Source: Mobula hypostoma (lineage: Eukaryota). Taken from it: a stretch of DNA of 64,000 nt. Position numbers and translations under genes: made by a program. The notes under the pieces are model-generated. The model saw nothing but the letters and a program-made list of their open reading frames with translations, ran no database searches and was not told where the DNA came from. The DNA lies in the NCBI RefSeq assembly GCF_963921235.1, contig NC_086108.1, positions 28,460,001 to 28,524,000 on the forward strand, in the 5' to 3' direction. This document shows, piece after piece, positions 1 through 64,000 of the stretch; the stretch's first letter is position 1; each line of letters begins with the position of its first letter.

Positions 1-870
1 TGGCCTTATTATGGCACAGGTAAAAATTATGAGATAGCAAAGCCTGAAGAATCTAGGCCGACAATTAGCTAGTAGCATTATTAGAATAAAGAATATCTCT
101 GCACTTCCTGAAATAAAATTCTAACAACCAAATCTAAAGTAAATGCTTAAATTGGAAAGAAAATTTAGGAATGGTTACTTAACTTTTTTATGTGTGTTTG
201 ACCTTTGAAGGAGAACTATATCCCATGGGCAGAGTTCTATTAAGTGATTTACCAATTAATTGAGATAGGTCAACTCATTACCCTGCCAGAATCACTGCAT
301 TTTACTGTGGTGTTTTGCTATCTTTTGGAGAGATGTGTAAGATGTGATATCAATGTTATTCCTTCTGTCATTTTCATCACATGACTGATGCAACATCAAA
401 CCACCAAGGAAATTGTACTTGCCACAGTAACAGGACTCCTACCAGATAGAGTTTGATCGCTGGTACTTTTTGATCTTGTGCACTTTTGAAGAAAATAAAT
501 CACAATAACTCTGATTATCTGTTAGTTGACTTGTTCGCACTTTTTCACAATTAAGTGTGAGGATAAACATAGAGGTTCGAGTCTTTGCCTGCAGACACGT
601 GGCTGCACTGGAAAATATCTACAGCTGCCCATCTTGATGGTTCTAGCGTACCTGAATCTGCACCATGTCACCTGTCTTGTAGTCATTGTTTCAAATTATT
701 ACCATTTGTAAATTTTGTACAGCTTAACAGTGCAGTAATGTTTGCGTATTTTGTTTTTCTGTAACTATTTATTGCCATGTGTCTTTGCAAAAATAAAGTG
801 GTGATTTAATTTGTATATGCCTCCAATGAACTTGGCATGAAATCTGTGAAGAAATCTAATAAAATAAACT
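1..870 (+). other. Putative distal 3' UTR of a convergent plus-strand gene (possibly LHX4 by synteny)
   Basis: Repeat-free AU-rich sequence ending in AATAAA at 792-797 and overlapping AATAAA pair at 858-868. In mammals ACBD6 lies tail-to-tail with LHX4. No coding exon is visible, so identity is inference only. Confidence 0.3.
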
Positions 871-2364
871 TCAATAAGGTTTATATGTTGGCGTGTCAAT
901 TTTTATATTTCCTTCAGATCACGTTACCAGTTGGTATTAAAACAGATAGCCATTGAGGCATGATTTTGACAATTATTCTCTGCTCTATGGGTGCAATTGT
1001 AATGGTTTGTAGTTGGTTCCAGCAGCTAGATATTTCCTTCAGTCAGCAACAAATACAATGGGATTTTTCGTATAGATACATGTAGATAGGTTGTGGGATT
1101 CTTCTTATTATGTCATGAACTACTATCAGTTCCCAACTTGAGTCCTTGCATCATTTTGAACAGCCTGCTGGATAAACATGCCACTTTTAATGTGTTTTCT
1201 AAGTCTGAGGGTTGTCAATAACATTTCACATTACCTTATCTTTGTCTTTGTGCATTCTTTGATTATCCACAGGAAATCAGAATGTACTGTTGAATTGAAG
1301 TTCCTGCTTAATGATAGTATGAAATTGTTAAACAGTCATTAAATAAGCTGATTTTAACACAGATAAGAACACCCAAGTGTTTACTGTCGATAATTATATC
1401 GACAGAATTTCTATCATCTTGAATTGATTTATCTTTTAATATTGTGCAAGTCATAAACTTTTCTGTTGTATTTATACTATTTTAGTAAAAACTTTATTTC
1501 TCAATCATGTTCTTAAAACCTTTGCTGCTGACAAAGCTAAGAGGCCCTAGGCTCCAGCCATTAATGGGCAAATATCAAGTAAGAACAGTAGGCCATTTTA
1601 AAAAGGTTTCTCTGCTCTGCATATAAATTCCAGCTTCACTCCATATCCACCCCCTCTTGCACCCCCGAAGTGTGATGGAACACCCAATGTACTAAAAATC
1701 GACATTATTTTTCTAACTTATCCTTATATTCTACATTCTTCTAGATTCAGCGGGTATTACTAAACAGGGAGAGCATTTAAGGTGTTATTCTTAAACCACT
1801 GCAGTGATAGATTGCAGTTAAATGCGAACTGGCAGCATATAAATAGTCTCTGCCAGACTAAAAGTCATACTAAACATCTGAAGTTCAGCTCTTCGAAAGT
1901 AGGTAATCTAAGAGACTATTCCCTATAGTACTGTTTGTTCTCTACAGCTCATTTCATTAAACATGTCACTCATCAACATGGGGGCGCGGGGAGGGGGGAG
2001 GTGGTTGTGGTTTGCAGGGTGCTGGGAAAGCGGAGTGAGCACATGCAAGAGTTGAACTATATTTCTAAAGTGACAAAGTTACTTTCAGCATTATTGTTCT
2101 AAGTACAGAGTGAATACAGCTGGCCAAGTGTCTTGGTAATGTGAAGATCATATAAAGGTGACTGCTTTCCATGGGTCCCTTAGGCAAGAGTTGATGGTTT
2201 GCATCAGAAATGCTGATCCATTTGTTTTGCTTGAAGGAAACGTTAGTAAGCAGATTTATTTATTAGGTTGAGACGGAGAATATGAAGTTAGGGGAGTAAG
2301 GGGAGTCAAGATAGTAACACTCTATGCTACCCCACAACATTGTGGTTTTTATTTATTGACATAC

Positions 2365-2632
2365 AGAATGGAATAGGCCCTTCTGGCCCTTCAAGCCGAA
2401 CTGCCCAGCAACCTTGCCCTCCACTCCCGATATTAATCCTAGCCTAATCCTGGGACAAGTTACATGAACCAATTAACCTACCAACCAGTACGTCTTAGGA
2501 CTGTGGGAGGAAACCCGAGCACCCAGAGGAAACCCACATGGTCAGGGGAGAATGTACAATCTGTTTACAGGCAGCAGCAGGGACTGAACCTGTATCGCTG
2601 GTACTGTGAAGCATTGTGCTGACTACCATGCC
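2365..2632 (-). mobile_element. HE1-like V-SINE, diverged
   Basis: Reverse complement contains the V-domain core (gtgggtttcctctgggtgctcgggtttcctcccacagtcc) and a CR1-like tail (gaagggcctattcca). Confidence 0.75.
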
Positions 2633-3889
2633 ATCACACACAGTGAGAGGGTACACCACTAGTTAGCACCTTTCTGGGCATCAACAGACTTGAAAAATAT
2701 GAGATGATGCCTGAGGACTTGGTTTCTGCTCAAGGAGTGAAGGACAAGGCTTCTCGTAGTATGTGAACTCCTGGAAAGGACATAAGGATGCTGACTAGCC
2801 TACTGTGCCTGCCTGTTCAATACTGTAGTATAACACAGTGTTGCTATCTAACTCCACATTCTCCATCCCAGCCAATTCCCTTAAGTATTTTAAATACCGT
2901 CAACAAACTTTCCCAAAGTGACGGCTCTGTTTGTTTCACCCTGTCCTGATAACGGTAAGCTCTCAAAAGAGGGATTCATTTAGCTTCAGACCACTGAAAA
3001 GTTTCTAAGTTGTTGCTCTGATGCTTTGATGTTGTTGGTTCAAACTCTTTGACATCATTCACAAACTCATTTTGAGTTTCTAGTTACCTTTGAGTGTCAA
3101 TACCACCATGATGTCACCCCTTTGGTTCTGGCGCTATGGAGGCATCCTGCAATGATCAGCTCCTCAGATTGGAATTTACTAGGGAGTGCTAGTAGGATTG
3201 CACCAAACTGCTAACATCTTCCCTTATATGTTTCCAAAGATATAATCAGAGAACTATGCTGCACAAAAAACAATCCCTTCAGCTCATCCACTGACCACCA
3301 GCTGCCTCTCTATACTATTACCTTTCACCGGAACTTGTTCAATAGCCTTCTCTGTTTTGGAGATTCAAGTCCATGTCCAAATGCTTCTTAAACATTCTGA
3401 GAGTACCTGCCTCCACTATCCTCTAGGCACTGTGTTTCAGATTTCAACCACACTTTGGGTGAAATGATTTATTCTCAGATCCCATCTAAATCTCTTCCTC
3501 ATCCTAAACCTAAGGCCTCTGACCTTGGACACCACTTCATGGGACAAAGTTCCTTACTTTCTCATAAAATTGTAGACCTCCAACATGATAGTCCTAAAAT
3601 TGCTGGCCACCCTTTCGCTGGTGGTTTTGTGGTCCAGTGTTAGAGTTATTGTGGAGCCCAGGTTTGCTGCAGTTCCCTAAGAGTTACATCAGGTATCTGC
3701 CTATTGAACCTAGTCAGACCTGTGCAGGAAAATGTCAGCCCATTTATGTATAAAGGCAGCTGTAAAAAGCAATACGTCTTTTGAAAACAAATTGTATTTG
3801 TAACCACTTTGAAATGATTAAGAATGTTTGTGTTTGAGATTTTTTAAATGCTTCGAATATTTTTTTTCTGAATATCAAGTTAGCTTCAG

Positions 3890-4080
3890 GCAAATGGTAC
3901 AAGTAATGAAATCACTGCCTCCCAGCTCCAGAGACCTCAGTTCAATCCTGATACCAGGTGCTATCTGTATGGAGTTTGCATGTTCTACCTGTGACTGTAC
4001 GGGTTTCCTCCAGGTGTTTTAGTTTCTTCCACATCCCAAGGACATGCAAGTTGCCGAGTTAATTGGCCACAATAAAGCAA
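3890..4080 (+). mobile_element. HE1-like V-SINE, diverged
   Basis: B-box-like gttcaatcc followed by tgtatggagtttgcatgttct...gggtttcctccaggtg...cccaaggacatgc. Confidence 0.75.
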
Positions 4081-4825
4081 TCTCGTATGTTTGTGAGTTG
4101 TAGAGAGTGGGAAAAGTTGATGGGAATGTGGGAAGAATTTTATAGGATTAATGTAAAATGTCAGAAAGTGGTTGATGTGGTCTTGATAGGGTGTGGAGAT
4201 GTATTTTACTGGTAGAATCAAAATGGTATTTTTGTATATAACAAAATGGAACCTGTATTGTACCAGAGTGCTTTACTAATGGTGTTCGTGCAACGTTATA
4301 TAGAAGGACCCTGAAAATACGACAAACTGCAGAAAGACAAGTGGATTTGGTTACTGGAAAAATGCCAAATATACTAAATAAACAGACTAACAGAATGCAC
4401 CCTGTTCCTGAACTGGTGCAGGTAGATAACATTTGTGTATAAGGGAGTGACTACACTGGTTTCAGCAAATAATATAAATGCACTTATGATTGATACATTC
4501 TGTGTTAATAGTTGTTTGTTATAAGTTGTAGCAGAAAAAGTGAACAAGGGTCCCCAAGATTCTACGTCACAAGTCTCAGTAACATAGCTGGTAGGCATGG
4601 CTTGGCTAATGGGGGGTTTTGGATCAATATTTAGAATCCAGACAGCTTGGGCAGCCAAGAGGACATCTTTAAGTCTGATCATGCTACATAGAATCACAGT
4701 TAGTGTAGGCAGCAAGTTCTGGTCCTTATCTTGGAATCAACAAAAGCAATTTGCAATTGTTAAGCACACCCAAATGCATTGATATCATGAGAACCTAGAT
4801 CAGACTGATAAGTTACTAAATAAAA

Positions 4826-5130
4826 TACTCTGCTGCAACATTGTGGAGGAACTCAGCTGGTCAGGCATCATCTCTGGAAATAAGTAAGCATTCGGCATTC
4901 TGGGCCGAGACCCTTCATCATGTGGCAATTCTCTGGAATGAACTGCCCAAGGAGGTGATAGAATGATGATTTCAATTTTTTAAAAAGTACTGGGCATGTA
5001 CCTGAATTGGAAGGGCATAGAAGGATATAGGCCCAAAGAAGGCAAAAGGAATTGGCATTGATGGTCATCATGGTCATCACAAAAGTTACAAAATGACTGG
5101 TTTCTCTTCTGTGTGCTCTATAGTTCTGTG
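4826..5130. mobile_element. Degenerate Penelope terminus (minus, ~4826-4921) abutting a CR1 3' end (plus, ~4922-5130)
   Basis: ggaggaactcagc...ggccgagacccttcatca matches the other Penelope tails; ctctggaatgaactgccc...gaaggatataggccc matches CR1 3' ends in this window. Confidence 0.6.
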
Positions 5131-5639
5131 ATGGTGCGAGGGAATTCCAGGAATGTGACTATGCACTAACAAGGGAATGCTGGATGACTGGGAGCCCAAA
5201 CAGATCAGTCACACAATTACTCTGGATACAAGACCTTCTCAGAGATTGGATATCCTGTGGAACTCACCAGTTGACATTGTAAAATTCTCCACCATATTCA
5301 AGGCACATGTTCAGCACGACATGCGAATGTAGTTCCAATATATCTCAATAAAGCTAAAACACCACCCAGGTCAATCAGGTCCTCCTTTGATTGTCTCCCC
5401 ATTCACCACCATAAGCTTCATTCCCTTCCCCACTAGTGTACTGTGTGTGTCATTCTCACTGCAACTCAGAAGCAGTCCATTCAGTCTATCACTTCTCTAC
5501 TGGCTCCTCATGGAGTAATTGCAGCTGCTCTATTCTCTCTAATTTTCCTCTCACTCTGCAATTTTTTTTTTGCTCTCACACTTGCACATCAACTTCCCTT
5601 TAACTCTTTTTGGCATCAACCTACACTGATGGGGGTTTT

Positions 5640-5822
5640 ACGGACACCAGTTAATTTCCCAGCTAATCTTTGGGATGTGTAGGAGAGGCAAAGTACCGGT
5701 GGAAAACCATGCAGTTACATGGAGACCATGCCAACTTCACACAGACAGCAACAGAGAACAGGATCAAATTTGGGACTCTGGGACCATCAGCCAGCAGTAC
5801 TGACTGCTGCACAGCCAAACTG
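5640..5822 (-). mobile_element. V-SINE, old
   Basis: ctttgggatgtg...ggaaaaccatgcagttac...aacttcacacagacagca is the reverse complement of the V-domain. Confidence 0.6.
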
Positions 5823-7714
5823 CCCGTCAGTGCCATTCATAAGATGCACTTCAGTTCTCACCTATAGGTACACCATCACTTATAGTGGGCCCTGCATGTC
5901 GCACACCACCCACCTGACTTGTGAATGCATCACAATCACTGACTGAATCAAAATACCTGAATTCCTGAGTATCTGCGCCGCAGGTATTGCAGGAATCTCT
6001 GGTCTTCTTGAGAACAGCTGGGATGGGCACTAACTCCTGGTCTTACCAGTGGCAGAAACGTTCTGAGCCATGACAGTATCAGGTGACCTGAAACTTTGGT
6101 GGAGTGTTACACCGATGATATTGCTACTGTCGACTCTCTTGGTGGTTGAGGTTAGTGGTAGATCAGTTACTGCAGACTATAAGGAACATGTCCTGCTGTT
6201 GTAGACACAGCAGTGATGCGTTGAAATTCCTGATCTTGGTGGGGGAAGATCTGCCCAAAGTATTGCCTTCGAGGCGATGAGGAGATAATTGGGGTTTCTC
6301 ATTAGTGCGGTTGCTCATTACTTGGCATTAATTGAAGGAATAAATATTTTGTCATTTGTTACCCTATGCTGAAGTGAGCTGCAAACTGAAGTACATATAT
6401 AAAAAAACATTTTAATCAGATCTGTCCTTGAGCGATTGGCTTAGCATTATAATCATTGAGTGTTGACGCTTGAAAGCTGTGTTCCATTCTAAGGGAAACT
6501 ACAGGCATGTGGTCATTATGCTAAAGAGTCTGTTAGTTACTTGACCCTCATAACCAGTGTGGATGCAAGGCAGCATTAGAGAAACACATATTTGCCAGAA
6601 ATGCTGACCTTTTACAATAACTAATGCCAAACGGTGGTCATTGGAAGATGTGAAAATCAAGGAATAAATGCAGCATACAAAATATTCTTGCTTAAAATGA
6701 ACATTTTAGATAAATCACATTTAAAATTAGCAGAGCTTTGGCACATGAACTTGCACAGAAATAGCGCTGCCACAGGCAGTATCATTTCATTTTCTAGATT
6801 TTAAAGTATTTAATACATCAGCATTAAGAGATTTCAATGAGTGGATTGTGTCAGCTTTTGCTTTGCTATATTTAACAAATATGCATCAAGCACTTTACCC
6901 ATCTCTAGTTAAGGATCAAAGCAATGTTTAAACATTATTTACTGGGATGTTTCGACAGGTTTTTGGAAAATAAAGCAGATTAAAAGATTTACAAGTGTTT
7001 TTGGCTAAGAGCCAGCCCCTCCAAATGGCCACAAAAATCATTCACAAATGCATTTGTGTCTGGAAAAATGACCCGGCTTTTACTAGGTGAAGTTGCTATC
7101 GTTTGTTTTTCAGCTCTTTGCATATTCTGTTCATTGAGTAAATTGCAAAGCAAAATCCTGCAGTGGCTGAAAATCAGAAATAAAAACAGACTCCAAGGGC
7201 ATGTGATCTTTGTGTGGAGATACGCCTCAGGTCACGCAGCTTCGATTGAGGGAGGAAAAGAATTACGTTCTAGCTCAACCAACTTTTATCAGCACAGATC
7301 ATTGTACTGAAACACTAGTACAAGTTGGGGAGAGGAGGAGAAGCACTTTAATTTCAGTTGGTCAACATGCTATTTAGGGAACAGACTTGGCATGAAGTCA
7401 CCATATCATACTGTACACTTGGACCCAGGTACAATCTTGAATGATGTTCACTGTCTTCTGCTTGTGCACTGATGTATATTTTTAAGCACGGACCTGCTTT
7501 TATTTGTGTGCCTATGCATATTCATACTGTGATATGCATTGGATAAAAGAATCAAGTAGAAAGTCTAATTTGTCGCAATGTAATATCAGTATTTTGAAGA
7601 CTCAATGTGAATAGATTCAATATTCTGTGTTGCAAATAAACTATAATCTCAAGCGTACATAAAGAACATAAGAAATAGGAGATTGCTAGAGACTTTACCA
7701 ATTTCTTCATGCCC

Positions 7715-8750
7715 TCTTTGGCCTCAGGTGTGGTCCTAGGGAACTGACAAGTGGCTAACGTTGTTCTATTATTCAAGAATGGAACTCGGATAATCCTGGA
7801 AACCACAGATGAGAGATTCTCACATCAGTGGTAGGGAAGTTACTGAAGAGAATTCTTAGATATAGGATTTATGAGCATTTGGAAAACCATGGCCTAATTA
7901 GGGAATGCTAGCATAGCTTTGTGCAGTGCAAGTCATGTGTTACTAATTTGATTGAATAACACAATCAATGTGTTACTCAACATTGATGGCGAGGTCATCA
8001 ATGGTGACGAGGATGATTGATGAAGGTAGAGCTATGGATGTTGTCTACATGGGTCTTAGTGAGGCATTTGACAAGGTCTCCCACGGGAGGCTCCAACAGA
8101 AGATTAAGATGCAGAGGATCCATAGTGAATTGGCAGTTTGGATTCAGAACTGGTTTGCCCATAGAAGACAGAGGGTAGTGTGTTTATTTGTGTACATAAT
8201 AAAGAGCTACAGTTCCTAGTTTTACCCATCTTTATTCAGAACAAACATAACAGGTAGTGTTCAAAGGGACTTATTCTAGCTGAAGGGTTAAGGTTAGTGG
8301 TGTTTAACAGTGATCTGTACTGGGATGTCTGCTGACCGTGATGAAAATGTAGATGAGGGGATGATACCAAGATCGTTAGAGTTATAGATAGTGTAGAAGA
8401 CTGTCAATGAACACAGTGGGATATAGATCAGTTACAGATATGGGCAGAGAAGTGGCAGATAGAGTTTAACCTGAACAAATGTGACATGTTGCACCTTGGT
8501 AGGTCAAATGTAAAGAGGCAGTACACTGTTAAGGACAAGACCTTTAAAAGTGTTGGCATGGAGAGGGATCTTAGAGTCCAAGTTCATTGCTCTAATTAAT
8601 AGTTCGGCACAAACTAGATTGGCCGAAGGGCCATTTTCTGTGCTATAGTGTTCTATGATTGTATGACTCCCTGAAAATAGTTATACAGGTTGGTAGGCTG
8701 GTTAAGAAGGTATATGGCATGCTTGTTTTTAACAGGTGAGGCATTGAGTT
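7715..8750 (+). mobile_element. CR1 LINE ORF2 (RT) fragment, decayed
   Basis: ORF 7968-8219 contains DEGRAMDVVYMGLSEAFDKVSHGRL, homologous to the CR1 RT at 41008-42399. Confidence 0.85.
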
Positions 8751-9767
8751 CAATAAGGTCATGGCTGATCTGGCCATAGATTCAAATCCACTTACCGGTC
8801 TTTTCCCCATAACCCTTAATTCCTCTGCTATTCAAAATTCTTAAATATATTTAATGAGATAGCCTCTACTCCTTCCCTGGGCAGAGGATTCCACAGATTC
8901 ACCAGTTTCTGGGAAAAGCAGCTTCTCCCCACCTCAGTCCTAAATCCATTCCCCCACATCTTGTGGCTATGACCGCTTGCTCTAGTCTCACCTATCAGTG
9001 GAAACAACTTTCTTGCCTCTATCTTGTCTATCCTTTTCATAATTTTATATAATTCTATAAGATCCCTTCTCATTCATCAGGATCCCAGCATGTATCGTTG
9101 TAGGTGGCTCAATCTCTCCTCACAGGCTAACTCCCTTATCTCCAGAATCAAACCTCGTGAGCCTCCTCTGTAGTGCCTCCAAAGTCAGTGTACCTTTCTT
9201 CAGGTAGAAAGATAGTACTCCACTGTGACCTCACAAGCTCAGTTGCAGCATTTACCTCCCAAAATTCAATCCCTCTAGCAATGAATGGCAACTTTCCATT
9301 TGCCGTCTTGACAACTTGTTGCACCTGCAAACCATCTTTTTGCAATTCATGCACTAGCACTTTCAAGTCCTTCTGCACAACAGCATGCTGCAATCTTTCA
9401 CTATTTGAATAATAATTCTATCTTCTATTCTCCCTTACAAAGTGGTTGACCTCGCATTTACCAGAACCCTTGGTCATTCATTTTATTTATCTAGATCTCT
9501 CTGCAGGTTCTCCACATCCTGTGCACAATTTGTTTTTCCACTCAATTTAGTCTCATCAGCAAACTTAGATATGGTGCTCTCAGCACACACTTCTAAATTG
9601 GTAATGTGAGTGGTGAACAGTTGCGGGCCCACCGACCCCTGACTGTCAAATATTTATGCCAACTCTCTGCTATCTATTCATCAATAAATCATGCTAAAAT
9701 ATGCTAAATCCATGCTAAAACATTAGCCCATGCCATGTATTGTTCTCTATGAATAAGTCTTTTCTGT

Positions 9768-11855
9768 CGCAGACACGAGGAAATCCGCAGATGCTGGAAA
9801 TTCAAGCAACACACACAAAATGCTGGTGAACGCAGCAGGCCAGGCAGCATCTCTAGGAAGAGGTACAGTCGACGTTTCGGGCCGGGACCCTTCGTCAGGA
9901 CTAACTGAAAGAAGAGCTAGAAAGAGATTTGAAAGTGGGAGGGGGAGGGGGAGATCCGAAATTATAGGAGAAATCAGGAGGGGAGGATGAATCTAAGAGC
10001 TGGAAAGTTGATTGACAAAAGGGATACGAGGCTGGAGAAGGGAGAGGATCATGGGACAGGAAGCCTGCGGAGAAAGAGAAGCGGGGAGTGGACCTCGGAG
10101 GGTGGAGAACGGGCAAGGAGTAAGTGAGAGGGACAGAGGGAGAAAAAAAGAGAGAGAGAAAAGAAAGGCAGAAAAAAATAAAAATCATATTAAAAAATAT
10201 ATTAAATAAATAAATAAGGGATGGGATGTGAAGGGGAGGAGGGGCATTAACGGAAGTTAGAGAAGTCAATATTCATGCCATCAGGTTGGAGGCTACCCAG
10301 ACGGCATACAAGGTGTTGTTCCTTCAAACCTGAGTGTGGCTTCATCTTTACAGTAGAGGAGGCCGTGGATAGACACATCAAAATGGGAATGGGACGTGGA
10401 ATTAAAATGTGTGGCCACTGGGAGATCTGGTGGACAGAGCGTGGGTGTTCAGCGAAAAGGTCTCACAGCCTGCGTCAGGTCTCGTGAATATATAGAAGGC
10501 CGCACCAGGAGAACCGGATGCAGTATATCACACCAGTCAACTCACAGGTGAAGTGTCGCCTCACCTGGAAGGACTGTCTGGGGCCCTGAATGGTGGTAAG
10601 GGAGGAAGTGTGAGGGCATGTGTAGCACTTGTTCCGCTTACAAGGATAAGTGCTGGGAGGGAGACCGGTGGGAAGAGAGGTGAGGTGGGAACAAATGGAC
10701 AAGGGAGTCGTGTAGGGAGCGATCCCTGCAGAAAGCAGAGAGGGGAGGGAGGGAAAGATGTGCTTAGTGGTGGGATCCCGTTGGATGTGGCGGAAGTTAT
10801 GGAGAATTATATGTTGGACCCAGAGACTGGTGGGGTGGTAGGTTAGGACAAGGGGAACCCTATTCCTAGTGGGGTGGTGGGAGGATGGAGTGAGAGCAGA
10901 TATGTGTGAAATGGGAGAGATGCATTTGAGAGCAGAGTTGATGGTGGAGGAAGGAAAGCCACTTTCTTTAAAAAAGGAGGACATCTCCTTTGTCCTAGAA
11001 TGAAAAGCCTCATCCTGAGAGCAGATGCGGCGGAGACGGAGGAATTGCGAGAAGGGGATGGCATTTTTGCAAGAGGTGGGGTGGGAAGAGGAATAGTACA
11101 GGTAGCTGTGAGAGTCCATAGGTATATAGTAGACATCTGTAGGTAAGCTGCCTCCAGAGATCGAGACAAAAAAATCAAGAAAGGGGAGGGAGGTGTCGGA
11201 AATGGACCAGGTAAACTTGAGGGCAGGGTGAAAGTTGGAGGGAAAGTTAATGAAGTCAGCAAGCTCAGCATGTGTGCAGTCGTCAATGTAGCAAAGGAAA
11301 AGAGAGGGACAGATACCAGTATAGGCTTGAAAAGCCACAAAGCCAACGAAAAGGCAGACATAGCTGGGACCCATACGGGTGCCCATGGCTACATCTTTAG
11401 TTTGGAGGAAGTGGGAGGAGCCAAAGGAGAAATTGTTAAGAGTAAGGACTAATTCCACTAGATGGAGGAGAATGGTGGTAGAGGGGAACAGGTTAGGTCT
11501 GGAATCCAAAAAGAAATGGAGAGCTTTGAGACCTTCCTGATGGGAGATGAAAGTATATAGGGACTGAACATCCATGGTGAAATTAAAGCAGTGGGGGCCA
11601 GGGAACTTAAAATCATTAAAAAGATTCAGAGCGTGAGAAGTGTCACGAATATAGGTAAGAGGGGATTGAACAAGCGGGGGGGGGGGATAAAACAGTGTCA
11701 AGGTATGCAGAAATAAGTTCGGTGGGGCAGGGGCAAGCTGAGGCAATGGGTCTACCTGGACAGGCAGGTTTGTGGATCTTGGGTAGGAGGTAGAAACAGG
11801 AAGTGCAGGGGTGTGGGAACTATAAGGTTGGTAGCAGTGGATGGGAGATCCCCAG
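9768..11855 (-). mobile_element. Penelope-like element (Neptune type), 5'-truncated: RT + Cys linker + GIY-YIG endonuclease + 3' tail
   Basis: ORF 10475-11983 has FTMDVQSLYT, AMGTRMGPSY, YIDD, SSSHPTSCKNAIPFSQFLRLRRICS, CKRNKCYTC and FTCELTGVIYCIRFSWCGLLYIHET. Short stretches of the conceptual protein appear frameshifted. Confidence 0.93.
9866..9903 (-). ncRNA. Minimal type I hammerhead ribozyme motif in Penelope tail
   Basis: Minus strand TAGTC-CTGACGA-A-GGG-TCCCGG-CCC-GAAAC-GTC-GACTG: intact core, stem I, stem II and a GUC cleavage triplet. Confidence 0.8.
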
Positions 11856-12339
11856 TATGGATAAGGTCTTTTATGTGGTACTTTATTGATGCCTTCTGGA
11901 AATCCAAGAACACAATATCCACCAGTTCCCTTCTTTGATTGTATAGCATGTCCTAAAGAATTTATGAAGATATTATACACCACAACTTGGAACTCCCAGT
12001 GTCCTCTTTTTAGACCCTGCCTTGTATAAAGTAGATAACTGTCTCAAAGCCGACAATTCAATTCCTCCCATGACTGCTGGTTATCAAATGCATTTCTTCC
12101 ATCGTTCTCAATTTGAGCCTGTCTCCTGCTCATCATATCTTTGGTTGATCCATGGCTCACCTTTAATGGTCTTCTGATTACTAGGTTTGTTGCTGAAACT
12201 GAGAAATTGGGGAATGTAAAATAAAAATGAGACCTTGTAGCTCCAGGGGCTTGTAACTAGGAGAAGAATGTAGATAATCTCCTAACTTCTTCAGCCCTTT
12301 ACCATTTCCACCTTTCATCTCCTTTCTTCTTATATCATT

Positions 12340-13830
12340 GCCTTTCAACCCCCCTCCTCCGTTCACGCACCTTTCCCCTTACCAGGACCCAACTATCACC
12401 AGGTAGCTTGTGCTCCTCACCCAGCCTCCCTTATATTCTGGTGTCTGCCCCCTTCCGTTCCAGTCCTAATGAAGGGACTCAGCCTGAAACATCAATTATT
12501 CTATTTATTGATGCTCCCTGACCTGCTGAGTTCCTCCAGCATTCTGTTTGTTGAAATGTAAATAGGTTGATTAGTAAATTTGCAGATGGCAGATTTTTAT
12601 AAACCTACTGATTACCACAACTATCTTGACTATGTCCCATCCTATTTCTCTGTAAAAATGCTTTTCCCTTTTCTCAGTCCCTTTATCTCTGCCACATCTG
12701 TTCCCAGGATGAGGCTTTCTTTACCAAGATATCAGAAATATCCTCCTCCTTCAAAGAATAGGTTCTCTTCCTCCACCATTGATGCTGCTCTCACCCATGT
12801 CACCTCCGTTGCCCAGATATCCACACTCAACCCCTCTTCCCACCACCTTACCAGGGATAGAGTTCCTCTCGTACTCACCTATTATCCCTTGAGCCTTCAC
12901 ACCCAGCTCATCATTCTCCACAACTTCTGCCATCTTCCTCAGAATCCTACCACCAAACACATCTTTACCTCCCCCCAGTTCTCTGTCAGGATAATTTCCT
13001 ATGTAGTTCACATGTCCTGTCATCCCTCCACAATACTCTCCCTCCTAGCATATATCCCTGCAAGTAAGAGAAATGCTACACCTGCCTATTCATCTCCTCC
13101 CTCAACTCCATTCAGGGCACCAAACAGTCCTTCCAGGTGAAGGAACACTTCACCTGCAAATCTTTTGGGGTTGCCTACTGTATCCGGTTCATTTGATGTG
13201 GCTTCCTCTACAATGTGAGACCTGACATAAATTGGTCCATTTTGGAGAGCACCTCAACTCCATCTGCCAAAAACAGAATTTCCCGGTGGCTAAACATTTT
13301 AATTTCTATCCTCATTCCTGTTCCAAAATGTCAATCCATGACTTCCTCTTTTGCCACAATGAAGCAACCCTCAGGTTGGAGGAGAGACACCTCATATTTC
13401 ATCTAGATAGCCTCCAACCTGATGGCATGAACGTTGATATGTTTGTTTTCTTTTTTTTTGTCTTTTCCCTTGACCCTTATCTCTCCTTCTATTCCCCACT
13501 CTGGCCTCTTATCTCTTCTCCGCACCTGCCATTTGCTGCCCCCCCCCGCACCCGGGTCCCCTCCTCCTTCCCTTTCTCCTATGGTCCACTCTACTCTCCT
13601 ATCAGATTCCTTCTTCTCCATCCCTTTACCTTTCCCACACACCTGGCTTCACCTATCACCTTATAGCTTGTCTTCCCACATTTTTATTCTGGCATGCTCC
13701 CCCCTTGTTTCCAGTCCTGATGAAGGGTCCCAGCATGAAATGTTCATTTTTATAGATGCTGCCTGACCTGCTGTGTCTCCAGCATTTTGTGTGTGGAATT
13801 CCAGAATTTACAGAATCTTGTGTGTTTATG
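12340..13830 (+). mobile_element. Older Penelope-like element: tail (~12340-12550), then RT C-terminus, GIY-YIG and second tail (~12590-13830)
   Basis: FYKPTDYHNYLDY, RDRVPLVLTYYP, HFGEHLNSIC..FPVAKHFN, RLEERHLIFHLDSLQPDGMN; degenerate hammerheads near 12461-12497 and 13712-13745. Confidence 0.85.
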
Positions 13831-14079
13831 ATGGGCTTTGTCATTTTAATACTAAATGTTATGCTTCCTCCATAGTAGAAGAATGAAAGGCATCAGTATC
13901 AAGAAAGAAGATTGGCAAAATGTATATTATAGAAATAATGACTTGCAGATCAGTTTAAAATGTTGAGGTCATTTTTAAATGACTTCCAAGGAATGGTAAC
14001 CTCTGGACAGTTTGCAACACCTAGGATGAAGCAGGAAGATTATATGTATGAATGAAAGAGACAATTAAGGGATTGGAAC

Positions 14080-15110
14080 CGCAAACACGAGGAAATCTGC
14101 AGATGCTGGAATTTCAATAAACACACATAAAAGTTGCTGGTAAACGCTGCAGGCCAGGCAGCATCTCTAGGAAGAGGTACAGTCGACGTTTCAGGCTGAG
14201 ACGTTTCGTCAGGACTAACTGAAAGAAGAGCTAGTAAGAGATTTGAAAGTGGGAGGGGGGGGGATCTCGCTACTAAACACATCTTTCCCTCCCCCCCTCT
14301 CCCTGCTTTCTGCAGGGATCGCTCCCTACACAACTCCCTTGTCCATTCGTCCCCCCCAGCCCTCCCCATCGATCTCCCTCCTGGCACTTACCCTTGTAAG
14401 CGGAACAAGTGCTACACATGCCCTTACACTTCCTCCCTTACCACCATTCAGGGCCCCAGTCAGTCCTTCCAGGTGAGGCGACACTTCACCTGTGAGTCAG
14501 CTGGGGTGATATACTGTGTCCGGTGCTCCCGATGCGGCCTTCTATATATTGACGAGACCCGACGCAGACTGGGAGATTGTTTCGCTGAACACCTACGCTC
14601 TGTCCACCAGAGAAAGCAGGATCTCCCAGTGGCCACACATTTTAATTCCACATCCCATTCCCATTCTGATATGTCTATGCACGGCCTCCTCTACTATAAA
14701 GATGAAGCCACACTCAGGTTGGAGGAACAACATCTTATATTCCATCTGGGTAGCCTCCAACCTGATGGCATGAACATTGACTTGTCAAACTTCCGCTAAT
14801 GCCCCACCTCCCCCTCGTACCCCATCCATTATTTATTTTATATATATATATATATATATTCTTTTTCTCTCTCTCCTTTTTCTCCTCTGTCCCTCTCTAT
14901 CCCTCTCTCTATACTCCTTGCCCATCCTCTGGGCTTCACCCCTCCCTCTTTCTTTTTCCCTAGGCTTCCTGTCCCATGATCCTCTCATATCCCTTTTGCC
15001 AATCAACTGTCCAGCTCTTGGCTCCATCCCTCCCCCTCCTGTCTTCTCCTATCATTTTGGATCTCCCCCTCCCCCTCCCACTTTCAAATCCCTTACTAGC
15101 TCTTCTTTCA
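14080..15110 (+). mobile_element. Penelope-like element with inverted terminal segment (minus-strand tail 14080-14263, plus-strand GIY-YIG and 3' UTR 14264-15110)
   Basis: ORF 14473-14799 reads as a complete GIY-YIG domain (VIYCVRCSRCGLLYIDET..R..EH..E..N). Hammerhead at 14180-14217 (minus) has an intact core but disrupted stem II. Confidence 0.9.
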
Positions 15111-15544
15111 CTTACATTCTTTTTGTTTCCATTATCAGGAGCATTCCGAATCCTTCATGGAACTGTGATCAACTCCTTCTGTTGGCCACAAGGAAACAAG
15201 TGTACTTTCTTAAAAGTTACAACACAGTGTTATGGAAATTCCAGGTCAAGATTGCTCTTCTGTATCATTCTCATTTCTGTGCAACGTCAGCTATGAGGTA
15301 GAGAGAGGATAACTCGGATGTAAGCTGCAAAGATATCTATTGCTATTCATTTATTAACTGTTGCTAATAAAGTATAATTTCATATTGAAAGAGGTCAAGT
15401 AGTTGAATTCCAGAAAAGCTACCTTTATTGAGTAGAGGAAGCTACAACACTGTATCTGTTAGTTACTACATAACAAAATCCCTTGCTCATTCATGATCTT
15501 ACTACATATTGGGTTATTCACCAAAAATATTCTCATTAGGATAT

Positions 15545-17360
15545 AAAACATAGAAGAACACAGCACATTGCTTCGTGCCAACTTTTTAACCTATTCCAAG
15601 ATCAATCTAATCCTTCCTTCCTACATAATCCTACTTTTTTTTATCCATGTGCCAAAGAGTCTCTTAAAAATCCCTAATGTATCTGTCTCTATTACCACCT
15701 CTAGCAGTCTGTTCCATGAACATACAACAGCAGTGTGCAAAAAATCCTACCCCTGACATCCCTCCTGAACTTTCCTCCAATCACCTTAAAAGTATGTTCG
15801 CTGGAATTAGCTACTGCCACACTGGCCACCTACTCAATCTATGCCTCTTATACACCTCTATCAAGTTGCCTCTCATCCTCCTTCAATCCAAAAAAAGAGC
15901 TCTGGCTTGTTCAACTTTTCCACATAAGTTATGGTCTCTATTCCAGGCCGCATCTTGGTAAATTACCTCTGCGCCATTTCTAAAGCTTCCACGCCTTTCC
16001 TATAATGAGGTGACCAGAACTGAACACAATATTCCAAGTATGGTCTAGCCAGAGTTTTATAGAGCTGCAAAATTACCTCGCAGTCTTTGAACTCAATCCC
16101 CCAACTAATGAAAGCCAACGTACCATTTGCCTTCCTAACCATCCTATCAACTTGTGCAGCAACTTTGAGGGATCTATGGATGTAGACACCTCTGTTCCTC
16201 CACATAGCTAAGAATTTTGCCATTGACTTTGTCTTCAAGATTAGCTCTACCTTCATGTTTGTATCACTTCACACTTTCCCAGAATGAAATCCATCTGCCA
16301 CTTCTCAGTGCATTCTGCATCCTGTCAATGTCCCATTGTAACATGAAAAACATTCCACACTATCCACACCACCACCAATCTATGTGTCATCTGCAGACTT
16401 ACTAACACACTCTTCCATTTCCTCCTGACATTCTGATTGAGCCAACCAACCACGGGAACTTTGTCAAGCATCTTCTAAAATCCATATGCACCACATCCAC
16501 TGCTCTGCCTTCATCAATTTGTTTTGTCGCTTCCTCAAAAACTCAGTCAGGCTCATGAGGCATGACCTGCTCCTCAGAAAGCCATGCTGGCTATCCCTAT
16601 TCGGACCATGCCTCTCCAAATTCTTATAAACCCTGTCTTTAAAAATCCTCTCCAGCAGCTTTCCCACCACCGCGAATATAAGACTTATCAATGTATAATT
16701 CCCAGCATTATCCCTATTACCTTTCTTGAAGAAAGGAATAACATTTGCCATCCTCCAGTCTTCTGGTACTACTCCTGTAAACGTCTTTGCCAAAAGGGCA
16801 GCAATATCTTCTGGTGCTTCTCATAGTAACCGGGGCCTTAATGAATGTGAGGTCAGCGTAGTACAGACTAATATGCTGGAAAATGTCAAGGTTAAGAAAG
16901 AGGATGTACTGGAACTTTTGATATGATTGTATATGGTGATATATATGTACTTAGTAAATTTACTTTGACTTTCACTTTGACTTTGATAAACACTAGGATA
17001 GCTTATTGCTGTATTAGGTCCCTCATTCAGGATCTTCCCAACTTCCTTTGACTCCAGGTATATGTTTCCTCTTCTATTCCTGATTGATCCTTTCATCATC
17101 CCCCTGTTCTTCACATACATATGGAATGCTTTGGGGTTTTCCTTAATCCTAATCACTAAGACCTTCTGATGTTCCCTTCCAGCTCTCCAAAGTCTCTTAT
17201 TAAGTTCCTTCCTGACTATCTTAAAACTCTTAAGAGCCCTCTCTGATTTTTGCTTCCTAAACCTTAAGTATTCTTCCTTCTTCCTTTTCACAAAATGTTC
17301 CAAATCTCATGTCAACCTTAGTTCCTTCACCTTGCTACCTTTTCCCTGCCTCAGGAGGTC
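15545..17360 (-). mobile_element. CR1 LINE, truncated and rearranged
   Basis: ORFs 15963-16256, 16464-16793 and 16821-17303 match CR1 ORF2 (RPYLEYCVQFWSPHY, VPEDWRMANVIP, IKENPKAF); a short plus-strand piece lies near 16835-16920. Confidence 0.88.
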
Positions 17361-19700
17361 AGTGAAACTCCCTTTTTCAGGATCATCTTTTGTTCAAAAT
17401 ATAATACCAAATACTCAGGAGTTCAAAACCAATCTTTCTTTCAGGATTATAAAATGTAGGGATTCATATTTATTAACATTTATTTCTTCCAGCTCAATAT
17501 TTTTAATGTAGCTGATTATTTTATAAATCAGAGAGCATTGGATGCCTTGGTGATAGAATTATTTTTTTATATATCAGAAATATCCTTTACCAAGCACTTT
17601 TAACTTGTGGAACTATCAAAACTTCATTGTAAGATAATTGGCTAACAGATCCAAAGAAGTGATAAACACCTTTGAAGAACAGTGAAGTGTTTTGTTATAA
17701 AGAATATCTTAAAGAAAGAAAACCAAAGGGATTGTGGGTAGAGGGGGGGGGCGATGACAACTCCAGATCTTGGGGCTTTTATCTGACTGAACATCAAACT
17801 GCCAACAGTGCACTAAAGAAATTAGAGGAAGCACAAGGTGTTAAATTTAGATGATTAAAGAGATCTTGTGTGAAGGAATGCAGTTGGGGGATTCAACTGA
17901 GTATAAGAATGAGAATATGAATGCTGAGACTTTGTCAGGATAGAAGTCATTATGGCTGAAGCAACCTATACTGGCAGTGTGCTTTATTCCAGGTCTCTGC
18001 TAATTACTGTATTAGTACAATCATGAATTCCCTTCTATTTCAGTTGCTTATTGAGCTTCTTCTAAAGGACAATGAAATTCCCCTCAACAACGGCATGTTC
18101 TGCATTCTAGCTGCTCCGTGGATGAATTGGTTTCTTGATTGCGTACTATCTGATATTGACTGCTCCAATTTTGTTTTTCTCATAAATGGGAGCATTCTTT
18201 GTATCTACTCAATTTAAACAAACTTTGATATATCAGAATTATTTTATTTCCCAGAATTTGAATTTGGTTCTGAATGAAATCACTTTCCCTGTGCCTTTTC
18301 AGCCAAAAATAGCACTGTTTATTACAAGGTGCAGTAAACATGTTGTTTCCAAATTTTAAATTAGAGTCAATCTGTACATTTACTTCAGATTGATGGGGGA
18401 ATTTTTCATTTTTAAAATCTATTTCCTGTCTGCTAATGGTGCCATAAAATGCTTTACACCTGCTACCTTGCCAATCAATTCAGTCAGGGCAATGTATTAA
18501 CAGTGCAATAAATAATTGGCTAAATAAAAAAAATGAATGAATTGCAAAATCTAGTCTTTTGATTGCATAGTAGGTAGATTTATTGTATTAGTCATCAATA
18601 TATTGGGACCCATTTATTGTCATACTGCATTGGGACATAATTTAGAATAGTAATACCTCAGAACATTTGACCATTGCCCAGTGCGTTTAGTCTCTTTTGT
18701 CACTTAATGAAGATCACTTGATAGTTAAGTGCATCAGCAATCCTGATAAAAATCCTTTATCACACAATGGCCCAGGCCAAATGTGCATTCCATTTCCTAT
18801 ATATCAATTCATTTAATTTGAAAACAAAACATAATATAGTTTCCATCTTATTTTATATAAATCAATGTGAAGGATGGCATTTTAGATTGATTTTTTCACC
18901 CTTCTTCTTTTAGTATCCAGTGTCAGCCCGAAGCACTCCCAGGTCAAATGCATCGCAGGTTAAATGCAGGATAGAACTCACTCTACCCTGCCCCAACAAG
19001 GCCTTCATAAGACTTCTGACCTTTGAGGCTACAAGCACTCAGCTGACTATGATCCATCACCGATTCTCATTGCCTCTATGATCCCATTCAGGAATGACAC
19101 GAAGATATGTGTGAAACAAAATTGAAAGATCATACTCATATCATAGGAAAATGATCTCCAAAAACACATTTTAATTACACATGGAGACATTTTCCATCTC
19201 CATCTCCATTCCAATAGCTTCTGCCATGCAATATACACCAAGAGCTCTTAACCACTTCTTTTCCCATTTGTTAAATCTTTAGGTAAAAATGGTGTTTAAA
19301 GTCAGTTCATTGGAATGTTATTATGCTTTAGTCTGACAAAATTATTTGCTAATAATGTTACTCAGCTCACTCCATTTGCACCCAGTACACTCTACTCAAT
19401 TAAACTATGATTCTCAGCTGCTTTGTTATTGCTATTATTAAACATCTGCTAATAAGCAAACCACTAGTTTTGTCTTAAATAATTACATACTCATTCATTC
19501 AATCCAATTGCCAGATTTCGCTTATTTTATTGATATTAAAAAGAATATCTAAACAGATATTTTTTAAAAAGATCACTTTGGTTTGAAGCATCTGCTTCAG
19601 CTTTCTATTGCTCTCCAATTTTATTTCAATATGTAATCTTAATCTTATTGTCATTGATATTCTAAACACTGTTGTTTCTCACCACTTTTCCTAGTATTTT

Positions 19701-20370
19701 CAGACATCCCACCCTGCAAAAACTCATTTCAGGGAGGTAGCACGATCAATTTGTGGGAGACTCCCGGAACTTCCGGGAGAGGTGGGATGTCTGCAATAGA
19801 GTAGCTCCTTAGCAGCCAGCCAGCTAGTTTAAATAATGTTAGCTATGCTAATGAACAAATTACACCTGTTAAACTCACCTCAACATGTCTTTTACAGTCC
19901 TAACCCACCATGGGCAATAGAAAAGTCACTGTTGCAAACAGTGCAGCGAGCAACACTGTCATTATTTTTGACCACTATTAGGCAGGGGTACACTGCAGTG
20001 TAGTCTGGGGTGACATATGTTTTATATTTTCTTTTTTTGGGAACACTCTGCCACGGTGCTCTCTCTCTCTCTCGCTCGCGCTCTCTCTCTCTCTCTCATG
20101 GTCGCTCTCCCACTCTCGCTTGCTTTCTCTCTCGCATTCTCTCTCTCTCACACTCTCGCTTGCTTTCTCTCTCGCGCTCTCGCCCGCTTTCTCTCTCTCG
20201 CTCTCTTGCACTCTCGCTTGCTTTCTCTCAAGCGCTCTCTCTTGCTTTCTATCGCTCGCTCGCTCTCAAAAAAATTGATTTCTGTGATATTGTATAAATT
20301 TGCGAGCATCAGGGAGCCACTATTCATATGCGGGAGACTCCCAGAACTTCCGGGAGAGGTGGGGTGTCTG
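19701..20370. mobile_element. Non-autonomous DNA transposon with 13-bp TIRs and a 6-bp TSD (hAT-related?)
   Basis: CAGACATCCCACC (19701-19713) / GGTGGGGTGTCTG (20358-20370); TATTTT at 19695-19700 and 20371-20376; internal CT/CTCG microsatellite ~20058-20267. Confidence 0.75.
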
Positions 20371-20632
20371 TATTTTAAACCACTTGCCACTCCTGTATTA
20401 ATCTACTCTACAAGGACGTCTTCTTGCCAAAAATAAACTGCAAGAAGAATGCAGCAGGTCGAACTATGTCTGAGGTGGAAAAGTCCTCCACAGATGTTGT
20501 TATACCCATTAGGATCGTCCAGCTGTTTTTCTGCTCCAGATTACAACATCCTCAGTTGCATCATGTTTCCGCTGACTTCTTCCTGGTGTGGTTTCCTCTT
20601 GCTTCAAAATAGCTCCAATCCCTTAATCAACC

Positions 20633-20842
20633 CACATCAAAGTTGCTGGAGAACGCAGCAGGCCAAGCAGCATCTCTAGGAAGAGGTACAGTCGACGTTT
20701 CGGGCTGAGACCCTTCGGCAGGACTAACTGAAAGAAGAGCTAGTAAGAGATTTGAAAGTGGGAGGGGCGAAACATCGACTGTACCTCTTCCTATAGATGC
20801 TGCCTGACCTGCTGTGTTCCACCAGCATTTTGTGTGTGTTGC
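20633..20842. mobile_element. Penelope tail foldback (minus arm 20633-20767, plus arm ~20768-20842)
   Basis: Two inverted tail copies; hammerhead at 20689-20726 has a core mutation (CTGCCGA). Confidence 0.85.
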
Positions 20843-21599
20843 TTGGGAAGATAATGTTTCTTTTCAGTTAAGCAAATTGTTACTGTTGGAAACGCTTTGC
20901 CTAATAAGATTTTACTGTACAAGTAGAATTATTAGCAACTTCTAAATATGCATTGAGCAAATTTGTACAACTATGAGAAAAGTGTGGAGTAAAGGAAGAA
21001 CTTTTTAGCCTGCTAGCACAGGCATAAAATGCCAAGTGAACTCTTTCTCTGGTATATGGCTCTGTTGAAAGGATTCTTATCTCCCTGCAATATATCAACA
21101 ATTATTTTAATATATATTACATGTAATTCTGAAGGTATGTTGGAGACCAAGAAAGAACTTTGATAACATGTGGTGCTCTGAAATACTTTTTCTTGAATTA
21201 CAATTTCTCCAAGAGAACTCATCTTCATTTATTACTTTTAGAGTCATTATTTGGACAGCTAAAATTTTCTTAGATGAGAGTTAAGTGATTTGTAAATTAC
21301 CTAGTTAAATGGAAAAGCAATAACAGATTGTACATTTTAAGTGGCAATTTAAATTCCAAATTTCTGGTTATAATTTCCCATCCGAGCTAAAATTTATAGC
21401 AATTTAAAATTAATCTAAAATTGCTCAGTTCAGCTATACTTAAATCCAGAGGACATTGAAAGCTGTTTATGCTTTGCAGCTTGTATTAAGGGGCTCTCCC
21501 ATCCCAAAGATGCTAATATTGGTTTTATTGGGAACAAATTGCTAACTGGAGGATATTAATAGTATGTGATAATTTATAATTATATTGTATTCCCATTCC

Positions 21600-21990
21600 G
21601 AAGTCATTTGGGTGGGTGGAGTGGAGATACTTCTCTACCAAAGGAGGTGGAAGGTGCTCCTTCCCTCCGCTAGCCTGCAGGTCACCCTTGGGCAAGGTGT
21701 AGCACCTGCTTAGCCCCCTGATCAGGGCCACGTGAAACCATGGGAGCAAGTGCTGGATGGTCATATGAGTAGCTGGTGCATATCACGTCCTGGTTATGCG
21801 ACCACTGACACCAGGCAGACAACCTCTGAAGAGTATTGATATTGGTTGATATTACTCATCTTTTCAAGACATTGCCCCGAAGAAGGAAATGGCAAACTAC
21901 TTCTACAGAAAAATTTGCCAAGAACAATCATGGTCATAGAAACTTGATCATCGCCCACATCATACGAGACAGCACAGAATGAATGAATGA
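21600..21990 (+). mobile_element. RTE-related non-autonomous retroposon/SINE
   Basis: ctaccaaaggagg...gggcaaggtgtagcacc 5' part, atggcaaactacttct motif and (GAAT)n tail. Confidence 0.5.
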
Positions 21991-22040
21991 TTCCAACCCG
22001 TAGTACCCAGTGTACAACATAGTGAGGGAAATGGTATCAC

Positions 22041-22146
22041 GCAAACAACAGTAATTCTGCAGATGCTGGAAATTCAAGCAACACACATCAAAGTTGCTGG
22101 TGAACGCAGCAGGCCAGGCAGCATCTCTAGGAAGAGGTACAGTCAA
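22041..22146 (-). mobile_element. Penelope 3' tail fragment
   Basis: Near identical to 49337-49437; truncated at the edge of the hammerhead. Confidence 0.85.
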
Positions 22147-22149
22147 CAC

Positions 22150-23330
22150 GCTTTTGTGTGTGGTAGGTAGTGTCTAACCAACCTTATAGAGTTTTTTGAG
22201 AAATTTACCAGGAAAATTGATGAAGGCAAGACAGTGTATATTGATCATGTACTTCAGCAAGACCTTTTACAAGGTCCCACTAGGGAGGTTCATCAAGAAG
22301 GTTCATTGACATGGCATTCAAGATGAAGCAGTAAATTGGATTAGACACTGTCTTTGAGGGAGAAGCCAGAGTGGTAGTAAATGGCTGCCTCTCTGATCGG
22401 AAGCCTGTGACTAGTGACAGTGATTGGTGCTGGGTCTGTTTCATTTGTCATCTATATCAATGATGTGGAAGATAATGTGGTCAACTGGATCAGAAAATTT
22501 GCAGATGACACTGAGATTGGGAGTGTAGTGGACAGTGCGGAAGACTATTAAAGCTTGTAGAGGGATCTGGGACCACTGAAAAAATGGTTTGAAAAATGGC
22601 AGATGAAATTTAATGCAGACAAGTGTGATGTGTTGCACTTTGGGAGGACCAACCAGGGTAGGTCTTACACAGGGAGTAGTGAGGCACTGAGGAGTATGGT
22701 AGACCAGAGGGATCTGGGAATACAGGTCCATTCACTGAACATGGCATCACAGGTAGACAGGATCGTAGAGAAAGTTTTTGGCAAATTGGCTTTCAAAGAT
22801 CAAAGGAGTTGAGTCATTATGTTAAAGTTGTACAAAATGTTGGTGAGGCCTAATTTGGAGTTTAAAAACGTGTTGTGTGCAGGTTTGGTCACTTACCTAC
22901 AGGAAAGATGTAAATAAGATTGAAAGAGTATGGAGAAAATTTACAAGGATGTTGCTGGTACTGGAGGACCTGAGTGTCAAGGAAAGATTGAATAGGTTAG
23001 AACTTAATTCCCTAGAATGTAGAAGATGTAGGAGAGATTTGATAAGAGGTATACAAAATTATGAGGTGTATAGATAGGGTAAATGCAAGGGAGCATTTTA
23101 AAAATAGGGTTGGGTGAGACTACAACTAGAGGTCGTGTTAAGGGTGAAAGGTGAAAAGTTTAAGGGGAACATGAGGGGGACGTGATTCCTATTTCTACAC
23201 TTAAGAGAAGTTTGGATAGGTACATGGATGGGAGGGGTATGGAGGGCTATGGCTGGGTGCAGACTGATGGAACTAGGCAGTTTACGTGATTCGGCAGATA
23301 CTAGATGGGCTGTGTTGTAGTTTTCAATGA
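22150..23330 (+). mobile_element. CR1 LINE 3' part, decayed
   Basis: KFADDTEIG near 22495; ORFs MKFNADKCDVLHFGRTN and QVWSLTYRKDVNKIERV. Confidence 0.88.
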
Positions 23331-24329
23331 CTATTAGTGGATTAGAATTCTCAAGATGTAATTTATTGTAGTATAATGGCAAATTAATTTACATTCAAAG
23401 TAATTAATTAAATAAAATCTCCAGAAAAGTGTACCAGTAATGCTAGCTATGAAACAGCTGCTTTGCCGTAAAAAAAATCTATTTCATTCATTAATTCCTC
23501 TTGGGGAAGGAAAGCAGCAACTTTTAACTAGTCATGAACGTGTGTGACTTCAGACCCTCCAGTATGGCCAGCTTTGACATGGCCTCACAAACTAATTAAT
23601 AGAAAGGACAATTCAAGATGGTGTGCATATACTGTCCTTGCCAATAATTACATCCCGCAAATGAATGGATAAAAAGCCCTGATGTTAGGAGAACTACAAT
23701 TGAAGTATTGAGTGCAAAAAGATGTGAACAAGCTGTATGAAGGAGAATGAAAGGAAAAAAAAATGTTCATTTAAATTGTACTCTTTATCCCGTCATATAG
23801 GGTGTGAAAGGCTTGACTAAAATCTGAAGGAACATAGTCACTACTACTTATCATGAGCTACAGTACATGGTAATTGAATGGAATTCAAAGTTTATAATTT
23901 ACAATACTGTACAGATTACTGTATTAGTGTTACACCGTAAGTATAACAAAATCCATCAAATTTGATTTTACATCTCTTTTTACACAAATTTTAAATAATT
24001 TTGAAGTTAGGGAAAAGCCTTTACTGACTGTTATACTTTTGAATCCAATGTTGACTTATCTGAAAATCTAACTGACCAAAAAATGGCTGGATGTGTTTTC
24101 ATATTTCAATTTTCCCCCCTGAATTTATTACTCAGGACTGCAAAACTACTAACCACTTTATTAAATACACTTTTTTTCTGGTAAATGATCGCTGAAGTCA
24201 TTTGCCCGAAACTTCTCTTTCGGAGCTGAGCTTTTTAATTGTTTGTACAACCTGGAATTTTTGCATTGTGAACTTAAGTCTTGAAGGTGCAGGATGGTTG
24301 TGGCATGGCATGTACCAACTGAATCAATA

Positions 24330-24982
24330 CGGCTTAGCTCAGGCACAAGAGCAGGGAATGAGCCACTGTTTGGCCATTGCTGGAGCGGATGGAGGCAATT
24401 CAATGCGGCTGAACCGAGGTGAGGTGAGCGGAAGTGAGGCAGAGCCCAGACCCGAGAGCAAGGAAAGATCTGAGGTTTGATCGATTTAAGTGCTGGGCCT
24501 AATTGGAAAGGTCGGGTACGGGCCAAATCAAGGTGGTGGGCCCGGGCCTGAGAATTTCAAAGCAGTAGGGCACAGGTCTGAGAGCGTATTGAAGCAGCAG
24601 GACCGAGGTCTGAATGCAAGGACTGACTCAAGGTTTGGATAATTTAAGTGCCAGGCTAGTTTGAAAGGTCAGGTGTTGGGGCTGGAGGCAAGAAATAGGT
24701 CGGTTCTGCGAGGTTTACTCATCTCTGGGTTGAATCGATACCATGGCCTGCGACTGATGGGCTCCTGAATCAGCTGCTAGCTTCATGTCATGGACTCACT
24801 TTTAAGTGCTATCTGCTTGCTTTTATTGTTTGCACGATTTGTTATTTCCCTAAACACTGGGTGTTTGACGGTCTTTTCTTTAAATGGGTTCTACTGGGTT
24901 TCTTTGTTTTATAGCTGCCTGTAAAATCTCAAGGTTGTATACAGTATACATACTTTGATAATTAATGTCCTTTGAACTTTGA
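24330..24982 (+). mobile_element. Non-autonomous retroposon with Rex/Babar-like 3' tail
   Basis: GC-richer body ending in aatctcaaggttgtata...tactttgataa...ctttgaactttga, a tail type repeated at ~33990 (minus) and ~57130-57193. Confidence 0.5.
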
Positions 24983-25668
24983 GAATAAGTAATGTTTCTT
25001 GATTAATAACACCACTTTGGGAGGAATGAGGTTGAGGAACAGTAACTGAGATGACACCTTTGCACCGGGGTTAGACTATTCAAAAAGTGTACCTTCTCTA
25101 CATCAAATAACGAAATCTCAAAATGATACTCGTAGTTTATGAAAATGTGCAGACTGATAACATAACTGTGCAAATCTCATTCAGTGTATTGAAATAAAGG
25201 GATTATAATCATACTGATAGTAATGATAACAATTTTCTGGAGGTGCAAGGAGTAAGGGTGTTATCAAGGAGGGTAAATAGCTTAACTACTGACCCCATAC
25301 CAGTATTTCTGATGCAGTTAGCAAATAACTTGACCTGAAAATGCAGTAAGCAGGACAAATTTTCTAATTTATGATAAAGATTCTTTGATCTGAAATAATA
25401 TCTTTACCATAGCTATTGCCTGACCTGTTTCCAACCTTTTCCTTTTTTTCCTAAATTTTACAAAATTCTCTTCCTGTAAAGAAACTGTTCCAGCCGCTGA
25501 CCATTGAGGTGCCAGAATGAAGTGTTTCCTATTCATACTGAACTAAAAATTGCTTAATATTACTTTCAAGTTCTCATGCATTAAAACTCTGATTTTGGTC
25601 TGTTTAATTTGAAGTGCACAATATTTGATCAAGAAAATAACCAGAAGAAAGCATAACATGAATAACCA

Positions 25669-25674
25669 TTTATT
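25669..25674 (-). terminator. ACBD6: ACBD6 polyadenylation signal (AATAAA)
   Basis: AATAAA ~95 nt after the stop codon, followed by a U/GU-rich tract. Confidence 0.65.
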
Positions 25675-25768
25675 ATTGCAGATAGTTAAGTAATAATAAC
25701 CATGAAATACACTTCAATACGTTTTGTTCCCATGCTGTTCATTTGGAGTCAGACAACTGACAATGGTG

Positions 25769-25923
25769 TCAGCCTTTAGATGAAACATACTGTCGCAACA
25801 TTTGGGAGATGTCTTTGGAGTCAGTCACCTCTTCAGGCAGGCAACCTTCCCCATCCTGAATCGTAGGATCCGCACCAGAATTCAGTAATAACTCTACAAT
25901 ATCAGCAAATTCACAGGCAGAAG
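25769..25923 (-). CDS. ACBD6: Acyl-CoA-binding domain-containing protein 6, terminal coding exon (end of ankyrin repeats)
   Basis: Acceptor tctttgtctctttgcag; phase 1; encodes (A)SACEFADIVELLLNSGADPTIQDGEGCLPEEVTDSKDISQMLRQYVSSKG*, which I recognise as the ACBD6 C-terminus; joins in frame to exon 57684-57714. Confidence 0.93.
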
Positions 25924-27778
25924 CTGCAAAGAGACAAAGAGAAGGGAGTGAGTATCTATTATGTTTCATTGACATAGTCAAAAACTATAAAATGATTGAA
26001 GTGAAAGAATCTCCAATTTTTTTCTGCAGAAAATTTGTCATTTTTAATAAAATAACACTTCAAAAGGTAAGGAAGTGACTCCTTCGGGATCAGCAATAGT
26101 GTAATCAGAATGGTAATGAGGGTGAGGATGAGGGTAACTGAGCACTAAGTAAGCTCCTATATGAAATGTAGACAATACTTAAGCATGAGCTTTAAATTGC
26201 AAGTAAAAGTTGTGCCACACAAGTGTCATTCAATGTCTAACTTTGATGTTTAACTATATTACCATTGCTGAGACCTCCAGCTTCAATGGAGGGAGGGGTC
26301 ACCACTCAACAAACAATTAAATCAAACAATCAAAAAGACATGAGCTGCAAGGATAGATCACAGCTTAAGTTTTTCAAAGTGGGTGACTCACTTCCAGACT
26401 AGCTAAAGTCTCTACAAGGCATAAGCAAACTATGTGAATGAAGATTTTTCACTTGCCTGAATTAGTGCAGCTTCAAGAATAATACACATGGGATTTTGCT
26501 GGATATCAATCGCTGACCCTCACTCTCCTGAATATATTTTCACTAACAGTTCCCATTAATAGATATGATTTTTTAATGACTATCCATCATCATTTATTGA
26601 AGAAAAAAGTGCAGATTACAAATGCTTAACGATAATGAATGACTGATAGATATCATTAATAACCAACATGGGATAACTGGAGTCAGATGGGAATAGTGTG
26701 CCAAGTTGGTAGGGTGATACCAAATACCCATTTTACTGGAAATATAAGAGACTGTATTGTGTGATTAAGGGGGATGACAAAAGGGCAAATGATAAATCCT
26801 TGCTCATAGGAAGAAACTCAATTACTAGATTGCCTTTACAGAGGAATTCAATGTCATCATATGAATGAGGGTGAACCTCAAAGGCTCAAGGACAACTTCT
26901 ATCCCACTGTCCTAGGGCTATTGAATGTTTCCCTAGAACAATAAGATGGACTCTTGATCTCACAATCTACCTCTTTGTGACTTTGCATCTTACTGTTTAC
27001 CTGCAGTACACTTTCTCTTTACTTTGCATGCTGTTCTTCTTTTCCCTTATACTACCTCAGTGCACATTGTATGAATTGATCTGTATGGGCAGTAGGCAAG
27101 ACAAGTTTCTTACTGTACCACAGTACATGAGACAATAATAAACCAATTTATTAAAATATTTCACAGTTATTGTAGGTTCAGTAATATGCCCCTACTTGTT
27201 CTCTTAACACACACCTTTAAACACATATATACACATTTTTAAAAGTCATTTTGTCAAAAAGCTCAGTTATCAAAACTGGGGTCAGAGATTAGTTTATCAC
27301 TATTCTACCACAGATTTATTTGGTTTTTACCTTATTTGGAACCAACTTATTTGGAATCAGCTTGCACTGATTAGAATAGTATAATAAAGTAAAATAGAGT
27401 TATGTATTTTACCTGCAAATCATGTTGTAAAGCACATTAAAGTGCTGTTGATGTAAAAGTCCACAGGTAGATTGTATATTATTTATAAATAGTAGTCCAT
27501 TTTAAACTGTTCAACTAACAAAATATAAGCTCATGTTCATAAATTCCTCTGCATAGTATTAGCAACACCCAACATCAGACTCTGACCATTAAATAAATTA
27601 ATCTGAGAATAAATTGTAAAATAAATATCACATTTACAGTAGAAATTATTTTATCTAGCTTTTCACATATTTTAGGCTCATTATTTTCTTTCTCATTCTG
27701 TCAGAACTGATCTTACCCTTGAACAATTTAATTTATTTAAATAGGCTCTTAAATACTGCCAGGCTTCTAAATTTAATA

Positions 27779-27833
27779 CTACTACTACTACTACTACTAC
27801 GTCAACTCAGGCCTAGGGGGCCGGTGTCAGGCA
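27779..27833 (-). mobile_element. 55-bp retroposon 3' tail with (TAG)n end and 10-bp TSD
   Basis: AAATTTAATA at 27769-27778 and 27834-27843 flanks (TAC)n plus a GC-rich 33-mer. Confidence 0.7.
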
Positions 27834-27939
27834 AAATTTAATAACTAATCAGTAAAAATTAAAGTGTGAATTGGTTCCTTGCTGATGTCTTTAGCCTGTC
27901 TCTGTAATTACCTTCCATATCACATACATTCAAAGGGAG

Positions 27940-28055
27940 ACACAAGAGATTATAGATTCTGAAATCTGATGCAACACACAAAAAACTGGAGGAACTCAGT
28001 GGGTCAGACGGCATCTATGGAGGGAAATAGACTGTCAACACTTCAGTCAAGACCT
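27940..28055 (-). mobile_element. Old Penelope tail fragment
   Basis: gcaacacacaaaaaactggaggaactcagtgggtcagacggcatctatgg. Confidence 0.7.
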
Positions 28056-28260
28056 TGTAAAACATTCAAGAGTTCTGTTTTCCTCTGCACATCCTGATTT
28101 TATTTGCTCCACTAATTCAGTTCTGCCTTGAGTCATAAAGAATTGAGAATTCACAGCTCAAATTCACAACATCCCCCCTTCCTCCTTTAAAAGCAGTCTT
28201 TGAAATCCACCTCTTTGACCAAGCTTCTGACCAGCTGTTTAATACTGCCACATTTTACTA

Positions 28261-28414
28261 CAGGTCAACCTTCACTAATCTGGTACCACTGGGACCTGAG
28301 GAGTGCCGGATTAGTGAAAATGCTGAATTACAGAAGGATCACATTAAGCATAATCAGTGCCGGATTATCGAAGGAACTAGATTACAGGTAGTTGGATTAG
28401 TGAAGGTCGACCTG
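28261..28414. mobile_element. 154-bp Tc1/mariner-superfamily (pogo/Tigger-like) MITE, copy 1
   Basis: TIR CAGGTC(A/G)ACCTTCACTAATC, TA on both sides, second copy at 37906-38059. Confidence 0.9.
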
Positions 28415-28729
28415 TATATGAAAGATATTACTTCAATGCAAATTGTATTATTGTTAAGAGATTAATATGGAAATTAATTGTAACTGGCTTTTTAAATCAA
28501 TGTAGTTTAATTTAACAGGAAAAATAGGTAAAAAAAAAGAATTTTCTAAATAACAACATAATTTACTAAGAGTTAAAAACATTGTGTCCAAATGACAGTA
28601 TTAATAATAGTAACAGTGAAACTTATGTCCATTTGAAGTCTAAAATATATACTGAAGTAGTTCCTAAGTATTTTGCATGACCAAAGTTTATCTGGAGATA
28701 TAAGGAAAGGCTAATTAGCATCACAAAAG

Positions 28730-29285
28730 CTTAAACACAAGAGATACTGGAGATGTTGAACAACAAACACAAAATGCTGGAGGAACTCAGCAAGTCAGGC
28801 ACATCTATAGAGGGTCCATTGCCTCTTTTAATGCTACGATAAGGCCACACTCATGCTGGAGCAGCAACACCTCATATTCTATCTGAGTAGCCTCTCACCT
28901 GATGGCATGAACATTGATTTATCTAAATTCGGGTAATTTCTCCCTCCACTCTCTTCTCTTCTTTTTCCATTCCTGATTCTGTTTACTCTCTCACCCCTTG
29001 TCTTCTCCTCATCTGCCCATCCCCTTCTATTAGCTTCCTTCCTCTTAACCTCATCCACCTTACCCGTCCCAACTTACATCATCGCCCCTCCCCACCTACA
29101 CCCTCACCTGGTTTCACCTATCACCTGACAGCTTGTATGCCTTCCTCTTGCCTCACCTTCTGATTTTGGCTTTTGCCCCCTTTCTTTTCAGTTCTGATGA
29201 AGGGTCTTGGCCCAAACATCAACTCTCTATTCCTTCCCTAGGTGCTGCCCGACTTACTGAGTTCCTCAGCATTTTGTGTATCACA
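28730..29285 (+). mobile_element. Old Penelope element with inverted tail (minus ~28730-28815; plus ~28830-29285)
   Basis: GIY-YIG end (ctggagcagcaacacctcatattc...cctgatggcatgaacattgat) and degenerate hammerhead ctgatgaagggtcttggccc. Confidence 0.8.
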
Positions 29286-29701
29286 AACATTTGTTGGGTT
29301 AGACACCAATTGTCAGTGCACACCATCAATTTAGGTGTATAATAAATGATAAATCATTCTGTTATCCATCAGTACAAAGTTCTGCAAAAAAAACTGCAGC
29401 AAATTACCTAAAGAAATGTAGATCCATTACATGAGAAGATCAGGAGTGAAATATATAATATGTTGATATAAACTGTCCGTAAGAAGACAGGAATGTAAAA
29501 AGAAAATATACTTTGATAATAAATATATTTTGATATAAATATAGAACAATTATAAATGTTACTATATCTAATGAAACCAGAAATTTAACATAATATTCCA
29601 AAGCTGCAAAAATTACAATTGAAATGATGCCTGATGCAGACTATGTTTTATTCATTTGTTAATTTTAACTGGGCAGGGTTAAGCCCAGATGTTCTTCCGG
29701 T

Positions 29702-30057
29702 AAGATGGTGGCGCACATACACACAGCAGCCTCTTGGGGGACAACCAAAGGTGCTTTCTTCTTTGTTAAATGTGTTTTTATACAGTTGGGGGTGGCCTCG
29801 CTCATCGGTGCTGCCCTCCAGTGTTGATTTGGTGGAATTATAGGCTGGACTGCCCGGAACCATCAATTTGCAGGACTTGTCTCTCAGGGTTTTGGATTAA
29901 AAATGTGGTTTCTTATGGACTATGTTCTTTTTTCCTTCCCTTTCTTGCTATTTTGAATGCGTGTGTATGTTTTTGCACCTTGGCCCCAGAAGAACATTGT
30001 CTTGTTCGGCTCTATCCATGTATGGTTTGAGTGACAATTAAATTTGATTTGATTTGA
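29702..30057 (+). mobile_element. Short non-autonomous retroposon (AAGATGG head, (TTTGA)n tail)
   Basis: Starts aagatggtggcg, ends gacaattaaatttgatttgatttga; 3' part related to 54062-54170 and 61630-61700. Confidence 0.6.
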
Positions 30058-30129
30058 TGTTTAAGACTACAGAACACCCCTGGTATAGTTATACTGAAAA
30101 TGATGCAACATTGTAAGTTATTACTTACT

Positions 30130-32247
30130 TCCTCCCTTGATTAACAGTCCGGTAAGACACAAAAGGTCAGGGATTGTGTGTTGTCAAGGGGCCAAGTGGA
30201 GAATGGCTATGTTTTGGGACCAACAGTAGTGGTGGGGTTCTGAGATCAAAGATTCGAGAGCAGAATGGGATGACTGGCCTGACAATCAGCTCGGCTGAAG
30301 AAACTGATCCAAAGTATACAGTATCTGTTTTAAAATAAGTTGGCAAACTGTTATGGTAATACGAGACAAAGGGTGACAGTGGAAGGTTGCTTTCATGATT
30401 GGGAGCTTCAACCAGTGGTGTATCACAGGTATCAGTGTTGGAACCCTTGCTGTTTGTAAATACAGTTTGGATATCAGTGTAAGAAGCAAAATTAGTAAAT
30501 CCGCAAATGATATGAAAATTGGAGGTGTTGTTGATAGTGAGGAGGATAGCCATAGGTTGCAGAATGATATTCATCAACTATCACAAATCGGGCAGGACAA
30601 TGGCAAATGGAATTAAATCCTGGCAAGTGTGAAGTGATGCATTTTGGGAGCCATATCCCATGAATGGCAGAGCCTAGGGACCATGGCGTACAAGTTCACA
30701 GATCTCTGAAGATGGCAGGTGACAACACAGGGAGATAGGGTGGTGCAAGTATATAGGTTGTTGGCATTTTATTTATTGATTGATTGATAGACACAGCGCA
30801 GAACAGGCTCTTCCAGCCCACTAAGATACACTGCCCAGCAACCCTTGGCTGTTGTTCGGGGGCCTGTATATAACTCCCACCAGGGTCTTTTTGCCCTTGT
30901 AGTTTCTTAACTCTAACCACAAAGATTCTACATCTTCTGATCCTATGTCACCTCCTTCTAAGGATTTGATTTCATTTTTTACCATCCCTTCTGCCTACCT
31001 GCTTGTCCTCTCGATACAAATCTTTTTTCAGCCACGTCTCAGTGATGTCCACAATATCATGTCTCCAATCTCTAACAGTGCTGTAAAATCATCTACCTTA
31101 TTCCAAATACTCTATGCATCCAAATATAATACCTTCATTTCTGCATTCATTACCCTTTTCGATTTTGCCGCCATCCTCACAGTCTCACTACACACTGCAT
31201 CGACTTGTATATTAACTGCCCCATCTACAGTCCTATCGCTCTGGTTCCCATCACCTTGTCAACTTAGTTTAAACCCTTCCCAAAAGCTCCAGCAAACCTG
31301 CCTGCAAGGACATTGGTCCCCCTCAGGTTCATACTCAAGAGTACTAGTCAACAAGCTCCAAACCTAAGCCTCTGTGCCTCCCTCTTCAACTGGATACTTG
31401 GCTTCCTTATCAGGAAGTGCAGATAAGAAATAACATCTTCTGCTCACTTACAATCAACACTGGCGCACTTTAAATGCCATCTACAAATTTGCCAATGACA
31501 CGACTATTGTTGGCAGAATTTCAGATGGTGATGAGAAGGCATACAGGTGTGCGATAGATCAGCTGGTTGAGTGGTGTCACAACAATAACCTTGCACTCAA
31601 CGTTTTTAAGACCAAGGAATTCATTGTGGACTTCAGGAAGGGGAAGTCGAGGAAACATACACCAGTCCTTAATGAGGGATTAGCAGTGGAAAGGATGGTC
31701 AGTTCTAAATTCCTGGGTGCCAACATCACTGAAGATCTATCCTGGGTCCAAAATATTGATGCAATTATAAAGAAGGCATGGCAGTAGCTATATTTCATTA
31801 GGAATTTGAGGAGACTCAGTATGTCACCAAGACGGTCACATATTTTTACAGGGGTATCATGGAGAACGTTCTAACTGGTTATATCATCTTCTGGTATAGA
31901 GGGGCCACTGCACAGGATCAGAAAAAGCTGCAGAAAATTATAAACTTAGCCAGCTCCATCATGGGCACTAGGCTGTCTAGTATCAAGGCCATCTCCAAAA
32001 GGCAATGCCTCAAAAAACCGGCATTCATCATTCAGGACCCTCATCACCCAAGACATGCCCTCTTTTCATTGTGACTTTAAGGAGGAGGAGATACGAGAGC
32101 CTAACGATACATAGTCAACATATAAGTACCAGCTTTTTCCCCTCTGCCATCAGATTTCCAATGGACAATGAATCCAAGTTCACTACCTCACTATTTTATG
32201 CCCTCTTTTTGCACTGACTATCTTTTTTTTATATATAAATATATATA

Positions 32248-32283
<36 letters not shown>

Positions 32284-33130
32284 TGTAAGATGTCGTTTTT
32301 TATTACCTATTGCAATGCACTGCTGCTGCATAATAAATTTCATAATATATGACAGTGATTATACTCCTGATTCTGATTCTAACCAGGATATCTTTGGACT
32401 GTGGGAGTAACCTTGAGCACCCATAGGAAACCCAGGTACATACAGGAAGAACGCATAAACTTTCTTACAGAATTGAACTCTAAACTCCGATGCCCCAAGC
32501 TGTAATAACGTAACACTATCTGCTATGCTAGCCTGGTGCCCAGCCAGGACAAGGGAGGCCTTGGTACAACTTTACAAAGCATTGGTTAGGCCACAGCAGC
32601 AACACTGGTGTGCATTTCTGTTTGCCACTACAGGAAGAACACAATTACATTGTAGAGGGTCTAAAGAAGATTCAACCGTAGGCTGCCTGAGGTGGAATGT
32701 TTCAGTTACAAGAAGGATAGGTACTCTGGGCCCTGTTTTCCTTGCAGCAGAGGAGGTGGTAGTGGGGAAGGGCAGAATGACTTCTTGTAGGTATATAAAA
32801 TTATGAGAGGGATAAATAGGGTAGAGGGCAAGAAATATTGCTTGACAGAAGCTTATTGGATGACAGGACATAGGTTTAAAGTGATGAGAAAGAGGTTTAG
32901 AGGAGATCTGAGAAAAATTCTTTTCATTCAGATAGTGGTAGAAATCTGGGACACACTGCCTGATAAAGTGGTGGGGGCAAGAACTTTCACAATATTTAAA
33001 TAGCATTTGGAGGAACAATAGCATCACCAAGGCACAGTAGCGTATGGACCAAGTGGTAGTAAATTGGAATTAGTATACACAGATACTTGATGTTTACCAT
33101 AGATAAGGTGGGTTGAAAGTCTTGTGCAAC
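30130..33130. mobile_element. Nested cluster: CR1 plus (~30130-30750, ~32540-33130), CR1 minus (~30945-31325), Rex/Babar plus (~31330-32380), V-SINE minus (~32385-32530)
   Basis: SKSANDMKIGGVVDSEED and LYKALVRP (CR1); KFANDTTIVG, QDPHHPRHALFSL and ctgattctgattct tail (Rex/Babar). Confidence 0.75.
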
Positions 33131-33179
33131 TCTAATAACAAACATTCAAGTGCATTCTTGAATAATAAGAAAAATAGGT

Positions 33180-34510
33180 CAGCCAGTTGAGTGGTGTCAC
33201 AACCACAACCTTGCACTCAATGTCAGGAAGACCAAGCAACTGATTGTGCACTTCCGGAAGGCGAAGTCTGGAGAACACAAACCATTGAGGAGTTAGCAAT
33301 GGAATTGATGAGCAGTTTCAAGTTCCTGGGCGTCAACATCTCAGAGGATCTATCCTGGGTTCACCATATTGATGCATTCATGAAGACGGCATACCAGTGG
33401 CTATACTTTTTTAGGAGCTTGAGGAGATTTTGTATGTCACCAAGGTCTCTAGCAAATTTCTAAGAAGTACACGGACAGCACTCTGACTAGTCACATCACA
33501 ATCTGGCACAGAGGCTCCAATGTATGGGATCAGAGACGCAGTCAGCCCCTCTCAAGCACAAGGCTCCCCACCACTGAGAACAGCTTCAATAGGCAGTGTC
33601 TCCAGAAGGTGGCATCCATCATTAAGGACCCACCCACCCAGGAAAAGCTCTCTTACCATTACTGACAGCCAAGGGGGTGGTGGGGGGGGGGGGTACAGGA
33701 GCCTGAAGACCCAAGACCTCAGTATTTTAGGAACAGCTTCTTCCCCTCAGCCATCAGATTTTTGAATGGTCCATGAACACTACCTCGCTATTCCTCTTTT
33801 AGCATTTTTAATTTATTCATTTATTGTAACATAGCAATTTGGTATGCCTGCACCGTACTGCTGCTACAAAAAAGCACATTTCACGACTGATGTCAGTGAC
33901 AATAGACCTGATTCTGCTTATCATTTCCTTCACTTAGATGATATCAAAAGGATGTATCACTCAGTTTTGGTTTCCCCATTAAAGATGTTCTAAAGTTCAA
34001 AGTCCAAAGTAACTTTTATTATTAAAGTACATAGAGTATATGTCACCATTTACAACCCTGAGATTCATTTTCCTGCAGGCATACTCAGCAAATCTATAGA
34101 GCAGTAACTATAACAGGATCAATGAAAGATTGAGTAGAATGTAGAAGACAACAAACTGTGCAAATGCAAATATAAATAAATAGCAATAAACAACAAGAAC
34201 ATGAAATAACAAGATATAGAGTCCTTAAAGAGAAATCATTTGTTGTAGAGACATCTTAATGAATGGGCAAGTGAGTATAGAAATCTCTTTTTGCTCAAGA
34301 CCCAGATGGTTGTGGGGTAGTAACTGTTCTTGAACCTGGTGGTGCGAGTCTGGAGCCTTTTGTGCCTTCTACCTGATAGCAGCAGTGAAAAAAGAGCATG
34401 GCCTGGGTGGTGGGGATAGCTGATGATGGATGTTGCATTCCTGTGACAGCATTTCATGCAGATGTGCTCAATGGCTGGGAGGTTTTTACTCATGATGTAC
34501 TGGGCTGAAT
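33180..34510. mobile_element. Two Rex/Babar 3' fragments (plus ~33180-33915; minus ~33990-34510)
   Basis: SSFKFLGVNISEDLSWVHHID; SYPHHPGHALFSLLLSGRRHKRLQTRTTRFKNSYYP. Confidence 0.8.
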
Positions 34511-35192
34511 CTCTTTTTTGTTCTTCCCACATCTCTTATTTTCTGTAGTTTACAACATACTTTCTCACATTTCCGGATTTGAGAAGCAGTTACTCTCTCC
34601 ACAGATCCTACATGTCTAGCATTCCAAAAGTTTCCAGTATCTGTGGTTGTTTTTGCTTTTAAAATACTCCTGTAAAGGTTGACAATTCAGTAGGAACAAA
34701 GTCCTATCCGGGGACTGCACAGACCCCATCATTTGAACTATTACTCTGGGCATCATATACAGTATATATTGATGTATATACAAAAGGGAATGCTAAGAGA
34801 TGATAATACATTAATAGGGTGGTGTTACTTTTTTATATTTTCTTATGATATGGAAAACAGTTATCTGTCCCAGTGAGTCTATGATGGCTCTCAGAATAAT
34901 CCCCAATTATTTCCTAGTAATCGATTTTCTCTCATATGGATGTCAACACCACCCAGATTCTTCAGAGTTCAAAGTAAAGTCATTCTCAAAGCACACATGT
35001 TATCATATACAACCCTGAGACTGATTATTTTGTGGGCATACTCAATAAATACAAGAAACACAATGGAATTAATGAAAAACTGCCCCTAATAGGAAGGGCA
35101 AACAAAGTGCAAAAGACAACAAACTATGCAAATACAAGAGAGGGAGAAACCAAATAAATAAATACATACATACATACATAAATAAATAAATA

Positions 35193-35791
35193 TATGGGGG
35201 GTGATTTATAAGTTTGCGGCCTAAGGTAGGAGGAGTCAATTCTAGCACATTTATTTTTCCTACATTTACACACTTAGTCTAGCAGCCGTGGAGCATACAG
35301 ATCCCTTTTTGTAGAAGTCGGCAGCTTGGACCTCCAGAAGTGGTCCACAGCGGGGGTGATTGATAAGTTCGTGGCCTAAGGTAGAAGGAGATGGGTTATT
35401 AACTTCAAACTTTCTGCATTTTCACTAAAAAAGTTGAACTGCACGTGCATGTAACGAGAGCTGTATAACTCATCACCTTCTACCTTAGGCCACAAACTTA
35501 TCAATCACCTCTGCTGTGGACCACCTGGAGGTCCACGACACTCTCGTGACATGTATGTGCAGTTCAACTTTTTGAGTGATTATGCAGAAAGTTTGAAGTT
35601 AATAATTGATCTCCTTCTACCCCAGGCCACGAACTTATCAATCAGCCCTGCTGTGGACCACTTCTACAAAGAAGGGATCCGTATGCTCCACGACCGCTGG
35701 ACTAAGTGTGTACATGCAGGAGGGGACTATGTTGAAAAATAAATGTGCAAGGTTTTCTAAAATTGACTCCTTAGGCCACGAACTTGTCAAT
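35193..35791. mobile_element. Mariner-derived foldback MITE with five TIR copies
   Basis: TIR ggggtgattgataagttcgtggcctaaggtagaaggag forward at ~35197 and ~35353, reverse at ~35475-35510, ~35610-35648 and ~35761-35791; mariner transposase C-terminus FYKEGIRMLHDRWTKCVHAGGDYVEK* ends at 35742. Confidence 0.85.
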
Positions 35792-35817
35792 CGTGTGTGT
35801 GTGTGTGTGTGTGTGTG

Positions 35818-35856
<39 letters not shown>

Positions 35857-37905
35857 CAAGGAATTGAGTTATAGAGTCCTAGAAACTGAGTCTATAGTTT
35901 GTGGGGAACAGTTCACTAATGGGGTGAGTGAAGTAGAGTGAAGTTATCCACTCTGGTTCAAGAGCTTGATAGTTGATGAGTAATAACTGTTCCAGAACCT
36001 GGTGGTGTGAGTCCTGAGGCTCCTGTACCTTCTTCCTGATGGCAGCAGTGAGAGCAGAGCATGGCCTGGGTGGTGGGAGTCAATGATGATCAATGCTGCC
36101 TTCCTGGCATAGATGTGCTCAATGGTGGAGAGGGCTTTACCCATGATGGACTGGGCTGTATCCACCACTTTTTGTAGGCTTTTCCATTCAAGGACATTGG
36201 CGTTTCATACCAGACTGTGATGTGAAGAGTCAATATACTCTCCATCACACATCTATAAAAGTTTGTCAAAATTTTCGATGACATGCCAAATTTTTGCAAA
36301 TTTCTAAGAAAGTAGAGGCATTGCAGTGCTCTCTTTGCAATGACACTTGTGTACTGGACTGAGGACTGATCCTCTGAAGTGATAGCATCGAGGAATTTAA
36401 AGTTGCTGACCCTCTCCACCTCTGATCCCCCGATGAGGACTGGCTCATGGACATCTGGTTTCCTCCTAATGATGTCAATAATCAGCTCCTTGGTCCTGCT
36501 GGCATTGAGTAAGAGGTTGCTGTTATGGTACCACCTAGCCAGATTTTCAATTTCTCTCCTTCTTTGTCACCACCTTTGGTTTAGCCAGCGACAGTGGTGT
36601 CATCAAACTTATCGCATTGGAGCTGTGCTCATTCACATGGTCATAAATGTAAAATGATTAAAGCAGGGATCTAAGCACACAATTTGTGATGCACCTGTGC
36701 TGATGGAGATTGTGGAGGAGATGTTGTTGCTAATCCAAACCGACTAGGGTCTGCCAGTGAGGAAATCAAAGATCCATTTACACAAAGAGGTATAAAGGCT
36801 TAGGTCTTGAAGATTATTTATTAATTTTGAGGGGATGATAGTATTGAATGCCACACTGTAGTCAATGTAGAGCATCCTGATGTATGCACCTTTTCTGTCC
36901 AGATGTTCCAGCATTGAGTGAAGAGTCAATGCTGTTGATATGTTGTGACAGTAGGCAAATTGGAATGGATCCAAGTTGCTTCTTAGGCAGAAGTTGATAT
37001 GTTTCATTACCAACTTCTCAAAACATTTCATCACAGTGGATGCAAGTGCTATTGGGAGATAGTCCATGAGGGAGATTACCACTTTCTTCTTAGGCACCAG
37101 TATAATTGAAGCTTGCCTAAAGCACATGGTTACCTCAGAACGAAGCTAGAGGTTAAAGAAATTTGTGAACACTCCAGCCAGTTGATCAGCACCAGTGTTT
37201 AGTACTTGGTCAGATATTTCATCTGGGCAGGATGTTTTCTGCAGGTTCACTCACCTGAAGGATGCTCTTACATCGGCCTCAAGATTCCGAAATCACAGGA
37301 TCATCAGATGCACTGGGAGTTCACGAAGGTGTCTCCAAAATGGGTCAAAGTAAGCATAAGTGTCACTGAACTCACCTTGGAGCCCAACCTTGTTGTTACC
37401 TATGCTGCATTGTTTCCCTTTGTAGGAGGTGATAGCATTCAAGCTTGCCACAACTGTCGAGCATTCTTCAGTAATTCAAATTCATTCTGGAATTGCCACT
37501 TTGCACATGAGATGGCTTTTTGGAGATCGTATCTCGACCTCTTGTATTTTACTTGGTCGCCAAAATGACCTAAGTACCACTGATCTGGCCTGTAGCAGAC
37601 TGCAGATTTCATAGTCTAAGGCTTTTGGTTAGGGAAGACTCTCAATGACTTTGTAGGGAGAAACTCATTTACAACTGTATAAAGTCTGTGATAACTGTGG
37701 TGTAGATGAGTCCTTGAACGTGGCCCAGTGCACCAACTTGAAGGAATCCCGTAGCTACTCCACTGCCTCCATCTTCATTGTCCTTCCTTCTGAAGCCTTG
37801 CTCTTTTGTCTCTGTCTATATGCAGGGAGGATGAGGATAGCCAAATAATCAGATTGCCTGAAATGCAGTCTAGGGATGGAACAGAAGGCCTTCCTAATTG
37901 TAGTA

Positions 37906-38059
37906 CAGGTCGACCTTCACTAATCCGACTACCTGTAATCCGGTTCCTTCGATAATCCGGCACTGATTATACTTAATGTGATCCTTCTGTAATTCGGCAC
38001 TTTCACTAATCCGGCACTCCTCAGGTCCCAGTGGTGCTGGATTAGTGAAGGTCGGCCTG
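37906..38059. mobile_element. 154-bp pogo/Tigger-like MITE, copy 2 (opposite orientation)
   Basis: Same length and TIRs as 28261-28414, TA TSD, inserted in the Rex/Babar LDHCY codons. Confidence 0.9.
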
Positions 38060-38230
38060 TATAACAGTGGTCGAGTGTGTTGGGATCTCTGGTCCTGCAG
38101 GCGACATGCTGATGATAATTGGGCAGGGATTTCTTCAAACAATTCTGATTGAAGAACTCGACAATGATTTGAAAGGCGTCAGTGTAGGCTGTTTCCTGTT
38201 TGTTGATGTTGGCACTCAGTACCTCAAGTG

Positions 38231-41200
38231 GAAAGTGGCCAGTGAGTGAGTGGGCCAGCGAAGAAGTGGAGCTTTGAGACTTTGACTCCAGAGATTCTGG
38301 CAGTTTTGGCAGTTGGTCTGTGCAACAAGTTAATCAAAGTTTGAATAGCTCAGACTCAGCAGAAAGCGGCTGCTTGGGCAATCGAGGTCAGGTGACCAAG
38401 CATTTTGAAAAGCTGAAACAGATAAATAGAGGGATAGCTCAAGCGAAGCGGCCAGTGAAGGAGTGGAGCTTTGAGGCTTTGACTCGAGAGGCTTCAACGA
38501 GAGGAGGAGGAGGAGAAGCTTGCTCGCAGTTAGTTTTTACAATGTCTCCTGAGACAGTGATATGCCTCTCATGTGAGATGTGGCAGTCTTGGAGGGAAAC
38601 TCCCCTCTCCCGCAGTCACATCTGCCAGAAGTGCATACGGCTGGGTGATCTGGAAGACCATGTAAGGAATCTGGAGCAAGAGCTGGATGATCTTCGACTC
38701 ATAAAGGAGAATGAGGCAGTCATAGATGAGAGCTACAGGGAAGTAGTCACACCTCGGCTGTCGGAAGCAGGTCATTGGGTGACAGTCAGAGGGGGGAAAG
38801 CGAAGGTGAGCAGACAGGTAGTGCAGAGCACCCCTGTAGCCATTCCCCTGAATAATAAGTTTACCGTCCTGGATACTGTTGGCAGGGACGACCGACCAGG
38901 TGTGAGCCACGGTGGCAGGGCCTCCGAGACTGAGTCTGACCCTGTGATGCAGAAGGGTGGGACAGAGAAGAGGAGAGCTGTCGTCATTGGAGACTCTATA
39001 GTCAGGGGAGCAGACAGGAGATTTTGTGGATGTGAGAAGGAGACCCGCATAGTTTGTTGCCTCCTGGGTGCCAGGGTCTGGGATGTCTCTGACCGGGTGC
39101 ACGACATCCTGGAACGAGAGGGAAAGCAACCAGAAGTCGTGATACATGTAGGGACCAACGACATAGGCAGGAAGAGGGATGAGATCCTGAAGTGTGAATT
39201 TTGGGAACTAGGCAGAAGGCTGAAGAACAGGACCTCAAGGGTGGCGTTCTCAAGATTGCTGCCAGCTCTACGTGACAGTGATGGTAAGAATTGGGAGATA
39301 GCAGTTGAATGCGTGGCTGAGGAGTTGGTGCAGGGGGCAGGGTTTTAGATTTTTGGATCATTGGGATCTCTTCTGGGGAAGGTGGGACCTGTACAGATTG
39401 GATGTGTTGCACCTGAACTCGAGGGGGAGCAATATCCTTGCAGGTAGGTTTGTTAGTATGGTTCGGGAGGGTTTAAACTAATTTGCAAGGGGGCTGGGGC
39501 CCAGAGCGATAGAGCAGTGAAAGAAGTGCATGGAGTAAAGCCAGATCTAACATACAGAGAGGCTTTGAGGAAAGAGAAGCAGAATAAACGGTGTAAAGAC
39601 AGTAAGGTAGAAGGGTTGAAGTGTGTGTACCTCAATGCAAGAAGCATCAGGAACAAAGGTGATGAACTGAGAGCTTGGATACATACATGGAATTATGATG
39701 TAGTGGCCATTACAGAGACTTGGCTGGCACCAGGGCAGGAATGGATTCTCAATATTCCTGGATTTCAGTGCTTTAAAAGGGATAGAGAAGGCAGAAAAAG
39801 GGGAGGAGGGGTGGCATTACTAGTCAGGGATACTATTACAGCTACAGAAAGGGTGGGTAATGTAGCAGGATCCTCTTTTGAATCAGTATGGGTGGAAGTC
39901 AGGAACAGGAAGGGAGCAGTTACTCTACTGGGGGTATTCTATAGGCCCCGTGGTAGCAGCAGAGATACAGGGGAGCAGATTGGGAGGCAGATTTTGGAAA
40001 GGTGCAAAAATAACAGGGTTGTTATCATGGGTGACTTTAACTTCCCTAATATTGATTGGCACCTGATTAGTTCCAAGGGTTTAGATGGGGCAGAGTTTGT
40101 TAAGTGTGTCCAGGACGGATTCCTGTCACAGTATGTGGACAGGCCGACTGGGGGAATGCCATACTAGATCTAGTACTTGGTAATGAATCGGGTCAGGTCA
40201 CAGATCTCTATGGGTGAGCATCTGGGGGACAGTGACCACCGCTCCCTGGCCTTTAGCATTATCATGGAAAAGGAAAGAATCAGAGAGGACAGGAAAATTT
40301 TTAACCGGGAAAGGGCAAATTATGAGGCTATAAGGCTAGAACTTGCGGGTGTGAATTGGGATGATGTTTTTGCAGGGAAATGTACTATGGACATGTGGTC
40401 GATGTTTAGAGATCTCTTGCAGGATGTTAGGGATAAGTTTGTCCCGGTGAGGAAGATAAAGAATGGTAGGGTGAAGGAACCATGGGTGACAAGTGAGGTG
40501 GAAAATCTAGTCAGGTGGAAGAAGGCAGCATACATGAGGTTTAGGAAGCAAGGATCAGATGGGTCTATTGAGGAATATAGGGAAGCAAGAAAGGAGCTTA
40601 AGAAGGGGGCAGAGAAGAGCAAGAAGGGGGCATGAGAAGGCCTTGGCGAGTAGGGTAAAGGAAAACCTCAAGGCATTCTTCAATTATGTGAAGAAAAAAA
40701 GGATGACAGGAGTGAAGGTAGGACCAATTAGAGATAAAGGTGGGAAGATGTGCTTGGAGGTTGTGGAAGTGAGCGAGGTCCTCAATGAATACTTCTCTTC
40801 GATATTCACCAATGAGAGGAAACTTGATGATGATGAGGACAATATGAGTGAGGCTGATGTTCTGGAGCATGTTGATATTAAGGGAGAGGAAGTGTTGGAG
40901 TTGTTGAAATACATTAGGACGGTTAAGTCCCCGGGGCCCGACGGAATATTCCCAGGCTGCTCCACGGGGCGAGGGAAGAGATTGCTGAGCCTCTGGCTAG
41001 GATCTTTATGTCCTCGTTGTCCACGGGAATGGTACCGAAGGATTGGAGGGAGGTGAATGTTGTCCCCTTGTTCAAAAAAGGTAGTAGGGATAGTCCAGGT
41101 AATTATAGACCAATGAGCCTTACGACTGTGGTGGGAAAGCTGTTCGAAAAGATTCTTAGAGATAGGATCTCTGGGCATTTAGAGAATCATGGTCTGATCA

Positions 41201-42463
41201 GGGACAGTCAGCATGGCTTTGTGAAGGAGAGATCGTGTCTAACAAGTCTGATAGAGTTCTTTGAGGAGGTGACCAGGCATATAGATGAGGGTAGTGCAGT
41301 GGATGTGTTCTATATGGATTTTAGTAAGGCATTCGAAAAGGTTCCACATGGTAGGCTTATTCAGAAAGTCAGAAGGCATGGGATCCAGGGAAGTTTAGCC
41401 AGGTAGATTCAGAATTGGCTTGCCTGCAGGAGGCAGAGGGTCGTGGTGGAGGGAGTACATTCAGATTGGTGGATTGTGACTAGTGGTGTCCCACAAGGAT
41501 CTGTTCTGGGACCTCTACTTTTTGTGATTTTTATTAACAACATGGATGTGGGGGTAGAAGGGTGGGTTGGCAAGCTTGCAGACAACACAAAGATTGGTGG
41601 TGTTGTAGATAGTGCAGAGGATTGTCAAAGATTGCAGAGAGACATTGATAGGATGCAGAAGTGGGCTAAGAAGTGGCGGATGGAGTTCAACCTGGAGAAG
41701 TGTGAGGTGGTACATTTTGGAAGGACAAACTCCAAGGCAGAGTACAAAGTAAATGGCAGGATACTTGGTAGTGTGGAGGAGCAGAGGGATCTCGGGGTAC
41801 ATGTCCACAGATTCCTGAAAGTTGCCTCACAGGTGGATAGGGTAGTTCAGAAAGCTTATGGGGTGTTAGCTTTCATAAGTCGAGGGATAGAGTTTAAGAG
41901 TCGCGAGGTAATGATGCAGCTCCATAAAACTACGGTGAGGCCACACTTGGAGTACTGTGTCCAGTTCTGGTCGCCTCACTATAGGAAGGATATGGAAGCA
42001 TTGGAAAGGGTACAGAGGAGATTTACCAGAATGCTGCCTGGTTTAGAGAGTATGCATTACGACCAGAGATCAAGGGAGCTAGGGGTTTACTCTTTGGAGA
42101 GACGGAGGATGAGAGGAGACATGATAGACAAGATAATAAGAGGAATAGATAGAGTGGATAGCCAACACCTCTTCCCCAGGGCACCACTGCTCAATACAAG
42201 AGGACATGGCTTTAAGGTAAGGGGTGGGAAGTTCAAGCGGGATATTAGAGGAAGGTTTTTTATTCAGAGAGTGGTTGGTGCGTGGAATGCACTGTCTGAG
42301 TCAGTGGTGGAGGCAGATACACTAGTGAAGTTTAAGAGACTACTAGACAGGTATATGGAGGAATTTAAGGTGGGGGCTTATATGGGAGGCAGGGTTTGAG
42401 GGTCGGCACAACATTGTGGGCTGAAGGGCCTGTACTGTGCTGTACTATTCTATGTTCTATGTT
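38231..42463 (+). mobile_element. Near full-length CR1 LINE, inactivated
   Basis: 5' UTR, ORF1, ORF2 with APE (YLNARS, VVAITETW, GVALLV, MGDFN, SDH) and RT (GVPQGSVLGP; FADD mutated to LADN), several frameshifts, stop at 41404-41406, (TTCTATG)-type tail. Confidence 0.95.
38542..39348 (+). pseudogene. CR1 ORF1p: Cys/His motif, coiled coil and SGNH/GDSL esterase domain
   Basis: CLSCEMW...HICQKC, heptad LEDHVRNLEQELDDLRL, VVIGDSIVRG, VVIHVGTND; apparent frameshift near 39290. Confidence 0.85.
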
Positions 42464-42789
42464 AACATTGGCTTTTGCTGGTAGGTAAGCTGCGGTCGGG
42501 ATCATGAAGGGCAATTCTTTTGGTAAGTAGAATGATTGGCACTTCATTGTTGAATGTTCCAGATCGGAGGAACAAGAATGCAACAAGACCGCTACATTCA
42601 AGCGCCACGAAGAGTTTATCATGAAACACAGACCCCAACCTTTTGTCTTTTCTGAATCAGTAATCCAGTCCTTCCAGTGTATTGAGAAGCCTTTGGAGGT
42701 CACCAACGTATCTGCTGTGTCTGGAGTGAGCCATTCATGGATTTCATAGATTCTTCTACCAACTACTTACTTAAAGTGGGCAATTAATA

Positions 42790-42940
42790 TACCAGCTGCA
42801 CGTCTTTGGGATACGAGAGGAAAGCTGAGCACTCAAGGGAAGCCCATGGTGTCAAAGGGAGAAGATACAGACTCCACACAGATAGCAGCCCAGGTTAAGA
42901 TCGAACTTGGTAACTGGAGCTGTGAGACAACTATGCAACA
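42790..42940 (-). mobile_element. V-SINE
   Basis: cgtctttggga...gaggaaagctgagcac...agactccacacagatagca...gatcgaac. Confidence 0.7.
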
Positions 42941-43517
42941 TTGCACCATTTGCTTGCTGGAGATCAATGTTTAACAAAAAGAGATTTACCAAGGTTCCTG
43001 ATATTGGAAGAGTAAATGGAGATCAGGCAAAAGAGAACTGGGATTGAATGTCATGCTCTCCATCACAGAGCTGAACAATGTCTCAGTGGTCAGTTATGCA
43101 GCATGGTCACTGAGGGAGGATGGCTGGCATTCATGGAATTGTACCCATCATTAGACTTTCTTAAGACAGACAGTAGAAATACAGCATTCGTGTTACGTAT
43201 TTGCATGAGTTATTTATAACACAAATACATATACATACTCATTAAACATGCAAAAATTGCATTAACATAAATAATATTCTGAAAGCTTGCATTGTGCAAA
43301 TTAATTCTATCATAGCAAGCTGTGTATAAAAATTGAAAATAGAAGCTGGCTTACATTAGAAGTCACAGTTCAAAGAATGTTCATGTAATGTATGTGTAAG
43401 ACTCAGGAGGTTAAGAAGCTGAATTTATGGTGCACTGGGGCCCCATTTATCAAATGACAGAACTTTGGCCTTGTGCAGAGAAAAGGGAAAATGAATGTGT
43501 GCCTCTGCTAAACTTCA

Positions 43518-43708
43518 TCAACTTGCATTATGCCACTTGTTCAGCTCTTTCTGTCCCTTGATGTCAGGGTCTGTCCTGGTGGGACTGAGGCAGCACACAA
43601 CAGCAGATGGTGTCTCTGAAGCAAAGGGCTCCGAGGACACAGAGCCCGCCTCATCCCTCTCATGCGAGTCCCCCTCCTCCTCCGAGAACAGTTTGATTTC
43701 CTCTGGGA
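43518..43708 (-). CDS. Candidate alternative terminal exon of ACBD6 (unverified)
   Basis: AAG/CAG tandem acceptor at 43709-43714; phase-1 frame open for 63 residues to TGA TGA; GC-rich non-repeat island. Confidence 0.3.
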
Positions 43709-45162
43709 CTGCTTGTGGGCAATAAAGTAATCTCAGGAGGGCTCTTGTCTACACATCAGGATATTGCTGATTGTTTGAATATACACAAAAAACATTCACA
43801 CAAACACACATGGATGTCTGCTGGTTTAGAAATATCATCTCTGCAATTTAAATCTGATATTCAGATTACAGAACAGGTTCATTCACATAATTTATCAGAA
43901 TCACTTAGTTGAGTTAATAGATAATGTGAAGAAGCAGATTTATGTGCTCAGTCTATTGTGCAAGGTTTGGGGATAGCTGGGAAAATGCAGAGCTTGGGTT
44001 AAACTGCAGCTCAAAAGAAAACTGCTGTTGTCCAGAAACTCAATTTCTAAGGTATATCTCTACCAATTTGTTAACATATTAAGTTCATTTTTAAATCAGA
44101 ACTCAATTTGCTTGAATAACAAAAATAATCTTTAAACCCAATGACTGAGATAGCCAGAATTTCACACTTACTTCATATAACCTTGAATTAAAAAAAGTTG
44201 ACCTATGTAGAATATGCATGTGACATAGCTGGCATCTGCAGCTACTTAAATAGAAACTTAGACCATAATATTATGAGCCTGATTGTATCCTGAATTTTCA
44301 AGAATAAATTGTGTGTATGCACAAAACCAAGCTGAAAGACTTAAATTACAAGGAGAGAATGCACAGACTAGGTTTATGCTGTCATGAATTTGGATGATTA
44401 TGAGACAATCTAACTAAAGTGTTTTAGATGATCAACTGAGTTGCTCAGATGGATGGTAAGGAACCATTTGCTGTTCCGTCAAGAGAACTGACCAAGGATT
44501 ACATGGCCCATCAAGAATAGGCAAAATTGCCAATGAAGTCTTTCCTTGAAATTCTATTAACGGTGGGAGTCAATTTAAAATTTCAAAACAGATTCGTAAT
44601 TGATGGAGTTGTATAGGTACTCCCCAGCTTGTGAACAATCAACCTACATACGAGCAACCATTTAGTAAAGAGGCCCCAGTGGCACTGCGGGCATCTTCTG
44701 CCATGTCAGCACGAGGCTCCGAACTGTTGGCAGAGGTAGAACCCTGGTGTAACCTAAGGAGGATCTGTAAAACACAAGTCAGAACCTTGAGCCCACCTAA
44801 ACTGTCCATCAGCTACTCGTTTACACTAATCCTGACTGATTCTCTGCACATCATGTAAAATTTTAGATATCAAAACCACTGCAGCAACTCCTCTAATGAA
44901 CTAGACTAGTTTAATGCAGGGTATACTTGTGTCAGGTGAGTGTTAAGGTGAGAAGGTGAATATGTGGATTATGGAGGAGACATGGAGTAGCTAAAATGTA
45001 AAAGAGTAACTGAGTTCTTGAGTGCCACTGCTACTGGTGCAGCAAAGCAGAAATGTCAGCCTTAAAGTACAACCTGAAATTAAGCCTTTTTCACGTTTTC
45101 CAGACTAATGTAGCTGGAAACATAAGTTGTGATTTTGACAAATTACTGATTACACATACCAT

Positions 45163-45421
45163 GAAAAAGGAAACGTACGTCGCATCCGGAGTTTCTCCAG
45201 TTGGCAGACGATTTCCCTCCACGCCTCTCTGACGTAGGGGAATTGCGTTCGAGGCAAGTTACAGCAGTGGTTTGCCATTGCCTTCTGCCGGGTGAGTTTC
45301 CAAAGAGATCACCAGCTCGTAACCCAGCATGGACGGAAGTCATGCAGGGGAGCTGGCTGGATTCGAACTTGGGACCTTTCGTCCTGAAGTCTGACGCTGA
45401 TGCCACTATGCCACCAGCCGG
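45163..45421 (-). mobile_element. tRNA-derived SINE
   Basis: Minus-strand head with A box TGGCATAGTGG and B box GTTCGAATC, then gaaggcaatggcaaaccactg and a T-rich end. Confidence 0.8.
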
Positions 45422-48400
45422 ATCATATGAAGCTATTCAAAATACACGTCAGAAATTAACCAAGAAAAACAAGGCACGACATCCCTGCTTGAAAATTCAG
45501 ATTGGTTGTTTAAACAAAAAGAAAAAAGTCATGCAAAGTTTTCAGTAAATCAACAACTAAGTCTTTTTGCTAGTGGATTTTTGTATTATACTGTATTCCT
45601 CTGCATTATGTTTGCTTAGGTTACAGAAATCCACCCTTAAAGAGTTTCCAAAACACTACCAAAAAGTTTGAGATACAGAATAAAAATTTGTTCTTATGGA
45701 ATTTATTTGAGAAAAAAAAGCTAAATGAACACAGATTGAAAAAGAATCACCAAATTTAGTCAATTTTTGTCAAGATTTTCTTGGAATGCAACCCCTCCAT
45801 AATGTGAGGGTAAACTCTACTTTTAGTTCATTATTTCAAACCTAAATATTCCACCCCTGTATTGTTTCCAGACACAACCCATTTATTGTTAGATGTTTTA
45901 ACAGTTTAAAAGGATACAAGATAAAAATCATTGAACCTCACTTAAATCCTGGCACTATTTATGACTTTATAAAGAAATTTAGCAAGTGAATTAAAATTCT
46001 GATGCCAAAATCTATTGTACAAGATGGAGGATTGATGAAGTATTATAAATATGTGGGAAACAAAGTGTGTTGTGAACTGGGTTAGGAGTTAATTCCACCT
46101 AGTCCTGAGCTGAAGGGCACATCTGTAGTTCTCTGAGAATATTGTTACTGATGAAGGCACAATGAGGATTGTTCAGAGGAATTTTAATTTAGAAAGGAGG
46201 CAGAAGCCACAGACAGTACATGATTAAAGCTGTTATTCACCTTTACCCTGTTCCATCTTGGATCTAGCAGCTGCACACCCACCCACCAATATTTCACACT
46301 TTATCACCACAGGTGACAGTGAAAGGCCAATTCTGATAAAACGGCATTTAATAAGTACTGGAGTTCAACAGCTTTAGCCACAATAAGCAAAGTCTGACTC
46401 TGAGTTATGCGTGTGTTCAATATGTTCAGTTGAACAATAGCTCCGGCAAGGCAAATAAGTGAAATAAATGGTTTTCACTGTTTCTATATTTCAGTAATTA
46501 AGAAAAAATATTTTTGTTCCACAGTGTTTCTGCAGTTTTCTGGAAGTTACATTGTAAATCTGGGGCAGGTCATTCCAATGGAGAGGACTGGGCCTGAGGG
46601 AGATGGGGAAGTTTCATACATTGTTCAACTTAAAAGTTATTCAAAGGTACAGGTTTACTAAAATGTTTGTGAACCCTGGAGATTTTTCTCTATTTCTGTA
46701 TAAATATGACCTAAAATGCGATCAGATCTTCATGCAAGTCCTAAAATTAGATAAGAAATAAATAAATAACACAAAAAACATTATACTTGTTCATTAATTT
46801 ATTGAGAAGAATGATCCAATATTACATGTATTTGTTGGAAAAAGTTTGTGAACCTCTGCGGTACTGCCTTTCACAAAAGCTATCTGAAGTCTACATGTGT
46901 TCCAATCAATAGGATGAGATTGGAGGTGAGAGTTGCAGGGGTGCCCTGCACTACGAAAAGGACATGAAGGTTGCTGACAGAGCCTGCTCTTCTCAAAAAA
47001 GATCCGTTTATGTGCACCATGCCTTGATCAAAACAACTTTCAGAGGACCTTAGAAAAATTGTAGAGATGCATGAAGCTGGAAAAGGCTACAAAAGCACTT
47101 TTAAAGACCTGAGTGTTCATCAGTCCACAGTAAGAGAAACTGTCTACAAATGGAGGAAACTCAATACTGTTGCTACTCTCCATAGGAGTGGACATCCTGC
47201 AAAGATCACACCAAAAGCATAATGTGCAATGCTGAAGGAGGTGAAAAAGAATCAGGGGTAACAGCAAAAAGCCTGCAGAAGTATTTAGGACTTGCTAAAG
47301 TCTCTGTTCATGCGTCCACTACAAGAAAAACACTGAACAAGAATAGTGTCTACAGAGGAAATCACTGCTTTCCAAAAAAAAACATTCCTGCATGTCTCAA
47401 GTTTGCAAACGACCAATTAGATGTTCCACAACACTTCTGGGACAATATTCTGTGGACAGATGAGACAAAAGTTGATCTTTTCGGCAGAAATGCACATTGC
47501 TATATTTGCAAGAAAAGGGGCACTGCACACTAACACCAAAACCTCATCCCACCTGTGAAGCATGGTAGAAGGAGCATTTTGGTTTGGGGCTACTTTGCTG
47601 CCTCAAGGCAGTGAGCGTTTGAAATCGTTGAGGGTACAATGAGTTCAAAATTGTATCAAGACATTTTACAGGAGAATGTCAGGGCAGCAGTCTATCACCA
47701 TAAGCTTAATAGAAGTTGGATAATGCAACAAGACAATAATTTGAAAGTCAAGAGTAAATCAATAACAGAATCATTTAAAAAGAAGAAAATTTGTGTTTTT
47801 GAATAGCCAAGTCAATGTCCTGACCTTAATCATACAGAAATATTGTGGAAGGACCTGAAGCAAGCAGTTCATGCAAGGAAGCCCACTAGCATCCCAGAAT
47901 TGAAGCAGTTTTGTAAGGAAGAATGGCCTAAAATTCCTCCAAGCCAATGTGCAGGACTGATCGACAGTTACTGGAAACATTTGGTTGAAGTTATTGCTGT
48001 ACAAGGGGGTCACACCAGTTACTGAAAGCAAAGGTTCACATACTTTTTCCAACAAGTACATGTAATATTGAATGAATGAATGAACAAAATTTATTTCAGT
48101 CAGTACAAACATAACAAAAAGCATCATTTTCAATGATGATTTCATAGGACAAAATTATAACAAAAAAACATAGATATTCTTTAAAACAGACCGAAAGGTT
48201 GTAGGCTGAAGCTACAGCTTATTACGCCTACCTCTCTTACTTAAACAACAAAATATATGACGTCAATCATCACATCAAAACAAAAAAATTCATAATCTTT
48301 TCACACATTTATTTACATTACTCCCATTCATTTTAAATCACGTATTTTATATTTGTTCATTAAATTATTTTTAAATAACTTTTTAAACTTGTTAAGTGTG

Positions 48401-49432
48401 GTGCATGTTTTTAAATTCTCACTACAACTGTTCCACAGATTCACCCCCTGACTGAAATACAATGACTTTTTACATTTGTTCTTATTGCTTGTTTTTGAAA
48501 TATACATGTTCCTCTCAAATCATGTTGACTTTCTCTCATTTTAAACAACCTTCGGATACTTTGTGGTAGCTGTCCATCTTTTATTTTATACATAATTTGT
48601 ATTATTTTAAAATCTACAAAATCTCCGAATTTTGAAGTGCTTACTTGAATAAATAGTGGATTGGTTGGCTCATAATAACTTGTCTTATTTACAATTCGTA
48701 TGACTTTCTCTTGGAGTAGAACAATTGAGTTTGTATTTGTTTTGTATGTATTTCCCCATACCTCTGCACAGCAAGTCATGTATGGGACTATAAGTGAACA
48801 GTATAATGTATACAAAGGTTCCTGATTTAAGAAATCTTGCACTTTGTACAGTATTGCAATAGATTTTCACATTTTTGCTTTGACATAATTTATATGTGGT
48901 TTCCAGCTTATTTTATTATCTATTATCACTCCTAAAAATTTTGTTTCAAATACCTTATCAATTTCAACATAATTTATTCTAAGTTTACTGTATGAGTTTG
49001 GTACACGGTTTCCAAATATTATGAATTTAGTTTTACTTAGATTTAGTGATAATTTGTTAGTGTCAAACCATTTCTTTATAATTTTTAGTTCTTTCTCCGC
49101 TGTATCCAAAAGTTGTTTCAGATGTTCCCCACTACAAAATATAGTTATCATCAGCAAATAATATACATTTTAATGTCTGAGAGACCGTACACATATCGTT
49201 TATATACAAAACGAACAGCAATGGACCAAGCACTGAACCTTGTGGAACCCCACAAGTTACCCTCAAAAGTTTTGAATTCGAGTTGTTTATATGTACATAC
49301 TGATACCTGTCTTCCAAATAACTACTTAACCAGTCAAACAACAGGAATTCTGCAGATGCTGGAAATTCAAGCAACACACATCAAAGTTGCTGGTGAACGC
49401 AGCAGGCCAAGCAGCATCTATAGGAAGAGGCG

Positions 49433-49470
49433 CAGTCGACGTTTCAGGCCGAGACCCTTCGTCAGGACTA
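49433..49470 (-). ncRNA. Minimal hammerhead motif (sense to ACBD6 pre-mRNA)
   Basis: TAGTC-CTGACGA-AGG-GTCTCGG-CCT-GAAAC-GTC-GACTG. Confidence 0.75.
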
Positions 49471-49499
49471 ACGGAAGGAGAGTTCACTCTTCCTTCAGT

Positions 49500-49537
49500 T
49501 AGTCCTGATGAAGGGTCTCGGCCTGAAACGTCGACTG
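49500..49537 (+). ncRNA. Minimal hammerhead motif
   Basis: TAGTC-CTGATGA-AGG-GTCTCGG-CCT-GAAAC-GTC-GACTG. Confidence 0.75.
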
Positions 49538-51108
49538 CGCCTCTTCCTATAGATGCTGCTTGGCCTGCTGCGTTCACCAGCAACTTTGATGTGTGTTACT
49601 TAACCAGTCATGTGCCACCCCTCTAATACCATATCTTTCTAATTTGTTAATAATAATTTATGGTCAATGGTGTCAAATGCTTTTTTTAGATCAAGGAATA
49701 TTCCCACTGTGTATTCATTTCTTTCTATAGCAGTTAATATTTCCTCTACAAAATCTATGTATTGTAGTGGTTCTGTTTTTTCTGAAACCATATTGCTGTT
49801 CACAGAGTATATTATGTTTTGTTATGAAATCATCTAACCTTCTTACAAATACTAATACGTTTGTAATTAAATACATATCATATCCATTCCAATCTGTTGC
49901 TTTCTTGCTCTTTGATTTATATACTATATCAATTATTTCTTTTTCCTCAGTTGCTCTAATAAACATAGTGTAAGTATTTCTATTGATAATATTACTATTT
50001 ACTCCATCTTTATTGCTGGGTTCAATAATTGATTTAGTTAACTTTGGATCATTTTTCTTAATAAATAAATGAACAAGTGTAATGCTTCTTGTGTTATTTA
50101 TTTAATTGGGTTCTCTTTATCTAGTTTTAGGATTAATGTGAAGATCTGATCACATTTTAGGTTATATTTACGCAGAAATAGAGAAAATTCTACAGAGTTC
50201 ATAAACTTTCTAGCACCACTATACTTGATATAATATATGATACTTAATATATGACACTTCAAATATTTTATATTTTAATTTTTCCTAGCATAACTAATTT
50301 CTAACAGTTCACTGCTTGTAAATGTTTTTTAACATTCAAAGTCTTCATGGGTGATAAGGCTAGAAGTGCAGTTTAATTGCCTCTCAAAGCAATTTTGTAG
50401 GAGAGTACTATTTGCATAAATATAATCTGAAAAGCTAGTTTTTAAAACAAAAATTTCCAAGACATCTGTGTTTTGATTCCTTTTCACTTGTTATTATCAC
50501 CTAGCTGCACCCAAGCAGGCAGTTGTGCATGCTGCCTCTCCAAGTGAACAACCCAGATCCAGAGACCCGATGTTGTTTGCATGGACTTTGCATGTTCTCT
50601 CTGTGATTGCATAAGTACATGCAGAGAAAATGTACAGTTGAGTTTTAGGATAGCAATGGAGGGGCGAGTGTTGATGTTTTTATGTTGGTATTTTCTTGTA
50701 TGCCTATGGGGACAATAGGCATACAAGAAAATTTAATAGAAAGTTTGGAGCTCTAAGAGTCGGCAGTCACTTGATGGATCAAATAGCATCCTTCTATGTT
50801 GTAAGGAAACATGGAAACAATGGTTTTAAGATTTATTTCTGAAACTTCCCCAAGTCAATTGAAATGTACTAACATGTGTAAGATGTTTGCTACGGTCCAC
50901 CTAAGTCTCAACTTGCATAACACATGTTCTGTGGGGAATAAGTCATTTTCTAACTATAGGTATGTGTGATGGGGTTCTGCAAGCATAGGTAGACAACCTA
51001 GAAATGTTTCATAGGCAGCAAGCATCCGGTAGAAAGTGTAATGTTTGTTCACAGCTTTAGATAATAATGATGAATACACAATTGCTATTAATTAGAATTA
51101 AGTCATTA

Positions 51109-53284
51109 CATAGAAACATAGAAACATAGAAAATAGGTGCAGGAGTAGGCCATTCGGCCCTTCGAGCCTGCACCGCCATTTATTATGATCATGGCTGATC
51201 ATCCAACTCAGAACCCAGCCTTCCCTCCATACCCCCTGACCCCTGTAGCCACAAGGGCCATATCTAACTTCCTTTTAAACATAGCTAATGAACTGGCCTC
51301 AACAGTTTGCTGTGGCAGAGAATTCCACAGATTCACCACTCTCTGTGTGAAGAAGTTTTTCCTAACCTCGGTCCTAAAAGGCTTCCCCTCTATCCTCAAA
51401 CTGTGACCCCTCGTTCTAGACCTCCCCAACATCGGGAACAATCTTCCTGCATCTAGCCTGTCCAATCCCTTTAGGATCTTATACGTTTCAATCAGATCCC
51501 CCCTCAATCTTCTAAATTCCAACGAGTACAAGCCCAGTTCATCCAGTCTTTCTTCATATGAAAGACCTGCCATCCCAGGAATCAATCTGGTGAACCTTCT
51601 TTGTACTCCCTCTATGGCAAAGATGTCTTTCCTCAGATTAGGGGACCAAAACTGCACACAATACTCCAGGTGTGGTCTCACCAAGGCCTTGTACAACTGC
51701 AGTAGTACCTCCCTGCTCCTGTACTCGAATCCTCTCGCTATAAATGCCAGCATACCGTTCGCCTTTTTCACCGCCTGCTGTACCTGCATGCCCACTTTCA
51801 ATGACTGGTGTATAATGACACCCAGGTCTCGTTGCACCTCCCCTTTTCCTAATCGGCCACCATTCAGATAATAATCTGTTTTCCTATTTTTGCCACCAAA
51901 GTGGATAACTTCACATTTATCCACATTAAATTGCATCTGCCATGAGTTTGCCCACTCACCCAACCTATCCAAGTCACCCTGCATCCTCTTAGCATCCTCC
52001 TCACTGCTAACACTGCCACCCAGCTTCGTGTCATCCGCAAACTTGGAGATGCTGCATTTAATTCCCTCATCCAAGTCATTAATATATATTGTAAACAACT
52101 GGGGTCCCAGCACTGAGCCTTGCGGTACCCCACTAGTCACCGCCTGCCATTCTGAAAAGGTCCCGTTTATTCCCACTCTTTGCTTCCTGTCTGCTAACCA
52201 ATTCTCCACCCACACCAATACCTTACCCCCAATACCGTGTGCTTTAAGTTTGCACACTAATCTCCTATGTGGGACCTTGTCAAAAGCCTTTTGAAAATCC
52301 AAATATACCACATCCACTGGTTCTCCCCTATCCACTCTACTAGTTACATCCTCAAAAAATTCTATGAGATTCGTCAGACATGATTTTCCTTTCACAAATC
52401 CATGCTGACTTTGTCCGATCATTTCACCGCTTTCCAAATGTGCTGTTATCACATCCTTGATAACTGACTCCAGCAGTTTCCCCACCACCGACGTTAGGCT
52501 AACCGGCCTATAATTCCCCGGTTTCTCTCTCCCTCCTTTTTTAAAAAGTGGGGTTACATTAGCCACCCTCCAATCCTCAGGAACTAGTCCAGAATCTAAC
52601 GAGTTTTGAAAAATTATCACTAATGCATCCACTATTTCTTGGGCCACTTCCTTAAGCACTCTGGGATGCAGACCATCTGGCCCTGGGGATTTATCTGCCT
52701 TCAATCCCTTCAATTTACCTAACACCACTTCCCTACTAACATGTATTTCGCTCAGTTCCTCCATCTCACTGGACCCTCTGTCCCTTACTATTTCTGGAAG
52801 ATTATTTATGTCCTCCTTAGTGAAGACAGAACCAAAGTAATTATTCAATTGGTCTGCCATGTCCTTGCTCCCCATAATCAATTCACCTGTTTCTGTTTGC
52901 AGGGGACCTACATTTGTCTTTATCAGTCTTTTCCTTTTTACATATCTATAAAAGCTTTTACAGTCCGTTTTTATGTTCTCTGCCAGTTTTCTCTCATAAT
53001 CTTTTTTCCCCTTCCTAATTAAGCCCTTTGTCCTCCTCTGCTGAACTCTGAATTTCTCCCAGTCCTCAGGTGAGCCACTTTCTCTGGCTAATTTGTATGC
53101 TACTTCTTTGGAATTGATACTATCCCTAATTTCTCTTGTCAGCCACGGGTGCACTACCTTCCTTGATTTATTCTTTTGCCAAACTGGGATGAACAATTGT
53201 TGTAGTTCATCCATGCAACCTTTAAATGCCTGCCATTGCATATCCACCGTCAATCCTTGAAGTGTCATTTGCCAGTCTATCTTA
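51109..53284 (-). mobile_element. Young 5'-truncated CR1 LINE with uninterrupted RT frame (ORF 51208-53331)
   Basis: About 690 CR1-derived codons with no stop; KSPGPDG, NYRPVSL, DFQKAFD, PQGSVLGP, FADD intact; (TTTCTATG)n tail at 51109-51133. Confidence 0.96.
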
Positions 53285-53375
53285 CTTTCTCCATATTTTA
53301 ATTCTTGGCAGTGGTTGAATGTGACAATCATAGAACTGATAGATCAGAAACAATATTTGAGATATTAATTGGCAG

Positions 53376-54010
53376 GAGGCGGGAGGAGAAGATGGCGGCG
53401 CGATGCAGCGCGTGCAGCTCTCCGGTGAAATGATATTATATTTGTAAGTAGGATGCCGTGCACAATTTTAATTTGATGGAGACAGACGTGAGAAGCAGAG
53501 GAACATCTGGAGAAAACTTCTGAAATGCCTGGTTCGCTGCTGCTGCTACTGTGCGATCGAGAATCTCCGGAGGGAAGGCCCCAAAATCCCCGGCTTTGCC
53601 TGCTGCTGTCGACCAAGGCTGGGGTCGAAGCATTTGGCAGAGATGGTGCTCGGTACTCGGTGTCGGAGGGCTGATTGGAGCTCGAAGTTTTCAGATGACT
53701 CAGAGTCAGACCGTGGTCAGGCATGGCAGGGAGAGTTTTCTTCCTTCTCCCGTCTGCGTGAGATGTGGGACTTTCAAGAGACTTGGAACGTTTTTACTGT
53801 GACCATGACCTGTTCTTCATCAAGTTATGGTATTGTTGCACTGTTGTAGCTATATGTTATAATTATGTGGTTTTTATTAGTTTTTCAGTCTTGGTCTGTC
53901 CTATGTTTTTGTGATATCACACCGGAGGAATATTGTATCATTTCTTAATGCATGCATTATTAAATGACAATAAAAGAGGGCTGCATGTCCTCATAATCTA
54001 ATCTAATCTA
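53376..54010 (+). mobile_element. CpG-rich non-autonomous retroposon (AAGATGGCGGCG head, (AATCT)n tail)
   Basis: Head 53389-53400; 3' end gacaataaaagagg...ataatctaatctaatcta. Confidence 0.7.
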
Positions 54011-54061
54011 TTAGGTAGAATCTGTGAAGCAGACCACGACATTCATTTAAGCTTTTAATAT

Positions 54062-54751
54062 AGTTCAAGATTAAGTTTAAGTTCAAGTTCAAGCTCAATT
54101 GTCAATCAACCATACATGAATACAGTCAAACAAAACAGTGTTACTCCAGGGCCAAGGTGCAAAACACAGTACCAGCAGTCATTCACAACACAAGGCACAC
54201 ATAGCACATATAGCACAGCAGTAAAATATAATCACAAAACAGAACATATAATCCAAGTCCCTGAATCCATGAATGTTGCAGCAGTCTGGAGTTGAACACA
54301 ATACATTGCGTCTACTACTGACTTGATGCCTCTCTCATGGGCGGCTGCAAATATGCACCATCGTGCTTTGAGGCCTAGTCCTCGCATGACCAAGTGCACG
54401 TAGCTCCCCTGCCTTTCGCCCACAAAACTGTGAACGGGACTAGAAATATTCCACATCACCAATGTCCAATAAGGGACTTGTAATAACAAGTGACTAAGAA
54501 AATCACTCGTTGTTAGACTGCACAGTCCTTTCCCACACCAACACATCTCTAATGCAGGCAGCAGCACAATCCACACCAAGTCCAGCTCCTTCAGTTTTTC
54601 TGCCAACAAGCAACTCGTTGATGGGGTACATCTGCAGTACTTTATGTTCTTAATGTCCAGCAGGGTTTTCCTGATCATAACAAATACAGTATAATAACAC
54701 CTTTGGTTGGCACTGTAGAAGCCTCTGCGGCCGAGTGTGCTGCCATCTTAC
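54062..54751 (-). mobile_element. Non-autonomous retroposon (AAGATGGCAGC head, (TTGAAC)n tail)
   Basis: gctgccatctt at 54739-54749; aagttcaagttcaag tail; shares the ggccaaggtgcaaaa block with ~29970-29985 (reverse) and ~61668-61680. Confidence 0.6.
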
Positions 54752-56689
54752 TGGACATATAACATCTGCTGCATCTATTATGACACATCAAAGTGTTTCT
54801 ATGAACACTTATGTATTATTTAATTACAAATTCCCTTGTGCACAACTAAAATTGAGGTAGTCTACATAAATTAGTGAGAGGACATTAATACATTGTGGAG
54901 AGTTTATTTATACATTCTCCATTATAAAAAGGTGGAAAAAAATTCATAATGGAAATATAAATGAGGACTCTTCCCTTGTTCTGACAACTATCTGAACCTG
55001 AACTAGATGGTCCAGAGGTAGAGTGTCATGCTTGATTCCTGAGATGAACTTTACAACATATTTTTGTTCTGTTGCCAAGATCTGCGTAATTCTGCAGGCC
55101 CTCCAAGGCACATTACATCCTTATTTCAAAACTCTCATCAATTCCACTCATGTCATATCCTGGCTCTCTTTTGATAGTTTTACAGATTACGCAAATTCCA
55201 TTTGTAGTCAAATGTCTGCAGCAAGAATGCACAACTCATGGCGAACAATAAATAGACAAAAAGGTTGACTGAAGCCCTATCCCAAGATGCTGTTGGGCTC
55301 TGGTGTTGATACGGAACTTTGAAGTAGACTTATAATAGTTTTTCATTTAAGACACACGGTTTCCATCCATGTGTATATTATATGATAACGTCAGCAAAGT
55401 AACAAACCATTACAGAAATAACAAGATGATTTCAGAGTGTTTAGTTTTGTCCTTAAATTGTCACTTGCTCAATATGAATGTTTGTGGAATCATGCATGAA
55501 CAAGTTTTAGACTGCTGATAGGTAAAACAAAAAAAAACTTTTCTGCATCAAAGCATCTTTGTTGTACTAATGGCTGGACATCACGTATTCCCATCAGACA
55601 AACAGGATGGGATGGAAAAGGATGGTTATGATGAGTATTATTTATAGATTATAAGAGAGCAGATCTGGGGGTGAGAGGGAGAAGGAGAGGACAGAAAGAG
55701 AGACAGAGACAGAATCAGTGAAAAAGAGAAAGAGAGAGCCAGCAAGAGAGTGTGTATAAGTGAAAAACAGAGAAAGATTCCCCATCCCTCATCAAACCCA
55801 TTTTTACTGCAGAAATACTTTGAATAAGTTTCATAATGGTTCTCAATATCAGGTTGCATGTGTCTACTCTTTGACAGCAAACACATCTATGGCATGAGAA
55901 ATCAGTTGCCATAATAGTATGCATGCTAGTTCAACATGTGCCTATGCTGATTTGATTAGACTTTATTAAACTGAAGGTTGATGTTCTATACTTACTTAAC
56001 TTGTGCAGCCAAAAGCATGTTCAGAACAAGGAAAGACTCCCCAGAAATGCTATTTACAGATATCATTGACATCTTGCTGGCTTATGCTCTATTAATTGCT
56101 GCTAAAACTCCAAAGGACGTCAATACTACAGGAATTACTCAAAGTTGGTAACATCGGTGGGGAGTGGTGCACAAGATGCTGAAGGATTCTGGCTCGACTT
56201 CAAGCTTTTGCACTAATCAGCACAGTGTTGTTAATGAGTGGAAGTAAGGTGAATGGGTAAGAGCTCACAAAAGCAGGCTATGTTTACTCAGAGAACAAGT
56301 TTCCTTCCCAAGCCGACACAAATGTTGTCACATTTGGATGCCATCTGTGCCATCCTAGGCACCAATCTCACAGCAGGGTGTGAACCACTTCTTTTTGGAC
56401 AATTTGGTTAGCTTTCTGCTGGTGCCACCACAACAAATCAAAGGGGGACAAAGGTTACCCAAAATGACCAGGTCTTGACAACAATGCACACACTCACTAA
56501 TAGATACAAGCATTTCCATGCTGCCAAATATGCAGGGGCTGAATCCTGTAATGCTTGGACAATACCTAACAATAATTCTGCCATTTACAGCATGTTGTTC
56601 TGGGAAAGCACTGTAATACCTTGTAGAGTGGATCTCAAGATTCAGGTTACCTTTGAAGCAGGAAAAGTGAAGAGGAAGGAAAGAGATAA

Positions 56690-57325
56690 CATGGATATAT
56701 CTTGGCCAGATCATCTCCAATATGTGGATTAAAGTAAACACTGAGCAACATATCCTTGGTATGAGCAATAAGGTTCAATGTGCTGTGAGTTCTGAGGTGC
56801 TCTTCTGCACACCACTGTTGTAACATGTGGTTATTTGAGTTACTGTCACCTTCCTGTCAGCTTGACCCAGTCTAGTCATTCTTCTCTGACTCCTCTCATA
56901 AACAAGGCATTTTCACCCATAGAGCTGCTACTTATTGGATGTTTTTTGAATCATTCTCTCTAAGCTCTAGAGACTGCTCTGCATGAAAATCCCAGGAAAT
57001 AAGCAGTTTCTGAGATACTCAAACCACTGTTTGACACCAACAATCATTCCATTGTCAAAGTCAATTAGATCACATAACTGTTTACAGTTACTGCTCTGTA
57101 GACTTGCTAAATATGCCCGCAGAAAAAGAATCTCAGGATTGTATCTAGTGACACGTATGTACTCTGATAATATATTTTATTTTGAACTTTGAATTGCCCT
57201 ATTCTGATGTATGATCTGAACAACAAGTGAACCTCTTGACCATGTCTGCATGTTTTTGTGCATTGAGTTGCTGCCATATGATTGGCTGATTAGATATTTA
57301 CATTAATGAGCATGGAGTGGCCATG
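56690..57325 (-). mobile_element. Tc1-like transposon relic with a small retroposon tail inserted (~57077-57193)
   Basis: catgaaaatcccagg..agcagtttctgagatactca is the reverse complement of a Tc1 N-terminal LSISETA..LGFS motif; tgattggctgattagat subterminal sequence. Confidence 0.6.
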
Positions 57326-57683
57326 GAGCGTAATTTATTGTGATTTGCCAACACATCACGATGTAATAACTGATGTATTTTCATTCATGGTCAAGAGAGA
57401 AAAACATGCAACTTAAGGGATTAAAATGCAGAGAGAAAAAAATTCTACCTATTATTTTAGAGTCAGCAGTAGTACCATACAGTTAGTGGGGAGATACCAA
57501 TATTAATATCACACTTAACTTATGGTTTCCATTCTCATTATGACCATAAAATCCAGAAATTATTATATTGATAAAATAAACTACTGAAGTTGAAGTTGAT
57601 TTCATCTAGCCTTCCTTTCAAAATCTGGCAAATAATCTTTGCAATGCAGAATAATTAAAACAAAATCAAATTAACAGACTTAC

Positions 57684-57714
57684 CATAGTGCAGTGCTGTT
57701 TGTCCTTCACTATC
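57684..57714 (-). CDS. ACBD6: ACBD6 penultimate coding exon (31 bp)
   Basis: tctcttctgattacag|GATAGTGAAGGACAAACAGCACTGCACTATG|gtaagt = DSEGQTALHY+G; ankyrin motif, in frame with the terminal exon (G+CT = Ala). Confidence 0.92.
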
Positions 57715-57827
57715 CTGTAATCAGAAGAGACAAGTCTCATTGTATATCATTTGGAAAATCCAGAAAAATAATCTAAGTCTGAAACAATTAATAAACTTCA
57801 ATAATCTGACAGACATTACATTATTGC

Positions 57828-58395
57828 AACACACATAAAAGTTGCTGGTGAACGCAGCAGGCCAGCCAGCATCCCTAGGAAGAGGTGCAGTCGACGTTTC
57901 AGGCCGAGACCCTTCGTCAGGAGTAACTGAAGGAAGAGTGAGTAAGGGATTTGAAAGTTGGAGGGGGAGGGGGAGATCCAAAATGATAGGAGAAGACAGG
58001 AGGGGGAGGGATGGAGCCAAGAGCTGGACAGGTGATAGGCAAAAGGGATACAAGTGGATCATGGGACAGGAGGTCCGGGAAGAAAGACAAGGGGGGGTGG
58101 GACCAGAGGATGGGCAAGAGGTATATTCAGAGGGACAGAGGGAGAGAAAGGACAGTGAGAGAAAGAATGTGTGTATAAAAATAAGTAACAGATGGGGTAC
58201 GAGGGGGAGGTGGGGCATTAGCGGAAGTTAGAGAAGTCGATGTTCATGCCATCAGGTTGGAGGTGACCCAGACGGAATATAAAGTGTTGTTCCTCCAATC
58301 TGAGTGTGGTTTCATCTTTACAGTAGAGGAGGCCGTGGATAGACATGTCAGAATGGAAATGGGATGTGGAATTAAAATGTGTAAAATGTTGTTGG
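57828..58395 (-). mobile_element. Penelope 3' fragment (GIY-YIG end, 3' UTR, hammerhead 57888-57925) with 14-bp TSD
   Basis: CATTACATTATTGC at 57814-57827 and 58396-58409. Confidence 0.92.
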
Positions 58396-58734
58396 CATTA
58401 CATTATTGCTTTTATTTATGACACCAAATGAATGCAGAGGCTTTACTGCACTCTTATCCACTGGTTCTTCACTTTTGAGTTTGACTACATTTCTAATGAA
58501 AATCTCCATACTGGTTGTAAAGAAAGCAAAAGTGAAATGTTTTGTCTCATAGGCCCAAAGCGCAAAATGCAGAAGCAAAGCAAACAGCCCAGCAATTTTG
58601 AAACTTCTTGTATGTATGTTTTTTTTTCAGTCTGAAACAGCATTTGCATTGGGATTGGACAGCTCTGTACCACTTTGAAGGACATGTTGTCATACAAATA
58701 CACAAATTTAGGATCGGAGTAGGACTCAGAGGCA

Positions 58735-59900
58735 CTCAAGTCTGCTCTGCCATTTGATAATTACATAGTCAATGTAAATATAAACTCAGCTCTACCTTCA
58801 TGGCTACCTGTGGTATTATTTCATCGCTAGCTTATCTGTATATTAAAATATATTCAAAGTCTCTGCTTCTACTGTCTTTTGAGGAAGATATATACAAAGG
58901 CTGTGAAATGTCCAAGATAAACAAAATTTTCTGTCTTAAATGATTGGCCCCATTTATTTAAATATTTCCATCTGGTCCTTAATTTTCCCTCAAGAGGAAA
59001 CAACCTTCCATATTGACATTGTTAAATCCACTCAATTTTGTATGAATACAAGAGTCAGGAATTCATGATGCAATTATATAAAATTTTGGTTAAGCTGCAC
59101 TAGGAACACTTTATACTTTATTGTCGCCAAACAATTGATACTAGAACGTACAATCATCATAGCGATGTTTGATTCTGCGCTTCCCACTGCCCGGATTACA
59201 AATCAATAGTAAATATTAAAAATTTAAATTATAAATCATAAATAGAAAATAGAAAAATGGAAAGTAAGGTAGTGCAAAAAAACCGAGATGCAGGTCCGGA
59301 TATTTGGAGGGTATGGCCCAGATCTGGATCAGGATCTGTTCAGCAGTCTTATCACAGTTGGAAAGAAGCTGTTCCCAAATATTTTGTGTAAACTGGTTGC
59401 CCCGCTACAAGAAGAATGCGAAAGCTTAGAAAGTTTGCAAAAGAAATTACCAGGGTACTGTCTAGATAAGAGGGTAAGAGATTTGACAAACCTAGGATGA
59501 TTTCTCCGATCATCAAAAACTGAGAAGAAACCTGACAGAGCTTTAAAAAATTATAAGTCACAGAGAGGATATTGAGTCAGAAACTCTTCCTCAGGCTTGA
59601 AATATCTAATACCAGAGAGCATGCATTTAAGGTGAGAATGAATAAGTTCATTGGAGATGTGTGGGGCAAGTTTATTTTTTACACAGAGAGTGGTTGGTGC
59701 CTAGAACAGGATGGCAGGGGTGGTAATGGGAACAAACACAATTGTTGTATTCAAAAAACTTTTAGTATGAATGTGTAGGGAAATGGACAGATATGGTCAT
59801 GTACAGGTAAAAGAGATTTAGTTTAATCTGGCATTGTGTTTGGCACATACAACATGGGCTGAAGGGTCTGTTCCCTTGCTGTACTGCTCTATGCTGTATC
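58735..59900. mobile_element. Old CR1 fragments with a younger retroposon tail inside (~59110-59380)
   Basis: LFLRLEISNTREHAFKVR; gggctgaagggtctgttcccttgctgtactgctctatg CR1 end. Confidence 0.65.
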
Positions 59901-60984
59901 ATTCCCTCTCAATCTTCTAAGTTCCAGACCATACTTACCTCATCTTTCCGCATATGAAAATTCAGCTTTGAGTTTTATTACACCGATTCTAAGCTGTTTC
60001 CAGTGTATTACCATCCTACCTTAAATAAGGAGTCAAAGAGGTACTCTCACCCATGACTTTTTTTAAATGAAGCATAACTCCCTGGTTTAGTGTTCAAATC
60101 CCTTGGCAGTAAACAGTTACATTATTAGCGATCCTCGTAATTTGCAGTACTTGCATACTAACCTTTTGTGAATCATGCAAAAGGATTTGTTATACTCAGT
60201 AGGCAACCTTAAATAAGTGGATAACACTTAAAAAATGACAGCAGGGATACCCATCAGAAGCTGATGTTGGACCTGTTTCTGGGGTAGTAATAGAAGGGGG
60301 TTTACTCTTTCAAACTGTGTTTGAGTTTAGGTTTGGAATACTTGATTATGATCCCAAATATCTGCAACTGATCATTACCAGACTAACAATTCTCATCAAA
60401 ATCTTCCATAACAAAAACTTTCTTTTATGCTACTGTGTGTCTTTAATAAGGAACTGAATAAGTGGATTATTAGCAAAAATGAATATCAAGACAAAGAACG
60501 TTGCATTAGGACTAAATGATTGAGAGCTTGATGAAGGTTGGTGTAGATTTTAAAGTAACTGTGGGAAAGAGAGGTGACAAGACAAAGGAAGGAAGTCCCT
60601 GGAACCAGAGGTTTGCTGTTAATTTTGAAGGATATAGAGAGTTACAGAGGAAATAGATTATCTGAATCTTTAGCCACTTCATGCAATACTCAGTGGGCTA
60701 ACCTGGATTTAGGATTTCAGATATAAAGTTAGGCTGGAGAAGTTGAAGTGACTGTATTCCTCCGCAGAAAACTGGCAGGGATCCAATAGACTGAATGGCT
60801 GTCTGTCTCTTGTTCCAAAGTGATTCGATGATTTTTAATCTTTGCAGATGTACAGTGTACAAACTCCATAACCAACTACATGAGAGCATAACTAAAACAG
60901 AATATGTAGGAGAAATACAGGAGTGTATATTGTCCTAGGAATCCTTAAAAACATCCACACACTTCTTGTTCAATATTATTTTCA

Positions 60985-61625
60985 GAATCAGAATCAAAAT
61001 CAGGTATATTATCACCGGCATGTGACGTGAAACTTGTTAGCTTAGCAGCAGTTCAATGCAACACATAATATAGAAGAAAAAAAACACAAAATAAAATAAT
61101 AATAATAAATAAATAAATTGCAGTATGCGTATATTGAATAGATTAAAAATCGTGCAAAAACAGAAATACTATGTATTAAAAAAGTGAGGTCGTTTCCAAG
61201 GGTTCAATGTCCATTTAGGAATCGGATGGCAGAGGGGAAGAAGCAGTTCCTGAATCAATGAGTGTGTGCTTTCAGGCTTCTGTACCTCCTACCTGATGGT
61301 AACAGTGAGAAAAGGGCATGCCCGGGTGCTGGAGGTCCTTAATAATGGACGCTGGCTTTCTGAGACACCACTCCTTGAAGATGTCCTGGGTACTTTGTAG
61401 GCTAGTACCCAAGATGAAGCGGACTGAATTTACAACCCTCTGCAGCTTCTTTTGGTCCTGTGCAGCAGCCACCCCTCCCAGACCAGAGAGTGACGCAGCC
61501 TGTCAGAATGCTCTCCACGATATATCTATAGAAGTTTTTGGGCATACTTGTTGACGTACCAAATCTCTTCAGACTCCTAATGAAGTATAGCTGCTGTCTT
61601 GCCTTCTTTAAAACTGCATCGATTC
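60985..61625 (-). mobile_element. Rex/Babar 3' fragment
   Basis: agaatcagaatc tail; AQDQKKLQRVVNSVRFILG..ASIIKD. Confidence 0.8.
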
Positions 61626-62634
61626 AACCATATATGAATATGGCCAAATGAAACAGTGTTCCTCTGTGGCCAAGGTGCAAGACACATTACCAACAGCACA
61701 AAGTACACGGCAAATAGCACAAATAGCAAATATGGTTACGACTTCAGTAAAACAAACGGTCATATAAAAAAAAGAGCTTGTTCTTCCACTGAGTGAACAC
61801 TGGAGAGCAGCATTGGCAGGAGGTGCCAGTTCCCAACCCAGTACTGATTCCAGTGCAGCCACAGAAGCCCCTGCTCTCTCCCACACCACCCCTGGGCAAC
61901 TACAACAGGCACCATTCCTTACCACAAAGGAGGATTAATGCTGTAATGTTTCATTCTGATGCTGTTCTTTGTCTTGCATGGTTAGGTTATGTTCATTTGT
62001 GAATTGTCTATTCAATTAATCTCTGAGGTCATGGTGAAAATTTATTGGATTGGGCTGCACTCAGAGAAAAAATAAAGAATGCTTGCAGAGCAAAGTTGCA
62101 GAGTATGTAAGTCTTTTATGATGACACTTCAAATAGGTTAGTGTAGTAGGTCCCTAAAGATGTTCTGTGGTTAAGTGTCATAATGAAAGTGAATTGAAAT
62201 GTAATGTGATGTGTTTCTGATCCGTCATCCAAGGATCTGCAGCTGTAACAATGATTAAAGGCAGCACTGCCAAAACAGAACTGCAACATCACAGAAATGC
62301 AGAGCAAGTCACGCTCCATCAGATACCACTGTGATGTCTAGAAAGATTTCCCAACAGTTACCAGATATACTATTTTTTTTCTCTCCACCTCCATCAACCC
62401 CTGGCATATCCTAAAGACCAAGACTTATTTTAGAATTATATTTCCAACTATGTCATCAGTGACCATCTGTCAACGGTAAACTCTGGTAGTAGTGAACTGC
62501 AGTTTATTTGTTGTCAGGTGTCTATGAGACTAGGACGGGTGGCTGGAGAGGGAGTAGTGGTGTTGGTGCACAGAGGTCAGGGATAAGGGAGACCTTTTAT
62601 TTTTCTCCCTGTCTAGAGTTACTATCCTCCATTA

Positions 62635-63360
62635 GGACATAGAACAGTGCAGCACAGGAAGAGGCCTTTCAATCCACAATGTTGTGCTGCAATAATCAAA
62701 TTAGTAACCAACTAAGCTAAACCCTTCTGCCTGCATAATGTCCATATCTTTTCATTTCCTGCACATTCATGTGCCTAAAAGCCTCTACGATACAGGTATT
62801 CAAGAGACTTCCACCACTAGCACAGGCAGCATATTTTAGGCACCAACCAATCTCTGTGTAAAGAAAATTTGCCCTGCACATCTCCTTTGAATTTACCCCC
62901 TCTCTCCTTAAAATGCATACCTTCTGGTATTAGATATTTCAACTCTAGGAAAAAGATACCAGCAGCTTACTTTATCTATGGCTCTCATAATCTAAAAAAA
63001 ACCAGCTACAATCTCCCCTAAGCCTCCACTGCTCCAAAAAAAAAACATGTCTGTCCAAACTCACCTTATAGCATATGCCCTCTAACCCAGGCAGCATCCT
63101 GGTAAACCTTGTCTGCACCCTTTCCAAGCCCTCAACATCCTTCCTTCAATGGGGCAACCAGAATTGAATGCAATACTCCAGATGTAGCCCATCTAGAGCT
63201 ATATATTCCAAACTCTTGAACTCAGATCCTTGACTAATAAAAGCAGTAGGGTAGTGCCTTCTTTACCACCCTATCAACCTGTATAACCACCTTCTGGGAG
63301 TTATGGACTCAGACCCCGACATCCCTCTGCAAATCAACACTGTTAAGGATCTTGTCACTG
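62635..63360 (-). mobile_element. CR1 3' fragment
   Basis: catagaacagtgcagcacagg tail; ccagaattgaatgcaatactccagatg = HLEYCIQFW on the minus strand. Confidence 0.85.
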
Positions 63361-63494
63361 CAACATTACAACCACTCTTTAGCTGAAACAAGCTACCTGT
63401 ATGTTACACATTCAATCCAGAACCATCTGATTAGTATGGCACTGAACAACAGTGATCAGCAAGTAACCTAGAGCAATCAGGAAGCTTAGCTTTG

Positions 63495-63895
63495 ACTTCT
63501 CAAACTTCCGCTAATGCCCCACCTCCCCCTCGTACCCCGTCCATTAATTATTTATTTATATACCCACATTCTTTTTCTCTCTCTCCTTTTCCTCCCTCTG
63601 TCCCTCTCACCATACCCCTTGCCCATCCTCTGGGCTTCCCCCCTCCCCCTTTTCTTTCTCCCTAAGCCTCCTGTCCCATGATCCTTTCACATCACTTTTG
63701 CTAACCAACTGTCCAGCTCTTGGCTCCATCCCTCCCCCTCCTCCTATAATTTCGGATCTCCCCCCCGCCTCAAAACTCTTACTAGCTCTTCTTTCAGTTA
63801 GTCCTGACGAAGGGTCTCAGCCCGAAACGTCGACTGTACCTCTTCCTAGAGATGCTGCCTGGCCTGCTGAGTTCACCAGCAACTTTTATGTGTGT
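63495..63895 (+). mobile_element. Penelope 3' UTR/tail insertion with 12-bp TSD
   Basis: AGCTTAGCTTTG at 63483-63494 and 63896-63907. Confidence 0.92.
63799..63836 (+). ncRNA. Minimal hammerhead motif, intact
   Basis: TAGTC-CTGACGA-A-GGG-TCTCAG-CCC-GAAAC-GTC-GACTG; predicted cleavage after C63831. Confidence 0.8.
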
Positions 63896-64000
63896 AGCTT
63901 AGCTTTGGATGTTTATTGGAGATTTATGACTGAATATTGAAGGACATGGAGGATAGGAAGATCACTGTTGAGATTATTAACTTGCAAGCGAATTTTGAGG

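Follow-up and report, generated by a model that had tools for sequence, protein, structure and literature searches.

The hairpin at positions 49337-49596 of the window, by which we mean the whole 64,000-nucleotide stretch of DNA analysed here, is genuine but unremarkable: it is a very short insertion of an abundant Penelope-type element. Our main reading, to which we give a probability of roughly 0.7, is that it is a single, doubly 5′-truncated insertion of a Penelope-like element (PLE), in which two head-to-head copies of the last 110-150 bases lie within a true 14-bp target-site duplication (TSD), both cut strands having likely primed their own cDNA. The locus is a new instance of a PLE insertion pattern that has been published. 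It encodes nothing, no daughters were detected, and as a dead stub in an intron it matters little in itself. The class is useful, as the origin of inverted one-tailed PLE insertions is called undefined in the available text of PMC8557442, and at least 980 short, young, TSD-bounded examples make the choice between self-priming and dual priming decidable by counting.

Anatomy of the insertion, its target and its parent

The insert is 260 bp long and bracketed by 14-bp direct repeats at 49323-49336 and 49597-49610 (plus strand), which are 100% identical. Its inverted arms pair over 111 nt at 97% identity around a 2-nt centre at 49484-49485, with three differences (a 1-nt indel, an A/C and a C/T), so the first-pass annotation was right about the perfect duplication and about arms of ~110 bp with about three differences. 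It had also described the insert as made of two Penelope tails; two head-to-head PLE 3′ ends are indeed present, but the 37-nt tail (49337-49373, minus strand) belongs to the left arm only, as alignment to the other arm and to the parent unit L134 indicates, and it stays unpaired in the hairpin. The left arm (49374-49483) is a 5′-truncated PLE 3′ end with its sense on the minus strand and 98% identity to L134, and the right arm (49484-49596) is a 5′-truncated, tail-less 3′ end with its sense on the plus strand and 97% identity, ending 37 nt short of the tail end. The predicted RNA fold of the hairpin has an energy of -235.8 kcal/mol (z -30), and none of 200 shuffles was as good.

According to the part of PMC8557442 available, an inverted 5′-truncated copy with a one-sided 30-40-bp tail is typical of PLEs and its cause is undefined; the part of PMC3846280 available describes inverted pLTRs with a tail, a TSD and junction palindromes. 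All the features of an inverted PLE insertion were found here, namely a head-to-head 5′-truncated copy, a tail at one end whose 37 nt fit the published range, and an enclosing TSD. Like the inverted-pLTR insertions of EN+ PLEs described there (Pen2a_Av and Pen2_Av, PMC3846280; Fig. 2 of PMC8557442), the stub carries a head-to-head inverted, 5′-truncated copy at its 5′ end, a 30-40-bp tail at one end only, a TSD around the whole unit and a palindromic junction. Unlike them, as far as those sources describe them, the stub arms are cut to 110-150 nt with no ORF left, and TSDs in the class, at 13-17 bp, are longer than the 8-10 bp of the rotifer examples.

The insertion was received by a decayed LINE-like reverse transcriptase fragment on the minus strand, with bounds of approximately 48441-50101 as set by ORF remnants, one of three of which gave a weak RVT_1 match (E 0.0013). 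The fragment has about 39 paralogues at 90-94% identity, and in all nine that were fetched the site is empty, with contiguous flanks overlapping by 14 bp (13 in one) and without the PLE core; the 14-mer is conserved letter for letter in six of them. As it is single in all nine, the repeat is a true TSD, and a chance repeat posing as one is ruled out by these empty paralogous sites together with 0 of 50 mismatched-flank controls. It is highly improbable that the palindrome is an assembly artefact or the result of later recombination between two separate insertions: such structures are noted to trouble assemblies in the available text of PMC8557442, but a single TSD brackets both arms, paralogues preserve the site uninterrupted, three differences separate the arms, and 46 of the 50 loci show this anatomy with TSDs. 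Nearby, at 51208-53343, the window holds a 711-codon open frame with a LINE-type reverse transcriptase, apparently little decayed.

The full-length copy L134 and a second fetched copy, L135, each contain a 1043-codon frame, with RVT_1 at codons 534-696 (E 6e-5) followed C-terminally by a GIY-YIG domain at 946-1020 (E 0.001), both below the Pfam cut-offs, and Atlas matches of the PLE coding sequence scored 0.94-0.95 to RT/HTH_animal/GIY-YIG clusters. In the translations of L134 and L135 we recognised by eye a DKG motif, a CCHH finger that places two Cys between GIY and YIG, and a CX4CxxC finger in the RT-EN linker. These motifs are defined in PMC8557442, whose available text gives CX2-5CxxC as common to Neptune and Nematis, a pattern that the linker fits. 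L134 has tandem repeats 3515 bp apart at 99.8% identity, forming pLTRs with a hammerhead, L135 has a 523-bp terminal repeat at 96%, and the tail sequence occurs at both ends of the ORF in the parent element. Judged by these sequences, the parent is an EN+ Penelope-like element with a predicted RT and C-terminal GIY-YIG in a single ORF and tandem pLTRs; it appears Neptune-like, the linker pointing to Neptune or Nematis. The tandem copies in L134 (G000:C2:157225500-157234500) are 99.8% identical over 2.1 kb, which indicates a young family.

Within the window, a longer copy of the same family lies on the minus strand at 9778-11874, with RT and GIY-YIG coding sequence and 84% identity to L134. It ends in the same tail, which ties that tail to RT- and GIY-YIG-like coding sequence, and when the genome was searched for it, 118 of 154,059 candidates were scored as matches, among them L134 and L135. 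The 22-nt core motif of the family has 65,180 exact matches in the genome. A Pfam search of four decayed PLE frames within the window gave no domain in any of them, domains being found in intact copies only.

On the minus strand, two exons with proper splice signals lie on either side of the site, at 57684-57714 and 25769-25923, the latter being a last exon with an ankyrin-like translation (Pfam Ank, E 0.003, and Atlas). The stub is thus predicted to lie within the last intron of a minus-strand ankyrin-repeat gene, whose last two exons span 25769-57714. The earlier placement in ACBD6 pre-mRNA agrees with this intron, but the name is tentative: the gene would fit ACBD6, no tool gave that name, and an ACBP family search returned four matches, none on this contig (15 candidates scored).

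A class of two-armed stubs and the priming of their arms

Facing cores 10-40 nt apart were found at at least 980 loci in this genome, a lower bound because exact matches were required. With so many loci of the same layout, and with an anatomy already published for PLEs, the idea that this was the best candidate for an undescribed element is not supported. We examined 50 loci: the present stub and, from contig C1, 49 of 50 listed there (the duplicate L014 was dropped). The set was picked by a pattern requiring both cores, and all but one member comes from a single contig. Every one of the 50 has one tailed and one short arm: on a 130-nt reference the tailed arm ends at 124-130, and the short arm ends at or before 106, and at 86-106 in 42 loci (the short-arm end of L001 was set by hand, as its alignment ran into the TSD). 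TSDs of 13-17 bp bound 46 of the 50 and none of 50 controls with mismatched flanks. At 260 bp, the median insert is exactly as long as the stub studied here, and the junctions vary among loci. An unselected sample, taken as 60 evenly spaced stretches of 10 kb, contained 34 insertions with a 3′ end; 12 of these had two arms, and five of the 12 were under 300 bp. A rough extrapolation suggests tens of thousands of two-armed insertions genome-wide.

The rule of one tail is not absolute. A second two-armed stub of the family in the window, at 20625-20845, breaks it, both arms being tail-less (no TSD was found around it), and L101 is ambiguous. The window also has a two-armed insertion at 14084-15114, in which a tailed short arm faces an arm of 850 bp whose end lies immediately before the hammerhead core, again with no TSD found, and single-armed copies of the family at 22045-22147, 57826-58382 and 63492-63900, of which the last two terminate at the inner site and show repeats resembling a TSD. 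On contig C1, L013 and L014 (G000:C1:42753211 and 42783056) are identical stubs with identical flanks 30 kb apart, that is, a local duplication or an assembly repeat.

We propose that the GIY-YIG endonuclease would nick both strands about 14 bp apart. One 3′ end would then prime reverse transcription from the RNA's tail end, and the other would prime it about 35 nt further upstream, at an internal site of the same RNA or of a sister from the same subfamily. Each cDNA would run for about 110-150 nt and end shortly beyond the hammerhead; the two ends would be joined with little or no microhomology, and repair fill-in would then give the palindrome and the TSD. These are likely steps read back from end products. 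In L1 twin priming, both target strands prime cDNA and an inversion inside one TSD results. The route proposed here would resemble it in having cDNA primed by both strands and an inversion within one TSD, but twin priming inverts non-overlapping parts of one RNA, whereas the stub arms copy the same stretch.

Arms of the same locus diverge by 2.7% against 5.8% between loci, and the 81 differences observed within loci compare with a minimum of 140 in 2000 permutations (this excludes seven of the 50 loci, whose short arms measure less than 80 nt); one diagnostic site is concordant between arms in 43 of 43 cases, against 22 expected. The low divergence within loci argues that both arms come from the same template or subfamily, a concordance that is also expected from a snap-back or from gene conversion. 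Scored against 18 upstream references with a 1-nt margin, the tail-less arm reaches further towards 5′ in 25 of the 50 loci, the tailed arm in 19, and the two are equal in six; in the unselected 600 kb the tail-less arm reaches further in seven of 11, by 297 nt at L127 (the count excludes L078, cut by the edge of its stretch). In 25 of the 50 loci, then, the arms are not nested in either direction, a result that speaks for two cDNAs primed separately rather than for self-priming, although at 49337-49596 the non-nesting amounts to only 2 nt.

Self-priming, in which one cDNA or antisense RNA of the same element would have folded back and copied itself in a one-off event, is in our judgement unlikely. 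It has been proposed for PLE inverted repeats (PMC3846280, in the part available), and the near-perfect palindrome with its 2-nt centre would suit it, as would the subfamily variants common to the two arms, which extend even to a private indel at L018. However, a copied arm must sit wholly inside its template arm, and in the 25 selected and seven unselected loci just counted it is the arm with the shorter 3′ end that reaches further 5′. The centre of the present locus matches the parent sequence of the right, tail-less arm, and the short ends are clustered at 86-106, not evenly spread. The first-pass annotation had offered a snap-back product of one integration event; of this, the single event is borne out by the unique junction, whereas the snap-back is disfavoured for the class.

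Dual priming by both cut strands has a parallel in the Anolis PLE, which in vitro cuts and extends both strands and uses two reverse transcription start sites that bound the tail (PMC11167929, in the part available). In that assay the start site was no different between the strands, so the one-tail rule is left unexplained by it. In the literature searched, mostly material outside subscription journals and supplements, we found no test of PLE arm nesting, and a search on cartilaginous-fish PLEs found no relevant paper.

Junctions and the question of a fold-back family

The junction 21-mer of the stub has one match in the 3.48-Gb genome, and its symmetrised version has none. A junction unique genome-wide means that 49337-49596 does not represent an amplified foldback family; an amplified family at this junction is rejected by both counts, a unique junction being what the first-pass annotation expected of a one-off integration by-product and not of a non-autonomous foldback family.

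Among the 50 loci, seven pairs have a junction in common. In three of them the polarity is opposite (L017/18, L019/20 and L027/28) and in two the subfamily variants differ (L023/24 and L025/26), so five pairs formed independently, and shared junctions are thereby rejected as proof of a family in five of seven pairs. The junctions of the other two pairs were each observed exactly twice genome-wide. L029/L030 (G000:C1:111302599 and 111312812) lie 10 kb apart and share a complex, partly non-templated junction, with a 13-nt non-templated joint, that is absent from the rest of the genome; their TSDs differ, and within L030 the short arm and the tailed arm carry different subfamily variants. L021/L022 (G000:C1:100181101 and 102738616) lie 2.6 Mb apart, are the only two genome copies, and have the same polarity, different TSDs and tailed arms with 1 difference in 128 nt.

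These two pairs, each alike in polarity but set in unrelated flanks with differing TSDs, are what speaks for a non-autonomous fold-back family of which the hairpin would be a member or founder, its junction re-copied intact by PLE proteins. We regard this as very unlikely, given that the stub junction occurs once, that five of the seven pairs arose independently, and that L029/L030 and L021/L022 could be products of ectopic gene conversion. The stub at 49337-49596 belongs to neither pair; both pairs could have arisen by gene conversion or because a hairpin transcript was copied again. A variant in which the stubs are low-copy, ribozyme-bearing fold-back units re-copied by Penelope proteins, first made by two-nick, two-start-site integration in place of self-priming, and in which this locus would be a daughterless founder, also seems to us quite unlikely. 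The preferred reading for the present locus is a single, dually primed insertion.

Hammerhead motifs and the hairpin RNA

Each arm carries a minimal type-I hammerhead motif, so that the complete cores reported earlier, CTGACGA and CTGATGA, were found, but within a minimal layout that lacks a helix III loop and closes helix II with G-U. On the plus strand the motif occupies 49500-49537 (pattern match 49505-49530, and dissection), with helix I at 49500-49504/49533-49537, the CTGATGA core at 49505-49511, helix II at 49513-49524, GAAA at 49525-49528 and a predicted cleavage triplet at 49530-49532, laid out as in the min-HHRs of PMC4209133. Its mirror on the minus strand, with the CTGACGA core, occupies 49433-49470 (match 49440-49465). 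Both arms have the conserved boxes and helices I and II of a min-HHR, and helix I is short with an extra base before helix II. Both arms, and likewise the parent, have G-U in place of the conserved G10.1-C11.1 closing pair; a C stands at the helix II closing position in three of five other copies in the window. An Rfam scan of the window gave no match at the gathering score, and neither one arm nor an arm dimer took on the active hammerhead in its predicted minimum free energy fold.

Like the min-HHRs of metazoan PLE pLTRs (PMC4209133), the stub motifs have CUGANGA and GAAA boxes, no helix III loop, a palindromic 15.2-16.2, an extra base before helix II, a short helix I and an opposed arrangement in pairs. 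The part of that study available describes dual min-HHRs on opposite strands about 100-700 bp apart; unlike these, the stub cores are about 40 nt apart and helix II has 4 bp closed by G-U. The Poseidon element PAc of Anolis (PMC11167929, in the part available) is similar in its hammerhead near the pLTR-ORF junction, its two 3′ end classes bounding the tail and the AC-rich antisense sequence at the inner end, and differs in that the parent here has the CX4CxxC linker of the Neptune/Nematis type; the available text leaves inverted products unexplained. Animal non-LTR retrozymes (bioRxiv 10.64898/2026.07.22.740005, in the part available) are likewise short, non-coding, hammerhead-bearing and derived from PLE pLTRs, but form families of head-to-tail tandem units, whereas the stub is head-to-head with a unique junction.

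The full hairpin is predicted at -230.7 kcal/mol against -33.7 and -27.4 for its separate halves, about 170 kcal/mol more stable, and the antisense arm is transcribed before the ribozyme on both strands, so that an order first reported for the minus strand holds there but is not peculiar to it. In the available text of PMC4209133, single minimal hammerheads showed no cleavage and dimers cleaved at a low level, and the Anolis hammerhead motif needed protein (PMC11167929, in the part available). The inactivity of single min-HHRs, the need for protein in Anolis, the G-U pair, the duplex stability and the antisense-first order together make cleavage of the host pre-mRNA by the stub unlikely. The self-cutting motifs are probably inactive, and the hammerheads would be passengers, locked in duplex in either transcript. 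Suppression of cleavage by the antisense arm, as had been suggested, is plausible for a hairpin duplex but probably unnecessary because single minimal hammerheads showed no cleavage in PMC4209133, as far as its available text goes. Should hairpin RNAs made from stubs of this kind undergo editing or dicing, the element's silencing could draw on thousands of duplexes in introns. Elsewhere in the window, at 35336-35665, lies an unrelated inverted repeat with 125-nt arms at 90% identity and an 80-nt spacer, which by its look is presumably a small DNA-transposon derivative.
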